Source: Octopus bimaculoides (Eukaryota). Taken from it: a DNA stretch of 42,252 nucleotides. The position numbers and the translations under genes are program-made. Of this stretch, positions 1-42,252 are shown piece after piece. A model generated the notes under the pieces. It worked only from the letters and a program-made list of their open reading frames with translations, had not been told where the DNA came from and made no database searches. Position 1 is the first letter of the stretch. The number at the start of each line of letters is the position of its first letter. Where the stretch lies: contig NC_068989.1 in assembly GCF_001194135.2 (NCBI RefSeq), forward strand, positions 15,708,614 through 15,750,865, given 5' to 3'.

Positions 1-299
1 GGGGGAGAGAGACAGGAGGAGGGGGTTATGTATATATATGTATTAATATATCTATTTTATATACCACATGACTTTCTAAGCCTGACACATTAACCTCTAT
101 AAGTTCTGATATTGAGCAGATGTTTGTGATTTTTACAGTTCTATAATCTATGAACAGAATGGGTAAAATAAATTAATGTATATTCCATTAGGTGGCGAGC
201 TGTCAGACTGTTAAAATTTATGATCCATTTGAACGAGAAATTATCATCGAAAAAGGGCCGAAAACAAAATTATCAAAAGATGCACTTCTTTAACCATGG

Positions 300-910
300 T
301 AGCGGTGATCTGATAAATAAGGACAGAACTTTAAGTCGAGAAACCTCCTTAGGCATGACATTACCCTTACTTATCTATACGGTGATCAAGAGTTGACTGA
401 GATTTTGTTTCTCGCGAGGACAACGTATCGCTTATATTTTACTACCAGTTCAAAGTCGGCTGAACTTCGCTTTCTCCGTCCACCTAACAAGATTTCGCTA
501 GCAAAGATTCTTATCTATATGAAACCTTGAAAATTCAAGAGGAGCTTTACACATCTTCACGTAGAAATATGGCTCTGTACGAATGACATGTCTGTATAGT
601 CGAAATCGCTAGAGTAATCCACAAACGATTATCCCCAATATTCTGAGTCTGTTGTGTATGTTCACAACCGGCATCTCAAAGGCAGTCATTGGTTGGTTGA
701 CCTCTGAAATTGGATTGAAATCTTCTTCTTTTAGGGACGTTATCATGGTCATGCCAACTATGGATAGTCACCGTAGCTGACACTCTCTTACTCTGCGTAA
801 GTAGTCTCACAAAAACGACATCAATTCAGTGGTAAAGCTACATCGCCATAGTAAAGGCCTTGTACATAGAGCATAACAGCGTTTGTCTGCTTCGTAGGCC
901 AAAAGCTCGA
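300..910 (-). mobile_element. Possible highly decayed RTE-like LINE 5' region (UTR and start of AP endonuclease)
   Basis: Minus strand gives fragments such as VVNIHN and ELVVKYK..DTLSSRETK, loosely like the APE N-terminus (WNVRT...ELxRYxIDIxxLxETK). Many stops; similarity judged by eye. Confidence 0.22.
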
Positions 911-1084
911 TTACTTTCCAGTCCACACTGGTACAACTTGCTTAAAAATAAAATAATAACTGTAAAGACATCATAAGAGGTGACATTTCGAAGTAACTAC
1001 AATACAAAGAATTAATAGTATTTTGCTTTACCCTCGTGATAACTAATTTTCACAGTAAATGTTCTTAATTTTTATAGTCATAAA

Positions 1085-1143
1085 AACACACACAAACACA
1101 AACACACACACACACTCACACACACACACACACACACACACAC
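1085..1143. repeat. (CA)n microsatellite
   Basis: Directly visible. Confidence 0.95.
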
Positions 1144-1269
1144 CATATTCAGGTGGTAGAAACCATTACTTTTCAGTAGAGTTACTACTTATATCTCATA
1201 CCACAAAGCAATATCTCCATTAAAGCTAATCGGCCGATTTGTCTCTTCTTAATTGCGCGCGCGCACACA

Positions 1270-1760
1270 CAATGATGATGGACGATGATGAAGATGATGA
1301 AGGATGATGAAAATGACGATAATGATGGTGATTACAATTGAAGATGATTATATTGACGTTGATTAACGGTGATTAAGTATTGGTTACAAGTAGCGATTCC
1401 TCATTACAGTCTATTTATTGATCAATGAATACCAAGTTCATTGGATAAGGATTAATGATCGACGGTGATTATTGATTAGTGATGAGTAATGACATTCGAA
1501 TAATAATTGATGATTAATGCTTGACGATAAGGTTTCATTGTAATTGATCGTGATGAGTGACTGAATTGGCAGTGATTAATAGCTAAAGGTGAATTAAAAT
1601 TGATGATTGATAATTGGTTATAATGTATGGTAATTAACAGTTGATGATTGATCCAGGAGATGATGAAAATGGCTAATAAAGATGTTTGTGATAATGGTAT
1701 TTGATATTGATTAAAGATTGATTATGATTAATGACACATCATTATAATTTGTAGATATAG
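1270..1760. repeat. Cryptic, eroded (GAT/TGA)n-rich low-complexity tract
   Basis: About 500 bp dominated by gatgat/gattga/gataat variants. Confidence 0.75.
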
Positions 1761-3271
1761 TTTATTACAGGAATTGATGCATTGATTGTTAATTTATTGA
1801 TTAAATATTTATCATGATATATAGTTAATGTTTAATAATATATAGTCAATAATATTTAATAACATATAGTTAATAATGTTATAATATTGAAATATGATAT
1901 ACAAAATTATACTGAAATAAAGTGAAAATTTTATTGAAATTTGATATACAAAAGGAAAAGACTACGGTGTGTAATATTTAAACCATAAAGGTATTCGTCT
2001 TCTAAATTGAAAGCATATGTTAATGTAATAGTAAATTACTTAAATATTAATCATTTTATACGGAAATAACCAACTAAGCAGTCTAGATCTCTACTTATAG
2101 AAATATCCTTGTAGCTGACTAATGATAATTTAATTTTGACATTTAAATTAGTAAGTCCAAGTATAATGAGGTATCATTTGATGCTTTTTATATATTTCTT
2201 ATAAATATTTTAATGAGGCCGTTGTAAAGGAAGGTGAATGCGACCATGGTTAGTTCGGATCTTCCAATAGCAAAGAATAAGGATTATTAATGTTTCTAAT
2301 GAATGTTTGAGACCCAACGACTTCAGATAAAACGTGGATATCAGAATTCAATTTTTGGTCTTTGTGATGGATATATGAATGACTAGAAGGTGGGAAGACT
2401 AGTGAGTCAGGAGCTTCTGACTACTTGTGATACGGAAATAGCCGTAGGGAGAAGCAAAAGCCAAGCTAGAAAAGGCAGGGAGGGAGAATATGAAGTAGTG
2501 CATGGATTAATCGGGTGTCCTTTTCTGATGCGTATATTTTGATTTCTTAAATAGCTGTGACGTTTTACATTTGAGGGAGTGATTTAATCGGTTATATTAA
2601 TTCCAGTATCTGGTACTTTTTTTTTAACTTTAGAAGGATGCAATATAAAGTTAACAAGAGCGGGATTTGAACACGGAAAGTAAAGGAATTATAATTATAT
2701 ACCATAATGAGATATAACAATCTCACCAATTTCCCACCTGGTTTAACTCTTACACTGACAGCTTATATCTTCTACTTGTCGATACGATTATCTTCGTGGA
2801 ATGCTAATGAGCCTGTTAATGACAGTTGAGTCTGTTATGGTGAGCTTATCTACTTACAGACTTTCAAATTTAATGTCACTAAGCTATCAGATTTTGGAAC
2901 TTTTTATCAACGGGATTCTTTTTATCAACAGCACTTTTGAAAACAAAACAACAACAACATTAAACAACAAAATAGAATAAGATAAAGTAAAGTAAAATAG
3001 AAAACAAAGATTTCCAACTGGGTTTTGGCTTTGATTTGATTTTCAGACTAGATTAGTTTCTTTTCAACTTCAATAGTATTTTGGAAACGTATTTTCTGAA
3101 TAGTATTATAATAAAGTATACGAATACAGATCTTAGAAAACAAAATGGTGAGGTGAGGGGGGTGTTAGGTAATTTCTAAAAATGGTTGGGAATCATTATG
3201 CTGTTAAACAAACACACATTGCAATTTATTTTTTAGATTGCAATTTATTTTTTATGTGTATGCAAGATTAT

Positions 3272-3435
3272 GAATTCGATTCCCAGAGCGGGTTGTGCGT
3301 TGTGTTCTTGAGCTAAGAATTTCATTTTACGCTGCCCTAGTCCACTCAGCTGTAAATGAGTAACCTTGCGATGGATTCAGGGGGCATACTGTGATATCAG
3401 TCCCTTACACGTCACGGAAACCGAGTAACCGACCC
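3272..3435 (+). mobile_element. Degenerate SINE fragment (B-box remnant plus central domain, family C-like)
   Basis: gaattcgattccc, then ttgtgttcttgagctaag...gtccactcagctgtaaatgagtaacc; resembles the minus-strand copy at 30530-30870. Confidence 0.55.
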
Positions 3436-3572
3436 TAAGATTCCCAAGACTCATGACAGTAATGTTGGCAGGTTGACGATGATGATAATAATTAACCACC
3501 TTAATAGTATTTTGATTCTGGTTTTACAAATTTTTTACAAATATTCCATGGGTGTTTTACTATTTTATATGT

Positions 3573-3745
3573 AAGCGCAGGCGTGACTCTGTGGTAAAAA
3601 GCTTGCTTCCCAACCATATGGTTCCGGGTTCAGTCCCACTGCGTGGAACCTTGGACAAGTGTTTTCTACTATAGCCTCGGATCGACCAAAGCCTTGTAAG
3701 TGGATTTGGTAGACGGAAACTGAAAGAAACACGTAAAATATACTG
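3573..3745 (+). mobile_element. tRNA-headed SINE family A, 5' half
   Basis: aagcgcaggcgtgactctgtggtaaaaagc...ggttccgggttcagtcccactgcgtgg...ggatttggtagacggaaactgaaagaa; reverse complement of the copies at ~4900-5065 and ~10015-10173; A-box and B-box-like motifs. Confidence 0.9.
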
Positions 3746-3888
3746 TGTGTGTACTGTGCCTCTGTTCTCTCTCCCCACACTCGCCCCACCGTTGCCTGTC
3801 ACCCGTTTCCCCCTCACCTACCACACATCCGCCCTGCCCCTCCAACACACCATTCTCCGAGCCTTCCGGCGACTCCTGTCCGACCTCC
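3746..3888 (+). mobile_element. Penelope-like element, RT C-terminal (thumb) fragment
   Basis: Translates with one frameshift to ASVLSPHTRPTVACHPF/PLTYHTSALPLQHTILRAFRRLLSD, matching the PLE pattern P-L(V)-x-TYHP...lq.il...f..L..D by eye. Confidence 0.6.
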
Positions 3889-4270
3889 TTTTCTGTTCAT
3901 GGCGAAGGCGGGTGTCCGGATGACCTCTGTGCAAAGACAATCCGAACACAGACAGGTGTTGTAGTGAGTAACCGGTAGAGCGGGTGTCATTGCCGAGTCT
4001 GATGTCTCGGAGGTGCTCCGCGAACTGGTCAGCCAAGCAGCGTCTCGTTTGACCGATGTATAGATAGAGATGGGTGTGTGTGTTTATAGGTGTGCTCAAG
4101 AAGCAGTTGCTGAAAAATGAAATACAGATAATGTAATGTAAATGGAGGAGGCATATGGAGGGGGTATCTATGACATTGGATTGAACAGCTTTAGTGTGTG
4201 GAGGTCTTTCATGGCTGGCTCCAGCAGTCAAGCGCGACGGCGTGGTCAAGAATTTGGTGGGGGCGTGATT
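3889..4270 (-). mobile_element. Penelope-like element, GIY-YIG endonuclease fragment
   Basis: ORF 3818..4249(-) contains YIICISFFSNC...LYIGQTRRCLADQFAEHLRDIRLGNDT...HLSVFGL...RLRHEQK, the PLE GIY-YIG signature (IYCI.C..C...YIGQT.R.L..RF.EH...E). Confidence 0.85.
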
Positions 4271-4389
4271 TCTCTCTTTAAACTTGGTGGTTGCCTACAC
4301 TGACACACTCAAAGAGACACACACAAATATATACACACGTGCGCGTGCGTGCATATATACATACTCGCAAACATGCGCTGTATGTGTGT

Positions 4390-4600
4390 ATATATCTATG
4401 TGTGTGTCTTCGTGTCTGTGTTTGCCCTCAATCACCGCTTGAAAATCGCTGTTAGTGTGTTCAGCATAAGGGACCGATAGAATAAGTACTAGGCTTACAA
4501 AATGTCCTGCTGTCGATTTGTACGACCAAGAACCTTCAAGGTGGTGCTCCAGTATGGTCTCACTCTCATGACTGATATAAGCAAGAGAATAAAAGAATAC
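4390..4600 (+). mobile_element. SINE family A, 3' half (continues 3573-3745)
   Basis: gtgtctgtgtttgccc...gaccgatagaataagtactaggcttacaaa...ggtggtgctccagtatgg...gactga..aagagaataaaaga. Confidence 0.85.
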
Positions 4601-4678
4601 GTTACAGGTGCTATAACCTTTATAACATTATAGTTTTTATTTTTATTTTCTATCGCAGGCAAATATTTCATGTCTGAT

Positions 4679-5065
4679 TTACTCTTTACTCTTTTACTCT
4701 TTTACTTGTTTCAGTCATTTGACTGCGGCCATGCTGGAGCACCGCCTTTAGTCGAGCAAATCGACCCCAGGACTTATTCTTTGTAGGCCTAGTACTTATT
4801 CTATCGGTCTCTTTTGCCGAACCGCTAAGTTGTCAAGAGATGGGGGGGGGGGGCGGACAAAGACAGAAACACAAACACACATACATATATATACATATAT
4901 ACGACGGGCTTCTTTCAGTTTCCGTCTGCCAAATCCACTCACAAGGCTTTGGTCGGCCCGAGGCTATAGTAGAAGACACTTGCCCAAGGTGCCATGCAGT
5001 GGGACTGAACCTGGAACCATGTGATTGGTAAGCAAGCTACTTACCACACAGCCACTCCTGCGCCT
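4679..5065 (-). mobile_element. SINE family A, near full length, with an internal deletion
   Basis: (tttactct)n tail, cttgtttcagtcatttgactgcggccatgctggagcaccgcc..., head ending ccacacagccactcctgcgcct; highly similar to 9457-10173. Confidence 0.93.
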
Positions 5066-5550
5066 TTATTAGTATTCTGATCAAATTCATTCAAGCAAAT
5101 TTCCTTCACGCTGTGAGTATGTATGCATGACATATCTCTCTAGTTCTTATATATAAATGTTCAGAGCCATCCTCATTTATTACGGATTGTATCGTGACCT
5201 GGATACTACAACAGGCTTCTTTTAAAATTATGCTGTGATGTAACTTTTGAACAGCTAATTAGTATGTGAATCACATCTTGAGAGTCCCACAGAGTTTCCG
5301 CTGATTGTCACACATAAATTTACCAGATGCTTTTGAAATTTTGTACCGGATTTTCTAAGTTTCTGTCACAATATATGTTTCTGGTAATACAACAATTTAT
5401 GACTTCATATTTATATGTATAAAGCGTTTCTTTTTTCTTATGGTTTGTTGATCTAATATCGATCAGCTTCTCTATGCATGTATTCGTTGTCACCGGATGT
5501 TATATGTTTTCTGAACAGCCTCTTTCAAAATGACAATCTCTTTCTATTTC

Positions 5551-5588
5551 TCTCTCTTTCTCTCCCTCTCTCTCACTCTTTCTCTCTC

Positions 5589-5633
<45 letters not shown>

Positions 5634-5695
5634 ATAATAATGTGACAGTGGATTTTCATCGATGAGTTCATGAACCTTGGTTCTTTTCCCTAAAA

Positions 5696-5770
<75 letters not shown>
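5551..5770. repeat. Compound microsatellites (CT)n-(TA)n and (CA)n-(TA)n
   Basis: Directly visible. Confidence 0.92.
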
Positions 5771-5774
<4 letters not shown>

Positions 5775-6390
5775 GTGTGTATGTGTGTGCGTATACAGAT
5801 CCACATATATACATACACTCATGCACACATAGTACGTAACTACGAACATAAGTATGTGTATGATTTTGCTTTCCTCAAATCATTGATAAGTTTAAAATAA
5901 GTTTCTCTTTAGGAATCTCAAACGCAGTTACAGCGATACATAATTAATATCACATAAAATATCGAGTAATACCCTTAGACGGAATACAAAAGAGAATAAT
6001 ATCACCTACCGCAATTGCTCCATGTATTTGCTGGAGAAAAGCTGGTCGTGACAAACCAATACTCAGAGGACGAAATAATAACCGGTATCATTTCATCTTG
6101 AGGCTTTTATCTGTACTAGCGAGAAATAAATATATTCGTTTTGGTTTATTCCACGCATCGTATATATTATATCTCTCCGATTAAACACTAGAGAGCACCT
6201 TCTAAAAGCAGTCACATGTTCAACTTCGAATGACTTTTTTTGTTTTATGCTACTAGGATTTGAGAAATAAAAAAAATTAAAACAAGACAATGAATTAATA
6301 GTTCTTAATATTGATGCTTCATCTGCAACTTATCTCAATTTTCTATCTACATCTTCTTTCTATTCATTCTTATGAAAATACAAAAGAATA

Positions 6391-6547
6391 TCGCTGGATA
6401 ATGCTAATAATATAGTCTGAACAGGATAAACTACTCCTATTTTGCAGAAAAAAGTTTATCCTGTTCAGAGCTAACCACCTACACTTTTTTCTACAAAATA
6501 GGGGTAGTTTATCCTGTTCAGGCTATATTATTAGCATTATTCTGCGA
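6391..6547. mobile_element. MITE-like hairpin element with ~65-bp terminal inverted repeats
   Basis: 6391-6455 (tcgctggataatgctaataatatagtctgaacaggataaactactcctattttgcagaaaaaagt) is the near-perfect reverse complement of 6483-6547. No TSD recognised. Confidence 0.7.
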
Positions 6548-7042
6548 TTGAGAATTTAAAATCACTTCTTTAACTTTCTAAAAGACATCTCAACGCTTCA
6601 AAAAGCAAACTTCGTTTGTTTGTTTACGTTTATCGTAATTTGAATTTGACAAAATAATATCTTTGTAATTTTAAAATATAATCCCAAATATAAATTGTGG
6701 GTTTGCTTTTTTCTCAACTGAGCTCTAATCAGAATACGTTCTTACAGACCATAAATTATTCACTATCAATATTTGAATAATTCAAATTGGAGCCATAAAT
6801 TTTACAGATTTTACAGATTTAATCCTACTAACTAGAGATAATCATACCTTATTTAGAAAATATAATTTTTAAAATGTAATCTTTAAACTATATTGAATTT
6901 TTTTTTCATCAACAACAACAATAATGATAACATTCTTAGGGTTCGTGTTATTATTTTTAAAACAATTAACCTTATCACATAAACACATTTAAGATTATAT
7001 AGCTATTTCTAATCTAATGAGTCAACACTCTACAATGATCGT

Positions 7043-7043
<1 letters not shown>

Positions 7044-7112
<69 letters not shown>

Positions 7113-7118
7113 GATGAT
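7044..7118. repeat. (GAT)n microsatellite
   Basis: Directly visible. Confidence 0.95.
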
Positions 7119-7490
7119 ATGAATTTACTGGCCTCAACAAAATTTATTACTTTAAAGATATTTTCAATCTATTATACAATAGCCTGCAATAGATGATATT
7201 AATTCAGCTGAGTTCTTTCTGTAAATTATAAATCTTTTCCTTTTATTACTTCGCTTCATTCATTTTATTATGTAACATCAGTTTATTCACTTATTTATCT
7301 TAGTCACTTCCCAAACCCTCACCACTTCCCACTAATTCTAAACGATTCACAATTCAATTACAGGGTAGGCTTTAATATGTATACCTTTCATTTCGAACAT
7401 CATTGTCTTCATGTATGCATATATATATATATATATATATATANNNNNNNNNNAGCTGTCTATTGACACACTATCTGTGCCCTATCAGTA

Positions 7491-7621
7491 TTTGCAAAGG
7501 GAATTCATCGTTCCCATCTCCAGCCTGAGGTGATACACACAGACCCGAGTATATGGGTATTGACCCGTAATTAGCGTGTGAGAATCACCGGTTGGCGATG
7601 GGAAATGATTCTCAATGCAAA
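7491..7621. mobile_element. Imperfect ~130-bp foldback (MITE-like) element flanked by TA
   Basis: tttgcaaagggaattcatcgttcccatctccagcc...ggtgat pairs imperfectly with atcaccggttggcgatgggaaatgattctcaatgcaaa; TA at 7489-7490 and 7622-7623. Confidence 0.45.
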
Positions 7622-8741
7622 TATATATATATACTTTTTCCAGTGACGAAAAGTCAATCATCTCGAGAACGTGGAAACAAGCACAAAGTATATGTAAAAT
7701 NNNNNNNNNNNNNNNNNNNNNNNNNNNNNNNNNNNNNNNNNNNNNNNNNNNNNNNNNNNNNNNNNNNNNNNNNNNNNNNNNNNNNNNNNNNNNNNNNNNN
7801 NNNNNNNNNNNNNNNNNNNNNNNNNNNNNNNNNNNNNNNNNNNNNNNNNNNNNNNNNNNNNNNNNNNNNNNNNNNNNNNNNNNNNNNNNNNNNNNNNNNN
7901 NNNNNNNNNNNNNNNNNNNNNNNNNNNNNNNNNNNNNNNNNNNNNNNNNNNNNNNNNNNNNNNNNNNNNNNNNNNNNNNNNNNNNNNNNNNNNNNNNNNN
8001 NNNNNNNNNNNNNNNNNNNNNNNNNNNNNNNNNNNNNNNNNNNNNNNNNNNNNNNNNNNNNNNNNNNNNNNNNNNNNNNNNNNNNNNNNNNNNNNNNNNN
8101 NNNNNNNNNNNNNNNNNNNNNNNNNNNNNNNNNNNNNNNNNNNNNNNNNNNNNNNNNNNNNNNNNNNNNNNNNNNNNNNNNNNNNNNNNNNNNNNNNNNN
8201 NNNNNNNNNNNNNNNNNNNNNNNNNNNNNNNNNNNNNNNNNNNNNNNNNNNNNNNNNNNNNNNNNNNNNNNNNNNNNNNNNNNNNNNNNNNNNNNNNNNN
8301 NNNNNNNNNNNNNNNNNNNNNNNNNNNNNNNNNNNNNNNNNNNNNNNNNNNNNNNNNNNNNNNNNNNNNNNNNNNNNNNNNNNNNNNNNNNNNNNNNNNN
8401 NNNNNNNNNNNNNNNNNNNNNNNNNNNNNNNNNNNNNNNNNNNNNNNNNNNNNNNNNNNNNNNNNNNNNNNNNNNNNNNNNNNNNNNNNNNNNNNNNNNN
8501 NNNNNNNNNNNNNNNNNNNNNNNNNNNNNNNNNNNNNNNNNNNNNNNNNNNNNNNNNNNNNNNNNNNNNNNNNNNNNNNNNNNNNNNNNNNNNNNNNNNN
8601 NNNNNNNNNNNNNNNNNNNNNNNNNNNNNNNNNNNNNNNNNNNNCATTTATTCATGTAGTGAGAACACTACATGAATAAATGAAGTTTGTACGAAACGTA
8701 CGTACTGCTATTACCTATTGAATTTTTGTTGCTTTTCTTCA

Positions 8742-8781
<40 letters not shown>

Positions 8782-9284
8782 GTGTGTGTGTGTGTGTGTG
8801 TAACTTGACACAAAATAAGCAATATCATATATATGTAGAGGGATATACATATAAAGATAAGTGGCAGTGCTTCAACAAGTAGAAAAGTACTCAATCAGCT
8901 AAGAGGGTATAAATAGATAGATTGATAGACGTACAGGTGATGCACTAGTCCCGTTAAAATGTCAATGTATTTTTATTCGACATTCCTTTTATTTTATTTT
9001 TTTAGACACTGCACTGTATCCTTGATGGGGTATTGACACCTTAAAACGTTTAGGCGATGAAAACAATCCAGTACTTATACTTTAACTTTGGTATTCATTT
9101 TCTTAAAGCAAATAACCATCCGTTGTTAAGATGTGAGAAACGTACAGAATCATAAATACTATCACATATACATACATACATACATACATACATACGTACA
9201 TATATACATACATGAGAATATGTATTTGTGTGTGTGTATGTGTGTGTGCGTACGTGCATGTGTTTAAGGCTTCCATATAGTTTC

Positions 9285-9408
9285 TGCTTATTGCGTTCAC
9301 TCGCAACACATTGGTTGGTGCAGTAATGACGAGAATTGTGGTTGTGGTTGAACCCGATGTCACAAGTCTGCGAAACAAACTTCTTAACCAGTCAGTAATG
9401 CCTGCTCC
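9285..9408 (-). mobile_element. Old SINE family A head fragment
   Basis: attcactc...gaacccgatgtcacaagtctgcgaaacaaacttcttaaccagtcagtaatgcctgctcct resembles the antisense A head. Confidence 0.5.
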
Positions 9409-9456
9409 TAAAGGGTCACAACTGTTGCAGTAAACTTTTCATATTTTGTCTTACAA

Positions 9457-9679
9457 CTTTACTCTTTTACTCTTTTACTTGTTTCAGTCATTTGACTGCG
9501 GCCATGCTGGAGCACCGCCTTTAGTCGAGAAAATCGACCCCAGGACTTATTCTTTTTGGAAGCCTAGTACTTATTCTATCGGTCTCTTTTTGCCGAACCG
9601 CTAAGTTACGAGGACGTAAACACACCACCATCGGTTGTCAAGCGATGTTGGGGGGACAAACACAGACACACAAACATAT

Positions 9680-9710
<31 letters not shown>

Positions 9711-9946
9711 NNNNNNNNNNNNNNNNNNNNNNNNNNNNNNNNNNNNNNNNNNNNNNNNNNNNNNNNNNNNNNNNNNNNNNNNNNNNNNNNNNNNNNNNNN
9801 NNNNNNNNNNNNNNNNNNNNNNNNNNNNNNNNNNNNNNNNNNNNNNNNNNNNNNNNNNNNNNNNNNNNNNNNNNNNNNNNNNNNNNNNNNNNNNNNNNNN
9901 NNNNNNNNNNNNNNNNNNNNNNNNNNNNNNNNNNNNNNNNNNNNNN

Positions 9947-9991
<45 letters not shown>

Positions 9992-10173
9992 CATACATAC
10001 ATATACATATATACGACGGGCTTCTTTTAGTTTCTGTCTACCAAATCCACTCACAAGGCTTTAGTCTGCCCGAGGCTATAGTAGAAGACACTTGCCCAAG
10101 GTGCCACGCAGTGGGTATGAACCCGGAACCATGTGGTTGGTAAGCTACTTACCACACAGCCACTCTTGCGCCT
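9457..10173 (-). mobile_element. SINE family A, full length, internal (TA)n interrupted by an assembly gap
   Basis: Same tail, body and head as 4679-5065; gap 9711-9946 lies in its internal microsatellite. Confidence 0.93.
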
Positions 10174-10533
10174 TATATATTCCTTTGTTTATATTCCTAA
10201 TACTTTCTCTTTGCCATTTCATCCTGAATATTTCCCACAGACGCGCATGCATACACACGTATATATCGAAAAGTTACTGTTTCGAATGATATTCTACTTA
10301 GGATTCTACGTATGGCAGTTCTCAGCTGTGTATCTACCTGCCAGTTCACGTTGGTAACTACAAGAGGAGTAAATTCCTGTTTTCTTCTGATAATCTGGAG
10401 TCATAGTGTGATTACATAACAACCTTTCTGACTGTGTAGTGTGTATTAATTAGTATACGGTAGAGAAACACATGTAAAGATCATGTAATTTATATCATAA
10501 AAGAATTTCTACCTAAATCTCCAATTTAATTTT

Positions 10534-10855
<322 letters not shown>

Positions 10856-11089
10856 CTACCAATCACAATCAATGATGATGTGACAGCATGTAATTTCTCT
10901 CACTGTTTTATGTCTCGAACTCAGCCTAAACAATCGTGATGTGACACCTGGAGAAGAGAGTGTATGTACTACAAAGGCACTTGGTCAGATACACTCTTCG
11001 GGTGCATAGATCAGAGCGGTGTGAAATCTAACACCTTGTTCAAGTAAAAATAAACCCAAATCTACAACGAAGTGCCTACTATGTGTGTG

Positions 11090-11135
<46 letters not shown>

Positions 11136-12047
11136 NNNNNNNNNNNNNNNNNNNNNNNNNNNNNNNNNNNNNNNNNNNNNNNNNNNNNNNNNNNNNNNNN
11201 NNNNNNNNNNNNNNNNNNNNNNNNNNNNNNNNNNNNNNNNNNNNNNNNNNNNNNNNNNNNNNNNNNNNNNNNNNNNNNNNNNNNNNNNNNNNNNNNNNNN
11301 NNNNNNNNNNNNNNNNNNNNNNNNNNNNNNNNNNNNNNNNNNNNNNNNNNNNNNNNNNNNNNNNNNNNNNNNNNNNNNNNNNNNNNNNNNNNNNNNNNNN
11401 NNNNNNNNNNNNNNNNNNNNNNNNNNNNNNNNNNNNNNNNNNNNNNNNNNNNNNNNNNNNNNNNNNNNNNNNNNNNNNNNNNNNNNNNNNNNNNNNNNNN
11501 NNNNNNNNNNNNNNNNNNNNNNNNNNNNNNNNNNNNNNNNNNNNNNNNNNNNNNNNNNNNNNNNNNNNNNNNNNNNNNNNNNNNNNNNNNNNNNNNNNNN
11601 NNNNNNNNNNNNNNNNNNNNNNNNNNNNNNNNNNNNNNNNNNNNNNNNNNNNNNNNNNNNNNNNNNNNNNNNNNNNNNNNNNNNNNNNNNNNNNNNNNNN
11701 NNNNNNNNNNNNNNNNNNNNNNNNNNNNNNNNNNNNNNNNNNNNNNNNNNNNNNNNNNNNNNNNNNNNNNNNNNNNNNNNNNNNNNNNNNNNNNNNNNNN
11801 NNNNNNNNNNNNNNNNNNNNNNNNNNNNNNNNNNNNNNNNNNNNNNNNNNNNNNNNNNNNNNNNNNNNNNNNNNNNNNNNNNNNNNNNNNNNNNNNNNNN
11901 NNNNNNNNNNNNNNNNNNNNNNNNNNNNNNNNNNNNNNNNNNNNNNNNNNNNNNNNNNNNNNNNNNNNNNNNNNNNNNNNNNNNNNNNNNNNNNNNNNNN
12001 NNNNNNNNNNNNNNNNNNNNNNNNNNNATATATATATATATATATAG

Positions 12048-13073
12048 CTCGTTAAGGCGGTAAATAGAATTGACGAGCGTTTGGAAAGAGTAAAGAGTTT
12101 TGCTGAGGCTGCAGAGGTGAAGAAAAGGGAGGTGGACCTAGCCGGACTGAAGGAGCTGTGTAAGATGACACAGAAGGTGGACCCTCCGAAAAGGGTCATG
12201 GAAAATATGGAGAAGAAGACCATTACCTACAAGGTGTACTCAGTGGAGAATAGGAAGGTGGAGTGGATGGAGATGGAGAAAGTAGAGAAAGCATTGAAGG
12301 GGCTTTCGAAGGAAGTGACATACATAGCAAATGGAAATGGATATGGGATGGTGGTTGTCCAGTTTAGGACAGCGGAGGAGGCAAAAAGGCTGGCGAGTGC
12401 AACTGTAAAAACGGAGGAAGTAGTACTTCTACCCACGTACCTTGGAAAAAAGACTTCTAAGGTGAGGATAGAAGGAATTCCACCCGAAGTGGCTTGGGTT
12501 GCAGCAGCCGTCCTCGCTGGTAATGAGGAGGAGGTGGCTGTCCTCCAAGCCACAGAGACAGAGGAAGGAGGATATAAAGGGAAAACATTGGAAATCACCA
12601 TACAAGCGGAGGCGAATCAGCTGAAAAATTGGGTGGAGACGGTGACGTTGGGAGAAATAGTATTGAGAGTAAAGGGTAGAGTTCCGTGATACTTTAAATG
12701 TGAGCAAAAATGCCACATTAGAGCTTACTGCCCTCTACAGAGGAAAACAACAGAAGAAGCGGTGCTGGAGACGAAGGAGAAAGAGGAAGAAGTACAGATA
12801 GATGGAAGGAACAAGGAGGATGAATGGACAGTGACAGAAAATAAAAGGAAAAAGAGAAAGAAGAGGGAGAACAGTCAGTGTGATGTGGGACCCAAGACCA
12901 ACTCCATCCCACCCAATACCACTCAGACCCACCCTCCCCATACAGACACCAAACCCACCCACCAAGAAAAAAGAAGAAAGAACAGACACCAGAAAATTTA
13001 CAAGACCCCCTCCCCCGGTGAAAAAGGTTACGTGTACATGGAGGAGAGAGTGTTGTCACTCTGTGATGGGTAA
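12048..13073 (+). pseudogene. Non-LTR retrotransposon ORF1 (Tx1/L1-like gag: RRM-like region plus CCHC knuckle), one premature stop
   Basis: ORFs 12081..12689 and 12762..13073 share one frame. After the TGA at 12687-12689 it reads YFKCEQKCHIRAYCP (decayed CX2CX4HX4C), then an acidic/basic tail with EWTVTENKRKKRK. The N-terminal part has SFAEAA and KVRIEGIPP. Confidence 0.8.
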
Positions 13074-13647
13074 AACGGTAAACAAAAGACTAGATCAAAG
13101 ATTAAAGAGGACTCAGGACTCAGAGATAGCGAGTGGTGTTACTCAGTGTGGGCTAAGTAACACACTTTTCATATTCTCATTTCTCAAGTTATCATTCATG
13201 TATCATTATTTTGATATTTTGATTTTAATGTTTTTCATGTTCATTTTCATGTGTCATTCATAGCATCATATTTTTATTTTAATTGTTATATGTCCCCACA
13301 TNNNNNNNNNNNNNNNNNNNNNNNNNNNNNNNNNNNNNNNNNNNNNNNNNNNNNNNNNNNNNNNNNNNNNNNNNNNNNNNNNNNNNNNNNNNNNNNNNNN
13401 NNNNNNNNNNNNNNNNNNNNNNNNNNNNNNNNNNNNNNNNNNNNNNNNNNNNNNNNNNNNNNNNNNNNNNNNNNNNNNNNNNNNNNNNNNNNNNNNNNNN
13501 NNNNNNNNNNNNNNNNNNNNNNNNNNNNNNNNNNNNNNNNNNNNNNNNNNNNNNNNNNNNNNNNNNNNNNNNNNNNNNNNNNNNNNNNNNNNNNNNNNNN
13601 NNNNNNNNNNNNNNNNNNNNNNNNNNNNNNNNNNNNNNNNNNNNNNN

Positions 13648-13736
13648 ACAAAAAATAATAATAAGTCAATTTCTTTAACTAAAAGGTGGTGTTCCAGTAT
13701 GGCCACAGTCAAATGACTGAACCAAGTAAAAGAATA
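13648..13736 (+). mobile_element. SINE family A, 3' end
   Basis: aaaaggtggtgttccagtatggccacagtcaaatgactgaaccaagtaaaagaata. Confidence 0.8.
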
Positions 13737-13906
13737 TATATTGTTGATGGCATAAGGATTTTACAAACTTTTGAGAGAGCGTGGAATAATTCTTTTTTGG
13801 AATATCGGACCTCGAAGCACACACAATATTCAAACAAGTTTTTCAACACAATATTTAAATGCTGTTATTATATATAGATTTATGTATGTGTCGGGATTCA
13901 CTATTC

Positions 13907-13970
<64 letters not shown>

Positions 13971-14175
13971 NNNNNNNNNNNNNNNNNNNNNNNNNNNNNN
14001 NNNNNNNNNNNNNNNNNNNNNNNNNNNNNNNNNNNNNNNNNNNNNNNNNNNNNNNNNNNNNNNNNNNNNNNNNNNNNNNNNNNNNNNNNNNNNNNNNNNN
14101 NNNNNNNNNNNNNNNNNNNNNNNNNNNNNNNNNNNNNNNNNNNNNNNNNNNNNNNNNNNNNNNNNNNNNNNNNNN

Positions 14176-14215
<40 letters not shown>

Positions 14216-14691
14216 TAATGTACGTACATATCTTTTCATGTGTTTCTGTTTATGTGAAGTCTGTTATTATGTCTGTCCAATTCGCTAAGCTAATATATAC
14301 TGAAAATTTTATGATTAAAACTGACATTCGGATATTGCTTTAGAGAATTAAACTAACTCCAATGTCGTCAGCCGCACATTTATCACTAAGAAGTATGTTC
14401 CCGGTGCGATTACTCAAATAAAATCACAAACTCTAACTATTTTAAACTCCTGTCAAAAGTTGGTAATGGGATAGCGAGAGAGCACATGCACACCACTTAC
14501 AACTGTAGGGACAGAAAGTTTTCAATTCAGACTGGGTGTGCTTGAGTGTATGTTAGCATTATTTTACCATTTGTTAGGAAATTTACATTAACTTCATTTT
14601 AGAGAAAATATTGCAAATGTATCTTGGGATTCTGGAATATGTTTTCGCTCAGTACTCTTCAGTCAATTGTTTTTAAGCTAATTCGATATAT

Positions 14692-14895
14692 CTTTTACTT
14701 TATAAGTCTTGTTAGCCTTTAGACTGCAGTCGTACTGGGGGCACCTCCTTGAAGCGTTTAGTTGAACAAATCTCCGCCCACTGTACTTATGTTTTCTTTA
14801 AACCTGGTACTTATTTTATCGTTCTCTTTTTGCCGAATCTTTTAGGTGCGGGGATGTACACATACCCACACAAATTGTCATAGGGTGATGATGGG
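14692..14895 (-). mobile_element. Degenerate SINE family A, 3' half
   Basis: cttttactt...gactgcagtcgtactgggggcacctcc...ctggtacttattttatcgttctctttttgccgaa. Confidence 0.7.
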
Positions 14896-15005
14896 GTGAA
14901 AAGCAAAGTCGACCTCGGCAGAATTTGAACTCAGAACGTAAAAACAGACGAAATACCACTTAGCATTTCGCCTGGCGTGCTAACGTTTCTACCAGCTCGC
15001 TGCCT
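14896..15005 (-). mobile_element. tRNA-headed SINE family B, 5' part
   Basis: gcaaagtcgacctcggcagaatttgaactcagaacgtaaa...gctaacgtttctaccagctcgctgcctt. Confidence 0.85.
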
Positions 15006-15319
15006 TCTCGACTATAAGAATTAAAATATTGTTTTTGAGGTTCCTGCATGTCTAGATATCTATCACAAACACGCGCACGCGCGCGCACACACACTCACAA
15101 ACACACACACGCAAACACACACATACACGTACACTCATATGTGTGGGTATCTGTGTGTGTGTGCGAATGTATGCATGTATACGCGTATGTATATATACCT
15201 ACGTACGTAGATATTACATACCTACATTTTTGCTGAAAACTGGAAAAAGAAAAGAATTCGATATTGAAGTCTTTAATATAGATGATGATGGAATTTATTA
15301 TTTTTATCATTCTAATTAT

Positions 15320-15323
15320 ACTA

Positions 15324-15374
<51 letters not shown>

Positions 15375-15545
15375 GTCATTACTATCCTCATTATTGACGT
15401 TGATGTTGCTAGAATGAGGATGATGATGATGATAATAATGATGATGATGATGATGAAGAGGTGTAGAAGAAGGAAAGCATAAAGCGGGAGATTGTAGCTT
15501 CATTAAAATTACAGTCGTGCCGTCTTGAAAGAGGTGATGTAGCAG

Positions 15546-15602
<57 letters not shown>

Positions 15603-15753
15603 GAGGAGGAGGAGGAGGAGGAGGAGGGGGAGGAGAAAATTTGAGGAAAGAAAGTCGAGGTGATCACGACCATAATTAGCAAACCCTGAGACAATAATTA
15701 CATTCGGATTCCTCGTTGAAAAATGTCCTCTGCCTATTAGTGTTTTAATAACA

Positions 15754-15831
<78 letters not shown>

Positions 15832-15990
15832 GTAGAAGTAGTAGTAATTTCTTCTATTTAGTTCCAAAAATAACAATAACCGTAATACAAGTAAAAATGA
15901 TTAGATTCAGATGACAATAATGTTTATAATTTCTTCATAATGATGAGTATGATGGTGGCGGTGGTGGTAGTGATGATGATGGTGGCGGTT

Positions 15991-16041
<51 letters not shown>

Positions 16042-16392
16042 GGAATTATGTTTACAATCATTACGATGGTACAAAGAAGAAAGTAAGGACGAGAGATAGA
16101 GTGAGAAGGGTGAATAAAAGAGCGGAGAGAGAGAGAGAGAGGGTGGTGGAAATGTGACTATGGAGAAAGGAAGGGAAAGAAGAAGAAGAAGAAGAAGAAG
16201 AAGAAGAAGAAGAAGAAGAAGAAGAAGAAGAAGAAGAAGAAGAAAATGAAGAAAAGAAAAAGAAGAAGAAGAAGAAGAAGAAGAAGAAGAAATGTTTCAC
16301 AGCAATGGAGAAATTACGTATATCTAAACAGTATGCGTATGGGGAACATTCTCTGTGCCAACTGAAAGATTAATAACACGTGAATGATGACG

Positions 16393-16445
<53 letters not shown>
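15320..16445. repeat. Cluster of trinucleotide microsatellites: (TAT)n, (GAT)n, (TAG)n-(GAG)n, (CAA)n-(TAA)n, (GGT), (GAT)n, (GAA)n, (TAA)n
   Basis: Directly visible; source of the poly-I/Y/S/F/M pseudo-ORFs. Confidence 0.95.
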
Positions 16446-16448
16446 CCA

Positions 16449-16632
16449 TTCTACTCTAGGCACAAGTCCTGAAATTTTGTGGGTAGTTAATTACATGGAC
16501 TCGAGTACTCAACTGGTACTTATTTTATCGCCTCCGAAAGGGTGAAAGGATAAGAATCAATCTCGGCAGAATTTGAACTCAGGACGTAACGCCGGAAGAA
16601 ACGCCATTAAGAATTTCTTTCCATCGTGCTAC
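16449..16632 (-). mobile_element. SINE family B
   Basis: ttctactctaggcacaagtcctgaaatt...actggtacttattttatcgcctccgaaagggtgaaagg...ggcagaatttgaactcaggacgtaa. Confidence 0.85.
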
Positions 16633-16649
16633 AAAGCGTCGGTAAAACT

Positions 16650-17065
16650 ATAACCAAAGACTGTTGAATGTGAAAGAAGAATGTGAACACGGTTTGGGTT
16701 AAGTATAAGAGGCCTTTAACAGTATTCCCTATAAGTGGATTCTGGAAAAAAAAACTAGTAATGCGTGAACAACAGCATTGAGAAGATACATGAAACATGT
16801 CATAAGGAAATTGTAGATAGATTTGCAGAAACAGGCAAGAATAATTAAGTGACTTTAATTAAAAAATTAAGCTTATGTCCAGTAGAAGAGAAATGTTATT
16901 CAGGGAACTCTTCTCACTAATTGTCTGCCTCTATCCGACAAAACTGGACTCAGATACAAATGACAACCAATCCTCTTTTGTATATGGACACCTCGTGTTC
17001 TATGCTGCTGATGATAAACACTTAGAAACGCTACTGCAGGCAATGAATAGTTTCCCCTGCAGATG
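16650..17065 (+). mobile_element. R4/Dong-like non-LTR reverse transcriptase remnant
   Basis: Frameshifted fragments NTVWVKYK/KAFNSIPYKWILE, RNVIQG.. and YMDTLVFYAADDKHLETLLQAMNSF match the R4/Dong pattern (AWIDYKKAFDSIPH.WI; RGIFQGD; YMDDLKLYA..D..LE.LL) by eye. Confidence 0.7.
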
Positions 17066-17069
17066 CTAG

Positions 17070-18270
17070 CTTTGAGCAGGCCTAATTACTCGGGCTATCC
17101 TCGCTACTTTTCAGCAAGCTTACTAGGGTGAGGGGCAGAACCTTTGTCTCAACATACATCTTCCTTTTCAAATGGAACTTTGCAAAAAATCGATGAGGGC
17201 TTGGTCGAAAAGGAAAGGGTCTTTCCTCTGTTCCTTCTGTCTTGTTCACTATAAAATCACTTTCGCAATACTGCCTGCAGTTTCTGAGTAAAAGTAGGCG
17301 TTGGGATGATCTTCACAAAGGAATCGGCTGATAACCGGACCCATCATGCACACAATAGCAACTGTTTGACAAGTTACCAATGCTCGGGCAGGCCAGTTTC
17401 ATCGTTCAGCGCATGGTTGACGGCACACCCATGCCTGTAGAGTTTATCCCTAACCGGCCATGACTTTCGATAGCACTGCCAGGCCAGAGTTTTTTGGAAA
17501 TTATCTATAGGCACTGGGCCGGGAGTTCAACAGTACAGACCAGTTGGATGATTATCTTTGATGTTCAGAGTTTCCCAGAGTAAGTCATCGCCCTTGCCTG
17601 TTACTCATTCTCTACATTGTCTGTTACTCATCCCACTCGCACTATCCAACGGATACTTGCGAGCGCTTCGATACTCTATGTCTCAGCATTCCTCCGTCAA
17701 TGCTTAATCCAAGCAGGACTACAGCTCTGTCGAAGAGACGAGCACTGGAAAAGTGTGTCTGTCAAACGGCGACTACACCTGCCCACCGTCAAGGAATTGC
17801 TGGAGAAGTCCAAGTCTCAACGCATGATAACGAATCATTAGTCACGGCATGACCAGTGCTCCACACAGTGGATATTGACAGCCTTTCCAGTTTCCGTGCT
17901 GGTGCAGGTCCGCCACTTCGTATTCCTCGGTGAAATGCCGATCATCTCGATGTGCTTAGCGCCTTATACTATTACGGTGACGTCGTCCGTGTTCGCTGAC
18001 ACAACTCTTCCAAATCTTAGTTCTCACGTGATGCCCCTCAAAACCTCTGAATTCCGCAGTAGTTGCTCTAGTACCAACACGTACAGAGGAGAGGAAAGGG
18101 AAAGCCTTGATGAACTGAATGTATGACACTGAACGGTTCCAATGGATGGCCCTTTCCATCGAGTTGAAGTCGCTCTACATTGCAGCGATTCAGCCTTTGA
18201 AGATTGGACTGAAACCAGCCACAGCTACTGTGAAGAAATAACGTAAACATCTTTTCCGTCGCCTTAACAG
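17070..18270 (+). mobile_element. Highly decayed L1/Tx1-clade ORF2 remnant (RT, thumb, C-terminal region)
   Basis: GC-richer island with collinear motif relics: A-x-DD (~17300), ITGPI for ITGAKI (~17330), GPGVQ for FGPxLQ (~17520), WKSVSVKRRLHLPTVK for lW.gk...VrR..l..P..kGG (~17750), and E..VKHLF..P for ET..H.F..CP (~18245). Many stops and frameshifts. Confidence 0.45.
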
Positions 18271-19189
18271 TTCTGTCTGTCTACATATGCTTAACAACAA
18301 AAGTTTAACTGTTAAATCACAGCCAAATCATTGTTATAATTTTTGTGAAATCTGCCTCCTTGTAACACAATTTCCAGCTTGGTTCGCATCTCCCTTTCTT
18401 TCTCTCTTTTCCCCTCTCCCTTCTTTATCTCTGTATATTTGATGTATAAACACACACATATATACATTTGGCACGATATTTAAAGACATTAAACTACCGC
18501 TTTCGAAAATTCAAAAAACTCATCTTTTAAAATATGTGAATTAAGTCTAAAAAAATAGAAAGTAAGTTGCGAATAAATATCTGTTTTCCTCTGTTAAATA
18601 TCAATAAATTACTTTCCTCACAATAAGAAATGCTATCTGACTCTCTCTCTCTCTCTCTCCCGCCCCCCTCTCTCTTTCTCTCTATCTATCTATCACTGTT
18701 TTTATCTTGAACTCTCACCTAATACACAGCCAGCCTAGATGACTCACAGACACTGTCCACTTCAGTTTCAATTATTTCAGAAAAATAGTTGAACGATTAC
18801 TTTCTAACGTTCATTTTTAAAATAAATTTTATTACTGAACAGCTTATAATGAATGAAATATATTTGTTTTTATTTCGATCTCTAATCGCAAACACGTCTC
18901 CTCTCGCTCTCTCCTTCTGTATGTATGTACTTATGTATGCATGCATATATTTATGTATGTATGTATGTATTTTAATATTTGTGTTAAAGACGTTAGCCTA
19001 CCACTTTCAAAAATAGAAAATTTCTTTTAAAAGAATTAAGTTTATTACAAAATGGAAAGAAAATGATGAGTCTGTATTCTTTAAATTTCTCCTAAGAAAA
19101 CTTAGGAATAAATATGTGTTTTTCTCTGTTATATTTCTTTACAATACTTTCTTTACAATGCTACTATCATATTCACAAATGGCAAGTTG

Positions 19190-19750
19190 TGTGCTAGTCT
19201 CAGTGTTGGCCACGTACCAGACGTAAAGATTCTTGCTGATCAAAGTCAAATAACTATACCAAGTGGATCTCACAGGCAACCCAATTATGAAAGTGTTAAA
19301 TTCACTAAAAATATTGTATATACAAATATTGTTTGATTGTCAAAATTCCCTGTCGTTGGTTTGTTGTATACATTTTTAGTGTACAGAAATAAAAAAGAGT
19401 TAAAAACTAACCGAAAAACACAAACCTCAACATGACTTGGATTGATTACCAGAAAGCATTCGACAGTATTCTGCACTCATGGGTACTGTAATCTCTCTAC
19501 ACAAATAAAGTAGCCCCAACACTACTAGAATATATCAACCATGCAATGGCAAACTAGAAAACACTGAAAAATGAATCGCGAGTCATCAAAACCTGCCCTA
19601 TACCCATAAGAGACTCACCGTCACCCCTGCTTTCCTACCTTATTCTGACACCACGAACAGACTTGCTAAATGAAACATGGATTACAGATAACTTGAAAAT
19701 TTTCATTAAAAATACCACAGAACATAAAAACCTTCTAAAAATTGTCCATA
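19190..19750 (+). mobile_element. Second R4/Dong-like RT remnant
   Basis: NMTWIDYQKAFDSILHSWVL (from ~19430), KVAPTLLEYINHAMAN, DSPSPLLSYLILTP..DLLNE and DNLKIFIKN...HKNLLKIVH, collinear with R4/Dong RT motifs. Confidence 0.75.
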
Positions 19751-19751
19751 T

Positions 19752-20032
19752 GCCCACGGGCGTAGTGGTTAAGAGCGCAGGTTACTAACCCCAAGATTCC
19801 GATTTCGATTCCAAGCAGTGACCTGAATAAAAACGACAATAATAATAACAACACCAAAAATTACCTTAGGAATGAGAACCCAGGCTCGAAATTTTCCCAA
19901 GACACCTGATGAAGGCTGGAGGGTATATCAGCCGAAACGTTGTGTTAACAACAAACAAGATGAAGACAAATATCCATCAAATATAAATAATGTAAATAAT
20001 GTACATAATTCCTCATCTCTTAAATATAGAAC
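19752..20032 (+). mobile_element. tRNA-headed SINE family D with a Penelope-type 3' region
   Basis: A box gggcgtagtggttaag, B box gatttcgattcc (19801-19812), short A-rich linker, then a body containing ctgatgaaggc...gccgaaacgttg. Confidence 0.75.
19901..19946 (+). ncRNA. Minimal type-I hammerhead ribozyme motif (PLE-type)
   Basis: Stem I GACAC(19901-05)/GTGTT(19942-46); core CTGATGA(19906-12) plus one extra A; stem II GGCTG/CAGCC; GAAA(19934-37); palindromic helix III ACGT; GUU triplet. Activity untested. Confidence 0.75.
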
Positions 20033-20049
20033 CGACTCGACCGTAGTAC

Positions 20050-20370
20050 TTACTTTTTTGTTGAGCCAGGTACTTACGTTATCGGTGTCCTTTTGCTGAG
20101 CCGCAAAGTCAGGGGGACGTAAGCACACCAACACCGATTGTCAAGTGGTGGAGAGGGACAAAGATACACACACAAACGCACACACGCACATACACACGCA
20201 CGTACACGACATACTTCTTTAAGTTTCCATTTACCAAATCCACTCACAAGGCTGTGGTTGGTCCGAGGCTATAGTAGAAGACACTTGCAGAATGTTCCAC
20301 GCAGTGAGACTGAACTCGGAGCCATGTGGTTTGAAAACAAGCTACTTACCACACAACCACTCCTGCGCCT
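20050..20370 (-). mobile_element. SINE family A, 3'-truncated
   Basis: ggtacttacgttatcggtgtccttttgctgagccgc...ccaaatccactcacaaggc...ccacacaaccactcctgcgcct. Confidence 0.88.
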
Positions 20371-20405
20371 ATGTTTATATTAATTTATTAATCGAATGAA
20401 TAATC

Positions 20406-20618
20406 CTTTCTACTATAGGCACAAGGCCTGGAATTTGATGGGGGGGGGGATAGTCGATTATATCGATCTCTGTACTCAACAGGTACTTATTTTATCGACC
20501 CCGAAAGGATGAAAAGGAAAATCAACCTCAGCGGAATTTGATCTCGGAACGGAAAGATTGACGAAATGCCGTTAAACATTTTGCCCGCTGTGCTAACGAT
20601 TCTGCCAGTTCACCGCCT
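20406..20618 (-). mobile_element. SINE family B, full length
   Basis: ttctactataggcacaaggcctggaatttg...ggtacttattttatcgaccccgaaaggatgaaa...gctaacgattctgccagttcaccgcct. Confidence 0.9.
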
Positions 20619-21235
20619 TGATTAGTCGAATGAATAATAACAAAAAATTGAGATATAACCAGTGCGTGTGTTTATTATTGGCATACTGCCCCGCACGAGA
20701 TAAAAATATGTTTATGATTATCGTCATTGATTGACCTGAGGCCAGTCCAGATCGCACAGACAAATGATAAAAGAACTTTCCAATTTTATATATTCGTCGA
20801 TTTTTTTCATCAGCAACATTGTATCTAAAACTACAATATCTTATGCGTTCCATGTATCTTTTGAGACTGTTGACTATATAATTGGTTGAAGTTTCTAGCA
20901 GGTTCAAAAACCGTATAAAACATTCTTAAGGTAACAATTCGCGGACATGAAGAAATCACTCTTTGAATATGCAATTAATGTATTATAACCAATATATCCC
21001 CACATGAGCAATTGACTTTGACATTGTGAGCCAATAGATCATTCATCGTATTCTTACAGCGTATCCGCTAAGTACACCAATGAATTTTACCATGGCTGTC
21101 ATTCTTAGTTGAGAAGTGAGAAGACTAATTCCTTAAACATATTGTACATCGATACGTACAATACCAACACCGCCATATGAAAGAGAATATAAGTTCATCG
21201 GCGTGTGTGTATATTTATGTACAAATATGTATGCG

Positions 21236-21292
<57 letters not shown>

Positions 21293-21294
<2 letters not shown>

Positions 21295-21500
21295 TTTTTT
21301 CTTTTACTTGTTTCGTCATTTGAATGCGGCCATGCTGGAGCACCGCCTTTAGTCGAACAACTCGACCCCAGGACTTCTTTGTAAACCTAGTACTTATTCT
21401 ATCCTTCTCTATTGCAGAACCGCTAAGTTACAGAGGCAACATTAGGTTGTCAATCAATGGTGGGGGCCAAGGCCAAACACAGATTCACAAATTTATACAT
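21293..21500 (-). mobile_element. SINE family A, 3' half, next to a (TA)n tract
   Basis: cttttacttgtttcgtcatttgaatgcggccatgctggagcaccgcctttagtcg... Confidence 0.88.
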
Positions 21501-22089
21501 GCATACATTTATTTTGAACAAGTCTGAAGAGTGTGTAATTATTTATAGAAGAGCTGAAACAGCTGTCTATCACAGATCTTGTTTGTAAGCTATCTGAACA
21601 TTACAACAATACTATAAATTATATGAAGAAGATCTTGCTATAAACTCAAAGTATATAAGGATGGAGATTAGCTACGATGAATTCTCTTAACTGATTGTAA
21701 AACGTGGTAAGACTTCTAGCCTAGAAATATCTATATCAATGACCTAATTATTACTCAGGTATCTGGTGGAAAAGATACATGAAAATGCATTCTCTGGTGA
21801 AACTTGTAAGGAAGAACCTGTGACCAGGAAATAAAACCTCCAAATGGAAACAAAATGTATTTCTAACTTTACATAGAACAAATCACCAGACAACAATATA
21901 TTTACTGTTTAACAAACATTTAGGTAACTCGATTGGACGCAAGATGAAATCGGATTCTAGGACGTTAAAACAGCAACGCTATCAGAAATTTACACAACAG
22001 TGATAAAGACTGCAACAGCGTAAAACAAAAATAAATATGCTGATAGTTATTGTGTCTTTAAGACGTGGTTTAATTTCCATTATATAAAC

Positions 22090-22417
22090 CAATGGTTCTC
22101 AACCGGTGTCTATATGGCTCTTGAAGGTCCCTGTAAGATTTTTGAGGGTCCACAACAAATAGTAAATTGGGGATCACAATAGTATTTTAAGAGCCCGTGA
22201 AAAACTTTTGCTTTAGATCTATGTATTGCTGTGTATTGCAAGAAACAGCTCAGTTTCTTTCTCTACCATTTTCCATAATTCAACCAAGTTGATGTATTTT
22301 GAAAGAAGTATCTCTAAAACTAGTTTATAAGCATTGAATAGCTATGGGGGTCCACAAAAATTAAATATTAGCCAAAAGGGTCCATAAATAAGAAAAACAA
22401 ATGATTGAGAACCGTTG
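22090..22417. mobile_element. hAT (Charlie/Buster-type) MITE, 328 bp
   Basis: TIRs caatggttctcaacc / gattgagaaccgttg; perfect 8-bp TSD ATATAAAC at 22082-22089 and 22418-22425. Confidence 0.92.
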
Positions 22418-22944
22418 ATATAAACCTTCCCGCAAATGGGTGTGGGGTGTTTTAGATATATATTCCATTATCTGGTCCTATTCGTTCAGCTCATTCTTGA
22501 AAACAGTTCTGTGTTGAAAATATGATTATATATATGTTTTAGACTCATCTCCACAATTGCTGTAATTGTTAGAGAAGAGCAGATGAAAAAAAATTAAAGG
22601 AGTGTATATCGCAATACTTAATCATAACGAAATCAGCAAGCCTTTGGCTGAAATCATTTCAATATGGCTGCCTTTATGAAGCGTAAATTTAAATAAGCTA
22701 AAATTGCAAAAATAATTTTCCATGCATCAGTGGTTTCGTGCTTTGTTATAAATGTTCCTTAATCAAATCCAGTATCTGATTATATACACGTCAAAATTCC
22801 GTGTAAATAGAAATATTTTAAATATACACTCAAAGAAAAAGGTTAATTTTACACTTACTCACACACACACACACATACACACACACACACACGCACATAC
22901 ACTCACACACATAATGTGTGTGTATGTGTGTGTATGTGTATGCA

Positions 22945-22986
<42 letters not shown>

Positions 22987-23104
22987 CATATTACATTCAT
23001 CCGTAAATAATACTTCAATCACTCACAGCATTTTCCAGATTAAAAATGATGATAGCTGTTTGTTAACTGACGTTTTGAGAGTTTGCATTTCGTTCATAGA
23101 GATG

Positions 23105-23215
23105 GTTGGAATTGCTCTGTGTGGTTAAGAAGTGTACTTTGCAGCAATATGGTTCCTAGTTCGTTTTCACTGCACGTGGAACCAAATAGCCTGCATAGAC
23201 TGCGGCTGACCAATA
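23105..23215 (+). mobile_element. Very old SINE A-like head fragment
   Basis: gctctgtgtggttaagaagtgtactttgcagcaatatggttcctagttcg..cactgcacgtgg. Confidence 0.45.
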
Positions 23216-23433
23216 TGTTGAAAATAAGTAAACGGGGTGTACAGTGAACCAAGGTGTTTTTTTAATCCAATTTCATTTCATGTCCTGCTTCAAAGTGGTC
23301 GGAATGATAGACTAAAAGCTTTCCATGGCGGTACCAGTCGTGGCCATAGTACAATGACTGGAAACAATAGATACATACATACACGCATACATACATACAT
23401 ACATACATACATACATACATACATACATGCATA

Positions 23434-23477
<44 letters not shown>

Positions 23478-24214
23478 TACATGTGTGTGTGTGTGTGTGT
23501 GCATGTGCTTACGTATGTATATATATGTATGTGCGTAGCAACTTTTTCAAAAGGTTACCTCCGGCATTGATCAAGTGATGTAGATACCACTGACAATAAA
23601 CCAACAAAGGTCGAAAATCGATTAAGTCTCATCAGATTTTGTTTTTCTATTCTACGGAGAAAAAGTAGAATTTGACATGTTTGCATGTTTACTACATAGG
23701 CTTGTAAGAAAAAAACATAACTATGTTCGATTTTAATCGATTTACTTCCTCCGTGATTTTTCTGTTTTCTTAATATTTACTTTAGAACAATTTCGTCTCT
23801 AAGTCCATTAGTCCATTAACGTTTCAAACCATTCTTGCTCATATCAAAAATGAAGCGATATTAATAACTTGTTCGCTCATTTTGTCGTAGGTCGCTAAAG
23901 ATCATGGAAATACGGTTATAATTTATAAGATTGTCAACGCTGGATTTAAAATTATACAACAGTAATCATTATTTATTTTACTTGTGATGCATGAATATGT
24001 TAAATTTTAGTGCGTAGTTTGCTTTTGATAAGACTTCTATAGTTATTTTCTCGCTCGTATGTTATGGAAGTCTGTATAAATTCATATTACTTTTAAAAGA
24101 TTTTTATTTGTATCTAATTTTATTCCGTGTATAGTATGTATGTATGTATGTATGTATGTATGTATGTATGTATGTATATGCATACACATTCATACATGAG
24201 TGAGACTCACTTTA

Positions 24215-24555
24215 AGATCAGCTTTGATTTTATCCTTGCAGGTGTCAATAAAGTTTAATAATAGTAAAATATCGAGGTCGATATAAACGACAGTACTACT
24301 CCACTAACTTTTAGGCCTTGCGCTATGTTGAAAGAAATTATTATTTTGAAAAGTCATATATTGATAGAATCATTAGACGCTCGAACAAAATGCTTTGTTG
24401 TATTTACTTTCTTAGTATGAATACTGTCGAGACCTGACCGTAACTAAATATCTTTCATGATTTCTGAGTCAATAAAATAAAATATCAACAAGTGCAGGAG
24501 TCCACAGTACTTTCCTTGAAAATGTTTGGCCTTGTGCCTAAATTAGAAACGATTA
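24215..24555 (+). mobile_element. Two degenerate SINE family B copies in tandem
   Basis: Two ends of the type ...ggccttgcgctatgttgaaag and ...ggccttgtgcctaaattagaaacg; a second head remnant agaatcattagacgctcgaacaaaatgctt at ~24365. Confidence 0.55.
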
Positions 24556-25346
24556 TTAATATCGAAGGCTAGATTTATGGATTCACTTATAACTCATCCA
24601 CTTCAACAAGCAATAAATTTTCCACTGCAACGTGTCGCTTATCAATAGGTTTATAACAAAGTGTAGAGGTTTGGGACTTGGGTGGTCTCTTTACAAAGTA
24701 TAAAGAAGAGATTAGGAGTGAAATAGAACCAATATTGTATTCGCCATTTTAAAACCAAATGAATAAATCTTTATGTCGAATAAATCAATCAATGACAATT
24801 CAATCAGGAATATTTCTATACAAGTCTATAGTTAGGTTCTATTCTAGTTTGATTTGCAGTTCCTTTCTTTAGATGATTTCGCTATTTCCGTTTGTAACGA
24901 AATCTACCGTCGTTTTCAGTTAATTCCGTGAATGAAATTATAAATCATTTTTCGTTGAAAGCTACCATTGTGCTTCTTCATTTTTTAATGTTTTGTGTTT
25001 TTCTTTTTTGTCCCTAATAATCATTATCTTTTCTCCAAACTTGACTTACTTATTTTTCATCTCTATAAATAATAGCTTTGCTATGAGTGTCTGTATGTGT
25101 ACGTATATGTGTATATGTGTGTGTGGCATATATTTATGAAATATATGTATGTCCATATATACATACGTATATACATGCATATATAAATATGCGTGTGTGT
25201 ATGTATACACACACACACGCACACACACACATATATATATATATATAGCACTCACATGCATGCATAACACACATGCACACATATACGCATAAATGCATAA
25301 ATACACACATACACACAGATATACATAAATACACACATACACCCAG

Positions 25347-25423
<77 letters not shown>

Positions 25424-25819
25424 TGTGTGTAAGTCTGTATATATGTATGATTAATGAGGACGTGATAGCTTTTCATTAAATGTTTTATGGGACCTACTTG
25501 CTTCTCTTTAGTCTGAGCTTATTACAGAAAGTACATTTGACTCTAAGTGTGAATAAAAGTATAGGAGCCGAAAACTTATATCAAGACGAAAAGAATATTC
25601 ATATAGTAATAGTAAATGTATCTGTTTTAATACACCGATGTGTTTTAACAATTCGTATTGCAAGTAAGACGTTTTATCTGGAGTGCATTGTCGCTAAGTT
25701 ATGAATTCAAAATGTCGTGTATTTTAGCGCTGCATGAAATAACCTGATAGAATGACTCACGCACACATCAACGTCTCGATGGACCGGCAGATAGGTTCAG
25801 TGTCTCTTTGTATATTTAT

Positions 25820-25950
25820 GTGCATTTTAGGGAAGGCCAAGAAGGATTTGAATGCTGAAGAATACAAATAATTGAACAGGTATAGACACGGAAAAGTCAA
25901 TAAAACACTTTTAGAGATCGAAAATGTTTGAGCTTGGGACATTCAGAAGC
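25820..25950 (+). mobile_element. RTE-clade LINE ORF C-terminal remnant
   Basis: GRPRRI*MLKNTNN*TGIDTEKSIK resembles the RTE terminus GRPRRRWxDNIxxWTG. Confidence 0.55.
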
Positions 25951-26019
25951 GCATAGCCTTAGGCTTCATAGAAAATCCTATCAGCATTCCTCTTTTCATT
26001 CTCTCTCTCCTGAGACATA

Positions 26020-26031
26020 CGTGCATGCATG

Positions 26032-26062
<31 letters not shown>

Positions 26063-26322
26063 ACCTACCTACCTACCTACCTACATACCTACCTACCTAC
26101 CTACCTACATACATACATACATACCTACCTACCTACCTACCTACCTACCTACCTACCTACCTACCTNNNNNNNNNNACCTACCTACCTACCTACCTACCT
26201 ACATACCTACCTACCTACCTACCTACATACATACATACATACCTACCTACCTACCTACCTACCTACCTACCTACCTACCTACCTACTTACCTACTTACCT
26301 ACCTACCTACCTATCTACTGAC

Positions 26323-26374
<52 letters not shown>

Positions 26375-26400
26375 TTAACTATATACATACATACATGCAT
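26020..26400. repeat. Compound tetranucleotide tract (GCCT)n-(ACCT)n/(ACAT)n-(ACTA)n
   Basis: Directly visible; a 10-N gap lies inside. Confidence 0.95.
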
Positions 26401-28339
26401 ATATATATAAATATACGTGTGAAGGCAATTATGTGAAGAAACAAATTAAATATACNNNNNNNNNNNNNNNNNNNNNNNNNNNNNNNNNNNNNNNNNNNNN
26501 NNNNNNNNNNNNNNNNNNNNNNNNNNNNNNNNNNNNNNNNNNNNNNNNNNNNNNNNNNNNNNNNNNNNNNNNNNNNNNNNNNNNNNNNNNNNNNNNNNNN
26601 NNNNNNNNNNNNNNNNNNNNNNNNNNNNNNNNNNNNNNNNNNNNNNNNNNNNNNNNNNNNNNNNNNNNNNNNNNNNNNNNNNNNNNNNNNNNNNNNNNNN
26701 NNNNNNNNATATATATATATATACATATACATGCAAAACGAGTGAATGCAAAATGTGGAGGCTTTCAGACAATAAATATTTAAGTACAAATATATAGATA
26801 TTTATATTAATAGATCCAATTTATACAGAGTACAAACGACAGACAAAATCAAAGGGGTGGTAAAAAGGTGTTATAAGTCCAGCAGCTTTTTCTGGGGGGT
26901 CGGAGCTCCCTCATAATATTGGTAGATGTAGTTCAACAGACTATGCGGCCACAATGTAAACAATCAGCATTAGATAAGACGAGCCTACCCTGTGTGTACG
27001 TGTGGGTGTATGTATATATGTACGTATACATTTGATGTAAATTTTCTAGCAATGCAGTTGAGATGTTAGGCAAAATATGTTAGGTAATGTCAATAAATAA
27101 AAACAGAAAGAAGATATTGCATTATCTTATATAGTTTGTTTACTGTTTCTATAATATTCTGGGAGCGATTCCCTTTATCAAATTTAAGAAAGAAAAATAA
27201 AATCCCAGGGTTTGGAGAAAAGTGTTATCATCGGCAGATCATCCTGGTCTGTTTTGACGGAAAGCATCGATGCATTACTGTTTGTCTGTGGATGGTAATG
27301 ATAAGTTGTATCACTGGCTGTAGTTCTGGTTTGGTACAAGAAGCAGTTGCAAGTGTCTTTGTATGAAGAATTAGTGTGGATATGTGAAGGAGTAGTGGGA
27401 AAGATCACTGGACAACGGCTGAAGTTTGAAGTATATTTAGTTATTTAGTTGGGTATTATGAGATTGTTTTTGTTTAAGAAAAAAAACGGTAGATTGAATT
27501 GGGTTGATTGGCATCAAGAATAAAAGGTAATAGATGATGTGCAATAGCAGTTTCAAATTTAATAAAACTGTTTTCGAATTTACTTACGCCTGTATTCTTA
27601 ATTTTTTTTATATCAGACATATGCCATATATACAACAAAATTATGAAATATTATATTAATACTGAGTACTTACATCTGCACAGGATGGTAGACACCGGAC
27701 TGCTATAAACACATTGGATATTAATTTCATTTCTTACATAAAACTTAACTTTTCAAGAAAGATCCAATTCTGTTCTAGTAAACTGAGTAAAATTCATTAA
27801 GAATAATTATTATTACTATAAATTACAATTTATACTTCAACTTTAACCTGTTAGTAATCAATATACCAATACCATTAGAAATTGTCGTTAATATGAAGAA
27901 ATAGATATATACGGAAGTATACCAATGCCATTTCGTTTAACGCTACTCTTCTCCTCACTAAGTCTCTAGTAATAACAATCTTCTGCGTAGGAAATAGACT
28001 AATTTTATTAAATTATATTAAGCTCAGTTTTGAAAATAAAATCCATAAAGGTAAATTTTCAATGATGAAAATTTATAAACACTGCTATCATGTTAAAGAA
28101 ACAGATTAGAAATTGAGATCAAACACAAGTTAACGAATAATTATGAATTAATGGACTAAAATAGAGCAAACGAAATAAAAAGTACTATACTATAGACTCA
28201 TTAAATTAATACTGAAATTGGAGATATTCATCAATACTCTAGCGGTTTCTATAATAAATATTGTTTGACGTTTCTCACTAGAACTGAAATAACCAACTAG
28301 AATAAAGTACTCAAAGCATTATTAGTAGATAATTCTAAT

Positions 28340-29473
28340 TTCTGCAGAAATTTAATGGACAAATAGTTTTGGAATTTATGAGTATTTTGTTCTAAGACTT
28401 AGACACGTGAGAGAGCTTTAACTCGCTTCTTCGAACTGCAAGAAGAAATCAAAGCTTTTCTGGAGGAATATGACTATGATTTTCTTGGAGAATTGGAATC
28501 ACAAGAATTCAACCAAACGTGAGCTTATTTGACAGATATTTTCACTCGTATGAATGATCTGAGCCTATCTGTTCAAGTAAAGAACATAATCATATTGAAA
28601 TGCTGTGAAAAGCTAAATGTTTTCAAAGAAAAATTAGCTCTTTGGTGTCGACGATTAAAAAGGGTACCTTTCAAATTTTCCATTACTTGATGAAACGGTC
28701 AATGATAATGAATCTATAATTCCTAGTTTGTATGAAGAAATTGAGGCTCATTTGGAAATGTTGTCAAAGTCGTTTGATGGATGTTTTGCAGCAGGAAAAC
28801 TGGAAACTTCTGAAGAATGGATTATGAATCCATACCCCTTCAAATTGGAAAATATGTTGGATGGTGGAGAGCTGAAGGAGGATCTTATTGAACTGCGTGC
28901 AAATCGTGTTCTTGAAATGCAATTTTAAAGCAAGGCTTTTGAGAGAGTATTGGTGTTCGGCTATGAATATGTTTCCAAGACTTTGTGAAAATGAACTAGT
29001 TGCACTCATCCCATTTACGACGACATACTTATGTGAGCCTGGATTTAGTACTCTTTTGTCAATCAGGACAAAATCTAGAAATCACTTGAATGCACAGGCA
29101 GGCATGCAGATAACTATCAGCAACATAGTTCCATATTTTGAAGAACTCATAACCAAGAAACAGGAACAAAAGTGTTATTGAATTTAAATTAATTCATGAA
29201 CGTTTGAGCGTTAGATCTTTCGATTTTTTATTTTGTAAAAATAAAATTTCTTATAAGATTTATTTTAATTTGCTATAATATATATTTTCTTGACCATATG
29301 TTTCGTTTTTGTTAACATATTATTGAAAAATTAGAAAATATAAAATATGTTGCTCAAATTTACTATAAATTCACCTCCTTTATCGTTAAATAACTTATCA
29401 ATTTTTAAGGGGTGCAAAGACATCATAAAACATTTTTAGGGGTGCGGGCATAACAAAAGGTTGGGAACTACCT
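28340..29473 (+). mobile_element. hAT Charlie/Buster-type DNA transposon, 3' portion (ZBED8/FAM200/SCAND3-like transposase pseudogene plus right end)
   Basis: RERALTRFFELQEEIKAFL...AYLTDIFTRMNDLSLSVQ...KEKLALW...WIMNPY...LIPFTTTYLCEPGFSTLLSIRTKSRNHLN...KKQEQKCY* (stop at 29179-81; hAT C-terminal dimerisation-type motif). One early stop and about two frameshifts. Right TIR-like aaaaggttgggaactacc at ~29455-29473. Confidence 0.9.
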
Positions 29474-29494
29474 TCTAAGTAGTGTTCACCGGAA

Positions 29495-29560
29495 ATGAAG
29501 GTGTGTGGTCTCGTGGTTAGGGTATTGCACTGACGATCGTAAGATCGTGATTTATTGTCT
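29495..29560 (+). mobile_element. tRNA-like head of SINE family C
   Basis: gaaggtgtgtggtctcgtggttagggtattgcactgacgatcgtaagatcgtg; like the head of 30530-30870. Confidence 0.6.
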
Positions 29561-30529
29561 TTAACCCGGGCAACGCCGGGTATTTCTGCTAAGATATATA
29601 TATATTTACATGCATATATATTTATATATGCAAGTATGTATATATACATACATACACACACACACACATGCACACAAACACACACGCACACATATATATG
29701 TATGTATGTGTGTGTCTGTGTAATTGATTTTGATCAACATAAAGTAACGAAAATTATTCAAGTGCCAAGAATTCCATGCCTGGAGTTTGTCGAACTGGCT
29801 TTAGATATGGAAGCTTGTTTCGTAACACCGAGTGAATTACAATTCTTTCTAGAACACTCCACCAAAAAAAGAAATTCGGGGGTTACTTGAGAAATGTTTG
29901 TTTTTGAAACAGTCTGGGGAAGAACAGATTTGCTTTTAAATAATTTGTACCGAAAAGAAAACTGCTATGTGGTTGATCTTTACAAAATGCAAAATTTACA
30001 TGTTTTGTTTTCATTTGACCTTTATGTTTCATTAAAAACCATAACATTTCTAGGTTAATTAGCATTTCTAAAACTTGGAAGTTTTATTCTTTGTGTGAAA
30101 TAATGGTTAGTGACTATTACTATAAAGTAAGAATGATTAGCATCAGGCTATTGTGAAGGTGTCGCATTTAAAAGGTTAACTCGGGTGAAGTTATTTTCAG
30201 TCATCAGTAACTCATTTTAGTTTATTACCAGCACTAATTATCTGCGTGTAAATTATTTGCTATCATTAAAATTCCCATTGGAAATCTAATTATGTTGTGA
30301 AATTGTATATAAGATGTTTGTGTTATCCAGTAAACATTTTCTATGTTGTTTTGTTTCTGTTCTCTAGTATAACGTGTTATGTTAGATTTCTGTTGTAAAC
30401 ACAATGTCAGTCGGTCTGAATGTTTGTCTAATGTAGAATGTTTGTCATGCTTGAAGTTTGCAGCTGCCTGTATATACAGTGAAATTCGTATATCACAGCC
30501 ACTGCTTAAAGTAAATTATGTAACGATCA

Positions 30530-30870
30530 GGGTAAAGACCCACTTCGGTCATGAATAGTTGTGGAATTGCATTTAGAAATTTCCCCTCTGAGGCACAAAT
30601 CTGGGAAAAGTCTTTTGTGGAGCACCAGATGCCGGCCATGCATACCAGTCTCCTCTCGCTACGCCACCAATGTTGTCCAATTTAAGGGCAAAGTCAGATA
30701 GTACTTGGCACCAATGACGTCGCAATTCATTTCAACAGGTGAGTGAACTGGAGCAACGTAAAATAAAGTGCCTTGCTCAAGAACGCAAGACACAACCCGG
30801 TCCAGGAATCTAACTTACAGCCTCGCGATTGCATGCCCGACGCCCTAACCCCTGGAACATGCGTCTTCAC
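30530..30870 (-). mobile_element. SINE family C, full length, degenerate
   Basis: Minus strand: gtgaagacgcatg...ggttagggcg...gattcctggaccggg...cttgagcaaggcactttattttacgttgctccagttcactc...ttcatgaccgaagtgggtc. Confidence 0.75.
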
Positions 30871-31794
30871 ATGTAACGAGCTGATCTTGAAGTTTGCGTT
30901 GATACTAATGTGTTTGGTTCTCGGAGTGTTTTTTGATATGTCTATACTATTTAACTGTAGTGTAATAGTACATGTGTTTGTGTTTACAAGGATTGCATAT
31001 TTTTTATAAAGTACTCCTCTATTCTATAATTAGACTGCATAATGTATGTACGTTTTGTTTGTTTTAGTCGGTTATATGTTTTATGTTTCCGGGAGTGAAT
31101 TTATTTTGTAAAGCTTGGTCCACTATTTCATGTATCAATTGAAAACATGTCTTTATTTATTTCTTTATTTTCGCTCTTATAAAACATCTTTTGTGCATGA
31201 ACATCTCTAATATCTCTTTTGTAGTTGGGAATCTAGATTCTCTTCTCACAAAAGATGTGTTGTCTGGTACTAGCAATTAACTTTGCTATTAAATCATTAT
31301 TACATAGACACATATGCATATATGCAGACACACATATAACATTTAATGACGTTTATATTACGAAAACTAATTTTAAAAATATAAATATAATGAAAACTTG
31401 CCTGATCAGCAATTAGACAACAGAATAAAAGATTTTATTAAACAATAGCAACAAAAAAAGAAATACCAGTAAGAAGAATCAACAACGAAATAACAAAGAG
31501 TGACAACAAGAATAACATCGATAATATCAAAAATAGCAAACAACAATAGCCTCATTAGAACCGGCTATTATATCAAGTGGGAACTATGAAAACAATTGCA
31601 TCAGCAACAACAACTGTGACAACAAATAACTTAATAATACTACCAACAAACAATATGAGAGACATACGCAACCAACAACAATAACCATAAGAACAACATC
31701 CTTTAACAAAACATATATTTCATTGACTTAACCAATAATTAAATTTAAAACAAACATGAAGTTCGATGGACAAACATTATCTATACAAATTAAA

Positions 31795-31796
31795 TG

Positions 31797-31847
<51 letters not shown>

Positions 31848-31848
31848 T

Positions 31849-31890
<42 letters not shown>

Positions 31891-31912
31891 CAGCAGTAGT
31901 AGTAGTAGTAGT
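31795..31912. repeat. (TAG)n-(CAG)n-(TAG)n compound microsatellite
   Basis: Directly visible. Confidence 0.95.
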
Positions 31913-31946
31913 CATTCGTAACATTAACTTATCCTTATTATCAAGT

Positions 31947-32082
31947 GTTTAATTCCGTCGAGGACAGCTTCGCCTTTCATACTTTCGGAGTCGATAAATT
32001 AAGTACCAGTGAAGCACTGGAGGGGGTAGTGATCAACTAGTCCCCTCCCCTCAAATTTCAGGCCTTGTTCTTTTAGTAGAAG
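31947..32082 (+). mobile_element. SINE family B, 5'-truncated
   Basis: aattccgtcgaggacagcttcgcctttcatactttcggagtcgataaattaagtaccag...caaatttcaggccttgttcttttagtagaa. Confidence 0.85.
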
Positions 32083-32420
32083 ATTATTATCAAAAGATTA
32101 TTATCAAATGTTTATTATAACTTGCGGTTTTTCTAAGATAGATGCTGTAAGAATTAATAAAAGTTTCTAATATAAACATAAGGCCAGAAATTCTGAGTGG
32201 ATTAATCGATACCGTCGACCATGGTACTTGATTGGTACTTCATTTTATACAGCCCGAGAGGATGAAAGGCATATTTGACACCAGTGGTATTTGAACTCCG
32301 AATATGAACTTTCGGAACAAATACTGCAAAGTAATCTTTCCGACAGCAATTGGAAGGTGTTTATAAGTTATTTAAAAAACACACAAAAACCGTCAGATTC
32401 ACTTCAACATTTAAATCTAC

Positions 32421-32471
32421 TTTGCCAAAATATTTTCGTCGCTTTGAGACTGCAACCTGTTCACTGACAAA
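32421..32471 (-). ncRNA. Hammerhead-like fold with variant G3-C8 core (left arm)
   Basis: Minus strand TTTGTCA GTGAACA G GTTGC agtctcaaa GCGAC GAAA ATATT T TGGCAAA; all helices are retained using G-U pairs. Confidence 0.6.
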
Positions 32472-32493
32472 ATTCCGAGCTTCATCACAGAAT

Positions 32494-32544
32494 TTTGTCA
32501 GTGAACAGGTCGCGGTCTCAAAGCGACGAAAATATTTTGGTAAA
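32494..32544 (+). ncRNA. Hammerhead-like fold with variant G3-C8 core (right arm)
   Basis: Stem I TTTGTCA/TGGTAAA (two G-U pairs); core GTGAACA plus one extra G; stem II GTCGC/GCGAC; GAAA; palindromic helix III AATATT; UUU triplet. Confidence 0.6.
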
Positions 32545-34869
32545 TTAAATTTAAATGTTGAAGTGAATCTAACGGTTTTTGTTTGTCATTTTAAATAGCT
32601 TATAAACACCTTCCACGCTGCAATTGTTTTCGTTCCAGCACACGATCTCAGATCAGATCACTTGCTATGCAAGTACATCTCCGTAAATCTTTCCGACGCT
32701 CTGACGATTCTCCCTGCTACATACAGTGAAGCATCAGGTTGAAGATAGGGAGTGTTCGTCTATTAGGATATGAATTACTAAAAGAAGTAAGAATCTCAAC
32801 ATTCACTCTTCTAGAAATTGCAAGAAATTACATTTTGTAAAATTAATAGAAGTTAACAGCAATAATATAACTTTAATCCAGTACAATTCAACTCAATAAT
32901 AATGTCACATGTTAAGTTTCTCATATAGTTTGATAGCTGATAGTTCCATTTGAACTACAGACTTTGTCAGCTGCAGCGATAGGCATGCAAATGCTCGGTA
33001 AGATATCATTATTATTTCTTTTACTCAAGGAATCTTTCGGTTGAGAAATGGTATTGTAGCAGGTAAGAATGAAGTTTTAGAGTGCTTCTGGAATTTGGAC
33101 CTGAATCAGTAATCGTTAATTCCAACTTCACAAACTTAACTATTTCATCCGGAAAAGTTGTGTATCGTGACATATCACGGAGTGAAACAGTATGTACAAT
33201 TGTATTACTTTCTCTCAATAAATGTATTATAGTAGATCAATTTCTAAATGATTGCATTTGCTTAAGCGTACAGTATCCAGTAAGGCCTGGGCCATAAGAA
33301 AATAACCAAGAGGTTTCCAGAACACCAACAGGGTATCAACGTTTAACAGAAACGATCATAATGAATATCACTGGTAACAGCTGAGATCAGTGATCGAATT
33401 GAAGGTAGTACTAAAAAATGAGTCAACAAGCTTTCTAAATATTCCTTGAATTAAAGCTAAGAATATTGTTTTCTATATTGTCTGTTTGGCTCTCTTGCAT
33501 TGTCGAGTTCCTTAGCATAATTTGCTGTTGTTTTAGAAAATTTTGCACTTCTATAAACATCAATTGAGCTCGCTATTTCATAGAAGGTACCACCGAGAAT
33601 TCCATCTGAAATAACTGTTTAAGATATTAAAAAAATGGTCTGAGAATTGGTATCGGAGCAAATAAAAGAAAAGTGCTAACGTAAGTATGAATCAATCGTT
33701 ACTAAAAAATATTTGATTAAAAATATTGACTGTTTAGGTCCAATAAAATTCATTGAAAACTTTCTATAGACAGAGTGGCATTTAGAAAATATTGATCATT
33801 AGGTTTGTAAAATTTAGACTTTCGTATGAAACATATTCAGCACTCGAAATAAATTCTATGAGCATTCTTGGTGGAAAAAAAAAAAACAACAACTTTCATT
33901 GCAACGATTTTCTCGAATTTAAGTGATGCAATCTATAGAAACTTCGTTGAAAAATTTGTGATCTGGTTGAGTAGAATAACTGGCATCAGCGCAATTATTC
34001 ATTTTTCCTCATCAGCAGGAAATATTCTTTATTTTGCATGTACGAGAGTTATCAAAATTATCAACCGTAAATCAGATGTACTACTGCTCTGCATTAGAAG
34101 CGTAGTGTTATCATATATGTAAGAACTCAACAATTGCTAATAGAAGGAATGAACAATTCATTTCATAACTGGAACAGAAGAAAAAGCTGCGGGACGCAGT
34201 CTCTTTGACAATGCTGCAGCTGGTTTAGTGGTTGTCACGTCACTCTCAAATATGAATTGGATGGAGTTGTCAGTAGCATAGAAAATAGCCTTTTGTCCGT
34301 CAACTTGAATATTTTGAAAGCAGTAAATGTTCTTGAGAAGTTGGAAGAGTGAAGCAGTAAGAGTCCTTACATAATCAGAAAAAGCACCAGCCACATAAAT
34401 TAGCAAGCCAATATGTTTTATAGAATTTAGACTTTATTTCAGAACATAATCGACACTCATAATAAATTTTATGGGCATCCTTGGTAGAAAGCGCAAGAAA
34501 AAAAGTTTCTTTTTCATAATGCAGCAATATTCTCATACTTGTAGAATAATTTGTGATCTATAGAATAATATATTTGTGTAGAATATTTCGAGTAGAATAA
34601 TATATTTGTGACCGGCATGAGCGCATTTATTCTTTTTTTCTCAGCAGCAGAATGTTTTGTGTTTTAGAAATTGGAACTTTGAGGCCTTTAAGAAGTAGCT
34701 GCCTATTAGGATCAGGTGTTATTTCATGGTATCAAATACAGTAACTAAAATAAATTGACTATTGTTTTACAAAAAAAAAAAGACATTTTTTCATGATAAA
34801 CAGTTATATTAAAATCATAGACATATGTTCGAAATGTTTAAGTATCTTCCATAAAGTTACCGAATATAA

Positions 34870-35200
34870 TTATATTGTCTAAATACTACTAAATGGATTC
34901 AAGAATATTCTGCGATAGAATTTGATTTAATGCTTAATGAAATATACACAAAGTTTGCAAAATCTAATGGAAAACTTGTGTACGGATATCTGTTGTTCAG
35001 AGGCTTAACATGCAATCAGTGGCAAATCGTCGTTTGTGATTTTAATTTGTTACAATGTGATCTATTCATGGAGAGTGACTCGATTCTATGATGTATTAGT
35101 TGTTTACTTACAGGTTTGCAATTGTCTACAGAGTACAACAAAATAGGTTTATGTGTCTAACATTAATGAAGGCTGTAACACTTACAATCTTTAGCTAAGC
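34870..35200 (+). mobile_element. Possible Crypton-type tyrosine-recombinase transposon remnant
   Basis: 73 open codons (34870-35088): KWIQEYSAIEFDLMLNEIYTKFAKSNGKLVY...DFNLLQCDLFMESDSIL, resembling animal Crypton/ZMYM-QRICH1-type sequences (ELd.lL..FY....K.nG.lY...FnI..D..F..Sn.vl). Judged by eye only. Confidence 0.35.
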
Positions 35201-35284
35201 AAAACTGAACAGCAGTAGAGCCATTTGACTAAATTACTATTGAAGAATGTTGAAACATAAAAATGTGTCAATATATAACATTAT

Positions 35285-35446
35285 AAGGCAGCGAGAAAGC
35301 AGAATCGTTAGCACGCCGGACAGAATGCTTTGTTGCATTTCGTCCGTTGCTGCGTTCGACTTTGCCTTTCATAATTAGCGATCGATAAAATAAGTAACAT
35401 TAATCGGCTTACTTCCTCTCCCGAAACTGCTAGCATTGTACTAAAA
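35285..35446 (+). mobile_element. SINE family B with internal deletions
   Basis: aaggcagcgagaaagcagaatcgttagcacgccggacagaatgc...gactttgcctttcat...gataaaataagta. Confidence 0.82.
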
Positions 35447-35515
35447 CCTTTTCTACTCTAGGCACAAGGCCCGAAATTTGGAGGGAAGGATGAAAGGTAA
35501 AGTCAGCCTCGGCGG
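35447..35515 (-). mobile_element. 69-bp antisense SINE B fragment with an 18-bp TSD
   Basis: ttctactctaggcacaaggcccgaaatttg..aaggatgaaaggtaaagtcagcctcggcgg, flanked by gctagcattgtactaaaa (35429-46) and gctagccttgtactaaaa (35516-33). Confidence 0.75.
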
Positions 35516-35868
35516 GCTAGCCTTGTACTAAAATGTGAAACCAATATATTGCTGCTTGTATTTTTCAGTATACAGTCAATCTATAGAATCTATATCCAGA
35601 CATTCTACATTATAGAATGTCACCTTCGCATAATCTCAGAATCCGTTGACGCCATTACACCGTTGCCCCTGGATTTAATAACTGACTAAAACATTTCAGC
35701 TCTTCAACTCTCACCTTATTCTTAAATCATTTGTTAATTACATTATGCAAGTGTACGTGAAACAGCGCACTCTCCGGTAAAGCGGATAAAAACAAAACCT
35801 AAGAGCATTAATATAAAGGAGCGAGTTTCATTGCCTGCTTCACAAATGGTATCCTGTACCTTCAACAG

Positions 35869-35992
35869 ATGAGGAAAATATATGTTCCTCATATTTGCAT
35901 AATACAGTGCCTATTGCTGAATATTTTCTACAGTCATATCTATTGCCTCCATACACATACATATGGACACACAAAAGAACATCAGAAAGCAG
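35869..35992 (+). repeat. First copy of a ~125-bp local direct duplication (second copy 36930-37056)
   Basis: atgaggaaaatatatgttcctcatatttgcataatacagtg...tctacagtcatatctattgcctccata...atggacacac...agaaagcag is shared. Confidence 0.9.
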
Positions 35993-36038
35993 TTACTGAA
36001 ATGGACACACAAAGCCACATCAGAAAGCAGTTACTGAA
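35963..36038 (+). repeat. 38-bp tandem duplication
   Basis: atggacacacaaaagaacatcagaaagcagttactgaa followed by atggacacacaaagccacatcagaaagcagttactgaa. Confidence 0.9.
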
Positions 36039-36774
36039 CTAACTTCTTGTTTTGCGGTTAATGTGTAACAAAATTAATATTTACGAAGATACCCTGATTA
36101 TAAACGCAAGTATTTTTGTTAGAGACAAGTCCAATTCTGTGATTTATGATATTGCTATTTCCAAGTGCAGCAGCTATTTTTTGAGTAGTCTGTATCGCTA
36201 TTATTCCAGATATAAAAGTACCCGTATTTGAATTTTGAGGAGAAACTGTCTTGAAATTACATCTAAATCTTTAACAAATTGATACAAGTATTCAATTGAC
36301 AGTTGCTGGCCTGTTACTTCGTTCACTGGGTTTCATGTAACTACCTTTAAGCAATTTCCACCTCCTTCTCATGATACTGATCTGCGATAACTTCGAATAA
36401 CTCTTGAAGTACGTTGTTTACGAGAATATATATTCAGAAGAGGTCAACTACACTGGCAATAAAATTTTCATAAGTACCTCATCTGAAGATGCAGTGGGTG
36501 ATTAAAGAGTAATTAAATCGAGTCAATCGAGTCAATCATTGACGCTACCACATGGATCCATACACGAAACATTTTATATAATAATGATTGAGGACAATAT
36601 CCGATTTAAGAAAAGGAGCTTTTCTTTTCAGGTACATGCGACAACGATCATTAAAATAAGGTAGAATCATAATATTGGTAATGGGACCAATGTGTATATA
36701 CATGCATACATGCACACACACACACGCACACACACACACACGCATACACACACACACACACATACACACATATT

Positions 36775-36900
36775 TAGTGTGTGTGAATATCTCTGTGATG
36801 TTGTCCCAACCACCGCTTCACACCCGGTGTTGGTGCATTTACATTCCACGTAATTTAGTGGCTTGGAAAAAGAGACCTTTAGTATAAATAGCAGGTTTAA
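36775..36900 (+). mobile_element. Degenerate SINE family A, 3' half
   Basis: gttgtcccaaccaccgcttcacacccggtgttggtgcatttacattccacgtaatttagtggcttggaaaaagagacc. Confidence 0.65.
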
Positions 36901-36929
36901 AAATATACCGAAGAAAATATAAAAATATA

Positions 36930-37056
36930 ATGAAGAAAATATATGTTCCTCATATTTGCATAATACAGTGTCTATTGCTGAATATTTTTCTACAGTCATA
37001 TCTATTGCCTCCATAAATATGCATATGGACACACACAAAACCACATTAGAAAGCAG
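36930..37056 (+). repeat. Second copy of the ~125-bp duplication
   Basis: See 35869-35992. Confidence 0.9.
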
Positions 37057-37132
37057 CATATTCAAGATGGTGCTCCAAAATGGCCGCTGTCTAAGACGAA
37101 AACAATTATAAAGATAAATACATACATACATA

Positions 37133-37204
<72 letters not shown>

Positions 37205-37216
37205 ATACATATATAT

Positions 37217-37259
<43 letters not shown>

Positions 37260-37351
37260 NNNNNNNNNNNNNNNNNNNNNNNNNNNNNNNNNNNNNNNNN
37301 NNNNNNNNNNNNNNNNNNNNNNNNNNNNNNNNNNNNNNNNNNNATACATAT

Positions 37352-37385
<34 letters not shown>

Positions 37386-37420
37386 GATATACATATATAT
37401 ATACACATATATAATATAAT

Positions 37421-37507
<87 letters not shown>

Positions 37508-37691
37508 CATATATATTACACATATTTGTGTAAAAAGATAAACAGGGCTCTTCTCAGAAAATTGCTATTTTTAAATCTCACAACGAGAGATATTCAGCAC
37601 CAGTACTTTGGAGTAAAGATTGTTTGTCCTAAACCAGGACTGCCATGTTATGTTGATAGGGGGTCTTCTCTCCCTTCATTGTTAATATCGG

Positions 37692-37908
37692 TTTCTGATT
37701 TTAGCACAAGGCAGCAATTTCCGGAGACGAGGAGGGGGAGTCTATTACATCGATCTCAGTGCTCAAGCGATACGCGTTTTATCGAGCGCGATCTGATGAA
37801 AGGCAAAGTCAACCTCAGCCGAATTTGAACAACTCAGAACGTAAAGACGGATGAAGTGTCGCTCAGCATGTTGTCCGGCGCGGTAACGATTCTGCCAGTT
37901 CACCACCT
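37692..37908 (-). mobile_element. SINE family B
   Basis: ttttagcacaaggcagcaattt...gatgaaaggcaaagtcaacctcagccgaatttgaac..tcagaacgtaaagacgga...aacgattctgccagttcaccacct. Confidence 0.85.
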
Positions 37909-37923
37909 CCTTCATAGTTAATA

Positions 37924-38112
37924 TTGGTTTTCAAATTTTGGCGCAAAGCCGGTAATTCCAGTGGAGAGGGGTGGTCGATTACATCCGCTCCAATACTAAA
38001 ATGGTACTTACATCATCGACCTTGGTGAAATTTTAAACTCAGAACGTAAAGACAAACGGAATACTTGTAAGTATTTTTCCCGGCTGCTAGCGACTCTTCC
38101 AGCTCGCCGCCT
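37924..38112 (-). mobile_element. SINE family B, second tandem copy with an internal deletion
   Basis: ttttggcgcaaagcc...ggtcgattacatc...tggtacttac...aactcagaacgtaaagac...ccagctcgccgcct. Confidence 0.8.
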
Positions 38113-39079
38113 CATTTCGTTTCTATCTTCAAGATTTTTCATATTCAATTACTTGTATTTTTTAAAAATGTAATGTATAACAACAACGTTCCTCATTTCA
38201 AGACCTGTTAGAACTCACCATCAGAATGAAGTGATAGTAACAATGGCGTGTTTTTTTCGCGTGTGAGCCACAAAAGATCATGGAAATACTGCTTACACCT
38301 GATAAAATGGTCCAAGCTGAAACTTAGAATTATAGAACGGTTAAGACCTGGTTAATTTCAGGATTTATTTGACGTATGATATATGAGTGTATTGATTTTT
38401 TTTTTGTATGAAAGAGTATATAGTTATTTTTTAAATTGTTCATCTATTTATTTATTTATTTTGTGAAGAGTAATGCTACCAACTTATTTACTTTTCTTCC
38501 TAATTTTATATAATGTACTGTATTCTAATGAGTTGGAATGGCGCCTCATTGTATATGCTTCCGTTCGGTGTTGTAGTTTTGATTAATGAAATTTACAACT
38601 GTCCTGCATTACGTTGAGATTTATATATTACATTCGGTGTATAAAATACATTCAGTGGCTTGCTGGTTTGTTGTTACATATTAATGAGACAATTATTTTC
38701 ATTGGAATGTTATTGTAATATATTCTGACAAAGAATCTCTAGATAGGTGTGACACACGTTAACTTTTATGAGTTAGTTAATGACGTTAACCCATTTCGTA
38801 AGCAGAATGAATTTGATTCATCTAGTATGTTTAGTTTTCTTGTAGTATATGACACTTGTACTTCTTGTACTATACGACATAAACAATATATATGTGCAGA
38901 CCAATTCTATCAGAGTGCTCTTCAAATTCTCCAGCATTCGCAGTAAGGTCTCTGGCGTTAAAACATACAGAAGAGACGAGAAGGGTTAAATTAGTCACAC
39001 CGAGTGCGGGGTGTAAAACTATTCCAATAGGTGGCCGTTTAATTTGAGCATAGAACAGATGTCGCTTTACATTGTAGAG

Positions 39080-39270
39080 CAGCGTTTCTCAACCGGGGTT
39101 CCGCGAAAGTTTCCTAGGGGTTCTGTGAGAAAAAGTGAGATAAGATAATGCTAATTTCATGATCGTAATATTACTATACATGCACAACAGATTATTGGTT
39201 ATTGTAATGTTGTAATATAGACGTCATCCTATCTAACCTATTATGTTATCAAGAAATATATATAACAACC

Positions 39271-39301
<31 letters not shown>

Positions 39302-39434
39302 ATTCACCACATGAACTACGATGAAAAGAATACGAGAAAGGTATGATATATAATTTTTTTTGTGTGCAGAGGTTCCTTGAGACATGTAATTTATTTTAAG
39401 GGTTATATAATGGTAAAAAGGTTGAGAAACATTA
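39080..39434. mobile_element. hAT (Charlie/Buster-type) MITE, 355 bp, with an internal (TA)n
   Basis: TIRs cagcgtttctcaacc / ggttgagaaacatta; 8-bp TSD TTGTAGAG (39072-79) and TTTTAGAG (39435-42), 7/8 match. Confidence 0.88.
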
Positions 39435-40467
39435 TTTTAGAGAATCATCTTCTGAAGAGGAGAATAAAACGACTAGACTTAAGATGACTGACCTTGACGT
39501 ATGACTTAGACTTATTTAAATTGATGTGAGCATTAGCGAAGGTAGATTTGGTACTGACTTGTTCTATATGTCATTACTTTATTTCACTTCTTTTTTTCTG
39601 ATTATCCGTGTTTATTATTAATTCTGGTGGATAGGTATTCGTCTGAACAAGACACTACCTGCAAGTATCACAGCAAAAACAAAATAATTAGTCAGTTCTT
39701 TCGATATTATGTAGGCTGTGCTCAGTAATGCAGCGAATGACTGTCGATAGGCCTGCTAGGGAACATACGAGTTTGTGTGCTTCCGACTAAATCACTGATA
39801 GTAAGCGTTCACCTCTTGGTGAACACCTTAGTCAAAATCTTTACGTTTGTTAAGTAAAAATATGAGTCAGAAGATGTTTATTACGCTTGAGCCAGTACTA
39901 GAGACGGCTTCGGTGGGGCTCTGATTTATAGTGAATAACTGCTCAAATGTGCAACTACGTTTGCTTGTTCCTGTATCACCATTTCTTTATTTCCTGTGTA
40001 TCATTTTAAATTCTGTTTCTCTTTTCTCTTGGCTTTTTCAAAATTTTCTTTGGTGCTACATCTGTTGTCATCACGTTTGCAGCTAACACTCATCTCCCAC
40101 AAGATGCCATTTTAAATTACTAGTAACTTGTACAATGGGTGTGGTAAAATAAATTTATAAATGCTTAAAAATGAACCTTATTTCTCACTCGAGAGTTAAT
40201 GGATTGGTTACGTGTACGTTCCGATGTCACTTGTTAATAAAATGAAAAGAAAAAGTTCTTATTAAGTAAACCGTTTTAAAATCCAGTTCTTCATTTTTCT
40301 CTCTAACAAATAACAGCAGTAGTAACAACAACAACAGCAATAATGATGATGATGATGATATGTTTACTGATAAGACCAAACATTTTGAGGTAAGAAGTTA
40401 GTCGATTGTATCGACCCTAATACTAATACCACACAGCCACTCCTGCGCTTATGTATATGTATGCATA

Positions 40468-40872
40468 CAGGGTGCGATGGGTTAATTGTTGCCACTTTCT
40501 ATTTTATATTTCGTGCGTGCCTTTGGTTTCTTTTGATTTTGTCGGCTACACAGTATAGTAGGGTTATTTGGGCACCGTCCTTGAGAAAAAACAACACCAT
40601 GACGCAACTGACTCCAGAAATTTTGAAACATGCTGTACTGCTTGTCATTCGCACCGGAAGCTCGAATACGAACATTTCAGAGTGTTTGGGAATGAATCTG
40701 AGGTGAGTGCAATCTGACGACATGTACCGAGAGCGATTACAATCAAGCATCCGATCAGCATCATGGTGTTGGAGTGATCACTAGTGATGGCGACGTCATG
40801 CCTCCATTCACTTTCTCACACGGCCTCAGACTCATCACGGAAGCCTACATCAAGTGTCTGGAGAAGGTAGCC
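40468..40872 (+). mobile_element. Tc1/mariner-superfamily transposon remnant (probably DD37D/maT-like): left end plus internally deleted transposase
   Basis: Begins TA|CAGGGTGCG. ATG at 40599 gives MTQLTPEILKHAVLLVIRTGSSNTNISECLGMNLR (HTH-like N-terminus), then jumps to KHPISIMV/GVITSDGDVMPPFTFSHGLRLITEAYIKCLEKV (catalytic-domain segment). Confidence 0.8.
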
Positions 40873-40934
40873 ATGTGTTAAGAGGAATTCTTTGGAGTTT
40901 GGAAGTAATGGACTTCCGAACAGATTCAATCTAT

Positions 40935-41005
40935 CAAATTCCACTGAAAAGTTGTTCAAGCCGAGGCTGTTGTAGAAGACACATGTGCAAGATGTGACGC
41001 AGTAC
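40935..41005 (-). mobile_element. Degenerate SINE A fragment
   Basis: aaattccact...agccgaggctgttgtagaagacacatgtgcaagatgtgacgcagt. Confidence 0.6.
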
Positions 41006-41104
41006 AATAAAAAAAAAGGGCAAAAGGTGGTAGCGCAAACGAACTCCGCAAGCAAATGGCGCGATGGCGATGTTTCGTGCAATGGTTCTCGTTTGTCTTA
41101 TGTA

Positions 41105-41220
41105 AGGGCGGTGAATTAACTATATCGTTTGAACATGAGAGGACATTGCAGTATTTCTTTATGCTCGATTGCACGACGTGGATAATATCTGCCTTTCATC
41201 CTATCGAGATCGTTAACACC
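41105..41220 (+). mobile_element. Very old SINE B fragment
   Basis: agggcggtgaattaac...atctgcctttcatcctatcgagatcg. Confidence 0.45.
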
Positions 41221-41344
41221 TTAAGCACTTCTGAACTGAAATAGCGCTGTGGTCGTCATGGCCTTCAATCTAATTAGGATCGATAAAACAACTCTCATTT
41301 ACTCGATATGATATAGTCTATTCTCTCACACACCCATAAACCAC

Positions 41345-41373
41345 TCGCACACACACACACACACACACAGACA

Positions 41374-41416
<43 letters not shown>

Positions 41417-41475
41417 ACGCACACGCACACACACACACACACACACAAACACACACACCCCACACACACACATCA
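41345..41475. repeat. (CA)n / (CACG)n microsatellite
   Basis: Directly visible. Confidence 0.95.
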
Positions 41476-42039
41476 GTGTCTAGTATTGCTTTATGTTATT
41501 TATTCACACACATTCATAGCAATAGGTGTATGTGTATCGCTGAAACATTAATATTAACTATCTTATTGCGTTGTTAAGATACATTATATTGTGATGGGTT
41601 TCTCGTAATAACATTTATTGTTATTTCTCCACTTTGTTCGATAAACCAATTCACTGGAAACTGCTTGAGAGCACCTACGTAAGTGTCAATATATTTGAGA
41701 TAGGAGACCTTGAAATTTTAATTAATTAATGTTATACGTCTATTGATAAGAAACACGAATTCTTAATTAATTAAATAGGGAACGCAGTCGGGAGTTAGTC
41801 TGATCATTAACTGTACAGTGATAACCTCACCATATGTCTCTGTTTCATTATTGCTATATCTCATCAGCAAAGCACTGTTTAATCGTGGCTGCAAAACATT
41901 ATAGCAATAAGCCAAGTATATGGCTTTCTTTCTATGAACACAGGTGGCATTAGAGATATAAAGAATGACTAGGTATCATATTCCAGAGGTTCCGACTGCT
42001 TAAAAATACTGGTTGTATGACCATTATTTTATTAATTAA

Positions 42040-42054
42040 TTAATTAATAACTTA

Positions 42055-42123
<69 letters not shown>

Positions 42124-42147
42124 AAGAAGAATAACAATAATTATAAC

Positions 42148-42222
<75 letters not shown>

Positions 42223-42252
42223 AAGAAGAACAATAATTATAACAATAATAAT
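42040..42252. repeat. (TAA)n-(GAA)n compound repeat with a ~96-bp higher-order period
   Basis: Two (TAA)n(GAA)n blocks, each followed by caataattataacaa (42135 and 42231). Confidence 0.9.

What the first reader, a model, noticed from the sequence alone, without database searches (positions are those of the whole stretch)
32345..32685. Palindromic mobile element carrying two hammerhead folds with a swapped G3-C8 core
Seen: both arms read TTTGTCA-GTGAACA-G-[5-bp stem II, 9-nt loop]-GAAA-ATATT-T-TGG(C/T)AAA. This is minimal type-I hammerhead topology with a loopless palindromic helix III (AATATT), but the core is G3-U-G-A-A-C8-A instead of C3-U-G-A-N-G8-A. The three differences between the arms inside the fold either fall in the loop or keep pairing (G-U allowed). 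The element sits in a SINE with a 12-bp direct repeat. Established: C3 and G8 form a tertiary Watson-Crick pair and compensatory swaps can rescue activity; Penelope-like elements carry minimal type-I HHRs with palindromic helix III thought to work as dimers; inverted terminal arrangements are common in PLE insertions. Inference: this is a non-autonomous PLE-mobilised, retrozyme-like family whose ribozyme would be missed by CUGANGA searches. I do not know whether it has been described.
Basis: partly seen in the sequence, partly recalled or inferred. Interest (0 to 1): 0.92.

Follow-up and report, generated by a model that had tools for sequence, protein, structure and literature searches.

The report
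Swapped-core hammerhead in octopus Penelope-type insertion
A 341-bp insertion in an octopus SINE is built like a short, head-to-head Penelope-type retroelement, and each arm carries a minimal hammerhead ribozyme motif whose C3-G8 core pair is swapped to G3-C8; that natural variant appears undescribed, but here it rests on one insertion and no activity test.

Summary
Window 32345-32685 is a discrete insertion in an Octopus SINE. It is flanked by an exact 12-bp duplication, and four paralogous SINE copies run straight through the site. It has two inverted arms (92% identical), a 14-nt centre, and a 57-70-nt extension on the right side only.

Each arm holds a type-I minimal hammerhead with all invariant core bases except G3/C8 in place of C3/G8. 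It also shows three published hallmarks of Penelope-like-element (PLE) hammerheads: an unpaired base after A9, G10.1-C11.1, and a palindromic helix III.

Chance is unlikely. A literature-based descriptor gave 1 hit in 8000 shuffled windows. In real sequence it found only these two arms and one canonical PLE hammerhead at 19901-19946.

The layout of inverted copies, one-sided tail and duplication matches published PLE insertions. No other copy could be retrieved, because no cephalopod genome search was available. Family conservation, an autonomous partner, "retrozyme-like" behaviour and cleavage are therefore all untested. The differences between the arms say nothing about selection. Helix III is very weak, and this copy would fold into a -189 kcal/mol hairpin rather than a ribozyme.

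Verdict: a probable new variant of a known kind, of moderate interest.

The parts
32333..32344 (.). Left copy of the 12-bp target-site duplication AATCTTTCCGAC (host SINE sequence)
   Evidence: Exact direct repeat. It aligns to CATTTCGCCCGG of paralogous SINE copies that are uninterrupted at this point.
32345..32350 (-). Six bases (AGCAAT) between the duplication and the left arm. This is the 3' terminus of the minus-strand copy, which ends 4-13 nt past the palindrome depending on the alignment.
   Evidence: Arm alignment and reading of the sequence.
32351..32475 (-). Left arm: the element copy on the minus strand
   Evidence: Inverted repeat. It is 92% identical to the right arm.
32419..32473 (-). 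Hammerhead motif of the left arm. G3 is at 32464, C8 at 32459 and U17 at 32428; the predicted cut is 32428/32427. Helix I has 9 bp and helix II is GUUGC/GCGAC with one G-U.
   Evidence: Descriptor scan. The minimum-energy fold of the 61-nt stretch shows helices I and II.
32476..32489 (.). Non-palindromic 14-nt centre (CGAGCTTCATCACA), the junction of the 5' ends of the two copies
32490..32615 (+). Right arm: the element copy on the plus strand
32494..32544 (+). Hammerhead motif of the right arm: helix I 5' strand 32494-32500; core G3-U-G-A-A-C8-A 32501-32507; unpaired G 32508; helix II 32509-32513 / 32523-32527 with loop 32514-32522; G12-A13-A14 32528-32530; palindromic helix III AATATT 32531-32536; U17 32537 (predicted cut 32537/32538); helix I 3' strand 32538-32544.
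   Evidence: Sequence, descriptor scan, fold and shuffles.
32616..32685 (+). One-sided 3' extension ('tail') with no counterpart on the left. It folds into three small stem-loops, including ACTTGC-TAT-GCAAGT near the end.
   Evidence: Arm alignment and fold. It lies inside the duplication and is absent from paralogous SINE copies.
32686..32697 (.). Right copy of the 12-bp target-site duplication

Best explanation
This is a short retroelement insertion of the Penelope-like (PLE) type, in an Octopus SINE.

Inferred mechanism. A PLE reverse transcriptase/GIY-YIG endonuclease nicked both target strands 12 bp apart. Both 3' ends primed reverse transcription on the same kind of short template RNA. 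One started at a distal site (giving the 57-70-nt tail) and the other at a proximal site. The two cDNAs, both ending just upstream of the hammerhead, were joined head to head.

The template carried a PLE-type minimal type-I hammerhead about 82-91 nt upstream of the proximal start site. In the source lineage this ribozyme had G3-C8 in place of C3-G8. That keeps the tertiary Watson-Crick pair of the active site, so it would still cleave after U17, as a dimer through the palindromic helix III and probably with help from the element's protein.

Shown: the anatomy, the duplication, the empty-site paralogues, the motif and its statistical non-randomness.

Inferred: PLE mobilisation, the order of events, and that G3-C8 was maintained by selection and is active.

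This genomic copy is itself inert as a ribozyme. Any read-through transcript folds into a roughly 125-bp hairpin.
For: Motif:
- All invariant core positions are present (U4 G5 A6 A9 G12 A13 A14 A15.1 U16.1 H17), and 3-8 is a Watson-Crick pair.
- Three hallmarks that Cervera & de la Pena list as emerging from PLE hammerheads are present: a base between 9 and 10.1, G10.1-C11.1, and palindromic 15.2-16.2 (PMC4209133).
- The same paper describes dual motifs on opposite strands 100-700 bp apart, and a natural U3-A8 covariant with about 1300 hits. The 3-8 pair is therefore known to covary in PLE hammerheads.

Chance:
- 1 hit in 8000 shuffled windows.
- Candidate-quality expectation is about 0.04 per genome.
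- In 63 kb of real Octopus sequence, a very loose descriptor allowing all 16 combinations at positions 3/8 finds only the two arms and a canonical PLE hammerhead at 19901-19946.

Architecture:
- An exact 12-bp duplication, with uninterrupted paralogous SINEs across the site.
- Inverted copies with their 5' ends together, and an extension at one end only. This matches the published PLE insertion pattern (PMC8557442).
- It also matches in vitro data: a PLE protein nicks and extends both strands and starts at two internal sites that delimit the tail, with the hammerhead cut about 85-92 nt upstream (my subtraction of the paper's figures: cut 26 bp, start 111-118 bp into the ORF; PMC11167929).

Activity precedent: the C3G/G8C double mutant partly restores cleavage of a PLE hammerhead.

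Both arms carry G3 and C8, so the swap predates the insertion. Two specific complementary transversions are unlikely as neutral decay when every other core base is intact (inference).
Against: - There is only one insertion, and its two arms are not independent. No family alignment exists, so there is no test of conservation or covariation.
- No RT/GIY-YIG reading frame is linked to it, and no autonomous partner was found.
- The tail (57-70 nt) is longer than the published 30-40 bp.
- Helix III (AAUAUU)2 has about -0.2 kcal/mol. It becomes stable (-3.8) only as the 10-nt palindrome AAAAUAUUUU, which would swallow A13, A14 and U17.
- The double-hammerhead structure lies 11 kcal/mol above the dimer minimum, against 7 for the canonical motif at 19.9 kb.
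- Single-arm folds are no more stable than shuffles (z = -0.3 and -1.8).
- Rfam gives no hammerhead hit even at E <= 10. It also misses the canonical PLE motif, so this is uninformative.
- The copies start 48 nt upstream of the cut site, so this copy was not made from a self-cleaved RNA.
Confidence: 0.6

Rival explanations
1. Dead relic. The motif descends from a canonical C3-G8 PLE hammerhead, but G3 and C8 are decay mutations fixed in an inactive source copy. There is then no functional G3-C8 ribozyme; the rest (a PLE-type insertion) stands.
For: PLE hammerheads are very variable, and most copies are truncated single motifs. Helix III is very weak. Hammerhead cleavage is not needed for PLE insertion in vitro, so a source with a dead ribozyme could still transpose.
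Against: It needs two transversions, exactly at the two positions that pair and to the complementary bases, while the other core positions, G10.1-C11.1 and all helices stay intact. Both changes predate the insertion. The engineered double swap is partly active.
Confidence: 0.15
2. Chance look-alike inside a foldback element. The insertion is a hairpin-forming mobile element (a MITE-like DNA element, or a hairpin RNA retroposed by a LINE), and the hammerhead resemblance is coincidental.
For: There is no Rfam hammerhead hit. Arm folds are not more stable than shuffles. The whole element is an extreme hairpin (-189 kcal/mol, z = -26). No PLE protein is linked. The descriptor thresholds were chosen after seeing the candidate.
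Against: Descriptor statistics argue against chance. The palindrome does not reach the right end, since 57-70 nt lie between it and the duplication, so there are no terminal inverted repeats. A 12-bp duplication is not typical of any DNA-transposon superfamily I know (own knowledge). There is no poly(A) or simple-repeat 3' tail as in most LINE-dependent elements.
Confidence: 0.12
3. The functional unit today is the hairpin, not the ribozyme. If transcribed, the roughly 125-bp near-perfect double-stranded RNA would be a substrate for Dicer-type processing or for the heavy A-to-I editing known in cephalopods. The hammerhead is a passenger. This is compatible with the PLE origin and concerns present function only.
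For: The hairpin is very stable. Rfam microRNA-precursor models align end to end with E down to 3e-15, which shows generic long-hairpin character.
Against: All those hits are far below their gathering scores (78.7 versus 140, 63.3 versus 90.8) and belong to unrelated plant or nematode families. There is no evidence of transcription. The palindrome is explained by the insertion mechanism without any selection.
Confidence: 0.08

Closest known systems
Minimal hammerhead ribozymes of Penelope-like elements (Cervera & de la Pena 2014, PMC4209133), including their U3-A8 core covariant
   Same: Type-I topology with open helix I. No real helix III hairpin; instead a palindromic 15.x-16.x segment suited to dimers. 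An unpaired base between A9 and 10.1. G10.1-C11.1. Dual motifs on opposite strands about 100 bp apart. A core 3-8 pair that can covary.
   Different: The 3-8 pair here is G-C rather than C-G or U-A. Helix II is 5 bp (7-8 reported for Schistosoma families) and helix I is 7-9 bp (4-5 reported). No link to a PLE reading frame has been shown.
PLE insertion architecture (Craig et al. 2021, PMC8557442; Frangieh et al. 2024, PMC11167929)
   Same: 5'-truncated copies joined in inverted orientation, an extension at one end only, a target duplication, and a hammerhead a little under 100 nt upstream of the 3' end.
   Different: The tail is 57-70 nt rather than 30-40. The whole unit is only about 146-210 nt, with no open reading frame and no tandem pseudo-LTR. 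Both copies stop within 14 nt of each other, which suggests a short template or a snap-back event rather than random truncation.
Engineered C3G/G8C double-mutant hammerheads (Martick & Scott 2006, as cited in PMC11167929; G3-C8 variant mentioned in PMC3884650)
   Same: The same swapped tertiary pair. Partial activity has been reported, including in a PLE hammerhead.
   Different: Those are laboratory mutants. This would be a natural sequence. It has U17, which avoids the inhibitory G3-C17 mispair that I infer from the G17/C17 discussion in PMC3884650.
Animal non-LTR retrozymes and Schistosoma Sm-alpha SINE-like elements with hammerheads
   Same: Short non-coding mobile sequences that carry a type-I hammerhead and are thought to depend on PLE machinery (bioRxiv 10.64898/2026.07.22.740005).
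   Different: Retrozymes are tandem direct repeats that give circular RNAs. Here there is one inverted pair and no tandem copy. No pol III head is evident in the element.

Membership tests
Hammerhead ribozyme (type I, PLE minimal variant) | Invariant core bases U4 G5 A6, A9, G12 A13 A14, pair A15.1-U16.1, and H17 (not G) | tested here: met
   GUGAACA ... GAA-A...U-U on both arms.
Hammerhead ribozyme (type I, PLE minimal variant) | C at position 3 and G at position 8 | tested here: not met
   G3 and C8 on both arms. Watson-Crick pairing between 3 and 8 is kept. A natural U3-A8 variant is accepted in the literature, and the engineered G3-C8 is partly active.
Hammerhead ribozyme (type I, PLE minimal variant) | Three-way junction with helices I and II in the correct register | tested here: met
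   Helix I has 7 or 9 bp and helix II 5 bp. They form the minimum-energy fold of the 61-nt stretches and are found by the descriptor.
Hammerhead ribozyme (type I, PLE minimal variant) | PLE hallmarks: an unpaired base between 9 and 10.1, G10.1-C11.1, and palindromic 15.2-16.2 / helix III | tested here: met
   G at 32508, G32509-C32527, AATATT at 32531-32536. The criteria come from PMC4209133.
Hammerhead ribozyme (type I, PLE minimal variant) | Conservation of the core and covariation of the helices across related copies | not testable with these tools
   No second copy was found in the window, the O. bimaculoides locus L001, metagenomes, viral contigs or prokaryote genomes. The two arms are one event, and their 3 differences are uninformative.
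Hammerhead ribozyme (type I, PLE minimal variant) | Match to the curated Rfam hammerhead covariance models | tested here: inconclusive
   No hit at E <= 10. The canonical PLE minimal hammerhead at 19901-19946 is missed as well, so the models do not cover this subtype.
Hammerhead ribozyme (type I, PLE minimal variant) | Site-specific self-cleavage after position 17 | not testable with these tools
   This needs in vitro transcription and cleavage assays.
Penelope-like element insertion | Reading frame with a reverse transcriptase and a GIY-YIG endonuclease | tested here: not met
   Only short frames of at most 82 aa, with no relatives in the protein collection. The insertion is either non-autonomous or a severe 5' truncation.
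Penelope-like element insertion | An inverted 5'-truncated copy next to the main copy | tested here: met
   Two copies with their 5' ends together and 92% identity. The criterion comes from PMC8557442.
Penelope-like element insertion | Optional 30-40-bp tail at one end only, reflecting two reverse-transcription start sites | tested here: inconclusive
   A one-sided extension is present, but it is 57-70 nt long.
Penelope-like element insertion | Shares its 3' region with an autonomous PLE of the same genome | not testable with these tools
   No cephalopod genome search was available, and only 21 kb of O. bimaculoides DNA could be fetched.
Animal non-LTR retrozyme | Tandem direct repeats of a hammerhead-bearing unit (a template for circular RNA) | tested here: not met
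   No direct or tandem copy was found, only the inverted pair.
MITE / foldback DNA transposon | Inverted repeats that reach both termini, flanked by a duplication of superfamily-typical length | tested here: not met
   The right arm ends 70 nt before the duplication and the left arm 6 nt after it. The duplication is 12 bp.
microRNA precursor families hit in Rfam (MIR6140, MIR8675, mir-358, mir-249) | Score at or above the family's gathering threshold | tested here: not met
   78.7 versus 140, 63.3 versus 90.8, 37.9 versus 65, 32.9 versus 70. The hits occur on both strands, which marks generic hairpin matches.

The most novel reading that the evidence does not exclude
Octopus genomes hold a selection-maintained, catalytically competent hammerhead family whose active-site tertiary pair is G3-C8. 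That would be a third natural state of this pair, after C3-G8 and U3-A8. It would be carried by short PLE-mobilised elements and invisible to every CUGANGA-based search. If so, PLE clades reported to lack hammerheads (for example Naiads, PMC8557442) may need re-screening with a descriptor that allows any Watson-Crick pair at 3-8.
Probability: 0.4. Interest if true: 0.7.

Novelty: new variant of a known kind. Interest (0 to 1): 0.55.

Why it matters
The C3-G8 pair was the key surprise of the full-length hammerhead structure, and its swap has been used as a laboratory test of that structure. A natural G3-C8 family would show that evolution has made the same compensatory swap. It would extend the known natural covariation (U3-A8). 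It would also show that standard motif searches and Rfam models undercount hammerheads in invertebrate genomes.

This insertion is also a very compact example of the PLE insertion signature: both strands primed, two start sites, and head-to-head joining. That could help define the minimal RNA a PLE enzyme needs. If the motif proves to be a dead relic, the finding reduces to an ordinary truncated PLE insertion.

Tried and rejected
Searches for more copies, all empty:
- A 40-mer with 3 mismatches, blastn with word size 7, and nhmmer within the window and the O. bimaculoides locus L001.
- Two metagenome scans and one viral-contig scan.
- One scan of prokaryote genomes. It gave a single 22-mer in an AT-rich Pelagibacter single-cell genome with no similarity beyond it, so it is a chance match.

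Attempts to reach cephalopod DNA through proteins:
- The 82-aa frame across the element has no relative in the protein collection.
- The 202-aa frame at 12081-12689 led to one O. bimaculoides locus.
- A reverse-transcriptase-like frame from that locus gave only two 1-kb Logan contigs.
- Exact look-ups of two window frames failed.

Other dead ends:
- Rfam is uninformative for this hammerhead subtype.
- Arm differences as evidence of selection were rejected. The arms diverged after insertion, two of the three changes are CpG transitions, and the pattern is not significant.
- The microRNA reading was rejected because all hits are below gathering scores.
- Assembly artefact was rejected because the arms differ at 10 positions.
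- Cofold minimum-energy dimers are trivial domain swaps and do not settle whether dimers form.
- The supplement of PMC8557442 and the paper PMC5785218 (Lunse et al.) are not held.
- Literature searches found no natural G3-C8 hammerhead and no octopus hammerhead.
Full report
**What is there**

Window 32345-32685 is a discrete 341-bp insertion. It is bracketed by an exact 12-bp direct repeat, AATCTTTCCGAC, at 32333-32344 and 32686-32697.

The insertion consists of:
- 6 nt at the left end (32345-32350);
- a left arm (32351-32475);
- a non-palindromic 14-nt centre (32476-32489);
- a right arm (32490-32615);
- about 70 nt with no counterpart on the left (32616-32685).

Aligned against each other, the arms differ by 9 substitutions and 1 indel in 126 nt. 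That is 92% identity; the 89.5% that BLAST reports counts the centre and each difference twice. The left copy, read on the minus strand, ends 4-13 nt past the palindrome, depending on how the short palindromic CAATTG is aligned. The right copy therefore carries 57-66 nt more. As a single RNA strand the whole element folds into one hairpin of -189 kcal/mol (z = -26).

**Host and insertion boundaries**

The window is Octopus sequence. A 202-aa frame at 12081-12689 has an O. bimaculoides homologue (LOC106871568). The 20.9-kb locus fetched around that gene (L001, GCA_001194135.2) shares the window's SINE families.

I removed the insert and one copy of the repeat, then aligned the joined flanks with three SINE copies from L001 and one at window 20394. 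All four paralogues run uninterrupted through the junction, and the duplicated 12-mer aligns to SINE sequence CATTTCGCCCGG. This proves three things:
- the host is a SINE;
- the boundaries are exactly 32345 and 32685;
- the tail belongs to the insertion, not to the host.

**The hammerhead motif**

On the plus strand the motif reads:

- helix I, 5' strand: TTTGTCA (32494-32500)
- core: G3-U4-G5-A6-A7-C8-A9 (32501-32507)
- unpaired G (32508)
- helix II: GTCGC / GCGAC (32509-32513 / 32523-32527), loop GGTCTCAAA
- G12-A13-A14 (32528-32530)
- AATATT (32531-32536)
- U17 (32537)
- helix I, 3' strand: TGGTAAA (32538-32544)

The mirror copy on the minus strand has G3 at 32464 and U17 at 32428, with helix I extended to 9 bp.

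Every invariant hammerhead base is present except positions 3 and 8. Those are swapped but still complementary.

Three further features match what Cervera & de la Pena (PMC4209133) describe as emerging from Penelope-like-element (PLE) minimal hammerheads without being part of their search pattern:
- a base between A9 and 10.1;
- the G10.1-C11.1 pair;
- a palindromic 15.2-16.2 / helix III.

They also report dual motifs on opposite strands 100-700 bp apart, and a natural U3-A8 covariant with about 1300 hits.

**Is it chance?**

I coded a descriptor from those published features: any Watson-Crick pair at 3-8, a 0-1 base bulge, G10.1-C11.1, helix II of at least 4 bp, a palindromic helix III of 2-6 nt, H17, and helix I of at least 5 bp.

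| Test | Result |
|---|---|
| Literature-based descriptor, window | 3 hits: the two arms and a textbook canonical PLE minimal hammerhead at 19901-19946 |
| Same descriptor, 8000 dinucleotide shuffles | 1 hit in total |
| Much looser descriptor (all 16 combinations at 3/8, helix I of at least 4 bp, bulge 0-2, loop up to 30, no G-C requirement), window plus L001 | the same 3 hits only |
| Looser descriptor, shuffled windows | 0.052 hits per window, none of candidate quality |

The canonical motif at 19901-19946 reads GACAC|CTGATGA|A|GGCTGG-8 nt-TCAGCC|GAA|ACGT|T|GTGTT.

Multiplying the observed fractions gives about 7e-7 per window, or about 0.04 per 2.3-Gb genome. The factors are the Watson-Crick 3-8 pair, helix I of at least 7 bp, helix II of at least 5 bp, a palindrome of at least 6 nt, G10.1-C11.1, and a bulge of at most 1. 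The thresholds were set at the candidate's own values, which flatters the number, and the genome size is my own assumption. Even so, a chance match is unlikely.

Rfam gives no hammerhead hit even at E <= 10. It also misses the canonical motif at 19.9 kb, so that negative result means nothing here. The Rfam microRNA hits are generic hairpin matches far below their gathering scores.

**What the arm differences do and do not say**

The three differences inside the fold are 32511 (helix II), 32514 (loop) and 32541 (helix I). A fourth, at 32545, only lengthens helix I in the left arm.

Two are CpG transitions (TCG to TTG, CGG to CAG). The arms became separate sequences only at insertion and have since drifted in a dead copy. 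My rough hand estimate is that about half of random transitions in such a fold would be tolerated, so three tolerated changes have p of about 0.12.

What does carry weight is that both arms share G3 and C8, so the source RNA already had the swap.

**Why a Penelope-type insertion**

Craig et al. (PMC8557442) describe PLE insertions as:
- strongly 5'-truncated;
- often with an inverted 5'-truncated copy directly adjacent;
- with a 30-40-bp tail, often at one end only.

Frangieh et al. (PMC11167929) show that a purified PLE protein nicks and extends both target strands. It starts reverse transcription at two internal sites of the RNA, and the tail is the stretch between them. By my subtraction of their figures (cut 26 bp and start 111-118 bp into the reading frame), the hammerhead cut lies about 85-92 nt upstream of the start site.

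Here the predicted cut at 32537/8 lies 82-91 nt upstream of the left copy's end-point equivalent. The right copy extends 57-66 nt further.

The asymmetric position of the palindrome inside the duplication argues against a DNA transposon with terminal inverted repeats, and so does the 12-bp duplication. There is no poly(A) or simple-repeat end as in most LINE-dependent elements.

Two points do not fit neatly:
- The tail is longer than published.
- Both copies stop within 14 nt of each other, just upstream of helix I. That suggests either a short template RNA of about 146-210 nt (a truly non-autonomous unit) or a snap-back event, rather than two random truncations.

The copies begin 48 nt upstream of the cut site, so this insertion was not copied from a self-cleaved RNA. 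That agrees with the report that cleavage is dispensable for PLE insertion in vitro.

**Would it cleave?**

The engineered C3G/G8C double mutant partly restores cleavage, including in the Anolis PLE hammerhead where each single mutant is dead. A G3-C8 variant is also mentioned as active in PMC3884650. From that paper's G17/C17 discussion I infer that U17 avoids an inhibitory G3-C17 mispair.

Several points count against robust activity:
- The intermolecular helix III (AAUAUU)2 is worth about -0.2 kcal/mol, against -3.5 for AACGUU (the helix III ACGU plus its flanking A14/U17) of the canonical motif.
- The longer palindrome AAAAUAUUUU (-3.8) would consume A13, A14 and U17.
- The explicit double-hammerhead structure lies 11 kcal/mol above the dimer minimum, against 7 for the canonical motif.
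- Single-arm folds are no better than shuffles.

PLE minimal hammerheads in general cleave poorly in vitro, and the Anolis one is protein-assisted. Weak secondary structure is therefore not disqualifying.

In this genomic copy, any transcript through both arms would zip into the long hairpin, so the copy itself is catalytically silent.

**What could not be done**

No cephalopod genome search was available. The following returned nothing or only a chance 22-mer:
- the window and L001;
- two metagenome scans, one viral-contig scan and one prokaryote scan;
- a protein-space search with the element's 82-aa frame.

The three protein searches yielded only one 21-kb Octopus locus and two 1-kb contigs. 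Family conservation, covariation, copy number, an autonomous partner and transcription are all open.

**Comparison and novelty**

The thing works like, and very probably is, a PLE-type minimal hammerhead in a PLE-type insertion. It fails one classical membership criterion, C3/G8 identity, in a way that preserves the underlying pair. It fails the defining criterion of retrozymes, which is tandem repeats.

I found no paper describing a natural G3-C8 hammerhead or any hammerhead in octopus. The key paper on PLE hammerhead variants (Lunse et al., PMC5785218) was not held, so prior description cannot be excluded.

I rate it a new variant of a known kind, with interest 0.55 and confidence 0.6 in the stated explanation.

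Noticed in passing
window 19901-19946 (+), with 19752-19830 upstream: A canonical PLE-type minimal hammerhead: GACAC|CTGATGA|A|GGCTGG-AGGGTATA-TCAGCC|GAA|ACGT|T|GTGTT (C3-G8, bulged A after A9, palindromic ACGT, U17 at 19941). It lies about 70 nt downstream of a tRNA-like head with A- and B-box-like motifs (TAGTGGTTAAG ... GATTTCGATTCC). It may be a tRNA-derived SINE with a PLE hammerhead, comparable to Schistosoma Sm-alpha. ARAGORN calls no tRNA, Rfam does not detect the hammerhead, no flanking duplication was found, and there is no second copy in the window or L001.
   Followed up: partly
window 3818-4249 (-): A 143-aa frame contains LYLYIGQTRRCLADQFAEHLRDI...VFGLSLHRG...RLRHEQK. From memory this resembles the GIY-YIG endonuclease of N-terminal-endonuclease PLEs (Naiads), which Craig et al. 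say survive only as remnants in cephalopods. Pfam gives no hit, so this is a lead and not a finding.
   Followed up: partly
window 12081-12689 (+): An intact 202-aa frame with no Pfam domain. It is 80% identical to a Metaclust protein and 40% identical to O. bimaculoides LOC106871568. It looks like a small lineage-specific gene family or a transposon-borne gene.
   Followed up: partly
window 32526-32541 (and mirror 32424-32439): The helix III palindrome is part of a longer one: AAAATATTTT (10 nt), or 16 nt with one G-G mismatch. It overlaps A13, A14 and U17 of the hammerhead. It could compete with the active fold or serve another role such as a protein-binding site.
   Followed up: partly
window 32476-32489, minus strand: Read on the minus strand, the 14-nt centre is TGTGATGAAGCTCG. 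It contains GTGATGA, a CUGAUGA-like box with G at position 3, directly upstream of the left copy's hammerhead. No helix II or GAAA partner was found, so it is probably coincidence.
   Followed up: no
window 32171-32344 + 32698-32760; also 20394-20600; L001 6886-7019, 15723-15815, 15920-16015: The host repeat is an abundant Octopus SINE, with several copies per 20 kb at about 70-75% identity to the host copy. The host copy is therefore much older than the insertion, whose arms are 92% identical.
   Followed up: partly
window 7.7-8.6 kb, 9.7-9.95 kb, 11.1-12.0 kb, 13.3-13.65 kb, 13.97-14.17 kb and others: Runs of N are flanked by TA/CA microsatellites, as expected for assembly gaps in a short-read scaffold. 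The same pattern occurs in the chromosome-level O. bimaculoides locus L001.
   Followed up: no
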